Source: Eledone cirrhosa (lineage: Eukaryota). From it: 64,000 bases of DNA. The stretch is taken from NCBI GenBank assembly GCA_964016885.1, contig OZ024746.1, positions 41,478,001-41,542,000 on the forward strand, read 5' to 3'. Positions 1-64,000 of this stretch are shown here, one piece after another. Position numbers and translations under genes: made by a program. A model generated the notes under the pieces. That model saw only the letters and a program-made list of their open reading frames with translations. It was not told the origin of the DNA and did not search any database. Each line of letters opens with the position of its first letter. Position 1 is the first letter of the stretch.

Positions 1-393
1 CGGTTCATCAACCATTTTCCGTCCGACACATTTCGATGGAGTCATGCTGGGTTCAGTACTTCACACGTCTGCTCATACTTCAGAGAAAGCACCCGCACAT
101 ACTAAAGTACACACATAAACACACACACATGCCGACACATACCTATTTATGCATACACACACGTACGCCTACATGCGCAGCCACACACACCACCACATAC
201 ATAGATCAAAGTATATATACACAAACCCTCACTTCCACGGACCCAGTCACACCCACTTGTTGATACATATCGCCACAAGCCTTCTGACGGCTGCTTACTT
301 CGCACCCTATATCAGTTGGGATAAACATATCCTACTCAAACATATACATACATACATACGTGCGCCCATTTACATACACCCAACCTTCTATAC

Positions 394-463
<70 letters not shown>

Positions 464-1037
464 ATATATACACACTCATACACACACATATATATATATA
501 CACATACACACATACATACACATACATACATATACACACACATGTGTATACACATATATATCATCATTCATCATTTCATTTTACGTCCACTTTTCCCTGC
601 TTGCAAGGGTGGGACGGGAACTGATTCTGGCTTGATTTCTACAGCTGGATGCCCTTCCTAACATCAACCTCATTTACAGTGAGTGCTGGATGCTTTTTGC
701 CGTGGCACCTCCACGACCACTTTACAGTGGAATGATAGGGACCCCAGTCCCTATCATCTCATTTCTACAGCTGAGTAAACTGGAGCAATGTGAAATAAAG
801 TGTGTTGCTCAAGGAAACAACACATCACTCGGTCTGAGAATTGAACTCACAACCTTTCGATTGCAAGCCCAATGCTCTAACCACTAAGCCATGTGCCTCC
901 AATGGTATATGTATGTATGTATGTATATATCGACACATATACATACATACACACACATACATATATGTATACTCCCACATGTCCACACATACATACAAAT
1001 AAACATACGTTCATAAACATTACCTACAGACGTACAT

Positions 1038-1076
<39 letters not shown>

Positions 1077-1355
1077 CACACAAAAAAGAAAAGAGACAAC
1101 TTAACATGCATACGCACATCCACATATGTATACATACAAATACCTACGCATATGCCGATGTACATACATCTACACATGCATACACTTGCACATATGCATA
1201 TCTGCCCACACACACATGTGCTTCCATATATAAATATATAAACACAACTGTAAGTTAAAAGTTAAAAATACATTATGCAATAAAAACAATATACCACAAA
1301 ATAATGGTAAATTACAGTAACATAAAAAATATACAATGTAATATAATATATAATA

Positions 1356-1413
<58 letters not shown>

Positions 1414-1426
1414 ATCTCTCCCCCTA

Positions 1427-1469
<43 letters not shown>

Positions 1470-1995
1470 TACACACACATGTACACAGACTCATATATAC
1501 ATATACGGATATATACAGATATATATAAAGGATATGTGATAAAGTAATACAACAAGAATAATAGTGATAATAAAAATAATAAAAAGCATATATAGTCCAT
1601 ATATAATCATCCGCACACATTCCTATGAGATGCACATAAACACATACTTGTATGCACAAATACACATACACACATATAGAGGCCCGCATATGCATGCACC
1701 TGCACGCACACCATATCCATACATATACATACACACACACATATATATACGCACACTTACTCACCCACACACACACCTACTCATACGTGGCTATACGTAC
1801 ATACTCACCCATACATATATATATTCATATTTAGACACACACATACATATACACACATACACCCACATTCCGCCACATATGTATATACATACACATGTTT
1901 GCACATACAGGCGCGTATAAGCTCATGCACACACGCACCCATGCTGATACACACACCCAAGAACCCACCCACGTATATAAATATACATACATACG
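1..1995 (+). repeat. Left arm of large inverted repeat (runs off the window start)
   Basis: Position 1 (cggttcatcaaccattttccgtcc) is the reverse complement of 4228 backwards. Unique blocks match in order (ccacggacccagtcacacc, gcacacattcctatgaga, ccacattccgccaca) down to 1995 pairing with 2653. Confidence 0.95.
561..900 (-). mobile_element. Young composite tRNA-derived SINE (group 1) with RTE-type 3' tail
   Basis: Minus strand reads GGAGGCACATGGCTTAGTGGTTAGAGC (A box) and GAGTTCAATTC (B box), then ccttgagcaa-acactttatttcac core, then ggaagggcatccagctgtagaaa, ending in a (TGA)n tail. Near-identical to 47071-47404 and 61651-61995. Confidence 0.92.
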
Positions 1996-2367
1996 CGTCT
2001 ATACACACACACACGTACATATACCAACACACAGGTCCACACATAAAAGCACGCGATATGATAATAAAACAATATGATAATAAAATAAAATAAATAAATA
2101 AATTTACAATATTTTAGGGTACATTAAAATCTGCATGTAACTGCATAAATAGGTACAAGAAAAGAAGGGATAAAATAAAGGAACGGGTAAAAAAAAAAAA
2201 AAAAAAATAAATAAAAAAAAAAATAAATAAAAAAAAAAAATGGGAGGGGTGGTACAGGAGAAGGTGCGTGCGTCCGTGCGATATACTACACACAGGTATT
2301 ATGAGATGCAAACTTGTGTCCGTGTATAGAACAGGTAACAGTAAGAGAACAATGATAGAACAATAAT

Positions 2368-2556
2368 TGTTTCTACTTTTTGGCACAAGGCCAGCAATTA
2401 CCCAGTGCATTACTGGTACTTTATTTTATCGACCCCGTAAGGATGAAAGGCAAAGTTAACCTCGGCGGGATTTGAACTCAGAATGGCAAAGACCGTAACT
2501 CTATGCGTCAAAGCATGGCGTCCGACTCTCTACCGATACTGCCAATCCATCGCCCT
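2368..2556 (-). mobile_element. tRNA-derived SINE (group 2) in the inverted-repeat spacer
   Basis: Minus strand has B box GAGTTCAAATCCC and the central domain ttgcctttcatccttacggggtcgataaaataaagtaccag. It is flanked by atagaacaataat (2355-2367 and 2571-2583). Confidence 0.9.
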
Positions 2557-2652
2557 AGACACACACATACATAGAACAATAATAGAACAATAATGATATT
2601 AATAATCACTGTTCCAAAGTGGAACAGGCGGAGAGTATATAGTCACGATTTA

Positions 2653-3162
2653 CGTATGTATGTATATTTATATACGTGGGTGGGTGCATGGGTGTGTGTA
2701 TGGGCATGGGTGCTTGTGTGCATGAGCTTATACGCGCCTGTATATGCAAACATGTGTATGTATATACATGTGTGGCGGAATGTGGGTGTATGTGTGTGTC
2801 TAAATATGAATATATATATGTATGTACGTATAGCCACGTATGAGTATGTGTGTGTGTGGGTGAGTAAGTGTGCGTATATATATGTGTGTGTGTATGTATA
2901 TGTATGGATATGGTGTGCGTGCAGGTGCATGCATATGCGGGCCTCTATATGTGTGTATGTGTATTTGTGCATACAAGTATGTGTTTATGTGCATCTCATA
3001 GGAATGTGTGCGGATGATTATATATGGACTATATATGCTTTTTATTATTTTTATTATCACTATTATTCTTGTTGTATTACTTTATTACATATCCTTTATA
3101 TATATCTGTATATATCCGTATATGTATATATGAGTCTGTGTACATGTGTGTGTATATATATA

Positions 3163-3232
<70 letters not shown>

Positions 3233-3501
3233 TATATATATATTAGGGGGAGAGATAGATATATATATAGATATATATATCATATTGTATATTATATTAC
3301 ATTGTACATTTTTTTATGTTACGGTAATTTACCATTATTTTGTGGTATATTGTTTTTATTGCATAATGTATTTTTAACTTTTAACTTTTATTATTTTTAT
3401 TATCACTATTATTCTTGTATTACTTTATCACATATCCTTTATATATATCTGTATATATCCGTATATGTATATATGAGTCTGTGTACATGTGTGTGTGTGT
3501 A

Positions 3502-3557
<56 letters not shown>

Positions 3558-4228
3558 AATGTACATCTGTAGGTAATGTTTATGAACGTATGTGTATTTG
3601 TATGTATGTGTGGACATGTGGGAGTATACATATATGTATGTATGTGTGTGTATGTATGTATATGTGTGTATATATATATGTGTATACACATGTATGTATA
3701 TATGTATGTATGTGTATGTATGTGTGTATGTGTATATATATGTGTGTGTATGAGTGTGTATATATATATATATATATATATAAATGTATAGAAGGTTGGG
3801 TGTATGTAAATGGGCGCACGTATGTATGTATGTATGTATGTATGTATGTATGTATGTATGTATGTATGTATGTATGTATGTATATGTTTGAGTAGGATAT
3901 GCTTATCCCAATTGACACAGGGTGCGAAGTAAGCAGCCGTCAGAAGGCTTGTGGCGATATGTATCAACAAGTGGGTGTGACTGGGTCCGTGGAAGTTAGG
4001 GAGAGAGAGTGTGTATATATATACTTCGATGTATGTATGTGGGTGTGTCTGCGCATGTAGGCGTATGTGTGTGTATGCATAAATAGGTATGTGTCGGCAT
4101 GTGTGTGTGTTTATGTGTGTACTTTAGTATGTGCGGGTGCTTTCTCTGAAGTATGAGCAGACGTGTGAAGTACTGAACCCAGCATGACTCCATCGAAATG
4201 TGTTGGACGGAAAATGGTTGATGAACCG
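2653..4228 (-). repeat. Right arm of large inverted repeat
   Basis: Reverse complement of 1-1995 without the SINE at 561-900. It has an internal duplication (about 3040-3160 repeated at about 3387-3510) that replaces left-arm 1080-1250. Confidence 0.95.
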
Positions 4229-4583
4229 TGTGGCAGCAGATACTGACCAGAACTTGTGATGACGTGGAGTAAAAACAGCCAATGGCATGACAAGAGTGGA
4301 AATAGGGTTTTTTGAGGGTGCTTTTTTATGATAACACCCCAGTGATAAAATTTGCTCCGGACGAAACACCCGTGTTTGAAAGAACCTGCAGAAGTAGAAT
4401 CAGCCAGATCCATACAAGGACCATGTCTCGAGCTACATGCTGGCAAAACATTTGTAGCACGAAATAAACTAAGTCCAGATGCATCACTGATTTTTCGTTT
4501 TCTTTATAATATATATATATATATATATTTCAAATATGGAAAAAGCAAACAAGTTAAAAAAATCTTTACTTACTCACTTTAAT

Positions 4584-4661
4584 GTCTCTACTGCAGTTTC
4601 ATTAGGAAAATAACAAAACTCTGAGTAGAGTATCGCGAGAAATCCTAAATCATCAGGAGAC
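4584..4661 (-). ncRNA. Type I hammerhead ribozyme, minimal palindromic helix III (PLE/retrozyme type)
   Basis: Minus strand: GUCUC-CUGAUGA-U UUAGGA..UCCUAA U-GAAA-CUGCAG-UA-GAGAC. Helix I is 5 bp, helix II is 6 bp, helix III is the palindrome ACUGCAGU, triplet GUA, and the core is intact. Confidence 0.8.
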
Positions 4662-4813
4662 TTTCTCTGTTCAGAAGTAAAATTCAAAACAAGAATTCCC
4701 GTTCGTGTTCAGTGAAAATTTCGAATGAAATGACTGTCACGTGACAACTGACCAACAGGAGGATAGTAAAGTGGATGGTGGCAGGCAATGTGCTACTAAA
4801 AAGTAGTTTGGGA

Positions 4814-4900
<87 letters not shown>

Positions 4901-4909
4901 GTGAGTATT

Positions 4910-5076
4910 GGGTTCAATCAGGGGTAACCACAGTAAGTAAGGTACTCAATACATTAGTAGAGTATGTACAACATTTTATACAGAAACAGCTTCTCCAGGG
5001 CTAGAACTGTTTCATTCGAAGGATATCATCAGAAAGACCCCGATGAAGTCCTGTAGAAGCCATTTCTATATTAAAT
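4910..5076 (-). mobile_element. PLE pseudo-LTR-like remnant, family B, with mutated hammerhead and short inverted copy
   Basis: Minus strand reads CTGATGA..GAAACAGttctagccCTG(G)A gaagc. An inverted partial copy gtcctgtagaagccatttctata lies at about 5048-5070. Homologous to the copies at 38761, 46885 and 50060. Confidence 0.7.
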
Positions 5077-5097
5077 TATATATACATATATGGACAT

Positions 5098-5480
5098 ACA
5101 TACATGATGGAAGCAGCTTGATTTTGAAATTTGCCATCACATGATTCTTTTTCACACATGGGTATCATGACTATGACTTTTTAGCCCTGGCAAGGAGTTA
5201 CAATCCTTTCTTCATCTGCTGCAATGAAAGAAAAGGAATGGCTTTTCTTCGCTATGGCCAGCCATGTCCATGCATCACACATGACAGATGTTTAAATCAA
5301 GTGATGCCGCTGCTTGAAGCTTTTTTAAGTGAAGAAAGACCTTGCACTGGACCAAACTGACAGGTATCCAAAAAGAATAACAGGTCAACATCATTGGTTA
5401 CTACTGAGTTGTATGTTTTATATCAGGGTTTTCCTTCTCTTAGAATGATGGTCTAACATGGACTAGGGGTCTCTCACTCC
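5098..5480 (-). mobile_element. Degraded non-autonomous retroelement with (TATG)n tail
   Basis: Colinear with 56655-56985: shared catacatgatgg..tgccatc start and tatatcag-g..ccttctc block. Confidence 0.5.
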
Positions 5481-5619
5481 TGGTGGGCTAACTGCACACT
5501 CAGGTACCAAACCAAGTATTTTCATGTTCTTATGCATACATCTATACATCCATACATGCATACATACATATATACATGTTTTTTTTTTGTATATATATAA
5601 ATAAATATATTTATATATC

Positions 5620-6265
5620 AATCATTTACCGTCCACTTTTTCTGTTAGCAAGAGTTGGATGGGTCCTCACTGACCATGTTTGTACTGAAGCTAGGCCACT
5701 GGCCTCTGAGACGGCGGTTTGCATTTCTCTTAGATATGGTTCCCAGTTCTACCAAGTGAATTTTATTATGTTGGTACCAGTACTAGAGAGGTTGTCATGA
5801 CTTTGACACAACTGGGGGGGGGGGGTCTTCCCAGCTCTTTGTTTGGCAAACTTTTTATGGTTGAATGCCCTTCCTATCATCAATCACTTCACAGCCTGTA
5901 CTTGGTTTGTTTTCATGTAGATAACCAACACTAAGGAGGTTTTCATGTCTTTGACATAACTGGAGGCTCCTTCCAGCCCTTTGTTTGGCCAGTTTTCTAT
6001 GGCTGGATGCCCTTCCTATTAGCAATCACTTCACAGCAAGTACTGGATTTGTTTTCATGTAAATTACCAAGACTAGGGAAGTTTTCATGTCTTTGACATA
6101 ACTAGAGGGTCCTCCCAATCCTATATTTGGCAAGCTTTCTATGGTTGGATGCTTTCCTATTGCCAACCACTTTACAGCATGTACTGGGTATCCTGTAGAT
6201 CACCAACACTAGGAAGGTTGTCATATCCTTGACATAACTGAAGAGGCCTTCCAACCCTATATTTG
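5620..6265 (-). mobile_element. SINE-like element with about 3.5 tandem copies of a ~140-bp module
   Basis: Units start near 5782, 5930, 6072 and 6208 (actag-gaggttgtcatg-ctttgaca-aact..ggatgcccttcct). An RTE-type tail lies near 5620-5665. Related sequence occurs at 7140-7390 (+) and 20960-21290 (+). Confidence 0.7.
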
Positions 6266-6577
6266 TTTTATATATGAGTAAAACACCAACATGATCCTAT
6301 CTCTAGGTATTTTCCACAGAAAACATTTTATCTTTACAGGAAACTAACCAAATGCTGTTAAATCAAGAAATAATGCAGATAAAATTCACATACACTATTT
6401 AATCTTCTATACTGTATCTCTGCATGTTAGAGGGTGCAACTAAAATGGATAATGTTAGGAATGCATATTGTAAGAAGCGACTAAAATGGATGGTGTTAGG
6501 AAGGAGATTTAACTGTAAAAACAGCCTCGCTAAAATACTGTTGAGCGCATGCTAACATGGAAAAGCAAATGTAGTAG

Positions 6578-6683
6578 CGATGATGATTATTATTATAATG
6601 ATGATGGTGAGGATGATGATTATAATGAGAATGATGATTATGATGATGATGATAATGATGATGATGATGATAATGATAATTAT
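6578..6683. repeat. Degenerate (ATG)n microsatellite
   Basis: Direct reading. It produces the His-rich ORF 6496-6687. Confidence 0.9.
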
Positions 6684-6989
6684 ACAACTTCTACCTTCTT
6701 ATATGATAAAGTATTATAAGGATTTGGTTTGATTAAATAAGAGAAAAGAATTATTATTTAAAATAAACCATGACTCAAAATTAGATTAACTATACTGGAG
6801 TGGTGGGAGGGGCACACAACATGGGTGATGAAGAAATGAATAAGTTGGGAGTATCTGAACTGAATGAAGGTGACATGAAACTAGGAAGCTCCGAGGAGCA
6901 GAGACTACTGTAGTAATCATAGATGATGCAAAGGGAAGAGACAGCATATCTATGAGCTAGTGGCTGTAGAATGTCAATAAAGGAATTTA

Positions 6990-7135
6990 TACTGATTAGC
7001 TGAGGGCATTGTTTTCTGGGTATGGTCCTGGAAGCTGTCCCAGAAGTAGAGACAGTACTCCATTGTGGGTTTCATCTGTGCCTCATAAAGAGTCATTAGT
7101 TGTTGAAAAGGGAAGTATTTTCTGGCCTTGAGGAG
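6990..7135 (-). pseudogene. LINE (CR1/Jockey-like) ORF2 fragment downstream of RT
   Basis: KARKYFPFQQLMTLYEAQMKPTMEYCLYFW resembles the LLxLYKAQIRPxMEYCxxVW motif. Confidence 0.6.
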
Positions 7136-10100
7136 TACATGCTCTAAAATGGTTGGTGTTAGGAAAGACATCCAGCCATAGAAAGCTTGCTAAACAAAAG
7201 GTTGGGAGGACCCTTCAGTTGCATCAAAGTCATGACAATCTCTCTAGTACTGGTGCCACCACAATAAAATGCACTGGGTAGAATGAGGAACTGTATGTAA
7301 GAGTGATGCAAACCCAAAACTTGTTTGGGAGGTCAGTGGCACAGTTTCAGTACAAACGTGGTCTGTGAGGACCCATCCAACACTTGTTAATGGTCAATTG
7401 TTGGGATGTGGTCATAGTTGTTAAGAATGTGTATTCTCTGATGTTTCAACAAATAGGTGGTTTTTCTCATCTTTTAATATTTCTCTGCATTAACTTAAAT
7501 AGTATTATGCTGGAAGAGTATCTTCTAAAACCATTTTTTTTCTAAATATTCTTTATATCATAAGTATTCATTTCAAAATAAGTTTTTATTTTCTTTTAGC
7601 TCACAATTTATTTTATATTTAATATCACATAACAAATTTATTTCAATGAATGTAAGTTGAATATAATTTAGAACTTACAATGAAATCTGGTGTTATTTGT
7701 CTTATATTAGGGAGAATGTACATGATAAAAAAGAAAATATAAATATCATAACATAAAAATTGAAGATTTAGGAATCCTTTGTCTTCAATTTCTTTGACAG
7801 TTACTAAGAATAACATTTTCTCTCTATTCACATGAGAGAAAAAACATTGATTATGGCCTGATATGAGATATGATTGTGTTGTTCCTATTCATTGTTAGAA
7901 TTGTTAATATAAAGTGTTATGATCAACAGGGCTTAAGGCTGAGAACTTCACAGCTTGAGTGGCAGTGAGGGAGACATATTTGAACATCTCTGAGAAACAG
8001 AAAACATCTTGAAGGCAAAAAGCACCACATTGAATGATATGACAAAGAATTAGCCAATGGGGTGTCAAAAAAGAAGTCAATAAATAAAATACATTCTTTA
8101 TAATTTTGGTTCGACAAAGAAATATTTTCAACCTATTTTCAGTATCATTTGCTCATATCAAACTCTTTTCATACTTTTAATAGCTAGACTTGTGTTCAAT
8201 AGTGAGACATATTCCTGCATCATGTGATGGTAAATAGGAAGTTCAATGAAAGAGTTATGTTCAAATGCAATTCACAAAAAAATATTTGATATTTGTTTAA
8301 TACATAAGGATTTTCATAAGACAATCAACTTTTCTAAGTGCACATTTTAACAAGGAATTCTATCTGATGCTCTAATGCCTCTGATAATCCACTGCCATTG
8401 ACTTGTACTTTACCTCTCAACCCTAACAAAGTAGTAAATATATAAAATAGCAAAGGTAGATACCCATTAAAGTAAAGAAAATTTACCCTAAAAACAAAAT
8501 AAAACAGTATGTATACCTTATTTATTAGTTGATAGTATAACACTTACTGATTTTTCCTGCTATTAGTTTAGACATGTATTGATCATGTACAGAATCAAGT
8601 GCGCTTGTCATCAACGTTTCACAACCAATTTAAGAGATATAAGAGTACAAGTTTTGTAATTGATTTTTAAGTTGGGAAAATCAACTCTTTAAGTAATTGA
8701 TGCTACTTAACCTTTTGATAAATGAAGTGATATATTGGTCACTGTTGGCTGTGAATGGAATTCGTCACAGAAACATTATTATCAATATAAACCCTGGTTG
8801 GCCAATGGTGCCATGAAAAGTACACCACTTACTGAAAGGTTAAAGAATCTCTTTAGAATTAATTCTTTGACAAAAAGCTAATGTCGTATTTCTCCATTAT
8901 CCAATTCATTCACTGCTAAATTGTTGCTGACTGGTCTCTATGTATAGAGAAATTTTAGTATATGACTTTCCTAGTTATTGTATTAGAAATATCACTGATA
9001 TGAAAAATAGATGTCTTAACTAAAATATTGAACAAGGAATCTTTGGGCAGCTTATATTCTTTGAGAATTCATAAATGTGAACCATTATCATATTTTATAA
9101 GCTGTTATGTATATGTCATTGATTTTTATTTGCTTGTTAGCCTCCAGGCTGGTGTTGATGCAAGAAAATCGTTTATAAAATATGAGAATGAATTGAATGC
9201 AAAAGTAATTACATTATGATGCTAATTTGAACTAAAATATCATTGTGAATATAAGCTACAGAAAATATTGTAAACACGCTTATGTGATTTGTTATATAGT
9301 TACTGTGATTGCTGCTTTGTGTTACAAAGACAAAGATATTGATAAATTGGGTATTGTGAATGACTAGTGAAATAGACTATTCTATACCAAAGTACAGAAA
9401 TCTCAGTGACAAAAGATTATATGCCCTACCTGCAGATACTGGAATTAAAGATAGACATTCTTTTCAAGTTCACCTTTTGTTATATTAAACATCTTTCTTC
9501 CCTTTCTTTTCACATTTTTCAATTCCATCTTTCCTGTCCAGCCTAATCTACTTCCACTTTCTGACTGTTATATCATTGTTATGAACAGTAAATTACCAAT
9601 AAAATGATAATATAACGACATATCAAATTGTCTGTCTATGTTCCTTACTAGAAAATATTCTGCTTATCTATTTCTACTGATACAAGTAATAGTTACAGAG
9701 ATAAATTCAGGATACATAATTTAATACAACATTGACTTTTCTAGGTTATTACAGTTATTATACTTACTAATGTTCTAATGAACATTTTCTAGTTATTTTA
9801 ATGAATATTTCATGACTTTTTAAATTAAAATATTACCAGCAGTCGATCTAAGAGATAAACCCCATAATCACAATTACAGCAAAGTAGTCATTCTATGATA
9901 AATAGTCAAGTTAGACTTTTCACAAACTGCAAAGATTAGTTGAATAGGTGATAGATAAATCTCTTTCTAGATAGGAGGTTAATCTATTTCAAGTAGTGTT
10001 AACAAAAGTCTCGTTACCTATTATATATTTGGGTATAGAATCCAATTTTCTGCTAAATATACTTTCAGTATTCCTTTTTCATATCACTGTAATCTATGGA

Positions 10101-11029
10101 GAATATGCTAATCTCTGGTTTCTGTGCTTTTAAGCAGATGAGAGAAACATTCCAAACTTGATAGAATGTCAGTCTATTGTGGGTATGATTTTCTCATGGG
10201 AGGAACCGAACTCAGTACTGCCAGATAAAAAAAATCATTTATCAATCTTATTTACTGTTATATACAATTGTGAACTATACCTGTGAGAAGAAATAGAAAC
10301 TACCAGCATCTTGGGTGGTTATCTAGTACACAATCATCTACATTAGATTCTTATAAAGATATAATAAAACATTGGAAATAAGATATGAATTTCAGATCTT
10401 TGGGTTGCTAATTTGCTCCTGTTTATAACATTTTATTTAGGAGAAGAACTAGTTAATGGAAAATCTAGATATTTGAGATCACTTTAAATATATTTATCAA
10501 TATACTGAAGCATTATGCAGAAGCTCTTTAGTTTGGCTTAGATATTGAAATAGGATTTTCATTTCACATTGCTATTGTAATATTTAGGAGAAGTGCCTAA
10601 AGAATTTTGGAGAAACTTCTAGGAACTTCACAAACATATTTAATTAAGACCAGGAAAAAGACATCTTGAGTATTGAAAGAAGATATTCTTGGTAGCATTT
10701 TTACTGAGTATTTGCAAAATACTTCATATTTGTCAAGAGCATTACAGTTATGAAAGGATATGAAACTTCCTTTATATTCATTAACAAAGTACAGATTATG
10801 ATGTTTGTCAAAGAGTGAAAGAAATGCATAAAATAAGTCAAGGAAATGTATTGAAAATATGTACCAATGTTGTATATAGAGTGACTGTGTACACTATATA
10901 TATATATTGGAGAACTCTACACAAATTATGTATATGCATATCCTTGAGTACTGTAGTGCGATTAAAGTACTGTATTTAAGCTATTACTAAAAAACAAGAT
11001 AAAACCATAAATAAAAAGTTATGTATAAA

Positions 11030-11590
11030 AGTTGTATAGTAGGTGAACTACTATATACAAGCTATAGGTAAAAAGTTGTATATAAGATATAGGCAACCTG
11101 CCATATATAACCTATAAATAAACTAATGTATAATAAACTATAGGTAAACTGATGTATTACAAACTATAGAGTAGAAAGGTCCTCTTGTTGGTTATGGAAC
11201 AGGAAAGGAGAGAAAAGCCAGAAACTAGGAGAAAATGGGCAGTAATCTGGCCTCCATTGTTGACCCACCAATGAGAGGATTTTATGGTTAAGGGTCAAAA
11301 CACCCAATGAACATTGGACAGCATCTGATGATATCAACTTGTACTGGCCAAGGCTATATTCACTGAAGGTCAATATAGCCTTGGCCTTCTTTAAGATGTA
11401 GTTATACTTGTTATAAACCACATGTAAACTACTTTATATAATCTACAGCTAAACTTTTGTATACAAACTATAGATGAACTGCTGTATACAAAAATAGGTG
11501 AACAGTTGTACATAAGCTATAGATAAACTGCTCTATATAAACTATAGGTGATCTGTTGTATAGGTGAAATGCTGAATATTATAAACTGTA
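11030..11590. repeat. Degenerate ~25-30 bp minisatellite interrupted by a ~250-bp insert
   Basis: Recurrent aaactataggt(a/g)aactgctgtata units at 11030-11170 and 11425-11590. The insert at 11170-11420 is a possible decayed LINE RT piece. Confidence 0.6.
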
Positions 11591-12534
11591 TTTATTTAAT
11601 ATGTTGGTATTATTAAATATATATGTTGGTATTATTCAAGTAGCTGAACAGACTATATGGCAGAAAACTTGTATATTAAATATGTCAAATTTATGAATTA
11701 AAGAAGCTTAGGCAAATATTTGTATGCTTACTTCAGTTAAATGCATGAGTTGAACATTTATTCATGACAAAAACAACATTTCAAGCATATACAGTAGTTT
11801 ATTAGCTAATGTTTACTAAGTCACAAAAGTGTAGGAAAGGAGAATAAGAATGTGAGACATTCTCAAGAGCATTTAATAATATAAACTATATTTAATAATA
11901 TAAATATAGTTAAAACTGACCTCAAATTGAAATCTGAAATGGCCTGCAAACTCAGCTTGTGGGAGTCTTATCATATGATAACAACATGTGTCACTGCTAG
12001 ATACAGTTACATTTAATATATACATAATCTCTTTGGAAATTTTTAGATCTCAGATATTCTAATCATTGACATTTTAAACTGTATATCTTTCTTAATCTAT
12101 GCATTGGGAGACATATTTCTAGAAGGTTTCATATATTATCTTAAACAGACAGGAAGTTAGCAATTCATTACAAGAAAAAGATATAGAAAAATAAAAAAGA
12201 AAAGATTTAAAAAATATGATTTATGATTATTATCATCATCATCATCATCATCATCATTTTTATGTTTAAGTAAACAAGTTAAGAAAAGAGTATGGAGGAA
12301 TAAAATATAGAATTAAAAGGAAGACTGTTTATCAAGAACTTGATAGGAAGAACTTCCTTGCTTTATTAAGTTTCTTTTAGTTCCCTTGGAGAGTTTACTG
12401 TTTGTATTCATAAAAAAATAAAATAAAAGATAAGTTATATTTGAAATATTTATCTTTTGATTAATAGAAACCAACATACATTCTTCATCCCATACCACAT
12501 AAAGCTTATACCCCATAGTAAATCATGTTGTATA

Positions 12535-13043
12535 CAGGGTGGGTAGAAAGAAATTCCCCATTTAAAATTGTTAATAACTTTATTAATTATTGGTCGATTT
12601 TCATAAAACATATTTTATTCTGAACAATACAGTGTTAAAATTCTACATATGCACTAGCGTTGTCCACCAGTGTTTGTAAATGTCTAGGTCTATCCTCGAC
12701 TGACTTCATGAGGAACTCAGGTGGTATGTTGATCAGTTCATGATAAATGCATTACTCCAATCAAGGCAATCTTTGGTTTTGAGCTATAAACTTCTTCCTT
12801 TGCCTACCCCCAGAGAAACAAAATCACAAGGTATTAAGTCAGGGCTTCTTGCTGGTCATTCATGTGGACCTTGATGACCCGGCTAATGTCCTGGAAACTG
12901 GACTTTAAGTCACTCATTAACAGTGCATGCAAAATGAGGAGGGAGCCCCATCTTGTATGAATATGAGGTCATTGATGTTGTCCCAAGGGGTCACAGTAGG
13001 CCAAAAGTAATTTTCAATAGAGAGTTTCTTTCCACCCACCTTG
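12535..13043 (-). mobile_element. Internally deleted Tc1/mariner DNA transposon (maT/DD37D-like)
   Basis: TIRs cagggtgggtagaaagaaa and tttctttccacccaccttg, with TA on both sides. The minus strand encodes a decayed transposase C-terminus: FIQDGAP-PHF..FPGH..GPHE*PARSPDLIPCDF. Confidence 0.88.
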
Positions 13044-13214
13044 TAGTAAACCAGACTACATTAAGCAATACCTATATTAAAATATTGTACTATGAAAAAC
13101 ACAACATGGATTAACATGTTCAACCTGTTAGAAATAGCATCCACAAATCTTCCTCAAACTATACCTTAAGGCCTTATAAAAATCACATTGGATAATGTAG
13201 TCTGGGGCACATAG

Positions 13215-13372
13215 GTGGCAAATTGGCAGAGTCGTTAGAATGTCAGATAGAATGCTTTCTGGTATTTGTTCTGGCTCTCTGCTCTCTGAGTTCTAATCCC
13301 TCCCACTAAGGTCAACTTTGCCATTCATCCTTTTGAGGTCAATAAAAAAAGTACCAGTCTAGCACTGGGGGT
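13215..13372 (+). mobile_element. Old group 2 SINE
   Basis: ttggcagagtcgttagaa, ctgagttctaatccc and caactttgccattcatcc motifs. Similar old copies lie near 18300, 22730, 30590, 31660, 44195 and 57255 (+), and near 17430, 43500, 53950 and 56105 (-). Confidence 0.75.
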
Positions 13373-13767
13373 TCATTCTTCCTCTATATCTCTTTCTCAT
13401 TTTCTATCTTTCTCTGAAAGAAATCTGCTGTACTCAGGCCTGGAGAGGCTCCACAAGGCTTAAAATACCCTAGAAATGCTGTATGGCAATATGACATCCC
13501 TCGGAGTTAGGGTACCATACATACATAGTCTGGTGGTCATGGCTTAAATTTTTTATTGGCTAAAGGTCTGCTTGATAAGGTTTGATCTGGGGCTAAATAA
13601 CACCAACACACCACTACTCTGGCAATCTACCAGAACTCCTATTTCATTTTTTGTGAGTTTTGCATTTGCATTAACTACACTGTATAACATTTCTACCTAT
13701 TTGTTTCTTTATATTAAGCAAAACCAGTTCCTAGTTGGCACTGGGACCTTGTATTGTCACTAATAAA

Positions 13768-13864
13768 CTAGAACTTTTGTCTCTGCCATTCTGTAGTCCA
13801 GATCTTTTTTGGGCGGGGGTTTGGAATTCTTTCAGCAGTGCTTTCACAGGCTCTAAATGAGAAC
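13768..13864 (-). CDS. Candidate terminal coding exon of an unidentified gene
   Basis: Acceptor tcataatag|G. The phase-2 frame gives FSFRACESTAERIPNPRPKKIWTTEWQRQKF*. The sequence is non-repetitive and more GC-rich than its flanks. No homolog recognised. Confidence 0.3.
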
Positions 13865-13901
13865 CTATTATGAATACATACATAAAAATATGCACATTCA
13901 A

Positions 13902-13936
<35 letters not shown>

Positions 13937-13959
13937 CACCTGCATATATATATATATTA

Positions 13960-14190
13960 TGTAATGCACATGGATGATGACCACTGGGTAAAGAAGCGCC
14001 AGGTAATCCTACTGGAAGGAAGACTCAGTAGAGGAAGACCATGGAAAACATGGGTGGAGGTGGTGAGAACTGACCTCAGGTCACTGAAGCTCACAGAGGA
14101 GATGATGGAGGACCGTGACAAATGTGCTGAAGAGGACCCATCCCACTCTTGCAAGCAGAGAAAAGCGGATGTAAAATGATGATGATGATA
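13960..14190 (+). mobile_element. 5'-truncated RTE-clade LINE 3' end
   Basis: VMHMDDDHWVKK..EGRLSRGRPWKTWVEVVRTDL (RTE C-terminal GRP-K-W motif), followed by a (TGA)n tail. Confidence 0.88.
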
Positions 14191-14380
14191 TCATTTTGCA
14201 GGAAATTTGTCTTGATAGTTTCCTATTAAATAAACTGTTCAATATATATGTGAAAAGAAGATAATTCTTTTAAAAAAATGTTTTCCTGTTTTTTGTATGT
14301 TTTTCTCCAAAGGTTTTTTTCCCCATTTAGTTATTCAAAATAGTGGTAATACACATTTAGTTTAAAACAATTGCCCCACC

Positions 14381-14463
<83 letters not shown>

Positions 14464-15546
14464 GGACAACCTAGTAGTTAGTTGATAGAGTATTATCATT
14501 CTACTTTCTAGTTTTACATTTTCTCTTTGTCTGACATATCAGCAGTAAGAACAACTAAAGATTAAGGATGATTTCTTTTCTTTTACTGATAGACTGGCAA
14601 TATCATTTGCTCTAAGCAGCTCATAACCTTTATAAAAGGTCAAAATACATCCAGGTATTGAATATGCCCACCTACTTTTCATTTCCATTGAACACACTGT
14701 TGTTTTTGACTCTTGGTATTTCTGATTGTATCAAAAGAAAAAAAAAGTATCTGCTTAGTTTACAATGCTTTTCACATAGATATACTGATGTTCTTCATCC
14801 ACCATTGAATAATACAAGCCATTTTTGTTGATTATACAGTTTCTTTAATAGTTCTCTACCTTCATTCTAGTTCCAATCACATAAAGATGTTACTCTTTAT
14901 CAGTCTCACTCTCTTCTCCCTCTCTCTCCCTCACTTCTTCAGTCTCTTTCTCACATTCTTCATTTCGTATAAACCAATATGATTAATCAATCTCTCTATG
15001 ACAATATTGACACAGTCTCTGAATCTTTCTACCTGAATATCTTCTACATTTCTGAAATTTTACTGACTTATTTTATGTATTCCACTGAAATATTCTGTCT
15101 TCATGTAACTTTTCTGTTTTTCACACGTGAATGAATTCTACAAGATAAGAGGACAGTTTTTCAACTTTAGTCTGGAAATGAAGCAAATCAAGTATTTTTA
15201 TCAATAATTACGCAGTATTGGACATGTTAGTGTATGTACACATCTTGTTGTCATTGAAGGCAACAATGTCTCTCTCTACAGACATACTCACACAAACTAT
15301 ATATACAGTCGTTCAACTATAAATACTGCGAGATAAACCATTGACATTTATTAAAATCGCTTCCTAAACATATGCACACATTCAGATATACAAATGTTAA
15401 AATATGTAACAATATTTTAGAACACACACTACTTGTAATCATACACATATATCTGTAAAAATATGTCTTCCTCTCACTGTGTATGTGTGTGTGTGCATAC
15501 ATCTGTGTGCATATATATATGTATATATATATATATATATATACAT

Positions 15547-15626
<80 letters not shown>

Positions 15627-15641
15627 GAACAAGTAGCTTAC

Positions 15642-15665
15642 AAGTCTGCTTCCTTTCTAATTCTT
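15642..15665 (-). CDS. Candidate 24-nt microexon
   Basis: caactttcag|AAGAATTAGAAAGGAAGCAGACTT|gtaagc: canonical sites, purine-rich and frame-preserving, lying between (TG)n and (TA)n tracts. Confidence 0.3.
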
Positions 15666-17168
15666 CTGAAAGTTGTACACACATACACACACACATACAC
15701 ACATGTGTGCGTGAGTACACAAGCACACAGGAACATCCACACCAACACACACGCTCATACACATTCACCTCCTCCTACAACATATATACCCTCCCCTCTC
15801 ACATCTAAACTCTTTCTACGGCTATATAAATAAACACAGCAGTGATACCATATTAAAACAACACAAAAGTGCTTACATCTCTATAGATAACACATGTTTG
15901 TACAGATAAAAAAGATACAAAACCCCACTTAATATAATACACAAACATAAAGACAAAAGGATACATGCAACTATGCACAATTATACATAGGAAATTTGCA
16001 CAAGAACAACCATGTATATACATGTGTACAATAACAATGCACATTTAAACATACCTATATTATACAAACAAAAAATAGTTGCTATTGTTGTTGTTGTTGC
16101 TGCTTAGCCCCAGGTTAGCCCTGATTGAATAAGTCTGTGATCAAAGGATTTCCAGCTGTGATCAGCTTGTTATTTTTTTAAGGTAGAATGGATCTAGGAC
16201 AGCATTATCCTCAATACTTATTATATATCCGTCTCATTTTTATGATGGCAGGGTGTCATAGGAAAGTAGTTTACCTGCTATCTCTAGCAGGTCAGTATAG
16301 AAACTTCTTCTGGTTGCATGAATGAAAAAGGTTCTATTCCTGGTCTAACTCACTTTACTTATTCCTCTGATTTTATCTGTTTCATATTGTACTTAGGTTT
16401 TAGACAGAAATGAGTTCTACTCCATTGGTTGATTTTCCTCTTAACTCCTGATTGAGTTGTAAGAGGTACCATCATGACATATAGAGTGTCTTAATTATGA
16501 AAACCTAGTGGAGGCCACCCCTCTCCATGTCTGACCACAGAGAGAAAGAGACAGAGACAAACCAACATTGAAGGAGCCCTAGTATTGGACTGATACTTTA
16601 CCAACATCAAAGAAATGAAAGCAAAGTTTTCAGTGGTAATCCAATAACTTCTTCAGAGTTAGTCATTCTCAACCACCTCCACCTCTCACACAATTAAGAA
16701 CGTTTATGAAGCAATGAAGGACTTTTTACAGGGTCACTTGATCTATCTGAAATAGCAGCCAAATCTCCTTAATATCACACCCTACTATCTTAAAAAATTA
16801 AAGGACATATCATATAATGTGATTCGAGATAGAGTATTTCTGAAAACAAAAAATGATCTTGGCTGGAATGCCTTTGATCATAGGTCTGCTACAGCAACAA
16901 CAACAACAACAACAACAACAACAAAAAGAACATTTATAAAAACACAACACAACAAAACAACTATAACACAGAAGTAATCATTAATATAGACAGAATTTAC
17001 ACATACTCATTAACATATACACACATGCTTATATGTGTGTATATGTGTATGTTATACACATGCATAGTCTAATTATAAATGTGTACTCATGCACTAATGC
17101 ATATATTAGATGCTGTTGCACACACACACATACCCTCACATCCATATCTAAAATACCAGCTGACTTAC

Positions 17169-17213
17169 AGGAAACCACTCACAAGAAAGTAGTTGTTAAG
17201 TATATAGATATAT
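17169..17213 (-). CDS. Candidate 45-nt exon
   Basis: tttatttctatgcag|...TTCCT|gtaagt. Only one frame is open: YIYILNNYFLVSGF (phase 2 to phase 2). Confidence 0.25.
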
Positions 17214-17570
17214 CTGCATAGAAATAAATAGATGTACGTACACTTTCTGCTTGTCACACACCGCACACTGTCACTTGTAATCGAGTATGACTTAGTAGTA
17301 TTTACCTTGCTTTCGCTAAGTATTTTGGGTGCCTGTGCACTTGGAAGCAAACATAGACACCCTCTTGATTGTCCCTCATTTTATCCATTGTAACATCCAA
17401 GATGTAACAAGCTGGAAAGAGAGACATCTGCACTAGCACTGGGCTGGTACTTTCTTTATTGGCCCCTGAAAGGATGAATAGCAAAGTTGATGTTGGTAGG
17501 GTTTGAACTCAAAATGCAGAGAGAAGGAGCAAATATCCAATGGACCAATTAATCTGTTACATTGAATGCC

Positions 17571-17572
<2 letters not shown>

Positions 17573-17660
<88 letters not shown>

Positions 17661-17917
17661 CAACCCCCACACACAAAACAGACATCTTGGTGAGTGAGAA
17701 AGAGAGATGGAGAGAGAAGGAAAGAGAGTGAGTAAGTTAGTGAGTGAGTTAAGAATAGGAAAAAGAGAGAGTGATACAGTATATTTATATCTATATATCT
17801 ATATATATATGTATATATACATGTGTGTAGAATGAGTAAATGGGGTAGGGGAACAACTATATATGTGTGTGTGCGTGTGTGTGTGTATATATTATATATA
17901 CATATATATATATAAAT

Positions 17918-17950
<33 letters not shown>

Positions 17951-17957
17951 GAGAGAG

Positions 17958-17991
<34 letters not shown>

Positions 17992-18036
17992 AGGGAGAGG
18001 GAGAGAGAGAGGGAGAGAGAGAGATAGAGAGAGAGA
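17573..18036. repeat. Microsatellite cluster (CA)n, (TA)n, (GA)n, (GATA)n
   Basis: Direct reading. Confidence 0.95.
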
Positions 18037-18554
18037 GGAATAATCAACACAGGCAGAAGAGAACTGAGATGGCCTGAACAATGGGATGGGGAGGGCGAAA
18101 TGAACAGATGTAAACTGAATCAAAATGTCTGACAGTCATTTTTTGCTTTAAGGTAAACATTGATTCACCTGTTGTTTTACCAGTGAAATCATTGTTTATT
18201 ATTCCAATCACACAGCAGCAGGTAGAGCACTAGTAACATTATTATTATTATTATTATTTTTCTTACTATTGTTATTATTATTGAGGGTGGTGAAGGTGGT
18301 GGTTTGTCAGAGTCATTAGAGCATTGGACAAATGCTTACATTCTGAGTTCAAATCCTACCAAGGTTACCTTTGTCTTTCATCCTTATGGGGTCGATAAAT
18401 AAAGTACCAGTAAGGCACTGGGTCGATTTAATTGATTTTTCCCCACCACCACCACTACTATTACTACTACAGTTTACATCTACTTTCCATGATAATAACA
18501 CCTATCATTATTTGAAACTGTCTTTGTCCATTTGTTGTAGTTAATACTTAATGT

Positions 18555-18840
18555 GAAGGCACACAACTTAGTGGTTAGGCTCATGATTGTAAGGTCATGA
18601 ATTTAATTCCAGTAGGCCTGTTGTGCCCTTGAGCAAGAGACTTTATTTCCCGTTGCTCCAGTACACTCAGCTGGTAAAAGTGAATTGTACTTGTAATTCA
18701 AAAGGCCGGCCATGTCACATTCTTTGTCATGCTGAATCTCCCTGAAAATTATGTTAAATGTATTTGTGTCTGTGAAATGCTCAGTCTGTAGAATGCTCAG
18801 CCACCTGTACATTAATTTCATTAGCAGGATGTTTCATTGA
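18555..18840 (+). mobile_element. SINE with group 1 tRNA/core head but a different 3' body
   Basis: ttagtggttag and ccttgagcaagagactttatttc..gctccagtacactcagctg, followed by a body ending gctcagccac-tgtacattaatttc. The same body occurs at 54170-54430 (-). Confidence 0.75.
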
Positions 18841-21800
18841 TGATGTTAAAAGCTTGATTCTTTATTTTCTGACCACTCTCTACTGATCTCAATCCTCAAC
18901 TACTTTTTTCCCTTGTCCCTCTTCTCCTCTCCTACATTGTTTCTATGTACACATGTGTAATTGTTCTTCTTTTATTAAAAGAATGCATACAAATAAACAC
19001 ACTTTATATAGAAAATTTATAACAAGAGGTGCTGGAGTTTCTAATAATTTTTGTGGCAAGTCAACACACTCATTGCATTTCCACAGGTGATAGTGAGGCT
19101 AAGACACTGCAATAATCAAGTACTTTGATAGACATTACCTGATACCTTGGTAAGGCAAGTTGCCAACAATGACATGAACCTTGTTGTCAATGGCCCAGCT
19201 TGAATAAAAATAGTTTTCCTACAATTCTTGGCCCTTTATTCATCACCTCCCTGCTTGACATTCTCACTTAATTCCTACTTTTCTTAATCTGGCCCTCACC
19301 CATCTAATTGGAATCTTGCTCAAAAATTTGACCCCCATTTTCATACACTTTACTTCCTACATCATTCTACATTTCTCATAATACTTCTACTTACACCAAC
19401 TCTAACACTACACAACACATCACCTCTCATTGTTTCCACCCACCTAACTCTGTATCACTCCTTTACTTCATTTTCTCATTTGAAATTTATGAGCTATGCC
19501 ATAAGACTCTCTCTCACTGTCGCTCTCACCCCATCCTCTCTCTCTCTCTTGCCCCCTTTTCTATTTTAGTCCTTCTCTCTCTTTTTCTTTCACTCCTCTT
19601 CTCCTCTTCTCTCTCATGTACCCTCTCTGTCTATTTGTCTGTCTGCCTCTCCTTCTCTCTCCTTGCAGCAAATCACCTTACTGACCTCTACTATAAACCT
19701 TCTTGTGGATTAATTTTTGCCAACACAAACTACCACAAGTTAGTAAAGTGCCTTGCCCAAAGACAAGTAAATGTCAACAGTACAACAGTACATAAGAATA
19801 TAACAAAAAAAGACATTGTATTCCAATACCATATTCACTAAATCCTCTCCATGTACACAGCTCAAAATATGATCTTTTTGTTGCATCTCCACCTATTCTG
19901 TGGAATAGGTTAATATATTAAGCAGTCATTTCTATGTCATGTTCTGTTGACAAGTGTAAATTGTTATAATCCTTGTCAGCTTACTTAACTTGACTAAAAC
20001 ACATCACCATCTCTATTAACACCATTTTCTTCTTCTGCTTAAAAAAAATAACAAAAAATGTCTGCACCGTTTATTATTCAGGAAAATTAATTCTTGTTTC
20101 CTTGTATGTTATTTCATTTTTACATTGTTTGCTGCTACTGCTGCTGCTGTTGTTACACTAGTAGTAGTAGTTGTTGTTGTTACTACTCTAATTATGTAAA
20201 TTAGCATATTTCTCTAATGTTAAATATTAAAAATAATAAAATGAAAAAAATATAGTAACAATAGTTGAATCTGCAAAAATACTCTGAGAGAAAAATCTGA
20301 ATCCTGCATATGCATGACTTGAATTAAATAAAGCACAATTTCTATTGAATTTATTTGCAAAATTGAAATTTAGAGCCTGTAGAAATTACAAGCATCTTGT
20401 TACTATATTGTTGATTTTATCTTTACTAGTTTATGTTTTCATTTTAGTATTTTTTTTATGGATTTTTGCTTTAAGACTATATTCAAATCAATTGTTACAG
20501 CTTCTGTAATAAATGTATTTTAAATTGTTTTGCTATCTTTACTACTCGTTCCAATTTCAAAGACCAAAGATTCATTTATTCACCAAAAATGGAATGAAAA
20601 AAAAACAAAACAACAACAACAACAGCAAACAAAACAAACTGACTAAATAAAATAAAGGAAGAGAATGTATATTACAGATTTCACTAATATAAGTAAAGTT
20701 ATAATAAAAAACTAGTAAAACATTTTGCTTAAAAATACCACCACTCACAACAAAGAAATAAAGTTGTTCCTCACCCTTTTATATACACAAAAAACAAAAA
20801 AATGAACAAAAATGAACTGAAAATGAGTGTCATCTTACAAAAGGAACTAAAGGGGAAAAATTAAAGAATAGCAAAAACAAAACCTATATTTTCACAACAC
20901 AATATTAGAGGCATAAAAATGATGTTACTGCTTATATAAGTTTGTTATTATTTTCTAAAATAATCTTGCCAAACAAAGGGTCGAAAGTACTCTTCAGTTG
21001 TATCAAAGACATGATAACCTCTATACTGTTGGTGATCGACATGATAAAGTAACACAGTACACTCTGTAAAGTGGCTTCCAGCTATAGAAAACCTGCCAGG
21101 AGGCAGGTTAGGAGGGCTCTTCAGCTGAGTCAAAGACGTGATAACCTCTCTAGTCAATAGGGGGTGGGAACATATGTAAATGAAATGTAAAAGTCTATCT
21201 GATAGGGCCATAGCTTTGCTTGAGTACTGACACTGTCTGCAAAAACCCATCCAAATCTTGCAAGCAGAGAAGATGGTTGATGATGATGATGAAATTACCA
21301 ATACCACACTTCCGTCTCTATATTAAATTTGCCAAGGATATGCTCTAGTTCAGTACATACTTCATATCAACCCTCATCAATATCAGAATGAAGTTCCCCT
21401 CATCAAGGCCTTGGTTACTTTGAATCTGTATGGCTGTAGTATATAGACAGTAAAAACAGCTAAAGCTAAACTCCTCATTGCATTCAGTCATGAAATCTGG
21501 TGATGTTGTTTTAGTTATTCATAGCAGAACGTGGTGACAAATGAGGAACTGGGGAGGCACATAGGAGGTTGCTGGACCTTTTGACCCAACATGTTTTATG
21601 TGTGCAAAGTAAACTAGTGTAGTCATGAAGGGTGATGGAGTGATCTCTTGGATGGAGTGATCACAAGATTTCTGGCACAAGTAAGGTGCATAACCTAAAG
21701 CTAGCTGGGTAAAACTTCACAGTCTTTCAGTGAATGAACTGAAAGTTACTGGACAATGCAAAAACCAAATCCTACAGCGTTGCCCATCATCTAATCCATA

Positions 21801-23214
21801 GAAGGGGATGTCAAGGGATGACCAAACAACCCCTCTAGATGAATGTGCATATCTGTATTATTTTTACCACTGCCATATCACTACTACCTACAATCAGTAG
21901 TCTTATCATCATCAATATGACCCAATGAATTGCATGAAATAACAGTTAAATCTCCGTCAGATCATATCGTACCATTTTCAAAAATGTAAGGCTATATTAG
22001 ATCATGTAATCCTGGATATATTAGAACTAAAGAAAAGATGATATTGTCATGACTGGACTGCTTTTAGTCGTATATCTTCTCAATGAGGATAGACAAAAGG
22101 TTAAATTGCATGCAAGAACAACAACCACTATTATCACCATTACAATCAGTTATTCCTCCATCACCACAACTACCATCATCAAAACCAACACCACAATTAT
22201 GACTGTTATCAACATCACTGCCAGAGGAGTTTCTAGCTAGTTGTTTGAACTGATAGAAATAGCTAGAAATTTTATTAATTCATACCATCTCATCTTAAAA
22301 AACGAACACAATGTATTATATAGTTATAGATAAACAAAAATGCAGATGGAAATAAACTAGCTTCAAGATATGGGCTAGAATGCCTTTAATCATGTTTGCT
22401 CAATCAAGACACTTCTAAATAAATATATGACAAAGGCAATATTTTTCTATATCTCTATTTATATTGGCATAGTTGTTGAAATAGTTCCCAATTCTTCATA
22501 CTTCTACATAAAATAGATTACACTTCAGAATTGAATGTATTTTCATCATAGCTTTTTAACCCAACCTTGTACAAAGTTTTATGCAATGGTATCAATAATC
22601 CAATACATAGACACTCTGACGAAGGCTTCAAAAGGTTTGTATTTAAAACATGGCTGCTCACCAAAGAATCACATTTTAGAATGGGATGTAGGTTCAGTAT
22701 AACTTTATAATATGGCATCAAAATGACAAATTAGTTGAGTCATTAGGGCATCAGATAAAATTCCTTGCAGTATTTGTTCAAGCAATCTGTAGTTCTGAGT
22801 TCAAATCATGCCGAGGTTAACTTTGCCTTTGATCTTCTGGGGTCAATAAATAAGATATTAGTTTATTACTGTGGCTGATTCCTCTTCTTTACTATGTGGA
22901 TTCTACCTGTAATGTAAATGTCCAGTTTTGTCCTTGTCACATTGTGTCATTCTGAAAATTGCATTAAGGACACAGATGTTTGTGAAATATTCAGCCACTT
23001 ACACATTAAATGTACTAGTAAGAATTCAGTTGATCAAATAAGTGAATGTTTATCTCTGAGACTGTCAGAATATTATGGCATCAGGATAACTATTATAATC
23101 AACATAGCCTCACAAACTGACAAAGGGCTCAAAACTAATATAATAACCCTTACCTTCAATGATTTGTAAGAAAAAAAGAATAGGAGGTGAAGAACAATTA
23201 AAGTTGCTTTAGAT

Positions 23215-23488
23215 CAGAGGTTCTCAAAGCAGGCACTACTGCCCCCCTGGGAGAAGGTCCAGAGGGGGGGGGGGGGCGCTGGGCCTAGATGATATAATAG
23301 TATATTAAATATCAAATGATACATATTATATATAAATATAGTAAAATAAAAAAGTATATATTTATTTATTCATAGTAATGATTTTATCTATTATATATTA
23401 TTTACCTGCATGTAGGCAGGTTTCTCTGTAAATAGGGGAGGGGGGTGTGCTGAGGCTATTACATGGCTGTGAGGTTTGAGAACCTATG
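23215..23488. mobile_element. hAT (Charlie-like) MITE
   Basis: TIRs cagaggttctcaaa and tttgagaacctatg. The 8-bp TSD is ctttagat (23207-23214) and atttagat (23489-23496). Confidence 0.85.
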
Positions 23489-23573
23489 ATTTAGATAAAT
23501 GAGGAAAACATCACCAGGACAGATCTTCAGATTAATTACAATATTAGACTTTACAGGGATTGTGTGCGTGTGT

Positions 23574-23608
<35 letters not shown>

Positions 23609-24112
23609 TATGCAGAAAAGGATTTTCAAAGAGATTGGAACATTACTAACAGATTCATCAGAGCAAAGAGTAGAGGAAGCTGTATTAATGTAATATTGGG
23701 CAGAAAAACTGATTTTAAAAGGAACTAAACTAACTTCAAGATATTCTGCTAGTTTGAAAATTAAAAAAGAAAATCCTAATCTTTAAAACTATAGGGCAAA
23801 ATCAACCTTTTAAAAATGTTTCTCATTATTGTATTTAACTCAGCTTTGATTATTTCTGATGTTTAAAGTATTTGAAATAACCAACCTGATCTCTTTAGTT
23901 CTGAAATATGAGGTGAGCACTGCTTTATAATTAAATTAACAATTAATTTAATTTTCTGGTGCTAGCTGATGTATTCTATATGAATATTTTATATAGCAAG
24001 TCACTTACGGTAAACCAGCAAACAAACATGAAAGCAATAATTCCACCAACAAATTCTAATAAGCCAGAAAGGTTTGGAATTGTATTCCTTGTTTGCTTAG
24101 ATAAAGAATAAT

Positions 24113-24297
24113 TGTTTCTACTTTTGGCACAAGGCCAGCAATTACCCAGTACATTACTGGTACTTTATTTTATCGACCCCGTAAGGATGAAAGGCAAAGT
24201 TAACCTCGGCAGGATTTGAACTCAGACCGTAAAGGGACGTAACTATGCTGGAAAGCATGGCGTCCGACTCTCTACTGATACTGCCAATCCACTGCCC
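24113..24297 (-). mobile_element. Young group 2 SINE with 21-bp TSD
   Basis: Perfect tttgcttagataaagaataat at 24092-24112 and 24298-24318. Near-identical to 2368-2556. Confidence 0.93.
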
Positions 24298-25894
24298 TTT
24301 GCTTAGATAAAGAATAATATTGGCTAATCTATATATAAATTTCTGCAATTCTGTAAAGAGAGAGGAGTAGTTAGACTACTTCATACTACTCGCTCTTTAC
24401 ATCTGCTGCCTGCGTGAATGTATGTGTGTGTAAAAAGAAGGAAGGGGATGGTGAAAAAAACTACACTGTGTGTGAGTGTATGTGTGTGTTTGCGTAAATG
24501 TGTGTGTTTGTGTGAATGTATGTCTGTGAGTGTGTATTTTTGTAAGTGTTTGTGCGTTTATATTTATATACTCATACATATAAATGTATGCATATACACA
24601 CACATACACACATACACACATACACATACACACATACACAAAAGTGTCTGCATATGGAAAAAATTCTAATTTCTAATATTTCTTATAATTACAACACCAC
24701 ATTTACTGGATATTTTTGATGTTAAAAACATTTGAAACCACCAACCAAACTAACCCCTCAATGAATTCATTGGCAAAGTTTATTGAAAGATTCATTTATA
24801 AAAACTGCCTTTTTAGAAAAAAAATTTCTGACCTGAATGTGCAGTATTTTCTAATGAATCAATACATAATAAAAAAAATAGAACCACACCACTGATCTTC
24901 TCCTTACTTTCTATATATTTAAAGCCTAATAATTTCTCATAATCATTAACAGACAGAAGCAAAACTAGGGAAAATAGAGCCTATGGCAAGCAGTGGAATT
25001 GTGCTCCTGCGCAGCACTGTATTTTTAATTATTTATATAAATGGTATGGTTTTATGATCCAGCCACCATAGTGTTCTCCATGATAATCAGAGACAGATCA
25101 TACATCTGAAGGAGTCTCTTTTTTCACTTTCCAATGAGGCTTATTTGACTTTAATAGAATATGCTGCTAGTCCAAGTGGCGCCCCCTTCATGTGGCTCCC
25201 AGGGCACGTGCCATGCTTGCCATACCCTAGTTACACCTCTGTTAACAGAGGTATCACATTTTAAGTAATTTTGGTACTCTGCATTCTCAAAATTGCATAA
25301 AAGACAATTTATAACCTTTAACAAAGTAGAAATACACCTCACACAAAGGCATGGATCCATTTCTAAATTTGGAATATTCCTCATGTTCACCTGCATATTA
25401 GCTTTGGAAACAATTCAACATTTTTTCCTTCAACTACCATATAACTTCTGCTACTATGTACTCACTAACTCTATGAAATTTATAAAAACTGCTTTACATT
25501 AATTCAGTAACAAACTGCAATTGCACTCTGATCCTTCGGTAAAGAAGACCTTAAAAAGGTCACAAGTACCATCATGTTTGCCTAGACAGATGAATAAATT
25601 ATTAATACACCAACACAGCATGAATATTAGATAATTAGATATACTAAGATACAATTATATGTTTAAAACATGAACCTCATGGAATATAACACAAGTTCTT
25701 GACAGCACAGCATGAGAGTCAAACTAACTGCACAGTTTAAAACATGTAAAAGTTCTTAACAGTTCACTCAACTCAGACTGCTGTGATTAAAAACAAAACA
25801 AAACACATTTATACTCATATAGAAACCTGCACTGTAATTCACACTGGGTAAGTTAATTTGCATAGTGGTATTAGTTTGACAACTCTTGAAATAT

Positions 25895-26287
25895 TATTAA
25901 TGCACTAACACAACAGGAAAAGTGTGTGTGTGTGTGTGTGTGTGTGTGAGTGTGAGTGTGATTAATGCTCTAACACAACATGAAAAAGTGTGTGTGTGTG
26001 AGTGTGAGTGTGAGTGTGAGTGTGATTAATGCTCTAACACAACATGAAAAAGTGTGTGTGTGTGTGTCCCCGTGTGAAAGTGTGTGTGAGTGTGTGTGAG
26101 TGTGTGTATGTATGTGTGGGTATGTGCATGCGTGTGTAAATGTGTGTATGTGTGAATGTGTCTGAGTGTATGTATGTGTGTGTGAGTGTGTGTATGAGTG
26201 TGTGTGTGTGTGCATGAGTGTGTATGTGTATGTATATGTGTGCGAGTGCGTGTGTGAATCTGAGTGTGTATTTGTGAATGTGTGTGC

Positions 26288-26332
<45 letters not shown>

Positions 26333-26350
26333 TGTGAATGTGTTTGTGTA
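25895..26350. repeat. Three tandem attaatgc-ctaacacaaca-gaaaa(tg)n units plus a long (TG)n-rich tract
   Basis: Units start near 25896, 25961 and 26025. Confidence 0.85.
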
Positions 26351-27966
26351 TACTAAACATATATACACATCTTGGTACACCAAAGGTTCTTAAAAGTATA
26401 ATAGAAATATACATTTGTTGAGAAAACCTGGGGAATCTATGATAGATTAATTGGCTTATGACAGCTTCTCTTATGTGTACAGAAAAACACTAAAAGATGC
26501 AAAATAAGTTGCTTTGTGGGAACATAGTTATGATGTAGGATAGCGTTGTGTCTAAGATGAATTACTATAGAAGATATGTATAGAATTTCACACAAAGCAA
26601 CAAGATCAACATAGCAACCCCAGAGGAGGTGTTATGATCTACACTAATAGTTCTCTTTAAGTAGTAGATATGTCTTGTTAAAAGGGAATCAGTAATCATA
26701 TAATACCTACAATGATGAAGAGAGCAGACATTATTTAGAAACAAATTATAAAGTATGATCAATATGTCCTTTTGAGGTACTGTGGTTCACAAAGCTGCTA
26801 ATTAACTTTGGCTTCAGTAATGTTAAGCAGATAAGAAATGACTCTTTCTTGGTTAGAAAACACTTCATCTTAGGTAACCTTTTCAGAAAGCCTGTTCAAA
26901 TATTTCTGAATAATAGATAAACTTAAGCATGCAGAGTTATGTATCTTGTTGCGAACCAGAATGAAATATCAGCTGCAAGAATAAGTTCATGGCCCTTGTT
27001 TAATTGTTGTCCTCTCACCTATATTGTCTGTACTTAGGATTAAAATGTAGGGTTTTAGGATTCACTCATAAGAAGTAGGATGATGAATAGTTATGGAAAA
27101 TGATTTAGGAAAGAAAGAAAACAAGTAGAAGCTGAGAAGAAGGAGTTGATTAGGATATAGTGCATAATTGGAAGAGGATGTAACCAGAGAGCTAGTTACT
27201 TATCAGAGGTAATGTTTGTTGAGGTATAAGCTAATTGAAAATATAATAGAAACACATTAGAGGAAAACTCCAATGCTCCTGTGCTGTCTGACTGAGTGTG
27301 CAGGTCTTTTCCCACAATTTTTTCCTCTTATTTTTATATAATTTATACATATTCAATAATACCTTAATAAAAAAACAAAAACCTTCATAATTTAAAGAAA
27401 GCTAAAAAATATAAACACAGAGGCTGATATTTGTAAATATATGACAATGAACACTTTTAGTAAGTCAAGATTTAATCATTACTTAAAATATGACAAATGA
27501 CAGTAATATAAAGATAATTATAATACAATAAAGGCATGATTTGAATTAAAGTCTTATAAATAACGTAAATAAACTATTCTTGTTAAAAGCTTATTTACAT
27601 AGAGTGCAAGCTTGACTGGCTAGTATTAATTAGAAATAGCATCAACAGAGTTTGGTTCAAAATAAAAGTGCATATAGACCCATATACAATATGGTTATAT
27701 ATCATCATCATCGTTACCACTATTTAATGTCCATTTTCCATGCAAGCATGGGTTAAACAAATCAGATTAGGTGACCATGTCATGCTCATACAGAACTGTT
27801 TCTGGTTTTGTTTTTATTATTGGATGCCCTTCCTAATGCCAACAACATTTACAGTGTGGACTGGGTGCTTTTTATTGTGGTACCAAAACAACCAACTGAC
27901 AGGTTGAACTTGATACTTTTTCATCATTTCACCAGCACGATCAACTTACATATATTTAGTTATGCT

Positions 27967-28176
27967 TTAACCATTTAGCATTTAAACTGGCCATAACTGG
28001 CCAGAATTCTCTCACCTCTTTCTGTTCAAGCCGGCTGTAACCAGCTGCTCATACTGATGTTAAGGTATTGTTCTCAAAATCTTATAGAGATAATTATGAG
28101 ATAATTATGTGAGGTAAAGCCTTTACTGTGAAAATATAATAGAAAATATTGAGTTATGTATATGTTAAAGGGTTAA
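27967..28176. mobile_element. piggyBac-type MITE
   Basis: TTAA-cc(a)tttagcat ... atgttaaaggg-TTAA. An inverted second copy lies at 42200-42428. Confidence 0.85.
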
Positions 28177-29384
28177 TATCTTTCATACTTCAATATATCA
28201 GCATAAGTAAGCAAGCATTGACAATGAGTAATAATTCTGAAATACATGTATATAGTGCTCTTACATCAATACCAATGTAGTTGTGATATAATCCCAGTTG
28301 AAAATACTCACAGTCAGACTAAATGTGCTTATTCCAGATACATAAACATATTATATATGGGTCTATATACATCTTTATTCTGAACCACACAATGTTAGTT
28401 CTATTGCTAATTAATAGATTTAATACAGGTAACTGATTCCAGCAATGATGAATAATTATTGGGGAAATATAATTTCATAATACTGAATCCCCATCATTAA
28501 AGAGGACATTCTTTAGTGTTGCTGGGGATATGATAGTGCAGGTGCATCAATAAAATGCACGTAGAATACTCTATAAAGTGGTAGGCATTAGGAAGGGTAT
28601 CTAGCCATAGGAAATATTATAGGTAAGATGTGGGACCTGTTTTCAACTCCAAATAAGAACTGAATTGGACCATTGCAACCTATTCAACCCATGCCAGCAT
28701 GGAAAATAGGTATAAAATGACGCTGATGATAATGATGATGATGATGATAATGATTACGATGATGATGACGATGACGAATTCTGCTCAAGATATATTGCTA
28801 TCATTCTGGGCTTTTCATTCAGAATAGCACTGTCTGTTGTTATTTCAAGCCCAAGTAATTTTAACAATTATGTATTTTGATATTCACAAGTTCGAGAATG
28901 ATTTTTGATCAAATGAGTTTTGGAAGAAAAAAAAATATTGAAGAATTTAAAATGAATGATAAAAAAATAAAACATATTTGAATTCAGCAAAATGCATTAA
29001 AGTTTAATTTTCATTAATTTTATTGAACTTCATTAATATGGTAAAAATAATTGAATTATAAAAATAGTGGTATTGAAGCATCTAAAGTTATCAATACTAT
29101 GTGAAAAAGAAAACTTCTAATGATGCATGATGTTTAAATTTGCAGAATTGACCAAAATTCTTTCCCTTCAGAATTTCAAATTGGCAACAAAAAATCAAAT
29201 CAAATAAATCAAATCAAATAAATAAAAAGTAAAGCTAGTAAACTATAGAGAAATAATAAATCAGTATAGAATGTTGCAAGTGAATTGTGCACTTACTTTG
29301 ATTGATTTTTGCAGGTTGATTAAGTGCTGATTAACTTAATTGAATCAATTTCCAAAAAAAAAAATAAAATAAAAATAAACTTAC

Positions 29385-29436
29385 GTTGGGATCAATAAAT
29401 CAGAGAACATATTCTGGGATATTGCTACATTAAAGC
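29385..29436 (-). CDS. Candidate 52-nt exon
   Basis: atttcacattttag|G...AAC|gtaagttt are strong sites. The single open frame is (G)FNVAISQNMFSDLLIP(T). Confidence 0.35.
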
Positions 29437-32139
29437 CTAAAATGTGAAATATTTAGGGAGGAATTTTACTTGGGATTTGAGCTTCATCAAAGAAAAAGTG
29501 TCTTTGATTAATAAGAAATAGAAAAATGGTCGGTTTTGATCGCAAAAGCTGCTAATATGTTTAAAAGAATAAAAAAAAAAAAAAAAAATAGGAAAAACCC
29601 ATATGAGATAAATAATCAATCACAGTTTATGAGAAGTTTTATAAATTCTGATAATCATAGTATTTTATTCGTTTTTAAATGAATAAAATCTAGAAGACCT
29701 GAACAGGCTAGTAAGAAATGAGTTATATATCCTCTTAGATATAGGCAACATTAATTTGCATGAACTGAGAGAGTTGTTAGTTCTAAAGGCAAGAGCCGAT
29801 TTGTGCATAAGGGATAGCTGTGCCAGTAACAATGTGTGATATGAATGTATGAGGAAGGATGGGTGAAAAAGTGATGTGTGCAAAGGAAAATTCAGCAAGA
29901 CATAAAGGGCAGTGGTAAGGATATTGGAATTCACAGACAAGATACCACAGATGACAAAAGTGGCAATACACTGTATTATCATCATCATCATCATCACTAT
30001 TTTACATCCATTTTTCCATACTGGAATGGGTTAGACGAGTTGTCCTGTTGTGGGTGACCATGGCTTGCTCATACAGAACTGATTTTGGCTTGGTTTCTGC
30101 GGATGGATGCCCTTCCTAACATTTACAGTTAGTACTGGGTACTTTTTGTTATGACACCTACACGGCCACTTTAAAGTGTGGACTGGATGCTTTTTACCGT
30201 GTCACCATCAACATATCAAAAACCCACACCAGCCTGGAAAAACTATTTTAAAAACTATGACATTTACAACAACAACAGTGAAGATGATGACAAGGTAGAA
30301 GTGAAGAATGAGCAGGAAAAAACTGGATATTTTCTTTGATTACTGATTGATTTATTTCTTCTCTCAGACTATAAGAATGGCTATTAATGTTAAGATTTAA
30401 TCATAGCATGTTTGTTTGTGATATTTTAACTATAACATGGGGAAGTGAATAGTTGAATTGGTAGATAACTAGATAAAATGTCTTGTATTTAGTTATGCTT
30501 CTTTGTAATCTGTGTTCAAGTCATACTGTTGTTTGTTTTGATTTTATGTTAATTCAGTAACAAATGACATATAGATTCCTTATACACAGAAAATTGGCAG
30601 AGTTGTTAGAACATCAGAGAAAAGGCTTTATACACATTGGATCTGAGTTCAAAATCCTTTGAGGTCAACTTTGCCTTTCATCTTTTTGGGGATAAAAAAA
30701 ATATCAGTCCAATACTGGGGTCAATTCTTCCATTATATATCTTTCTTACATTCTTTCCTCTGGAAGAAATTGGCTGTGTTAAGACCTGGGGAATGGAGGG
30801 GCTCTGTCAGATTTAAAATGCCTAAGACATGTTACTATGGCACCCCTATCAGAAGTTATGGGTCCATACAATACATATAGATCCCTCAATAAAAAGAGAC
30901 ACAAATACTGTTGTGTTCACTCAAGCTGTTAAATAAATTATTAATATGCCAATACACCATGACTGTTAAATAACTATTAGGCAAACTGTTTTATAACCCC
31001 CCCCCCCCCAAAAAAAACAAGACCTCCCCACCTCGCAAAGAAACAAAAACAAAAACAAACAAAATTGAATACGGACAAATACCTGTTTTATACTGAAGTC
31101 TATGTAATTAGCAATGCTATTTTTCTACAAATGTGTAACCTTGTGCCAAAGTTATAAATCAATATTTTGGTTTCCACTGAGAATCAGGATGACAGTGGAA
31201 TGCTATTTAAGAGACTTCTAATGTCACAGTCTTAATAAAATATTTATTTTAAGCACAAAATTTTAACAAGTCTTCCCAAGAGACCTGTTATAAGTTTAAG
31301 ATCACAGTTTTTCCATTATTTTCTTCTCATTAATGGACAACAATTAATCAGTTGTTGTCATCGTTGACAAATTTTGTAATCTGATCATTCCCTTGGTCAC
31401 TTTTTTTTTCTCTTACTTTTGCTGACTATCTGTTAATCGGTTATTTCTAACCTTGATTTCTTCTATATAATATTTAAAGATGATCTTAGTAAAAAAAACC
31501 AAACAAACACACAATAAAACTAAAACAAAATATAAAAAATATTGCCATCACATTAAATACAATATCAAGAAAACATGATTAAGTTTTATATTTTGCTTTA
31601 AATTGTTTTTAATACTGTTTTTTATTTCTTAACATATGTAGGTTTGCAAGTGTGGTGGATCGACAAAATTGGTAGAGCATCAGAAAAAATTAATTTCTCT
31701 ATTTTTCTGGCTTCTCACATTCTGAGTTCAAATGCTGTCAAGATCAACTTTGCCACTCAGCATTGTGGGGTCAATAAAATAAAGTACGAGTCAAATACTT
31801 GGATTGATTTAATCAATTTTGCCCTTTTCCCAAATTTGCTGGCCTTCTGCCTAATATTAGAAATGAATATATATAGGTTTTTCCTCCCCAGTTTGAGGCA
31901 CAAATCATGTTGAGTTAACTTTGCCTTTCATTTCATTGGGGGTAAATATGAATAAATGGAGGTATGGTTATGTGGTTAAGAAGCTTGCTTTACAACTACA
32001 TGGTTTTCAATTCGATGATACTAACAGAGCAAAAGCGTTCTGTTTTTAATTTCATGTTAAAAAAAGCTATCTTATATATCTAATCTGGCTGAGTTTACAC
32101 TCGCAAATAAGAAGAACCAGGGCCGCTCCTAGGAGCATT

Positions 32140-32355
32140 GGATTTGGTGTACTTCATATTTGTTTCAGTTGCTGAATACAATCAGGGCTCGCTGATTCTC
32201 CTGAAGGTCAATAGTTCTCTTCTAACTCGAGTGGAAGCGTTTTTCCATTATCAATTTGCATTGATCATCTGCAAAGCTGCATTGTTCTCAGAACCACTAC
32301 ACCAGTCTTTCGATGTGTGCAGCTGGAACTACTGCCACCCATTGATTTGACAGGA
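32140..32355 (-). pseudogene. Possible decayed CR1/L2/Rex1-type RT fragment
   Basis: Minus translation includes HIERLV*W, SFADD and KRTIDL, with stops. Confidence 0.3.
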
Positions 32356-32359
32356 TCGC

Positions 32360-32498
32360 AACTCATTTCTACAGCTGAGAAAACTGGAGCAACATGAAAT
32401 AAAGTATCTTGCTCAAGGACACAACACATCACCCAGTCCGAGAATCGAACTCACAACCTTTCGATTGTAAGCCCAATGCTCTAACCACTAAGCCATTG
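32360..32498 (-). mobile_element. Group 1 SINE head (tRNA plus core)
   Basis: Closely matches 760-891. Confidence 0.85.
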
Positions 32499-32959
32499 CT
32501 ATTATTGATATTTTTTATTTAACACCAACTTGTTGCTGTCCAGCACACCTTCAACCAAAGCTAGGTGTGATTTGATAGAGATTTGACTGCTATTTCCAGC
32601 ATGTCAAGCGAACATAGAGTTGGTGCCAAGATAAAATGTACCCAGTTCACCTTATAATGTGGCAGTGCTAGCGTAAATTTAAAATGTTCTCAGTTGCAGG
32701 TGCCAAAAAAACGTTCACAGTACACCTTGTCAGATGGCTGGTGTTAGGAAAGCCATCCAGCTGTAGAAATCAAATATGAATTGTATGAGCCAAATATGAA
32801 TTGCATGAGTAAGACGTGGTCACTTGACTTGACTAGCCTCAGAGCATGGCAACACAACCAACCCATGGTAGCATGGAAAGTGGACATACAAACAATGATG
32901 ATGATGTTATTGTCTCAAATTTTCTTGGCTTTCAACATTCCTCAAGACTATTAACCCGC

Positions 32960-33448
32960 AGTTCTTGTCGTATAAAATATGCAACATGGTAGAGAGACAG
33001 ATCAAGATTAGCCAGTCAGACTAAGGCATCATTTGTAGTATTATGGATTACCTTCAGGCCACTGGGAAAACGTTTGAGGAGGTAATCCAAAACAACATGC
33101 AGCACTGTCTGATCAGGGTCTCCACAGTCACATGCTGGGCTGTCTTTCATTTTCCATCGATGAAGATGATAGGCTGTCCTGGCATGTGTTGTGCAGATCC
33201 AATTAAGGGACATCCATTGATTTCTGAAGTTCAAAGCTGGCTGGTTTAAATGTCTTGGATGAGGTCTTGGTTGCAAAGTTTGAATCATTCCATGATCTTC
33301 ACCACTTTTCCTTCAGATTAACGTTATTGTCCTGAAGGGTCATCATTGATTCCCAGAATGATTTGTGTGATTTCAAGCACATGTTGGGAAGGTTTTCCAG
33401 GTCTTCATGGATGGGAAAGTTGGGCTTAGACTTGGTAAGAAGTGCTGC
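32960..33448 (-). mobile_element. LINE 3' fragment with C-terminal CCHC motif (I group, Ingi/Vingi-like)
   Basis: WMSLNWICTTHARTAYHLHRWKMKDSPACDCGDPDQTVLHVVLD matches the LNRxRTGxG..CxCG..QT..H..C pattern. The clade assignment is an inference. Confidence 0.7.
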
Positions 33449-34250
33449 CTCTAAAGTCAACCTGGCAAAGGCCAAAGTCCTAGTATGTAGAAAGGATAAC
33501 AGCACCCAGATTCCCTCAAGAAAATGGCCTTGCTTAGTGAGCAGGAAAGGAGTAAGTATAAACTCCATTCTATGCTCCAAATGCAAACTATGAGTACACA
33601 AGAAATGTAGTGGGATCTCAGGTAGGCTAGCAAAGAATTCAGGTTTTATATGTGGCCATTGCACAGGTGCAGTAAGTAGCAACAGTCCATATGATGCTAA
33701 CTCCTTTAAATGCTCAAAGGGCTTAGTAGAAGTAGTTGATAATTTCTGTTACCTGGGTAACCAAATTAGCAGCAGAGGTGGATGTTCTGAAAGTACAGTA
33801 GCTGGAGTGAGAACAGGATGGGGAAAGTTCAAGGAGTTACTACCACTGCTAGCCACAAAACGTTTTTCTCTCAAAATGAAGAGCAGATTGTATGATGTTG
33901 TATGCAAACAGCTAAGTTACATGGCAATGAGACCTGGGCACTGTGTGCAGAAGACTTACAAAGATAGAAATATACATGAATGACAAAGCATAAATGAACT
34001 GAGAAAGAAACTGTGTATAAGAGGAGTCAGATGCAGTGTGCAGGAGAGGAGAATGCATTGGTATGGGCATGTGATGTGTATGAAGGATGCCAGCTGTATA
34101 AAAAGGTACAGAGGGCTCAAGGTTGATGGAAGCAATGCTGTAGGAAGACCTAGGAAGACTAGGGATAAGGTGATAAAAGCTGCTCCTCTCAAAGGTGATG
34201 GCACAGGATTGAGATCTGTGCCATTATGAAGTGATATGGAAGACTCGCCT
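33449..34250 (+). mobile_element. RTE-clade LINE 3' fragment with Cys-rich (PHD-like) insert, decayed
   Basis: KVNLAKAKVL..WPC..KGV..NSILCSKCKL*VHKKCSG..FICGHC..VVDNFCYLG..GWGKFKELLPLL..LHGNETWA..RRMHWYGHVM..GRPRKT, with frameshifts and stops. Confidence 0.9.
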
Positions 34251-34474
34251 TCCCATGTGTACGGGTTGAAGCATACATCTTGTACGCACTACTTTCCCCT
34301 TCCCCCTTCTATACACCTCCACACCCTAACAACTCTCTCCCATCCACAATCCTTCTGTCTTGCACCTCCTATGTACTAATACTTCACCCATGCCTGAACA
34401 CCCTGCCCTCTCACACACACCCCTAGCTCTACCTCCCCAATCTCCCCTACCCTGTAATGTGGTCACAATGGAAA

Positions 34475-34845
34475 CATGGCAAAAAGCCCCCAGCCTACAC
34501 TGTAAAGTGTTTGTGTAGGTGACACGACAAAAAGCACCCAGTGCATACTATAAAGTGGTCGTATAGGTGACAGAACAAAAAGCACCCAGTGCCTTCTGTA
34601 AAGTGGTCGTATAGGTACCCAACACACACTGTAAAGTGGTCATGTAAGCGACACAACTAAAAGCGCCCAGCCCACACTGTAAATGTGGTTGGTGTTAGGA
34701 AGGGCATCCAGCTGTAGAAACCAAGCCCAAACCAGTCCTGTATGAGCAAGTCAAGGTCATCAGACCTGGCTTGTCTCACAACGGGGCATCTTGTCTAAGC
34801 CATGCTAGCATGGAAAATGGATATTAAATAGTGATGATGATGATA
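34475..34845 (+). mobile_element. SINE body with about 5 tandem ~43-bp units and RTE tail
   Basis: Repeated aaaagcacccag-cacactgtaaagtggtcgtataggtgaca, then ggaagggcatccagctgtagaaa and a (TGA)n tail. The same layout occurs at 45810-46185. Confidence 0.8.
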
Positions 34846-37800
34846 TATACACAATATGTTAAGAATTTTCAATGCTCAAAGTATTGTATTTTAGTTTCAA
34901 TATTTTCTCATCAGAGATTCCATCACATCTTCCTTCAAAGATGTTGAATCACTCTGCAATTTCTCTTGTTACAATAAATTTTGTTTAGCAGAAAACTTTC
35001 AACTATGTCACTGGGAAGAATTTTTCCCTCAATTTGTTGCAAACCCTTATTCTTCCTTATTGATTATCGATTAAAACTAATCTTTCACTTTACTAAAGCT
35101 GCACTACTTTCATTGATTGGTATGCCTTTACTGTGCATTAGCTCTTCCTTTGCTGCCCTTTCTCAGATTGCATCTAGTTTTTATTTTATTTTATTTTACT
35201 TTCCCATATCTCTTCTTCCTCTGAATTAAGAAGATACTTCATTAAAAATGCAATCATCTTTTTGTTCAAAAGTTTCATTAATCTGCAGCTGTGCTTGGTT
35301 AAACTTTTCTTTTCATTCTTTCGTACCACCATTTGTCTTCTGTGTTTTTTTTTAAATTTCATTTATTTATTTATTTATTTATTTTTATTATTTTTATCAT
35401 TTTTTTTGTGGTGTTGTACAATTATGATTAGTTTTCTTTCATAGTCAGGGAGTTTTCATTTAGACATGATTGTTTCTTCAGAAATTACCTTCAGCATACT
35501 CTGTTAAGCCCAAATAATTTAACAGGTTATATGATGCATTTTACTACACATTCTGCTTTCCCTTTACTTGCAATGTTGTTCATACCTTCCCATCTCTACC
35601 TAGTTTTAGGCTATTCATTATACTGTTCATTATACCGATGCACAAAGTCAAAGGATCTCATTTTATTCTATTTCTTTTTTTTTTTTTACCTTCCTAGCAG
35701 TCCTTCCTTTTTAGAGAGTAGGATTAGGTGAAACAGCCATTTGAAAAACAGACCCACAGTAAACCTTTATCACAATGGAGCCATTCTTTCCAGAAGTCAC
35801 TTATGAAGCTTTTTATTCAGTGAAAGAGTATTTTAATTCTATCTCCTGTATTTCTCTTGTTTATTAATGGGTTTTCATTTAGTTGTGGGTAGTTTATGAA
35901 ACTCTCATGCATTTATGAAACATTTGTTGGCAGTGATGGCTGTTGTGTGAATATTCTTATTAATACATAAAAGACTATTGGCTTCCGTCTATTTATATTT
36001 TGAGGCCTCTTCTAATAATGAATAAACAAATATTTAACCATATTTAGAATAGGAAGTTACAAGCACATAGACAACAAACATACACCATACAAACACATAT
36101 ATTACACATACACATATACACACCCTCCCCACACACACACATGCACACAAACACACATGCAGTCACATGTACTCAGGATAGATAAACATGTGTATGCAAG
36201 TAAAGGTGCTTAGATAAGAAATGATTAAAGAGAATGAATCGATAGAACAATTATTGATTATTATAGTTAAAGGGAAGTTAGTTTAACCCAGTTAAAGGTT
36301 AGTACTTGAGTTTTACAACAATAATGCATTTTATATATGTCCACTAGACTTGGCATTTAGATATACATCATAGCGTTGTCTATCTATCTATCTATCTATC
36401 TACCTACCTACCTACCTAGCTATCAATCTATCTTTCTATCTATTTGTATGTGTGTTTTCTCTCTGTATAAATTAGTTAGTTGCTACATTCAAATATAGAT
36501 TTTTGATATAATATGAAAGATGTTATAGGGGTAAGTATTTCTAGAGTTGTGTCTACAATTTGGTTTCAAATACTTATTGGAAATGCTTCCCTTGGGCTGC
36601 TAAAGATTTTCAGAAAGGCATGGACATCACAAATCCTCATTTTCTGTCCCCTCATACTTTTGTAAGAAATATTTCCTCAATCAATCCCAAATATGAATAA
36701 ATTTTATTCAATAAATTTAAATTGGATTATATAATATTTGCAGTAAAAGAAAATAGAAAACAATAGAGTAAAAATTAAATAGCAAAAGTAAGGGAAAGGT
36801 AGAGAGAGTGGCAGATTGTACACCACAGTCTAAGCAGTATAGCTCAGCTGCACCCAGCAGACAAATGTAGAGCATCAGACACCCTGCTTGGCAGCATAGG
36901 GCTATGGTCATTTGTGTTCTGAGTTTGCCATGGTTGGCTTAGCTTTTCATCCTTGCAGAAGGCATTGCTGTGGAAAACAGCCAGTGAAACCCACTATATC
37001 AACCATTCCACTCCATTGGGCTCTCTCTCCAGGCATGGTTCACTCCTCCTAGTTTTACAGAGGAAAATGACAGTTTTGGTGTTTGTGGACACCCGCAGTC
37101 TTGACGGTGACTGACAGAAAAGGGAAGTGGTTTATCATGTCCCGTTATTTGGCTACTTTCCTCTCCTCCATGTTATGGGTAACAATGTCCGGGAGCTTTG
37201 ACTGAAACAACAAGGCTGAAGGCACAGAACATGTTACAGCTTGTAGCACCTCAGTTTAAAGATTTACCTCCCTCAAATAGGAAGGGTGATGCTCTATCTA
37301 AGTGCTTACCACCACAGTCGAGGATGGTAGGCTCCAGCGGTGACGGGAAACCATCCGTGTCAAGGCTCTGATGTAAGCAACCATTATTGATTTTTTTTTG
37401 TAGCAAACCTTTTGTTGTTACATAACATTATAGGAAATACATTAAAGTTTTGATTCTCTCTTTAAAGATAAAATAACAAGAGATCTTAGATTTATGTATA
37501 TATTTGAATTGACTCTTTCAAGTGTGGAGCTGTCGGAAATATTTGCAAAGGCTGTTATATGGTTACTTCTATTATAAATCATGTCAACTATGAGACATGA
37601 TAAGAGGACGAGGAAGAGGGGAGAAGAACTAAAGGCAAGCAAAGAGTGAATATGACTTGACCCTTGCTATTTTTTAAAATATATATCAGGCAGCTCTGAC
37701 CTTTTACTGTACAAAAGTTTGGTATTGTTGATATTTTAAATTTCATCTATGTACTCTGATAATTTACAATTTGGTTTTAGATCTTGTAGCATGTACTACA

Positions 37801-38085
37801 TCCCATTTCTTTATTTTTCTTTTCTTTTTGTAGTTCTGTATGAAAACATAATCATATTGAGATATCTCTTTTCCTTTATATAAAATGTAACATACCAAAA
37901 ATACTGCTTTAATTACTGGAAGATATGAAATATAATATATACATACATATATATAAATATATATATATGTGTGTGTGTATGTATGTATATATGTATGTAT
38001 GTAAAAAGCAAACAGAAATAACAAAGTGACTGACACAGTACAATGAAGAAATACATTAGTTTAATGCTTGAAATAATAGGAAAAG

Positions 38086-38123
38086 AGTCTTAATGTTTTG
38101 AACACTAGTCCTTCATCAGAAGA
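38086..38123 (-). ncRNA. Decayed minimal hammerhead (PLE-like)
   Basis: Minus strand tctt-CTGATGA-aggac tagt gttc-AAAAcatt-aaga. Restoring two CpG-type transitions gives GAAACGTT with helix I tctt/aaga. Confidence 0.55.
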
Positions 38124-38264
38124 TAGAATGAAAAATAAAAGATGAAATAGGAATATAAAGAGCGAGAAGAGAAAAGAACAGAAAAAATTGAGAGAAAAAA
38201 AATACAGACATGAATATTCAGTTAGCCATTTAGTACGTATAAAATGTAACAAACTAAGACACAA

Positions 38265-38632
38265 AAATAACTGTAAATACAGTCAATTGCTGTAAATAAT
38301 AGCTTAGGAAGTTGGGTAAAATACTCCTAGGAATGGAAAAAATTATTGGCCAGTGACTACTACAAAGAATCAAACTGCATATATTTCAGATACCAGCTGA
38401 CTGCTCTAACCATTATCAAAAATGACCTCTGACAACAATCCCCATCCAAATTAAAAAGCTAATTTGTACAACTTATAAATGCAAACAACATTGTATACAA
38501 AACATTGAACTTTCAAAGTGTTGAGGTTCTATGAACTTCATAGAAAATGTAAGATACTCAGTCATAGAAATAACTGTAAATACAGTCGACTGCTATAGAT
38601 AATGGCTTAGAAAATCGGGTAAAATACCCCTA
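38265..38632 (+). repeat. ~65-bp diverged direct repeat, 300 bp apart
   Basis: aaataactgtaaatacagtc..ggtaaaatac-cctag at about 38265-38329 and 38568-38632. Confidence 0.85.
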
Positions 38633-38710
38633 GCATTCTAATTTGGACACATGCACGCACACACATACACATATATATATATGTGTATTCTCTATCTATC
38701 TATCTAGCTA

Positions 38711-38755
<45 letters not shown>

Positions 38756-38760
38756 GTATT

Positions 38761-38915
38761 CCGGGTTCAATTGGGGGTAACCATAGTAAGTAAGGTACTC
38801 AATACATAGCAGAATATAAATATTTAATATAGAAATGGCTTCTACAGGACTAGAACTGTTTTATTCGAAGGAAATCAACAGGAAAGCCAACAGAAACCAT
38901 TTCTATATTAAATAT
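38761..38915 (-). mobile_element. PLE pseudo-LTR-like remnant, family B
   Basis: Minus strand ggctttc-CTGTTGA-tttccttcgaat-AAAACAGttctagtcCTGTA-gaagcc. The inverted duplicate ccatttctatattaaata follows, and both flanks are (TA)n. Confidence 0.7.
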
Positions 38916-40024
38916 ATATATATATATATATATATATAGCTGTCGAAACGGCCGGAGTTTAGCTGTCGGGGTCCTGACTCTTTTCCTATATATATATATA
39001 TATAGTCAGAGAGAGAGGAAGGGAGAGAGAGATAGATATATCATCAACATTATAATATTTATATATAGGATCTCATGTAGTATGGAAATAATAATGCAGT
39101 TCTGTGTATGACATATGACTTGTTGCATGTTGACTGATGGACAGCTTGTGAATTTCATTTGACAACATGGTTGTGGGGATTGGTTAGATTTATAACACAA
39201 TTAGGTCATTGGGGCACTACTTATATCTCACACTCTTCACATAGTCACTCAAAGCTAGACTGCTTTCCAATTATTTTCTTAACTCCAATGAACTTAGCAC
39301 TTGAAATTAATGAAACTCTTACCAATTTTACAACACTTTTGCTTACAGCCGGGTACTTACTAGACTTAACTGTAGCTTGGTGAACTTGGACATTGAAAGT
39401 TAAGTATTTATATCATAGACATAGTATGATTTCTTTTGTTCATTTATTGTTTAATCTGGGATGGAAGGTCAGTGTATTACTCTTTACATTGTCTCCAAGA
39501 GTGTTGGGAGGAAGGTATCTTCAATTGTTAGACTTGGTTGAAATGTTTGCAAGAGTGAGCCTTGTTAAACGCACCTAGGGATCAGGTGGTGGTATTAAAT
39601 TGAGCAATGTATTAAATCTATTACCTAAGTAGGCTACAATGGGATTTGAACTCAGAACTTAGTAAATTAACTTGCATATCAACTAACCTGGTCATTTTGG
39701 CATCCCTGATGTGATGAAACTGCAGAGAGTTATTCCATTATCAGGAGATTTACTGAAGTAAAACATACTTCCTTTTTCAAGATAAGGTAACACAGATAAT
39801 TGATAGTTAGAATGTCTGTAAAATCACAACAAAAACTTTTCATAGAATTGTCTCTATAAGAAAATATATTTGAGTCAATATTAACAGCAGTTGTCTAGAA
39901 GCAACACTTTAGAAGACATCCTATAAGTGTGAAGCAATATTATTACTATATATATGGACATTGAATATAGGCAAGACAATAGGGGAAACTACAAATGAAA
40001 TTGCTATACGTATGAGTGTATGTG

Positions 40025-40055
<31 letters not shown>

Positions 40056-40249
40056 ACTCATACATATAGCATATATATATATATATATATATATGCGCGT
40101 GTCACTTTACAATAAAATGCATGTGTCACTTGGCATCACTTAGTGTTAGATTTGTTTGGGAAATAGTAATCTTCCTCCTTCTCTCTCTCTCTCACAACAG
40201 TGTAGACAAGATGATCAGTAATCAAACAACAGATGTCTATTACTACTTA

Positions 40250-40705
<456 letters not shown>

Positions 40706-40845
40706 TGAAGTTTCCTTTGAAAATTGAAAAAGTCAGAGGAATGAAGAGTGCTCTACGTAAGTTACAGAGCTAAATATTTAATGTATAATAAAAAATACAA
40801 TATAATTACCTCATTATTACAATACAATATAATTACCTCATTTTA

Positions 40846-40923
40846 AATTGCCTTGTCTGACGAACGAATGCGGACGTTTATTGTATTTGTCTTATTCGGG
40901 AAACCTTTGGTAATGAGGTAATT
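40846..40923 (+). ncRNA. Type I hammerhead ribozyme with long helices I and II
   Basis: AAUUGCCUUGU-CUGACGA-A CGAAUG..UAUUCG G-GAAA-CC uuu GG-UA-AUGAGGUAAUU. Helix I is 11 bp with three G-U pairs, helix II about 11 bp with one bulge, triplet GUA, and predicted cleavage after 40912. Confidence 0.82.
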
Positions 40924-41044
40924 ATATTGTATTGTTTATTATGCATTAAATATATATATATATATATTGTATTGTTTATTATGCATTAAATATATTATAT
41001 TGTATTGTTTATTATGCATTAAATATATATATATATATATATAA

Positions 41045-41185
41045 TGAAGCAAGTGTGGTAAGAACCAGGTGGACCATAACGCACTGGAGTACTTGATACT
41101 TAGGGTAGTAGAGTGGGTAATAGGAAGAGAGTCAGGACCCCGACAGCTGAGCTCCAGCCGTTTCGACAGCTAGATCTGAACGCAT
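41045..41185 (-). mobile_element. PLE pseudo-LTR-like remnant, family E (3' half of a hammerhead)
   Basis: Minus strand GAAA-CGGCTG-gagct-CAGCTG-TC-ggggtcctgactc, then actctact..agtatcaagtactc. Copies lie at 38938-38987, 62265-62400 and 63490-63625. Confidence 0.65.
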
Positions 41186-42199
41186 TCAGAAAATTTTGTT
41201 TCAATTAGATCTCATGGTGTTAAGACATAGAAAGCTACTATATTGCAAATTGGTAGAACATACTGTATATCAGTGGGAGGTAGACTTAATCTCTTTCTTC
41301 ATGTAATACTCCCACCTAGATTTTGAGTTCCTTTAGTAGCATTCACTTTGTTGCAAGCCTTTAGGGGCTTCTAGTCTGAGAAAATTCCATATTTCTTTTT
41401 TAGATCCATCCAACATTTTCATCACTTAGAAATCCTATAAAATTGCTATGGCTCTTCCTTTCTTTCGTTAAAAAAGAAATGGATTTAAAACTGCTGTTTA
41501 AAGACAAAATATCAGCCATTGTGTTTTGTCCCTAGGCAAGCCTGTAACTTTGTCTATCTATATTTGTGAAGCCGACAAACAGTTTTCATTCCTAATTCTT
41601 AGATAGTTCTTTGTTCAGCTATAGGAGGAAATATTTATCTAAAAATATTACACCAAAACTCAAATTTGAAAAGTACAATAAAACACAATACATGTTTAGT
41701 ATATAACCTATATTTGATGAAAGGTGCTCTCAGCATGCAAAATAAACCAAGATATATAGCACCAAAGAACAATGAAGAAATTGTATGCCCTTTTTATAGG
41801 TACTGGCTCAAAGCACCTAATTTGACATGTCATATTGACCTGACATCACACATTTGGAATTTTTGCAGGAATATTTCATGTGATTAAGTTAATGCAGAAG
41901 CAATAACTCATAGTCACATGATGTAATATTTTTCTCTTTATAGGAAAAAAATGATGGAATCAATAGAAGTGGAAATATAAGAAATGCAAATCAGTAAAGC
42001 ATTAAAAGACAAATTTATAGCCTTTAAGAATGTGTCAAATACAGCATAAAAAAATTGTTCACTTGGCTATATTATTAATTTGTACCAGAGGCACAATACC
42101 ACATATTTTGATAGAGAGAGCAGTCAGATTCATCAATACCAGCACCTGACTGGTATTTTTTTTACCAACACTTGAAATAATGAGAGGTAACGTTTTACC

Positions 42200-42428
42200 T
42201 TAACCCTTAATCATTTACATTATTCTATATTTACTATTGTATTTTCAGTGTGAAGGCTTTTTCTCACATAATTATCTCACATAATATCGAATCTACGAAA
42301 TTTTGATATTATCTATTTTGAGAACAATACCTTAACATAAGTATGAGCAGCCAGTTACGACCAGTTTGAACAGAAAGAGGTGAGAGAAATCTGGCCGGAT
42401 ATGGCCGGTTTAAATGCTAAAGGGTTAA
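42200..42428. mobile_element. piggyBac-type MITE nested in an old group 2 SINE
   Basis: TTAA-ccc ... ggg-TTAA. SINE-like sequence continues on both sides (about 42085-42199 and 42429-42500). Confidence 0.85.
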
Positions 42429-44405
42429 CATGATTAGAACTAAAAATGTAAATAATACAAATGAATATCACAAATTATTTTATCTGATGCTCTATTAATT
42501 CTGCTACCCACTATCCTCAACATGTTAAAATTTGCTTTAAGCTTGGAAGCTTATCAGGCCTTTCATATGGCAGCAAGTAAGTGAAAATACTAGACATACC
42601 CCTGGATGTGATGCCAGTCTGTCACAAGGTTAACTTTCAGCTGTTCTGGCATTAATTTTTTCAGCTGAATTCATTAGAGTAACTTGAAATGGTGTGCCTT
42701 ATTCAAGGACACAAGGTGCTAGATAGTTTGGGAAGCAAATCCACAACCTTATAATTGTGAACTAGCTCCCCCTGACTACTATGTTATACATCTTTATGCC
42801 CTTCACATAGGTAAATATTATTAAGTCCTTAAAGCATTAAGAAATAATGTCTTGACTAACTAAATGACTTATACCAAATGAATATATTTTAAAACAATTT
42901 AGCCATAAAGGGAAAACAGCCCTCATTAGCAAATATTTTCCTTTTATGGTCTCTATCACTGGTGGGGAAAAGGGAAGAAGTTTATCCTCATACCACAGAC
43001 CTGGCTCAAACACTTGAAACATAGTAAACTCTGCTAAAGGCACCAAAGAGCCAAGTGGTGCTGTGAACTCTTAACATTCTGTACCACATGAAACCATTTT
43101 AGCAAGATATTCTTCAAAAATACAAAATAACTATGACTGCATCACATTAAAAATTCAAGGCTTTACTCTAATCCTGCAAATTTTGACAATAATCTGTTCA
43201 CCAGTAAAGATACTATAAATATTTGAATAAACTAGTTTAAAAAAATATTTTCTGCTGAATTATTTCAGGATATTAAGAGTTAAACTCTGTGGCAGATTAC
43301 GTCTATCATCCAAAAGTTATTATATTTGGGGAGGGTCATGTTATAATATTGCCAGAAAAATATAGTAAAACACACTCACTGTTTGGTTGGGGTTGGTTTT
43401 CGCTTACATATATTTTTTTATATTTCTATAATTAATTCAACTGGCAATCCAAAAATTAAAAATACAAAAAGCTGCAAGGTATCTTGTTCAACACTTTCAC
43501 CAATTCATTACACTAGACAAGTAATTTATTTTATCAACTCCCAAAAGAATGAAAGGCGAAGTTGACTTTGGTGAAATTTGAAATCAAAGTACAGAGAGAC
43601 AAAACAAATACTTCAATGCAATATGTTCCACACTAATTGTTCATTTGATGCATACTACTTATATAATACTTATATTAACTTTTAGGAACAAATAGTAATT
43701 ACCAAATAGTATTAACTTTCCTTTACATCCATGTTCTACTAAACCCCAGGAAGTATCCAAAAAACCATTTGGACATATAATATAAATCTGAGATATACTC
43801 ATTAAAAGGAACATAACTATGAAAAAGTAACAGGTGTTGTAAACAGGAGATGAGTAATAAGAGCTTGTGGTGAGAATGTATATACTATCATATATAAAAA
43901 CAACAACAGCAAAAAAAAACAAAAAACAATATGAAAATAGATTATTATCCCAGCTTTTACTTTCTATTTTCTTATTTTTATTGATTAAACCATAACCCCT
44001 GAAATAAAAACACAAAAAATAAAGAAAAACAAAACAAAAAAAACAACAATAACAAATGAAATCTGATGTTTTGATGAAGTTTGTGTGATTGTATTGTAAT
44101 TAGAATCTATTTATTTCTATTGAGAATATTAAATGAATCAAATTAGTCATCAACAGGATAAAATATCTTTGATTATTTTCCTAGAGAAAAAGGCTGTAAA
44201 TTGGCAGAGTGTTGGATAGAATGCTTTGTTGTATTCCTTCCAGCCCAGCTCTCTACACTTTGAGTTCAAGTCTTGCCAAGGTCAATTTTAAGGGCAGTGG
44301 ATTAACAGAGCCATTAGAATGTCAGATAAAATGCATTGCTGTATTGAGTTCAAATCCCACAGAGGTCAATTTTACCATTCATTTATCCTTCTGGAGTCAA
44401 TAAAA

Positions 44406-44597
44406 TATGAGCGTCAGCTGAAAAGTTTATAAGGTGACTATGAAAGAGTGATGCTAACGCTGTGAAATCTTGCATGCATTAATTTCAACTCATTTTATTA
44501 ATAGCTGCATCCAGGGACTATGATGAAAAATAAACCTCATTTGGTCATTCCATGAGATATCTTGGTCAGCCTATGAACTTTGCAGCCAACACTCGTA
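44406..44597. mobile_element. Mariner-type MITE
   Basis: Imperfect ~33-bp TIRs ta-tgagcgtcagctgaaaagtttataaggtgac and gtcagcctatgaactttgcagccaacactcg-ta. A second copy lies at 57611-57812. Confidence 0.85.
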
Positions 44598-44859
44598 TAG
44601 TACTATTTAGGCACTGGGGTTGATATAATTAGCTTGTCCTTTCCTCTGAAATTGCTGGCCTTATGTTTATGTAACAAAGAATTATTTTGAATGAGGAACA
44701 TTTCATAGTAAGTACTTTCCATGGAATATCTGTAAGAACGGATGACAGATTTAATATGATAAACAGATGCATTGTAATGTGACAACAATCACTTTTCTGC
44801 AAGAACTTTTACAAGCTGGATAATTAGGACTGTTAATCTTCTGTACTCAGTCTAACTCA

Positions 44860-44904
<45 letters not shown>

Positions 44905-45264
44905 CCCCACCTCCTTATAGGGTGGACTAAGTGCTTTTTGACATGGCATGGGCCCTACCACCTCATATATAAGGATGATGATGTCCCTTAGTGGAATAGA
45001 CTATCATTACATTCAGGTTTGGGCAAATGACAGTCTTATTTACATATATATTTATATATATTTTTATGAAGGCCAATGGTTAAACCTTGTTTCTTGTTAC
45101 TTTGGAGTTTCTCCTATGTATTCATATAGTCATCAGGAAAGAACACTTTTTCAGAGGATGGAGTGACAGCATATATATAAAGAAACATGAGATAGGGGGA
45201 GGAATGTGGTGGACCATATAGGAAAAAAGGAGAAATTGGGGGCGACTTCTGCCAAGGTAATAAT

Positions 45265-45484
45265 AGTTTTTTTTATATAGGCACAAGGCCAGCAATTTTA
45301 GGGAGATGGGGAAAGTCCTTTAAATCGACCCCAGTGTGTGATTGCTATTTTATTTTATCGACCCCGTAAGGATGAAAGGTAAAGTTAACACTGCCGGGAT
45401 TTGAACTCAGATCATAAAGGGCCGTAACTCTATGCTGCAAAGCATGGCGCCCGACCCTCTACTGATACTGCCAATCCACTGCCC
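45265..45484 (-). mobile_element. Group 2 SINE
   Basis: Matches 24113-24297 and 60966-61147. Confidence 0.9.
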
Positions 45485-45809
45485 TGGTAAGGTAGAAATA
45501 ATAATAATTTTACTCATAATTCTACCAAAATGTTATTCCTTGCTGTTTCCTCTAAACACTCTGTAAAGTGTTTAGAGTTAAGAAAGGCATCCAGCCATAG
45601 AAACCATGACAAAAAAAAATATAATGGTTGGTGATTGGAATGGCACCCAGTTGTAGAAATTGTCAAAACCAGAATGTATACGAGGCATGGTTCTCAACCC
45701 ATCGGGGAGAAAAGTAGTTCCAATTAAATACTGATTTTGTCCTGTGGTAACCCAACCAACTGATGTCAGCATGAAAAAGTGAACTTTAATCCTCACAAAC
45801 CCTTCCTAC

Positions 45810-46185
45810 CAAAGCCCCCAGCCCACACTCTAAAGTGGTTGCAATTGTGACACAAAAAAAAAAACGTCCAGCCCACACTGTAAGATGGTCACATAGGTGT
45901 CACAACAAAAAGCATCCAGCCCACATTCGAAGGTGGTTGTGTAGGTATCATAAAATCACACAGCCCACACTGTAAAGTGGTTGTGTAGGTGTCATGACAA
46001 AAACCACCCAATACTCAGTGTAAATGTAGTTGGTCTTAGGAAGGGTATCCAGCTACAGAAACCAAGCCAAAGTCAGTTCTGTATGAGCATGGCATGGTTA
46101 TTTGATCTCGACTTGCCTCAAATAGGACAACCTATCTAACCCATGCTAGCATAGAAAATGGACGTTAAACAGTGATGATGTGGAT
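45810..46185 (+). mobile_element. SINE body with tandem ~43-bp units and RTE tail
   Basis: About five cagcccacactgtaaagtggtt units, then ggaagggtatccagct and ggacgttaaacagtgatgat. Confidence 0.8.
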
Positions 46186-46467
46186 GATATATATATATGT
46201 GTGTATGTGTGGGAGGGGTATATGTGTGTGTGTGTTTGTACTTTAATTATGTCTTTATAGTGACATGTCTTAAAAAACATATCTAGCAGCTCAGTGAGTG
46301 AAGATCAATGGAATATGTAACATACTTATAACTTAATAAGAATTGGTATAAGGAAAGGCATCTGGCTATAGAATGCAGATTCAAAAATTATTGTCTAAAT
46401 CATGGCAGCTTTAGAAAGTCAGCATAAAAATGATGACAAACAAATCCAATCCAATGATGTATTGATG

Positions 46468-46540
<73 letters not shown>

Positions 46541-46819
46541 TCATCATCATCATCATCAACGTTTAACGTCCGTGTTCCACGCTTGCATGGGTTTGGACGG
46601 GGGTAGTCCCACTTGAGGCAAGAGTGATTGTCTTGCTCGCATAGGACTGTCTGGCAGGTTTTCTACAGTTGGATGCCCTTCCTAACACCAACCACATTTA
46701 CAGTGTGGGTCTGGGAGGTTTTTACCGTGTTGCCTACACGGCCACATTACAGCGTGGACTGTGTGTTTTTTTGTCGTGACACCTACACGATCTCATTTGT
46801 TTCGGCCTGGATGGCGCGG

Positions 46820-46883
<64 letters not shown>

Positions 46884-46884
46884 A

Positions 46885-46950
46885 TTATATATTCAATATA
46901 GAAATGGCTTCTACAGGACTAGAACTGTTTCATTTGGGAGAAATCATCAT
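46885..46950 (-). mobile_element. Family B pseudo-LTR fragment (hammerhead lacking its 5' end)
   Basis: Minus strand (a)TGATGAtttctcccaaatGAAACAGttctagtcCTGTAgaagcc. Confidence 0.65.
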
Positions 46951-47070
46951 CATCATCATCATATATATATACATGTATGTGTGTGTATATATATATATAC
47001 ACATGTATATATATATGTGTATGTGTATATATATATGTGTGTGTGTGTGTATGTATATATATATATATAT

Positions 47071-47404
47071 GGAGGCACATGGTTTAGTGGTTAGAGCATT
47101 GGCCTTGCAATCGAAAGGTTGTGAGTTCAATTCTCAGACTGGGTGATGTGTTGTTTCCTTGAGCAAGACACTTTATTTCACATTGCTCCAGTTTACTCAG
47201 CTGTAGAAATGAGATGATAGGGACTGGGGTCCCTATCATTCCACTGCAAAGTGGTCGTGGAGGTGTCACAGCAAAAAAGCACCCAGCACTCACTGTAAAT
47301 GAGGTTGGTGTTAGGAAGGGCATCCAGCTGTAGAAATCAAGCCAGAATCAGTTCCCGTCCCACCCTTGCAAGCAGGGAAAAGTGGATGTAAAATGAAATG
47401 ATGA
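47071..47404 (+). mobile_element. Young composite group 1 SINE
   Basis: Reverse complement of 561-900 with few substitutions, inserted in (TA)n. Confidence 0.93.
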
Positions 47405-49948
47405 TATATATCAAGAGAGAAGAGAGGATGTTTGGGAAAGAGAAGAAAATAAAAACAAGAAAAAAGATAGATAGATAGAGAAAGCACATGTTTTTGTTAG
47501 TCCCCCATATAAACAGTAATATTTTAACTAAACAAATGTCATAACACGATTAGTGTGCCTAGATGAACTTATCTAAAAGGTATCTTTATGAAGAAACATA
47601 CCACAGAAATATACAATAAATTAATTATTTAGAAAGGAAACATTGAGTGAAAATGTTTATAAAGTATTGATATGACACTTTTTGGCTAGATGGTCAACAT
47701 CATGTTTGAAGAAATTTATTAGAAACTGCATTTCATTGAATGACAAGGCATTGAAGATTTATAGATGGAGGTGAAACCCCTTTTCTATAAATCTGAAAAA
47801 TTCATTGTCAAATTATTTGCTAAGAAATGAAAAAGAATTGCTTATTTCAAAGAATCAATGTTCCCATTTTTATCTGAATAATTATAGTTAAACCTGCTAC
47901 AGAGGTGTTAAATTCAGAGCTTTAATGATGCTGTCAGATGTCAAAAATATATTTTGCAGTAGATTTTAATATTGTCTCAAATATTCTTTGCATTTTCTGT
48001 AATTTCTTAATATATAGAGTCCCTTGATTTATCAGTTTTGCACATCCCTGGTGTACTTTTCAGTTAACATCTTGACATTTTGCTACTGTGAATTTTTCAA
48101 TATTTCTTTCTTTCTTTCTTTTTTTTAATCTGAACTTTGAAATGTGGACTCTAGGTGTTAAAACTGTTTCACCAACTGAGTTGTCAGTACTGGAAAGAGC
48201 ATTCAGCTGCAAAATTTCTTGCTTTAACAATCCAAATGAAAAAATGCATTGTGATATCTCCAAATACTACTATTATGAAAAAAACTGTAGGTAAATCTTT
48301 TAAAGAAGAAACAAAAAAAATTATTTATCGATTTAAAAAAATATATACTCTTCAGAAACGTGTGTGACATATTTACATGGAAGAAGTTATTAATGGTTCT
48401 AGTACAGTATTTCTTAGCTATTTTTTCACATTACTTCCTCTCATTTACCAGTCCCCTATTCCAATTTCCACATACAAGAAAAGGTATAATTTAACTTAAC
48501 ATCAGCATAATTTAACTTAACATCAGCAACAATAGAATCAACATTAAGGAAAATATATCTAGTAAACACAGTGTGAATAATGATAAAGGATTTTTCAATC
48601 TAAAACAATTTCTCTACAGGAATCTGCAAATTCCCCAGTGGAGCCTTCAATTTCTTCTCCTGGAAGCTCCATGGGATGGATATTCTCCAGGTTAAGAATT
48701 GCAAATCTAGAGGATAAGTTATTAATATACATTTATAAAACCAGTAAGTGGTATATCTAAAGAAGGATTCCATTCTTGTTTGTATAGGTTTTTGGCTAAA
48801 TACATTAGATTACTGTTATGCCTTTTATTGGACTGGAAAGACATTATTCAAACTTGAACTAAGAACTTTGAGACATATAACTAGGCCTAATAAAGCAACA
48901 ATTTTAGTGTTTACTATCTACAGCTCTCATTAACCATAATAATGTTAATTATTTACTTTCATGGAAATCCATTAATTATAATCATTGGATAATTATTGAA
49001 GTTTTCTACATGTAGTTGTTTTTTCTATCTTCATTTTCTCACTGAACTAAATATTTTCACATTGAATATTGTTAAAGTTGCAGCAATATTCAATTGTATG
49101 AAACATCACATATTACTGTTGCACTATCACCATTTAGTGCATGCAGTTGTAGTAATACTATTCATTGTAGTTGCAGCAATATTATCTACCATAGTGGTAG
49201 TGAGACCTTCTGATAAAGTTACTATAAAACTGTTTCATTACTACAACAGAGCTTATTGTAAGTTACACTGATACTGCCGACTACATTTGTGACAATAATT
49301 ATTCATTGCAGCAATGTCACTCACTCCATATGCAATAATAATACTACTATAATTTCATTCAATCCAGCTGCATCACTACTCTATGCTGCTACTGTATTGT
49401 TTCCATTTACTGGCATGGAAATATTATCATTCTCTATAGTTGTAGTAATAGCATACATTGCAGTTGCAGTGATATTCTTTACTGCAGTTAGTTGCAGTAA
49501 TACTTCTAACATAATTCATTACAGCAATAAATACACCACTACACACACTTTCCCTTTCTGATACAATCAGGACGGATGTGAGGACTTGCAAAGAATTCAA
49601 AAATCAATAGTACTAGATGAAGCTCCATTTGGTAGACGTGACTGAATTTTCTATTACATTCAATGAAATAGCATATTAACACTCGGTTTGGAATTTGGGC
49701 TGGCTCAATGTAAGTCGTGTGGTCAGTATAAAGAAATCTATTATCTAACTATCCTGTGTAGTGAAGCAGTGAACTTTCAGAGTAAACTCTGGAAATTATT
49801 CTGCACTTCAGGATATAATAACCGAGAAATTTTCATCGCTCTCATTTTAGATTATAGTTTCTCTATTTTTCTTTTCCCTTTTCTCAATTTCTACCTCTTG
49901 CTCTCTTTCCATAACTAATTGTCTTTCTTATTCACCCTCTTTCTCTCG

Positions 49949-50025
<77 letters not shown>

Positions 50026-50059
50026 CTATCTATTTATATATAATAAGTAGATTCCCAAA

Positions 50060-50205
50060 GAGGATCAGGAGGTGACCATAGTTAAGGAAGCTACTCAATA
50101 TATTGGTAGAGTATAGACATCTTTATCTTATATAGAAATGACTTTTACTGGACTAGAACTGTTTCATATGAAATCATCAGGATATTCTTGCTGATTTCTG
50201 TGTAA
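50060..50205 (-). mobile_element. Family B pseudo-LTR remnant
   Basis: Minus strand CTGATGAtttcatatGAAACAGttctagtcCAGTA, then tactctaccaatatattgagtagc. Confidence 0.65.
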
Positions 50206-50224
50206 TATATATATATATAAGAGG

Positions 50225-50645
50225 GATAAGTTGTAGTGTGCGAGAGAGAAGACTGCGATGTATAGACGTGATGTGCATAGGTAAAGAAGTGCCAAGAAAT
50301 CCCAGTAGAAGGAAGACGCAGTAGAGGAAGACCATGAAAAACATGGGCAGAGGTGGTGAGAGCAGACCTCAGATCGCTGAAGCTCACGGAGGAGATGACG
50401 AAGGACCGTGACAAGTGCAGAGGTGTTATGCTGAATAGGACCTGTCCCACCCTTGCAAGCAGGGAAAAGTGGACGTGAAATGATGATGATAATATGCAGA
50501 GGTCATGAGAAGTAACCTCAAATCGCTAAGACTGGCAGAGGAGATATGAAGGAATGTGATAAGTGCAGAGATGCTGTGTTGAGAAGGACCCATCCAACCC
50601 ATGCAAGCATGGAAAAGCAGACATAAAAACAATGATGATGATGAT
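50225..50645 (+). mobile_element. Two tandem RTE 3' ends
   Basis: VKKCQEIPVEGRRSRGRP*KTWAEVVRADL with a tail to about 50490. A second shorter copy runs from about 50495 to 50645 and ends in (TGA)n. Confidence 0.85.
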
Positions 50646-50667
50646 ATCTATCTATCTATCTATCTCT

Positions 50668-51072
50668 CCAGACAATAACTCATCCCCTTCTTTAAGTATC
50701 ACTTCAGAAGGAAGGGGAGAGTGGAGAGAGAGGTGCTACACCCCAGTAAATTCGCTGAAAGGTGGGTGAATGTGGCGAAAATGGCCCGATTGAATGGGCC
50801 TTCTCTGTATATAAAACTGTAGGTTGAGGAAGACAAACAGAGGGAAGATGGGAACACCTACAAAACGTGCTTCTGGTGTTGGGGTTTGTTCTATCCACAG
50901 GGTGTAAAACAACCCCGCAGTAACATTCCCCCCTATTGGGGATTTCGATTGTTATTTTATTTTATATATAGTTTATTGCTATTCATTAATGTTAAAGATT
51001 TTTATGTAAAACCCCTGCCGTCACATCTTGTAATGCTCCATTTTTGTACGTCCTTGTGGCAAATAAAGAAAG
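50668..51072 (+). mobile_element. L1/Tx1-clade LINE extreme 3' end in (TATC)n
   Basis: LIPFFKYHFRRKGRVEREVLHPSKFAERWVNVAKMARLNGPSLYIKL* (stop 50820-50822) is homologous to ORF 59773-59994. The 3'UTR shares cccctattgggga and ccttgtgg..aataaagaaa. Confidence 0.85.
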
Positions 51073-51519
51073 ATATCTATTTATCTCTCTCTCTATATAT
51101 ACATACATATATATAGTACAGGTGCCACAACAAACAAAAAAAGGATGCAGTCAATGTTTTAGGGTGGTGAGCATTAGGAATTATATATATATATATATAT
51201 CACTTCAAAAATCTTGTTGGTAAATAACATTATTCTTTCTTCACCATTTCCTTAACTTGCTCAACATCACCAACATTTTACACCAATACAAATTCCCCCT
51301 TTTGATAATGCATAAAATGCTGAAACCGGTAATAGACAATTATTAAATATATAAATAAATAAATGCCATTGTTAATTAATAAATAAATTAACTAATACCT
51401 TAACACTTCACACAAAGTAAAATGTCTTGTTTTAAACATTTTCTAACCCAGAAAAAAGAGAGAGAAAAAAAAGGAAGAAAATATATTTTTCTTCCTAATA
51501 ATCATCTTTTTCTCCCTAT

Positions 51520-51569
<50 letters not shown>

Positions 51570-51800
51570 ATATATATATTGGTATAATATGTGTTAGTTA
51601 AACAACCGACACTAGTGTATACAGGATAGAGCACTCAACAAAGTATACATGTATGTCTGCATACTCCAGAGAATAAGTATAATAATGAAGTAGAAGACAA
51701 AATGTTAGAATTTACCTCATTTATTCATTATACATTACAAATAAATGATGCAAATTCAAACCTATTGACTTCCCCTTCATTTTATATATATATATATATA

Positions 51801-52069
51801 TACGATATTAAATAAATGGAAACTATATTTATAAAACCATATTTATTTCATTATATATATTTCAGGGATATCATATTAACAATATGCTATGCCTTCCTCA
51901 GACAAAATACACGTATGTACGGTATGTCAAATCTATTTATCTATAAAACTGTCTATATTGTATTTTGTCTGAGGAAGGCATAGCATATTGTTAATATGAT
52001 ATCCCTGAAATATATATAATGAAATAAATATGGTTTTATAAATATAGTTTCCATTTATTTAATATCGTA
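51801..52069. repeat. Perfect 111-bp inverted repeat (47-bp spacer), an inverted PLE pseudo-LTR pair
   Basis: 51801-51911 is the reverse complement of 51959-52069. Confidence 0.95.
51961..52026 (+). ncRNA. Type I hammerhead ribozyme (identical copy on the minus strand at 51844-51909)
   Basis: UAUUUUGU-CUGAGGA-AGG..CAUAUU guu AAUAUG..CCU-GAAA-UAUAUA-UA-AUGAAAUA. Helix I is 8 bp with two G-U pairs, helix III is the palindrome AUAUAUAU, triplet AUA. Confidence 0.78.
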
Positions 52070-52153
52070 AATATACTCCAAATACTTGTCGAGTGCTTTT
52101 ATATCAGTTATAAATATTTACTAGTTGTAACCCAACAATTTAAATATAACTTT

Positions 52154-52247
<94 letters not shown>

Positions 52248-55200
52248 ATGTGTGTGTACGTATGTGTGTACACTTATATATCATAATCCTCATCATTGTT
52301 GTGATGAGGATTATGATATGAGGTTATGGGTTAGCTGGATCAGGTGACCCCATCTTGCCCATAGAAATCTGTTTTGGCTTGGTTGCTGGATGCCCTTCCT
52401 AATGCCAATCACATTACAGTGTGTACTCCAAGCTTTTCTAGCAGCACCACCTCTATCACTTTACAGGGTGAACTAGATGCATTTTGTCATGACACTAGGA
52501 CAACCACCTAGCAGTGTGAACTGGGTGCTTTGATGCCATGGTACCAACATGGCTACCTTACATCTACTATTTCTTTGTCTATCATTCGATCTTCATTAGA
52601 AGATAAAATGAGAGATAGAAGACGAAGTAGAAAGATAGACAAGAGTAAAAAGAGAAAATAAGGCAAAATTTTATTTTTAGCAGCAAAGCACATGTGTTTG
52701 GTCCATCATACATATATGTATATACGCATGCACACACACATATATCAATATGTGGTTGATGGCTGAGAGAATAGAGTACTCAATACTGAAGTAGAGTTTA
52801 AATATTCATTTTATTAAGAGTAACAAGATTCACTATTTAGCCTTAATAAAATGAATACACATTTTATCTATATAATGCCCATTGATATCTATATTTAACT
52901 TTTATTACTAAGCTTTCAGATACCTTTTAGCCACTATATGTTGTTACTTCAGTTTGTAGTGGTGAGTATAACATTTCTATAGAAGTCAAGAAATATAGAA
53001 GTACAAATTTTACAATGTATTGCATCATTTGGAAGTGGTACTGGTTTCTCAAATTGGCACAAGTTTGCATATGTATAGGGAAAGATGTTGCTAATTGAAT
53101 CAATTTCCAATATATTACTAGTAATTATGTCATAGATTTATTTTCCTTTTTTTATTGCTTATTCAGAGATGGAAAGGTAGTGTACATGTCCCTTTCCAGT
53201 GCCTCCGAAACTGAATTTATGTTTATCTTGCAAGTAGGAAAGTAATGTTTGCTTATTAGTGATAGTTTGAATACTGTTAAACAGTCTGAATGCATCAGAC
53301 CAGACATAAAAGTCAATGAAGTAGATTGTACATAGTCACATATTTTTCAAGAAATAGCAACCAAATCTCACTTAAATTATACCCTATTATAATGAAAAGG
53401 GATGGAAATACTCTATAAAATACACTCAGATATGCAATGTACAACGGAAAGATTTGCTGGTTATGGTTAGACTGTGTTTGGTCATAGACTTTCTCAAAAC
53501 TGACCAGGAGCTACAAAACCTCACAACAGCCCAGTAACTAAAATATTCAGCATACTAACATATATATCCTTTGATATTGGTAAAAATACCAGAATATAAG
53601 GAAAAATAATTAGATAGAATGAGGCTACAGGTAGCTAGGATCCTTTGCCAAGAACATGGAGTATATTACCCAATACTCATCTCAAAGTAAGACTATATGT
53701 TACAAATATATAAATATAGAATAAGTATACCTTATCTTGCATTTTATAAGAGGCGACTAAAAAAGTTGGCTCCAGGAAGGACATTTGGTTTTAAAACACT
53801 GCCTTCAAATCTATTCAACTCATGTAAGCAGAGAAAAAGGGATGTAAAAAATGTTGATGACTACAACATACTAAAATGTTTTATTTTCCTGCTGTGTTTT
53901 ATACAAAATGAATAAGTAATATTGATTTGTAACTTAGATGTAAGGCCTCAAAGTTTGTGGTGGGGATGGTGGTGGTGAGAAGAGTTGTTGTCAATTAAGA
54001 TTGATTGACACCTGTTTATCATTAGTAGTTATTGTATCAACCTCAATAGGATGGAAGGAAAGATGGCTTGAGTGGAATTTGAAATCAGAATGTAAAGAAA
54101 TGTAACTTACTGCAAGGCATTTTATCTGGTGCTCCATTGTTGTTGACCCACCATTGTTTCCAACGATGAGTGCTCCAGTTAATTCAATGACTGAAAATGC
54201 CTGCTCTTGAAATTAACGTATAAGTGGCTGAGCATTCCACAGACATGTGCACTCTTAACATAGTTCTCAAGGTCCCTTGAATTTATAGGTACAACTCCTT
54301 TTTTCCAGCTGAGTGGATTGAAGCAACATGAAATAAAGTGTCTTTTTCAAAGATATAACATGCTGCTTGGTCCAGGAATCGAACTCATGACATTATAATT
54401 GTGAGCCAAGCATCTTGACAACTATATCATGTATTGGTGTTCTACCAATACTGCCAATAAAAATATAATTCTTTCATCTTTCATAGTTCTGAAATAATAT
54501 ACTATTACAAAATGACAGAGTAATTACGTAGTAATTTCTTGACATAAGTTAGAAACAGAAGAGTACACCTTGCATATTTATTTTACCCTCATATCAGAAG
54601 ATTTTAGTTACAATTAGCTATACACTTTTAGGGGTGATTTTCTTATAGATCTTATGCTGACCATTAATATAAAATGAGATATAAGAGAAATATATTTTAG
54701 TCCAGGAAATTACAGTTTATAGTGATTTATTATCTAGGAATGACACTCTAAATGTATATATCCAAGGAATGGGAAATTAAATGAATTATGATTTCTACAG
54801 GCATTCATAATATAAGTAAGTTACTCTTTTTGATCCCTAATTAAAAAACTAAGGATTAAACATCAAAAGTGGGTAACAATAATTTTCTTTTTTAATGTAC
54901 AGCTTTGAATATTAGTTTATTATATGCTTCATTTCCAAAATCAGAAAAACAGCAGCCTAGCTAAGGAAGTAGCCTCATGAGGCAGAGTATCTGTTGCAGT
55001 AGGTGTCACTGGCCATTCTATATGGTAATGTCTTCGCCAATTTGTCCACAGGATGCAGCTGAGAGATACCATTCTGACTGGGGGGTGTAGAGTCTGTCGC
55101 TTTTCCCCTCCTTTTGTTGTTTAATTTCTTCTAATACACTATATCTGAAGATGAAGTGACAAGGCTGGTACTTCAAAATTACTGATGCTTTTTTACTTAA

Positions 55201-57610
55201 AAAATAAATTTCAACATTCTATTCATCAAAAAACAAAGAAAAAGAAATGTAGTGCTCAATTCTGTTGCTGACTGTAGCCATCTTCACCACCGTTTTACGT
55301 TCGTTCTTCCACGCTAGCATGGGTTAGATGGGTTGTCCTGTTGTGGGCAGTGTCCGGTCAGCTGACCTTGTCTTGCTCATACTAGAACTGATTTTGGCTT
55401 GCTTTCTACAGCTCTTCCTAACACCAACCTCATTTACAGTGAGTGCTGGGTGTTTTTTTTTTCTCGTGGCACCTACATGTCCACTTTACAGTGTGGGCTG
55501 GGTGCTTTTTTGCTGTGGCACCTCCCTATATGCTTCAGCTTCAGCTTGTACCCGTGGGAAGTCAGGTCTTCTGTATTACTCTATGACACCAGAGGTCACG
55601 GTCCTGTAGTGCAGATATAAATATATAGAGGCTGCCTAGCCTTGTAATCTTGGGAATACAATTTATCTATATGATAGAAATATGTTATATTTAACTTAAT
55701 TTCTGGTTTATAGTATTGTTTTTTTTTTTTAATTTAGACACAATGCCAGCAAATTTGGTAAGAGGGTAAAGTTGATTAAATCAAGTCCAGTACTTTACTG
55801 GTGAAATGCCTTATTTAGTAGGTCAGGATTGGATCAAATTTAATTAGTTCTAACATACTAGACTGTTATCCAGGTAATATAGTCCGTGTATTAAAGGGAC
55901 ACCAGAATTAATATAATGTATCAAATGTCAGGAATTATTATTCACCACAGGGAACATCAAGGCAAGAAACTATCTGTTCAAATGTCCATAGATCACCATT
56001 TATAAATGTGGCCACTTCCTGTCATGCCCTGTTACAATGTAGTGCAAGGAAGATAAATCCCTACCTCTGAAAGAACAATAGAAACGTAAGTTAGAATATC
56101 ATATCTAGTACTTTATTTTATCAACCCAAAAGGATGAAAGGCAAATTTGAATTTGGTAGAATTTGACTCAGAATGTAAAGAGCTAGAACAAATACTACAA
56201 TGGCATTTCATTCAATGCTCTACTAATTGTATCAGTCCACTACCTTTCTTCTGGTTTGTAATTTTGAAATATTCCAAAATCAAAACAATTTTGTTTATCC
56301 TGGGAAGATAATTGGGAAAGACGAACTATATTCTTTTTAATCTTTCAATTGCTTAAAAAACAATAATTTCTTTCATGAATTTTACAGACACAAAATGTTC
56401 CCAGTGAAGTTAGAATTATCAAATGTAGCTATTGAAACACGATTTCAAAATTGATATGCCTCCATAACAATTTGCTTAGGTTGCAAGTTTTGTCAAGACT
56501 CACATTTATGTTCTTACATTTCTTCACTTTCTTACTCTGATGCCCTAACTCCCTTACTCTCCTTCCTTATTCTTATTGATTCACTCCCATAATTCATCAT
56601 ATATTCTCATCTTATCTGTCCATCTCTCTATCTATACTTGCCTATTTATCAACATACATACATACATGATGGCTGCAACTCGATTTCGAGTACTGCCATC
56701 GCTTGATACTTAAACATGAATATCACAGATGTGGCTCGTTAGTCCTGTTAGGGACTAGCCTATGGCCAGCAATACCATGCAGAAAATGTCACATATCAAG
56801 CGATGCCTGTACTTTTTTAAGTGAGAAAAGGCTTTGCATGGGGCCAATCCCACTCTCTGAACATCAAATGCATTTACCCAAAAAGTAGAACTGGTCTACA
56901 TCATTGGATGCAAACAAAGTCACAGGTTTTATATCAGAGTGACCTTCTCCAGGAGAAATGTCTTAATGAAGTGTAGAGTCTAATATATTTACATGGGCTA
57001 CCTGGATTATATAAGAGAAGCCCTTACATAGTCACTAAAGATGCTTGAAATACCATATTAAAAAAGGATATATTTGATAATGTAATCCAAGATATATTGT
57101 GCCTGAAAAGATGTAAGTGTTAGGGTTGGAACTTATTTGACAATATCAGGGCTGACTTGGGACTAAATGCCAACCACTTCTGGATGGCATGTGATGTCAT
57201 AATTCAGTCACATTGCTCATGGTGTCAAATGCTATTATTTGGCATGCAAGATAGAAGATTGACAGAATCTTTAGAGTATTGAGCAAAATGTTTCATCAAA
57301 TTTGGTTACTGCCCTTTAAGTTCTCAGTTCAAATCTCACCCAAGTTGACTTTGCCTTTCATTTTCTGAGGTTGATAAAATAAAGTACCAGTCATATTCTA
57401 AGATAATAGACTTTCACCTCTCCACAAATTATTGGTCTTGTACCAAAATTAGAAACTGGGTATTATTTTGCATTCAATTGAGAAGGGTTTCTTTAATGTG
57501 TCTAAAAAGAAATTTGGACTTATGTTATTAAATTAAATTTGCTTCAACTTTTTTCTTTTTAATTTGGTGTCAAATGATGTCAGTTTTTTTCTGGGTGAGT
57601 GAGGTTAAAA

Positions 57611-57812
57611 TATGAAGGTCAGCTAAAACATTCATAGGCTGACTATGAAGGATTGATGCTAGAGCTATTAAATCTTACATGCATTAATTTCAACTCTTCT
57701 TATTAATAATTGCATTATTTCTTTCCAGGGGCTATGTTGAAAAATAAACTTCATTTGGTCATTCTATGAGAGCATCATGGACAGCCTATGAACTTTTTAG
57801 CCAACCCCAGTA
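57611..57812. mobile_element. Mariner-type MITE (second copy)
   Basis: Colinear with 44406-44597, with TA ends. Confidence 0.85.
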
Positions 57813-58974
57813 TTTGGATTCCATTTCTAAATATTGGTGTTTCATGCAGAATTGTCTAGTTTTGATAATACAGTGTTGTTTATCAAAACAGCAGTGCCAG
57901 CTGTAGGATTAGTACAGGCAATATTTAAATGGCTGCTCTGTTATTCTTATATAGCAAATATGAACACATTTTTAGAGGATTTTATAGATTTTATATATGA
58001 CCTTAGCTTATATGGAAAACATTATTGGTTCTACTTCTGAATTTTATAGTCCTGATTGAATTATGAAGGTCATTTTTGAAGGTATCCCAATTTTTTTGTT
58101 CTTGTGGATATTTCCTAGATTTAAATCTAAAGTCATGTTTATCTTATGAGTTCTTCCTATCACCTTTGATTCTTTCTACCACACACTTAATCACATTTAG
58201 CATTTTCTTAATGCAAGTTTCCAAGTAGAGTTTCCAAGGTAAAATTGAAATAGTTTTCATCAAAGAGTTAGTTCAGTTCTGTTGTATTCATTGCTGTATT
58301 CTATATTTATGTGAACTATTATGTTCATTCAGAGAATGGAGAACAAGGATTATGATAAAATATTGTTGCTACTTGTTTTATTGTACAAACAGTTAAGTGC
58401 TAAATACATTCTTACACTAGAAGTATGTAGTGTTTCAGCTGTGTATATATGTTCTAACCAGGATTAGAAACTTGTACCTCAATAATTCATGCAACCAACC
58501 TTCTTGGTACCCAGGATGTGCTAAAAGAATAATGGTAGTGAGTGATAGTTGAACAAACTGACCAACAGCTAAAAATCCCAACAAGAAATTGCCAGAATAT
58601 GGAAAAAGAATCTATTATGTTGACATCAACACACAAAACATGTTACCCACCTATAGAGTACATACAAAGCATTCCATTCAAAGGTTACCTGAACCACTAC
58701 AACTCATTTTGTTTCTGTTCCTGTCACTTACAAAACAACATCATTGTATTGAGAAAATGTGGCGAGAGAGGGTGGGGTGGAGGGAGAGTGGTATATGTGT
58801 ACGAAGGGGTGGAATTTATACATTACATGGAGTATTCTGATAGAGTCCCAACCATAACAACAAACATTTTAAGACCATTTAAGACCATTTAAGACCATTT
58901 AAGACCCTGCTAAAGTAAGGGTTAGCCATGTGGGTCCCATAAAAAGCTTGTCCACTATCCCCCCTCATCAACCC

Positions 58975-59125
58975 TCTGGCTTCTACTTCCTCTTCCACAA
59001 TCTTTAGTCATGTTTTTCTTGGTCTTTCCATCCTTCTATATCCCCCCCACATTCATTTCCATCACTCTTCTCACACAGTCACTTTCATTCTTCCTCAACA
59101 CATGACCCAACCATCAAATAGTAGT
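58975..59125 (-). mobile_element. Decayed RTE 3' fragment
   Basis: Minus translation WLGHVLRKNESDCVRRVMEMNVGG..ERPRKT. Confidence 0.7.
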
Positions 59126-59486
59126 GGCCTTAATACTGTCACTTGATGCACTCCAGCCTTTGCTTCAGACTCATCACTCTTCTTGTCTATTGTCTTTATG
59201 ACTATACCTACTCTCTCATACATTATCATTACTATTCTAATGAACCATTCTTAACTCTCTCAAAGCCTATGTCACTACTTCCTATGGAATCCCTTTGAAA
59301 GCTTTCTCCAGATTAACAAGCTCATAAAGCAAATTCTTCTTCTTGTCTCTATTCTTCTCTAGTAACTATGAATATATGGTTTTGAATAGGCACACAGTAT
59401 CTCTACATGTCATAATAGATGACAAAAAGAGTTAGCACCAGGAAGGGTGACTGGCCACAAGCTATTACCTCAAAAATTGCTGAATG

Positions 59487-59487
<1 letters not shown>

Positions 59488-59529
<42 letters not shown>

Positions 59530-60720
59530 TTTTCTTTATTAACCACAAGGGTTTACATAAAGTAGACATTAAGGACAGTACAGGACAATACAGGACGGTA
59601 CAAATGGGCATTTCTGCGTGTAAAAAAAACAGAGGATGTAATAAAATAACAAAGAAAAATTCCCCAATAGGGGGGAGACTTCCGAGGGACATTTGTGGAG
59701 AAAGCCCATTAAAAGACCACAGTGACCCTGACCACCAGGGCAAGTGCCCTCTCTCAGTTTTCCACCTTTAATTTACAGACTCATACTCAGAGAAGGCCCA
59801 TTCATTCGGGCCATACTTGCTTCTCTCACCCATCTTTCAACAAAATGCTGGGAAGAGAGCACTTCCCTCTCTACCCTGATTTTCCTTTTCAAATAAAATT
59901 TGAAAAAGTTAATCAGGGCATCACCGAAGAGGTAAGTGCTCGTCTTCAGCCCTTTCAAACGTGTCCACCATACTATCTCTTTCGCCATGGCCACCAGACA
60001 GATAAAAACTGCCTGCCTTCCCTAAAGGAAGAGGGCAGATGTTTGACATAAACCCACAAGTCAGCAATGCTCGGACACTGGACGAGTGCGTGCAGGACGG
60101 TTTTGTCACCCTGCACGCATCTCGGACATGCCTGGCTGACGGCACCTCTATGCCTGTAGAGTTTATCCCGAACTGGCGAAGCTCCTCTGTAACACTGCCA
60201 GGCCAGGGATTTCTGGAAGTTGTCCATAGGCCCCAGCCCGAAAGTTCTTCCGAAGAGATTGGCTAGTTGATTTTCGTCGACGCCTAGAGTTTCCCCAAGT
60301 AAGTCATTGCTCTTCCCCTCCACTAATCCTCTATAGAACGCCAAGGTGGAGTTTCCACCGATCACATTGCCCGATTGGTCGAGGGCTGTCAGCGCCTGAA
60401 GACATTCCAGTCTCCAAGTGCTCCCTCTTGGTCTTCGCTTGACCCAGGACTGCAGCTCCATCAAGGAGATGAGCTGGGGAAAGACGCGTCTAGCAAACGG
60501 TGACCACACCTGAAAACCGTTGAGGAAGAGGTGGAGATGTCGTAGCCTGAGCGCATGTCTGCGCATCATCAGCCATGGCACGCCCAGCCCACCATGTAGT
60601 GGGTGTTGACAGCAGATGGACCGCCTAACCATTGGAGCGCGTCCCTTTCACAAAAAGCGAAAGAGCAAATGTTCCAGCGCAGTCAGGCGAGGCTTAGGAC
60701 AAGGCACGACGGTCAGGCAG
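59488..60720 (-). mobile_element. 5'-truncated L1/Tx1-clade LINE (ORF2 C-terminus with zf-RVT-like motif), (ATT)n tail
   Basis: ORF 59973-60632 contains GGLGVP and CPRC..KTVLHALVQCP..LW. It continues in a shifted frame to a stop at 59773. The 3'UTR has AATAAA followed by (ATT)n. Confidence 0.9.
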
Positions 60721-60737
60721 TAGTAATAATAATATTA

Positions 60738-60914
60738 ATTGTTTCTACTTTTGGCACAAGGCCAGCAATTATTCCAGTGCATTACTGGTACTTTATTTTA
60801 TCGACCCCGTAAGGATGAAAGGCAAAGTTAACCTTGACGGGATTTGAACTCAGACCGTAAAGGGACGTAACTCTGCTAGAAAGCATGGCGTCCGATCCTC
60901 TACCAATACTGCCA
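60738..60914 (-). mobile_element. Young group 2 SINE
   Basis: Matches 24113-24297, slightly 5'-truncated. Confidence 0.9.
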
Positions 60915-60965
60915 GGCCACAAGCTATTACCCCCAAAACTGCTTAATGAATAATAATAATAATAA

Positions 60966-61147
60966 TGGTTTCTTATATAGGCACAAGGCCAGCAATTTTG
61001 GGGGAGGGAAAAGTCGATTAAATCGACCCCAGTGCATGACTGGTACTTTATTTTATCGTCCCCGTAGGGATGAAAGGCAAAGTTAACCTCGGCGGGATTT
61101 GAACTCAGGATGGCAAGGGTCGTAACTCTATGCGTGAAAGCATGGCC
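60966..61147 (-). mobile_element. Group 2 SINE, 5'-truncated, in (AAT)n
   Basis: Matches 45265-45484 and is flanked by (AAT)n. Confidence 0.9.
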
Positions 61148-61650
61148 AATAATAATAATAATAATAATAATTCTGATAGAAAACTAATGTTCAGAAATTG
61201 GTCATGCTACTATGACCTCTGACTTACTGAGCAAATCCAAATCAAATGGTTCCTTATTCAACATCTAAATGAGCCAATGAGGGTGCCTCATAGTGGTTGT
61301 TCAACCTGCTAGAAATAGCAACCAAATCCATCTTTAAGATCACCTCTTACCGTCTCAAATAAAGATGACCACATTGAATAAGGTAGCCCATGATAAAACA
61401 CACACACATATATATGCACACACAAACATACAGATATACACACACATACAGACCGAAAAATATATGTATGTGGGTGTATTTAAATATATATAAACAAGTA
61501 TGTATGTATGTGTGTGTGTAATTCTTATTAGCAGGGAAACATACAGTAAATGATGATGATAAGAATGTGTGTGCGTGCGTGTGCGCATGAAGTAGTACTA
61601 GAAAATTCCCCAAGCAAGCCTTAGAAAAATACAGTAAATAATATATTTCA

Positions 61651-61995
61651 CATCATCATCATCATCATTTCATTTTACGTCCGCTTTTCCCTGCTTGCAA
61701 GGGTGGGACGGGAACTGATTCTGGCTTGATTTCTACAGCTGGATGCCCTTCCTAACACCAACCTCATTTACAGTGAGTGCTGGGTGCTTTTTTGCTGTGG
61801 CACCTCCACGTTCACTTTGCAGTGGAATCATATGGACCCCAGTCCCTATCATCTCATTTCTACAGCTGAGTAAACTGGAGCAATGTGAAATAAAGTGTCT
61901 TGCTCAAGGAAACAACACATCACCCGGTCTGAGAATTGAACTCACAACCTTTCGATTGCAAGGCCAATGCTCTAACCACTAAGCCATGTGCCTCC
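61651..61995 (-). mobile_element. Young composite group 1 SINE
   Basis: Near-identical to 561-900. Confidence 0.93.
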
Positions 61996-62230
61996 ATATT
62001 AGTTATATTTCAAAACAGTCTTTTATGGGAATGTGTTCAGTGATCTCAGTGCATCTCTTATATATACCAACATCACTACAGATGTCTTCTTCCTAAATAC
62101 ACACACACATATATATAAGCACACACTCTGTCTTTTGAGGCATTTTTGTCCATTGCTGTCATTGACAATGTTTGGCTGTTTTAACAGCTGTTCTAGCAAT
62201 GAGTTTTCTCATTTTTCTATGAATTCAAAT

Positions 62231-62262
<32 letters not shown>

Positions 62263-63203
62263 GTGAAGGAGTCAGGATCCCGACGGCTGAACTCCTGCCA
62301 TTTCAACTGCTACTTCCGAACGGAGCTCAGCCATCAAGGTCCCAGCTCCTTCTTATTACCACACTCTACTAACCCAAGTATCAAGTACTCAGGTGAGTAA
62401 TAGTCTAACAGATTTTTATTGCATCCATTCTGATATATATATATATACAGAGAGAGAGAGAGAAAGAGAGAGAGAAAGTAGTTTTAATAGTACATGTTGA
62501 GTATAAAGCATACCACTAACCATGGTGATAAGTTGACACAATCTCCACAGTAATAGACATGTTTGTGTAAGTTGTTGACTGCAATGAGTGTACTCTTGTT
62601 TCACTTGATTGGGAGATGTTCAAGTAATGAAATGAATAAGGTTTCTCCTTTGTATATATATACCTGTCTTTGTGTTTGCCAGTCACAGTAAGGATAAGAA
62701 AAGAGAAATAAAAGGTGATGTATATATAGAAGTGTGAGGTATTGTTCAGTAAACAATGGAGATTATATCACTGACTATTCTTTATGGAAATGCTTCTGCC
62801 ATTATCTCTGCAGGGCATAGTTGAGATATGATGTTCAAATGAGGGTGTAGAGTTTGCTACTTTCATTTATTTGTTTGTTTTTGTTTAGTTTTTTTTTTAT
62901 ATGTATATTTATCAAATATACATATAAAATGCTTGGATTTTGAGTTATGGCTTTTGATGTTTAATTAATTTGTTTTAAATCATTTGAACAATTTAAAAAA
63001 AATAAACTACAATGTAAGTCAACTTTCTTACCAAGGAATGTAATTGGTTTTGTAATGAATTTTGAAGGAGGCTGTTTTCTTTTAAATGGATTATAAACAA
63101 TTAGATATATATTATGATATATATATTATATCTCCTCATTGGTTCAATCTGATAATTGGTTCCTTTCCTTTACTACACACACACATGTATGTGTGTGTGA
63201 TGA

Positions 63204-63247
<44 letters not shown>

Positions 63248-63349
63248 TCATTTTATACAGGCTAAGTAGTGAGACTATTTAAACTCTAGTTGAGCATTAA
63301 GTACTCCTTTCTCTTGGCCATCAACTACATATTGATATATATATATATA

Positions 63350-63625
63350 GTGATAGAACACTGGTGGGTTATATCTGCAGGAGTAGAGCACTCAGTCCAT
63401 GGCACGAGTTTGGTAGAGGTTGTTCCACAACAGTTAATACAAATTGTTCTTGGAAATGATGTATTAACTGTTGTGGAACTACCTCTCTCTTTCGGATCTA
63501 GCTGTTGAAACAGCCAGAGCTCAGCCGTCGGGGTCCTGACTCTATTCCTATTACCCATTCTACTACCCCTAAGTATTGAGTACTCTGGTGCATTATGGCC
63601 CACCTGGTTCCTTACCACACTTTCT
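63350..63625. mobile_element. Two abutting pseudo-LTR-like remnants
   Basis: Inverted repeat agaggt-gttccacaacagttaataca and tgtattaactgttgtggaac-acctct (about 63415-63487), followed by a family E copy on the plus strand. Confidence 0.6.
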
Positions 63626-64000
63626 TTGTTATATATATCATCATCATCATCTTTTAACGTCCATCTCCCATGCTAGCATGGGTTTGGACATATATATATA
63701 TATATTATTTGTCGGGCATCCACTGATGATTTATAAGTGCCCACCTACATATATTCCTACGGACTATGTGTAGGCTTCTACATAACCTGGACATTATTTT
63801 CCCAATTTGTAGAAAACTTATAATGAAACGATCGTTTGGAAAGAGAGATGTATTTTAATTATGTCTCATATAAAATAATACAACTGGCTATCTGCAAAAT
63901 ATGTATAGTTAGCACCCCAAACGTATAACTGGGATTATACTAAGGTATATCCTAATGTTTGTTGAGTGAGATGGAAGCCGGTCGGAGTATTGCTTAAAGC

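What the first reader, a model, noticed from the sequence alone, without database searches (positions are those of the whole stretch)
1..4661. Diverged inverted repeat of at least 4.2 kb next to an intact hammerhead: candidate large non-coding ribozyme retroelement
Seen: the arms 1-1995 and 2653-4228 converge on a 657-bp spacer. Beyond the right arm lie about 270 bp of unique sequence and then a complete minus-strand hammerhead (4584-4661) that points into the arm and is followed by GTGAGTAAGT donor-like motifs. Established: PLEs carry hammerheads in their pseudo-LTRs, can retain introns and often form inverted duplications. Inference: the unit of hammerhead plus ~2 kb microsatellite-rich body may be a non-autonomous PLE-mobilised (retrozyme-like) element present as a tail-to-tail pair. 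A read-through transcript would form kilobase-scale dsRNA, a possible ADAR substrate in a coleoid.
Basis: partly seen in the sequence, partly recalled or inferred. Interest (0 to 1): 0.75.

Follow-up and report, generated by a model that had tools for sequence, protein, structure and literature searches.

The report
Head-to-head Penelope-like element pair, separate hammerhead
The 4-kb inverted repeat is two truncated copies of a very common Penelope-like retrotransposon lying head to head, likely made in one insertion into a (TA)n microsatellite, and the hammerhead motif beside it belongs to a separate, older short repeat, so the locus is ordinary for this genome.

Summary
The inverted repeat is real, but it is not a hammerhead-plus-2-kb composite element. 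Both arms are the non-coding 3' region ("family A") of a roughly 5.6-kb Penelope-like element (PLE). Its ORF carries the RWK, DKT, YRDD, CxCx5C and GIY-YIG motifs of the Hydra clade.

- **Orientation:** the arms lie head to head, with the 3' ends and (TA)n tails pointing outward.
- **Left arm:** it runs about 364 nt past the window start and ends without a hammerhead.
- **"Spacer":** this is further 5' sequence of the left copy plus a 213-bp SINE insertion. The two copies abut at about 2650-2653.
- **"Unique 270 bp":** this is the element's own 3' end, with at least 2,567 first-look candidates genome-wide.
- **Single event:** the arms are each other's closest relatives (97.1% against at most 95.4%). 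Full-length copies elsewhere show the same inverted or direct terminal fragments, as described for PLEs.

The hammerhead motif (4584-4661, minus strand) is far beyond chance and is backed by helix II covariation. It belongs to a separate, older repeat of about 470-486 bp ("family B", about 270 candidates) that meets the right arm tail to tail at a shared (TA)n. Rfam does not recognise it, and cleavage is untested. Verdict: a new member of known kinds, of low interest.

The parts
1..2651 (-). Left copy of the Penelope-like element's 3' UTR (family A), 5'-truncated about 140 nt after the ORF stop. Its 3' end, an 85-nt tail and (AT)n lie off-window at about -284, -364 and -500. It carries two later SINE insertions.
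547..949 (-). SINE-like insertion in the left arm only. It has a tRNA-like head at 834-891 and has no counterpart in the right arm.
   Evidence: tRNA model 31.2 bits against a cut-off of 29; gap in the arm alignment at 562-923; L023 and L024 match 547-949 and 547-898.
2358..2570 (-). Hyper-abundant tRNA-derived SINE-like insertion inside the left copy, flanked by a 13-nt duplication at 2345-2357 and 2571-2583.
   Evidence: sequence; summed word depth in the millions over 2375-2478, and one X2 contig joining 2354 to 2582, i.e. an empty site; L092 and L093 lack it.
2653..4507 (+). Right copy of the same 3' UTR (family A). It is 5'-truncated about 440 nt further in than the left copy and is of the short 3'-end variant.
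2647..2655 (.). Head-to-head junction of the two 5'-truncated copies. They abut directly, with up to 3 nt of possible overlap and no spacer.
   Evidence: comparison with L092 and L093, which run on into the ORF region.
4508..4528 (.). (TA)n tract shared as the 3' tail of the right family A copy and the 3' tail of the opposite-strand family B copy.
4529..4810 (-). Truncated single copy of the hammerhead-bearing short repeat (family B; unit about 470-486 bp elsewhere). It is 80-90% identical to other copies.
4584..4661 (-). Type I hammerhead motif. Helix I is 4661-4657 with 4588-4584. CUGAUGA is at 4656-4650. Helix II is 4648-4643 with 4607-4602, with a long distal extension. GAAA is at 4600-4597. 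Helix III is 2 bp plus a UGCA loop. Predicted cleavage is after A4589.
   Evidence: Not recognised by Rfam.
4568..4577 (-). Splice-donor-like GTGAGTAAGT motif, retained in most family B copies. Its function is untested.

Best explanation
The inverted repeat is two 5'-truncated copies of the 2.3-kb non-coding 3' region of an abundant Penelope-like retrotransposon lying head to head, most likely produced in one insertion event into a (TA)n microsatellite. The hammerhead motif next to it belongs to a different, older short repeat.

**Shown here:**
- Family A copies share one end followed by (TA)n and are truncated to varying extents at the other end.
- Longer copies run on into an ORF with reverse-transcriptase and C-terminal GIY-YIG endonuclease motifs.
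- Full-length copies carry inverted or direct terminal fragments at their 5' end.
- The two window arms abut directly and are each other's closest relatives.
- The hammerhead stretch is a separate family, on the opposite strand, that ends at the same (TA)n.

**Inferred:**
- Because (TA)n is self-complementary, both nicked target strands could prime reverse transcription on the element RNA's (UA)n tail.
- Two cDNAs would then grow inward and be joined by microhomology, giving a head-to-head dimer with a tail extension at one end only.
- The target was probably the (TA)n tail of the older hammerhead element. Two SINEs inserted into the left arm later.
- The family B hammerhead would, if active, trim that element's own transcripts, probably only as a dimer. 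In this lone truncated copy it most likely does nothing.
For: **Family A behaves like a retroposon.**
- All 39 non-self scored matches end at window 4512-4528 or within 33 nt beyond it.
- In the 28 family A loci compared, 5' start points range from 4205 down to about 3500.

**Family A is the 3' UTR of an autonomous element.**
- L092 and L093 run past the window's junction, and L092 runs on into ORF fragments.
- Four full-length copies (L092, L107, L108, L109) share about 2.5 kb of ORF region followed by the 2.3-kb UTR.

**The ORF is PLE-like.**
- The motifs RWK, DKT, YRDD, S.HP, CxCx5C, (V/I)Y..Y(I/V)G and R..NH occur in order in 3 intact genomic ORFs of 861-894 aa from related families (L110, L111, L112; L111 lacks RWK). 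Most of them occur in 12 database relatives: DKT in 10 of 12, CxCx5C and the GIY..YIG pattern in 10 of 12.
- Passages of Craig et al. 2021 (PMC8557442) give RWK, DKT and CxCX5C as features of the Hydra clade.
- A profile of the family aligns over 475 columns, with 96.4% probability and E 1.1e-9, to P0026. Pfam calls RVT_1 (35.9 bits against 29.6) and GIY-YIG (24.9 against 22.6) in P0026.

**PLE-type architecture.**
- Three of the 4 full-length copies have an inverted 3'-terminal fragment abutting the 5' end, and L107 has a direct one.
- L009 and L015 are further head-to-head pairs.
- An 85-nt tail identical to the element's 5' leader sits at the left end only.

**Single event.**
- The arms are sisters in a tree of 27 rows. 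They are 97.1% identical over 569 nt, against at most 95.4% to any of 22 independent other copies.
- No host DNA is duplicated, and the two copies abut directly.

**(TA)n targeting.**
- The 3' ends of sampled copies are followed by (TA)n, directly or after the tail.
- In at least 9 of 16 truncated copies examined, the 5' junction abuts (TA)n.
- The legend of figure 1 in PMC8557442 names (TA)n as preferred targets.

**The hammerhead belongs to a separate family.**
- define its own boundaries and copies.
- Helix II pairs covary: GC 19, AU 17, GU 4, other 5 at one pair; GC 31, AU 9 at the next. There are 31 cells changed on both sides against a shuffled mean of 15.3 (0 of 500 shuffles reach it) and 5-19 when the partner is slid.
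- No similarity between the family B unit and the PLE was found beyond TA repeats.
Against: - Pfam finds no RVT_1 in any family A-type ORF or in the three intact related ORFs. It finds GIY-YIG only below cut-off (17.9-20.1 bits against 22.6).
- A profile search of PDB sequences found nothing. The structure prediction could not be run.
- No hammerhead was found by my descriptor in any family A or related PLE locus, although Hydra-clade PLEs are reported to have canonical ones (PMC8557442).
- The sister relationship rests on 22 other copies out of at least 2,567 candidates, and those were chosen by likeness to the right arm.
- The two arms have different 3'-end variants. I read this as the one-sided PLE tail, but it would also fit two separate insertions.
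- The bidirectional-priming mechanism is my inference; the papers read call the mechanism unknown.
- For the hammerhead: Rfam is silent, there is a U-U at the base of helix II, only 17 of 46 sampled copies keep an intact core, and an alternative fold is about 10 kcal/mol more stable.
Confidence: 0.82

Rival explanations
1. Two independent insertions of the same abundant element happened to land head to head.
For: - The family is very abundant (at least 2,567 first-look candidates).
- It prefers (TA)n, so hot spots could collect several copies.
- The arms have different 3'-end variants and different truncation points.
Against: - The arms are each other's closest relatives (97.1% against at most 95.4%).
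- They abut directly, with no host DNA between them.
- The same arrangement recurs at L009, L015 and 3 of 4 full-length copies.
Confidence: 0.07
2. A single insertion was later copied by a local fold-back (inverted) duplication of host DNA.
For: The arms are sisters with about 3% divergence.
Against: - The repeat ends exactly at the element's own 3' termini on both sides, and no flanking host sequence is duplicated.
- One arm has the 85-nt tail and 440 nt more 5' sequence than the other.
Confidence: 0.07
3. One reading: hammerhead plus a roughly 2-kb body form one non-autonomous retrozyme-like unit present as a tail-to-tail pair.
For: The hammerhead lies 56 nt beyond the right arm's (TA)n. One other family A copy (L013) is likewise abutted by a hammerhead element, though of a different family.
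Against: - No hammerhead lies beyond the left arm.
- None of the 39 other scored copies continues into this hammerhead.
- The hammerhead stretch has its own family, boundaries and greater age.
- The arms' shared ends are 3' ends, and they continue into a PLE ORF elsewhere.
Confidence: 0.02
4. The palindrome is an assembly artefact.
For: Inverted PLE structures are said to trouble assemblies (passage of PMC8557442). No long reads were available here.
Against: - The arms differ by 3-9% and by a 400-bp SINE, unlike a fold-back read artefact.
- Short contigs of two runs bridge the right arm's inner end: X3 covers 2608-2727 and X2 covers 2621-2727. They come from one sample, which may be the assembly's own.
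Confidence: 0.01

Closest known systems
Hydra-clade Penelope-like elements (Craig et al. 2021, PMC8557442; abstract and passages read)
   Same: - C-terminal GIY-YIG endonuclease.
- RWK motif, DKG changed to DKT, and a CxCX5C linker.
- 5' truncation, partial tandems (pseudo-LTR) and inverted 5'-truncated partners.
- A tail at one end only.
- Microsatellite (TA)n targets.
   Different: - No canonical hammerhead was found in this family.
- The 3' UTR is unusually long (about 2.3 kb) and low in complexity.
- The tail is 85 nt rather than 30-40.
[quoted passage not shown] The clade's reported lack of CCHH was not examined further.
Metazoan non-LTR retrozymes (Cervera and de la Pena 2020, PMC7229834, passages read; Li et al. 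2026 preprint 10.64898/2026.07.22.740005, abstract and section 14 read)
   Same: - Type I hammerhead in an AT-rich (34.8% GC), non-coding short unit.
- Partial tandem copies in at least 14 of 40 scored places.
- PLE-like inverted partners in 7 of 40 scored places.
   Different: - The unit is about 470-486 bp, above the 150-450 bp quoted.
- Copies are mostly 1.x units rather than arrays.
- Only 2 sampled loci have two direct-tandem copies of the hammerhead region (L043, L064), and one of those four copies lacks the CUGAUGA box.
- The window's copy is a lone truncated monomer.
- There are no expression or circular-RNA data.
Axolotl HHR_Amex2 hammerhead (PMC7229834, passage read)
   Same: A two-base-pair helix III capped by a tetraloop, and a U-U mismatch at the base of helix II. 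That ribozyme cleaves weakly alone and better as a dimer.
   Different: Here helix II carries a roughly 35-nt distal extension, and helix I is only 5 bp with no loop 1. Activity is untested.
LINE-1 twin priming (recalled, not read here)
   Same: An inversion created during target-primed reverse transcription by priming from both target strands.
   Different: Twin priming yields one element with an inverted 5' part. Here both arms carry the same 3'-terminal sequence and each has its own tail.

Membership tests
Penelope-like elements (arms, family A) | Reverse transcriptase domain of PLE type | tested here: met
   - YRDD and flanking motifs occur in 16 of 18 sequences scanned.
- The family profile aligns to P0026 over 475 columns (96.4%, E 1.1e-9), and that stretch includes P0026's Pfam RVT_1 domain (35.9 bits against 29.6).
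- Direct Pfam scans of the family's own ORFs find no RVT_1.
Penelope-like elements (arms, family A) | GIY-YIG endonuclease fused to the reverse transcriptase | tested here: met
   - The motif pattern is present in 14 of 18 sequences.
- Direct Pfam hits are only sub-threshold (L092 fragment 17.9 bits; 3 of 13 relatives, best 20.1, against 22.6).
- It is aligned by hhalign to P0026's above-threshold GIY-YIG domain.
Penelope-like elements (arms, family A) | DKG-type motif upstream of the reverse transcriptase | tested here: met
   DKT is present in 14 of 18 sequences. DKT is the Hydra-clade form according to the passage of PMC8557442.
Penelope-like elements (arms, family A) | Pseudo-LTRs (partial tandems) and inverted 5'-truncated partners; frequent 5' truncation | tested here: met
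   3 of 4 full-length copies with an inverted terminal fragment, 1 with a direct one; L015; L009.
Penelope-like elements (arms, family A) | Hammerhead ribozyme near the 3' end or in the pseudo-LTR (canonical EN+ clades) | tested here: not met
   My descriptor finds none within the family A copies in L092-L094 and L107-L109; the one hit in L094 (6683-6756) lies outside its family A copy. It finds none in 15 related PLE loci. Rfam finds none in the window. This feature is not universal to PLEs: Naiad and Chlamys elements lack it.
Hydra clade of PLEs | RWK motif, DKT, CxCX5C linker, C-terminal endonuclease | tested here: met
   judged against the description in PMC8557442. No phylogeny with named Hydra sequences was made.
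Metazoan non-LTR retrozymes (family B) | Type I hammerhead with conserved core and three helices | tested here: met
   Core and helices are in the window copy. 17 of 46 sampled copies are intact. Helix II covaries. Catalysis was not tested.
Metazoan non-LTR retrozymes (family B) | Short tandem repeats (dimers to multimers) of 150-450 bp, each with a hammerhead | tested here: inconclusive
   The unit is about 468-486 bp. At least 14 of 40 scored places are permuted or partial tandems. Only L043 and L064 have two direct copies of the hammerhead region, and one of those four copies lacks the CUGAUGA box. The window holds one truncated unit.
Metazoan non-LTR retrozymes (family B) | [quoted passage not shown] | not testable with these tools
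   No RNA run was listed.
Rfam hammerhead families | Match to a curated hammerhead covariance model | tested here: not met
   There is no hammerhead row at gathering score or at E<=10. The same holds for the second motif at 40857-40920.

The most novel reading that the evidence does not exclude
Because this PLE targets the self-complementary (TA)n microsatellite, both nicked strands can prime. Head-to-head dimers would then be a systematic product, seeding this octopod-like genome with many kilobase-scale hairpin loci. When transcribed, these would feed ADAR editing or small-RNA pathways. Alongside them sit thousands of PLE-associated hammerheads with extended helix II, which current Rfam models miss.
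Probability: 0.12. Interest if true: 0.5.

Novelty: new member of a known kind. Interest (0 to 1): 0.2.

Why it matters
The main value is as a correction. What looked like a large ribozyme-bearing non-coding retroelement resolves into two ordinary things. One is a textbook inverted Penelope-like-element insertion. The other is a neighbouring relic of a hammerhead repeat.

Two modest points remain useful:
- The genome carries several hammerhead-bearing repeat families. Four were seen here, one of them with at least 4,603 first-look candidates. Rfam misses the two motifs in the window; the other two families were not run through Rfam.
- The palindromic (TA)n target offers a simple, testable reason why these elements form head-to-head dimers.

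Tried and rejected
- **RNA evidence:** no RNA holder was listed, so expression, editing and circular RNAs could not be examined.
- **Laying reads:** Only 2245-3000 was laid, on short contigs of one sample. No long reads were available.
- **Structure and wider protein searches:** structure prediction of the ORF met a full queue five times, and the search of protein representatives once. No fold test was made.
- **Domain and structure databases:** Pfam on family A ORFs and three intact related ORFs gave no RVT_1. NCBIfam gave nothing relevant. A profile search against PDB sequences gave no match at E<=1.
- **Earlier findings:** The search of earlier findings holds nothing for this genome.
- **Is family B derived from the family A element?** No similarity was found beyond TA repeats.
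- **PLE coding sequence in the window:** tblastn found none. In family B loci, only nearby PLE fragments on the opposite strand turned up, so no autonomous partner for family B was identified.
- **CUGAUGA box in the 85-nt tail:** it is not followed by GAAA or helices. I rejected it as a hammerhead on sight, and the descriptor found nothing.
- **Literature:** a search for 'hammerhead ribozyme' plus 'cephalopod' found 4 papers holding both terms, of which 2 were listed. Neither is about cephalopod hammerheads by its title and abstract start. This covers only that library.
Full report
**Observation**

The inverted repeat is real. The repeat finder lists collinear inverted blocks: 1-190 with 4039-4228 at 98%, 1469-1855 with 2769-3155 at 94%, and 1799-1995 with 2653-2849 at 85%. 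The window lies at G000:C6:41478001-41542000. After fetching the 8 kb to its left (L061), a self-BLAST shows three blocks: -284..561 with 4512..3672 (91.1%), 924..1076 with 3676..3520 (92.4%), and 1252..1995 with 3387..2653 (90.8%). The right arm therefore reaches 4512, not 4228, and the left arm continues off the window. The gap at 562-923 in the left arm is a SINE-like insertion with a tRNA-like head at 834-891.

**The arms are a very abundant repeat with one fixed end**

A search of the genome with 4229-4700 gave 2,567 first-look candidates. Forty were scored. All 39 non-self matches cover the supposedly unique 4229-4512 at 89-97%. They stop at query positions 287-311 (window 4515-4539), except one (L013) that runs to 361. 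None continues into the hammerhead. Across 28 such loci the other end varies, with window start points from 4205 down to about 3500. This is the pattern of 5'-truncated retroposed copies whose 3' end lies at about 4507-4528.

Downstream of that end, copies show either (TA)n directly or an 85-nt extension followed by (TA)n. The left arm has the extension and the right arm does not.

**The 'spacer' is not a spacer**

- Positions 2358-2570 are a hyper-abundant tRNA-derived SINE-like insertion. Summed word depth in the laid contigs reaches the millions there.
- The insertion is flanked by a 13-nt duplication at 2345-2357 and 2571-2583.
- One contig of run X2 joins 2354 to 2582, which is the empty site.
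- With the SINE removed, the left copy aligns with other copies (L092, L093) up to about 2650. There the right arm begins at 2653, with at most 3 nt of possible overlap.

The two copies therefore abut head to head.

**What the element is**

Where the window's left copy stops, L092 continues into ORF fragments on the element's strand. A six-frame search with the 346-aa fragment found 36,563 first-look candidates and many long open frames. Four full-length copies (L092, L107, L108, L109) share about 2.5 kb of ORF region followed by the 2.3-kb low-complexity 3' UTR that forms the window's arms. The whole element is about 5.6 kb.

Motifs:
- The ORFs carry, in order, RWK, DKT, YRDD, S.HP, CxCx5C, a (V/I)Y...Y(I/V)G pair and R..NH.
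- These occur in three intact ORFs of 861-894 aa from related families in this genome (L110-L112; L111 lacks RWK).
- Most of them also occur in 12 database relatives.
- Passages of Craig et al. 2021 describe exactly RWK, DKT and CxCX5C with a C-terminal GIY-YIG endonuclease as the Hydra clade of Penelope-like elements.

Database evidence:
- Pfam itself is nearly blind to this family. It finds no RVT_1, and GIY-YIG only at 17.9-20.1 bits against a cut-off of 22.6.
- A profile search of PDB sequences found nothing.
- The link was made through a profile search that reached P0026. In P0026, Pfam calls RVT_1 (35.9 against 29.6) and GIY-YIG (24.9 against 22.6).
- hhalign aligns the family profile to P0026 over 475 columns with 96.4% probability, from the DKG/DKT motif through the reverse transcriptase to the endonuclease.
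- Atlas neighbours carry the same set of families (a lead only).
- Named relatives come from Argonauta and Octopus. Penelope elements are reported as abundant and recently active in octopus genomes (passages of PMC13282606 and PMC8967140).

**Architecture and mechanism**

Passages of Craig et al. 2021 state that PLE insertions:
- are often 5'-truncated;
- form partial tandems (pseudo-LTRs);
- often have an inverted 5'-truncated copy directly at the 5' end;
- carry a short tail at one end only;
- prefer microsatellites, with (TA)n named as a target.

All of these are seen here:
- Three of 4 full-length copies have an inverted 3'-terminal fragment abutting the 5' end, and L107 has a direct one.
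- L009 and L015 are further head-to-head pairs.
- The 85-nt extension equals the element's own 5' leader and sits at one end of the window's dimer.
- In at least 9 of 16 truncated copies, the 5' junction abuts (TA)n.

In a tree of the 569-nt unique 3' part, the window's arms are sisters. They are 97.1% identical, against at most 95.4% to any other copy. The tree has 27 rows, of which three pairs are the same loci fetched twice, leaving 22 independent other copies.

I conclude that the pair arose in one insertion. I infer that the self-complementary (TA)n target let both nicked strands prime on the RNA's (UA)n tail, and that the two inward-growing cDNAs were joined by microhomology. That last step is untested, and the papers read call the mechanism unknown.

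**The hammerhead**

On the minus strand, 4661-4584 reads:
- a 5-bp helix I;
- CUGAUGA;
- a 6-bp helix II above a U-U mismatch, with a roughly 35-nt distal hairpin;
- GAAA;
- a 2-bp helix III capped by the palindromic UGCA;
- cleavage-site A at 4589.

My descriptor hits the window only there and at 40857-40920, and hits 0 of 200 Markov simulations.

The stretch 4529-4810 belongs to its own family (B). That family has 263-276 first-look candidates, is 80-90% identical between copies, and has its own boundaries. Its unit is about 468-486 bp, 34.8% GC and non-coding. Copies are commonly permuted or partial tandems (at least 14 of 40 scored places) or have inverted partners (7 of 40).

In an alignment of all 46 distinct copies recovered from the loci held, truncated ones included:
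- 87.1% of cells pair.
- Helix II shows two compensatory changes (GC 19, AU 17; GC 31, AU 9).
- 31 cells change on both sides, against a shuffled mean of 15.3 (0 of 500 shuffles reach it) and 5-19 when the partner is slid.
- Only 17 of 46 copies keep an intact core with at least 12 of 13 pairs.

Evidence against an active ribozyme:
- Rfam reports no hammerhead at any threshold tried.
- The hammerhead fold scores -13.4 to -16.6 kcal/mol, against -27.2 for another fold.

A passage of Cervera and de la Pena 2020 describes an axolotl retrozyme hammerhead with the same U-U at the base of helix II and a 2-bp helix III with a tetraloop. It cleaves weakly alone and better as a dimer.

The window's copy is a single truncated unit. 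Even if it were active, it could not release a unit-length RNA.

**Why the two elements touch**

Family B's 3' end and family A's 3' end meet on opposite strands at the (TA)n of 4508-4528. One other family A copy (L013) is abutted in the same way by a different hammerhead family. Family B is the older of the two. The likeliest order of events is:
1. the family B copy, with its (TA)n tail;
2. the PLE dimer, inserted into that (TA)n;
3. two SINE insertions into the left arm.

No similarity links family B to the family A element.

**Verdict**

It is wrong about the unit, its orientation and the predicted second hammerhead. The locus is an ordinary product of known elements. The dsRNA/ADAR idea remains untested because no RNA data were available.

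Noticed in passing
window 40857-40920 (+), within a repeat at about 40703-41045: A second hammerhead-like motif: CUGACGA, a long helix II with an A-G at its base, GAAA, a 3-bp helix III and an 11-bp helix I with three G-U pairs. It lies in a high-copy repeat (4,603 first-look candidates). The two boxes are kept in 11 of 15 sampled rows, and several copies are head-to-head dimers joined inside the motif. Rfam shows no hammerhead there.
   Followed up: partly
L013 906-980 (+), 1428-1502 (+), 329-255 (-); L021 1179-1254; L090 3198-3273; L094 6756-6683 (-): Two further hammerhead families with palindromic helix III loops turned up by chance in fetched flanks. One forms a roughly 522-bp tandem in L013, and one has a canonical G-C at the base of helix II (L094). 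Hammerhead repeats seem common in this genome.
   Followed up: no
window 2358-2570 (-): A tRNA-derived SINE-like repeat with extreme abundance (summed word depth in the millions in runs X1-X4). It also occurs in many of the fetched loci.
   Followed up: partly
window 32435-32496 (-) and 834-891 (-): Two near-identical tRNA-like segments just above the Rfam tRNA cut-off (30.1 and 31.2 bits against 29). They are probably heads of the same SINE family.
   Followed up: no
family B copies such as L058 about 1720-1780; window 4577-4529 (-) holds only the first part: After the hammerhead, longer family B copies have a roughly 60-nt stretch that starts GTGAGT, holds a CTTAAC and a pyrimidine run, and ends TAG. 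This is intron-like and recalls the intron reported in Penelope pseudo-LTRs (passage of PMC8557442). It was seen by eye and is untested.
   Followed up: no
window 4670-4575 (-): The minimum-energy fold pairs CUCUACU in the helix II extension with AGUAGAG, which spans helix III, the cleavage site and helix I. The same pairing is possible in the commoner AGUAGGG copies. It may be an alternative, non-cleaving conformation.
   Followed up: no
L006, L007, L016 (G000:C1 149.86-149.93 Mb): Three almost identical family A loci about 32 kb apart with the same flanks. This suggests a tandem segmental duplication.
   Followed up: no
window 5645-5902 with 7134-7390: Another diverged inverted repeat (77.7% over 264 columns), with further partial copies at 5936-6185.
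   Followed up: no
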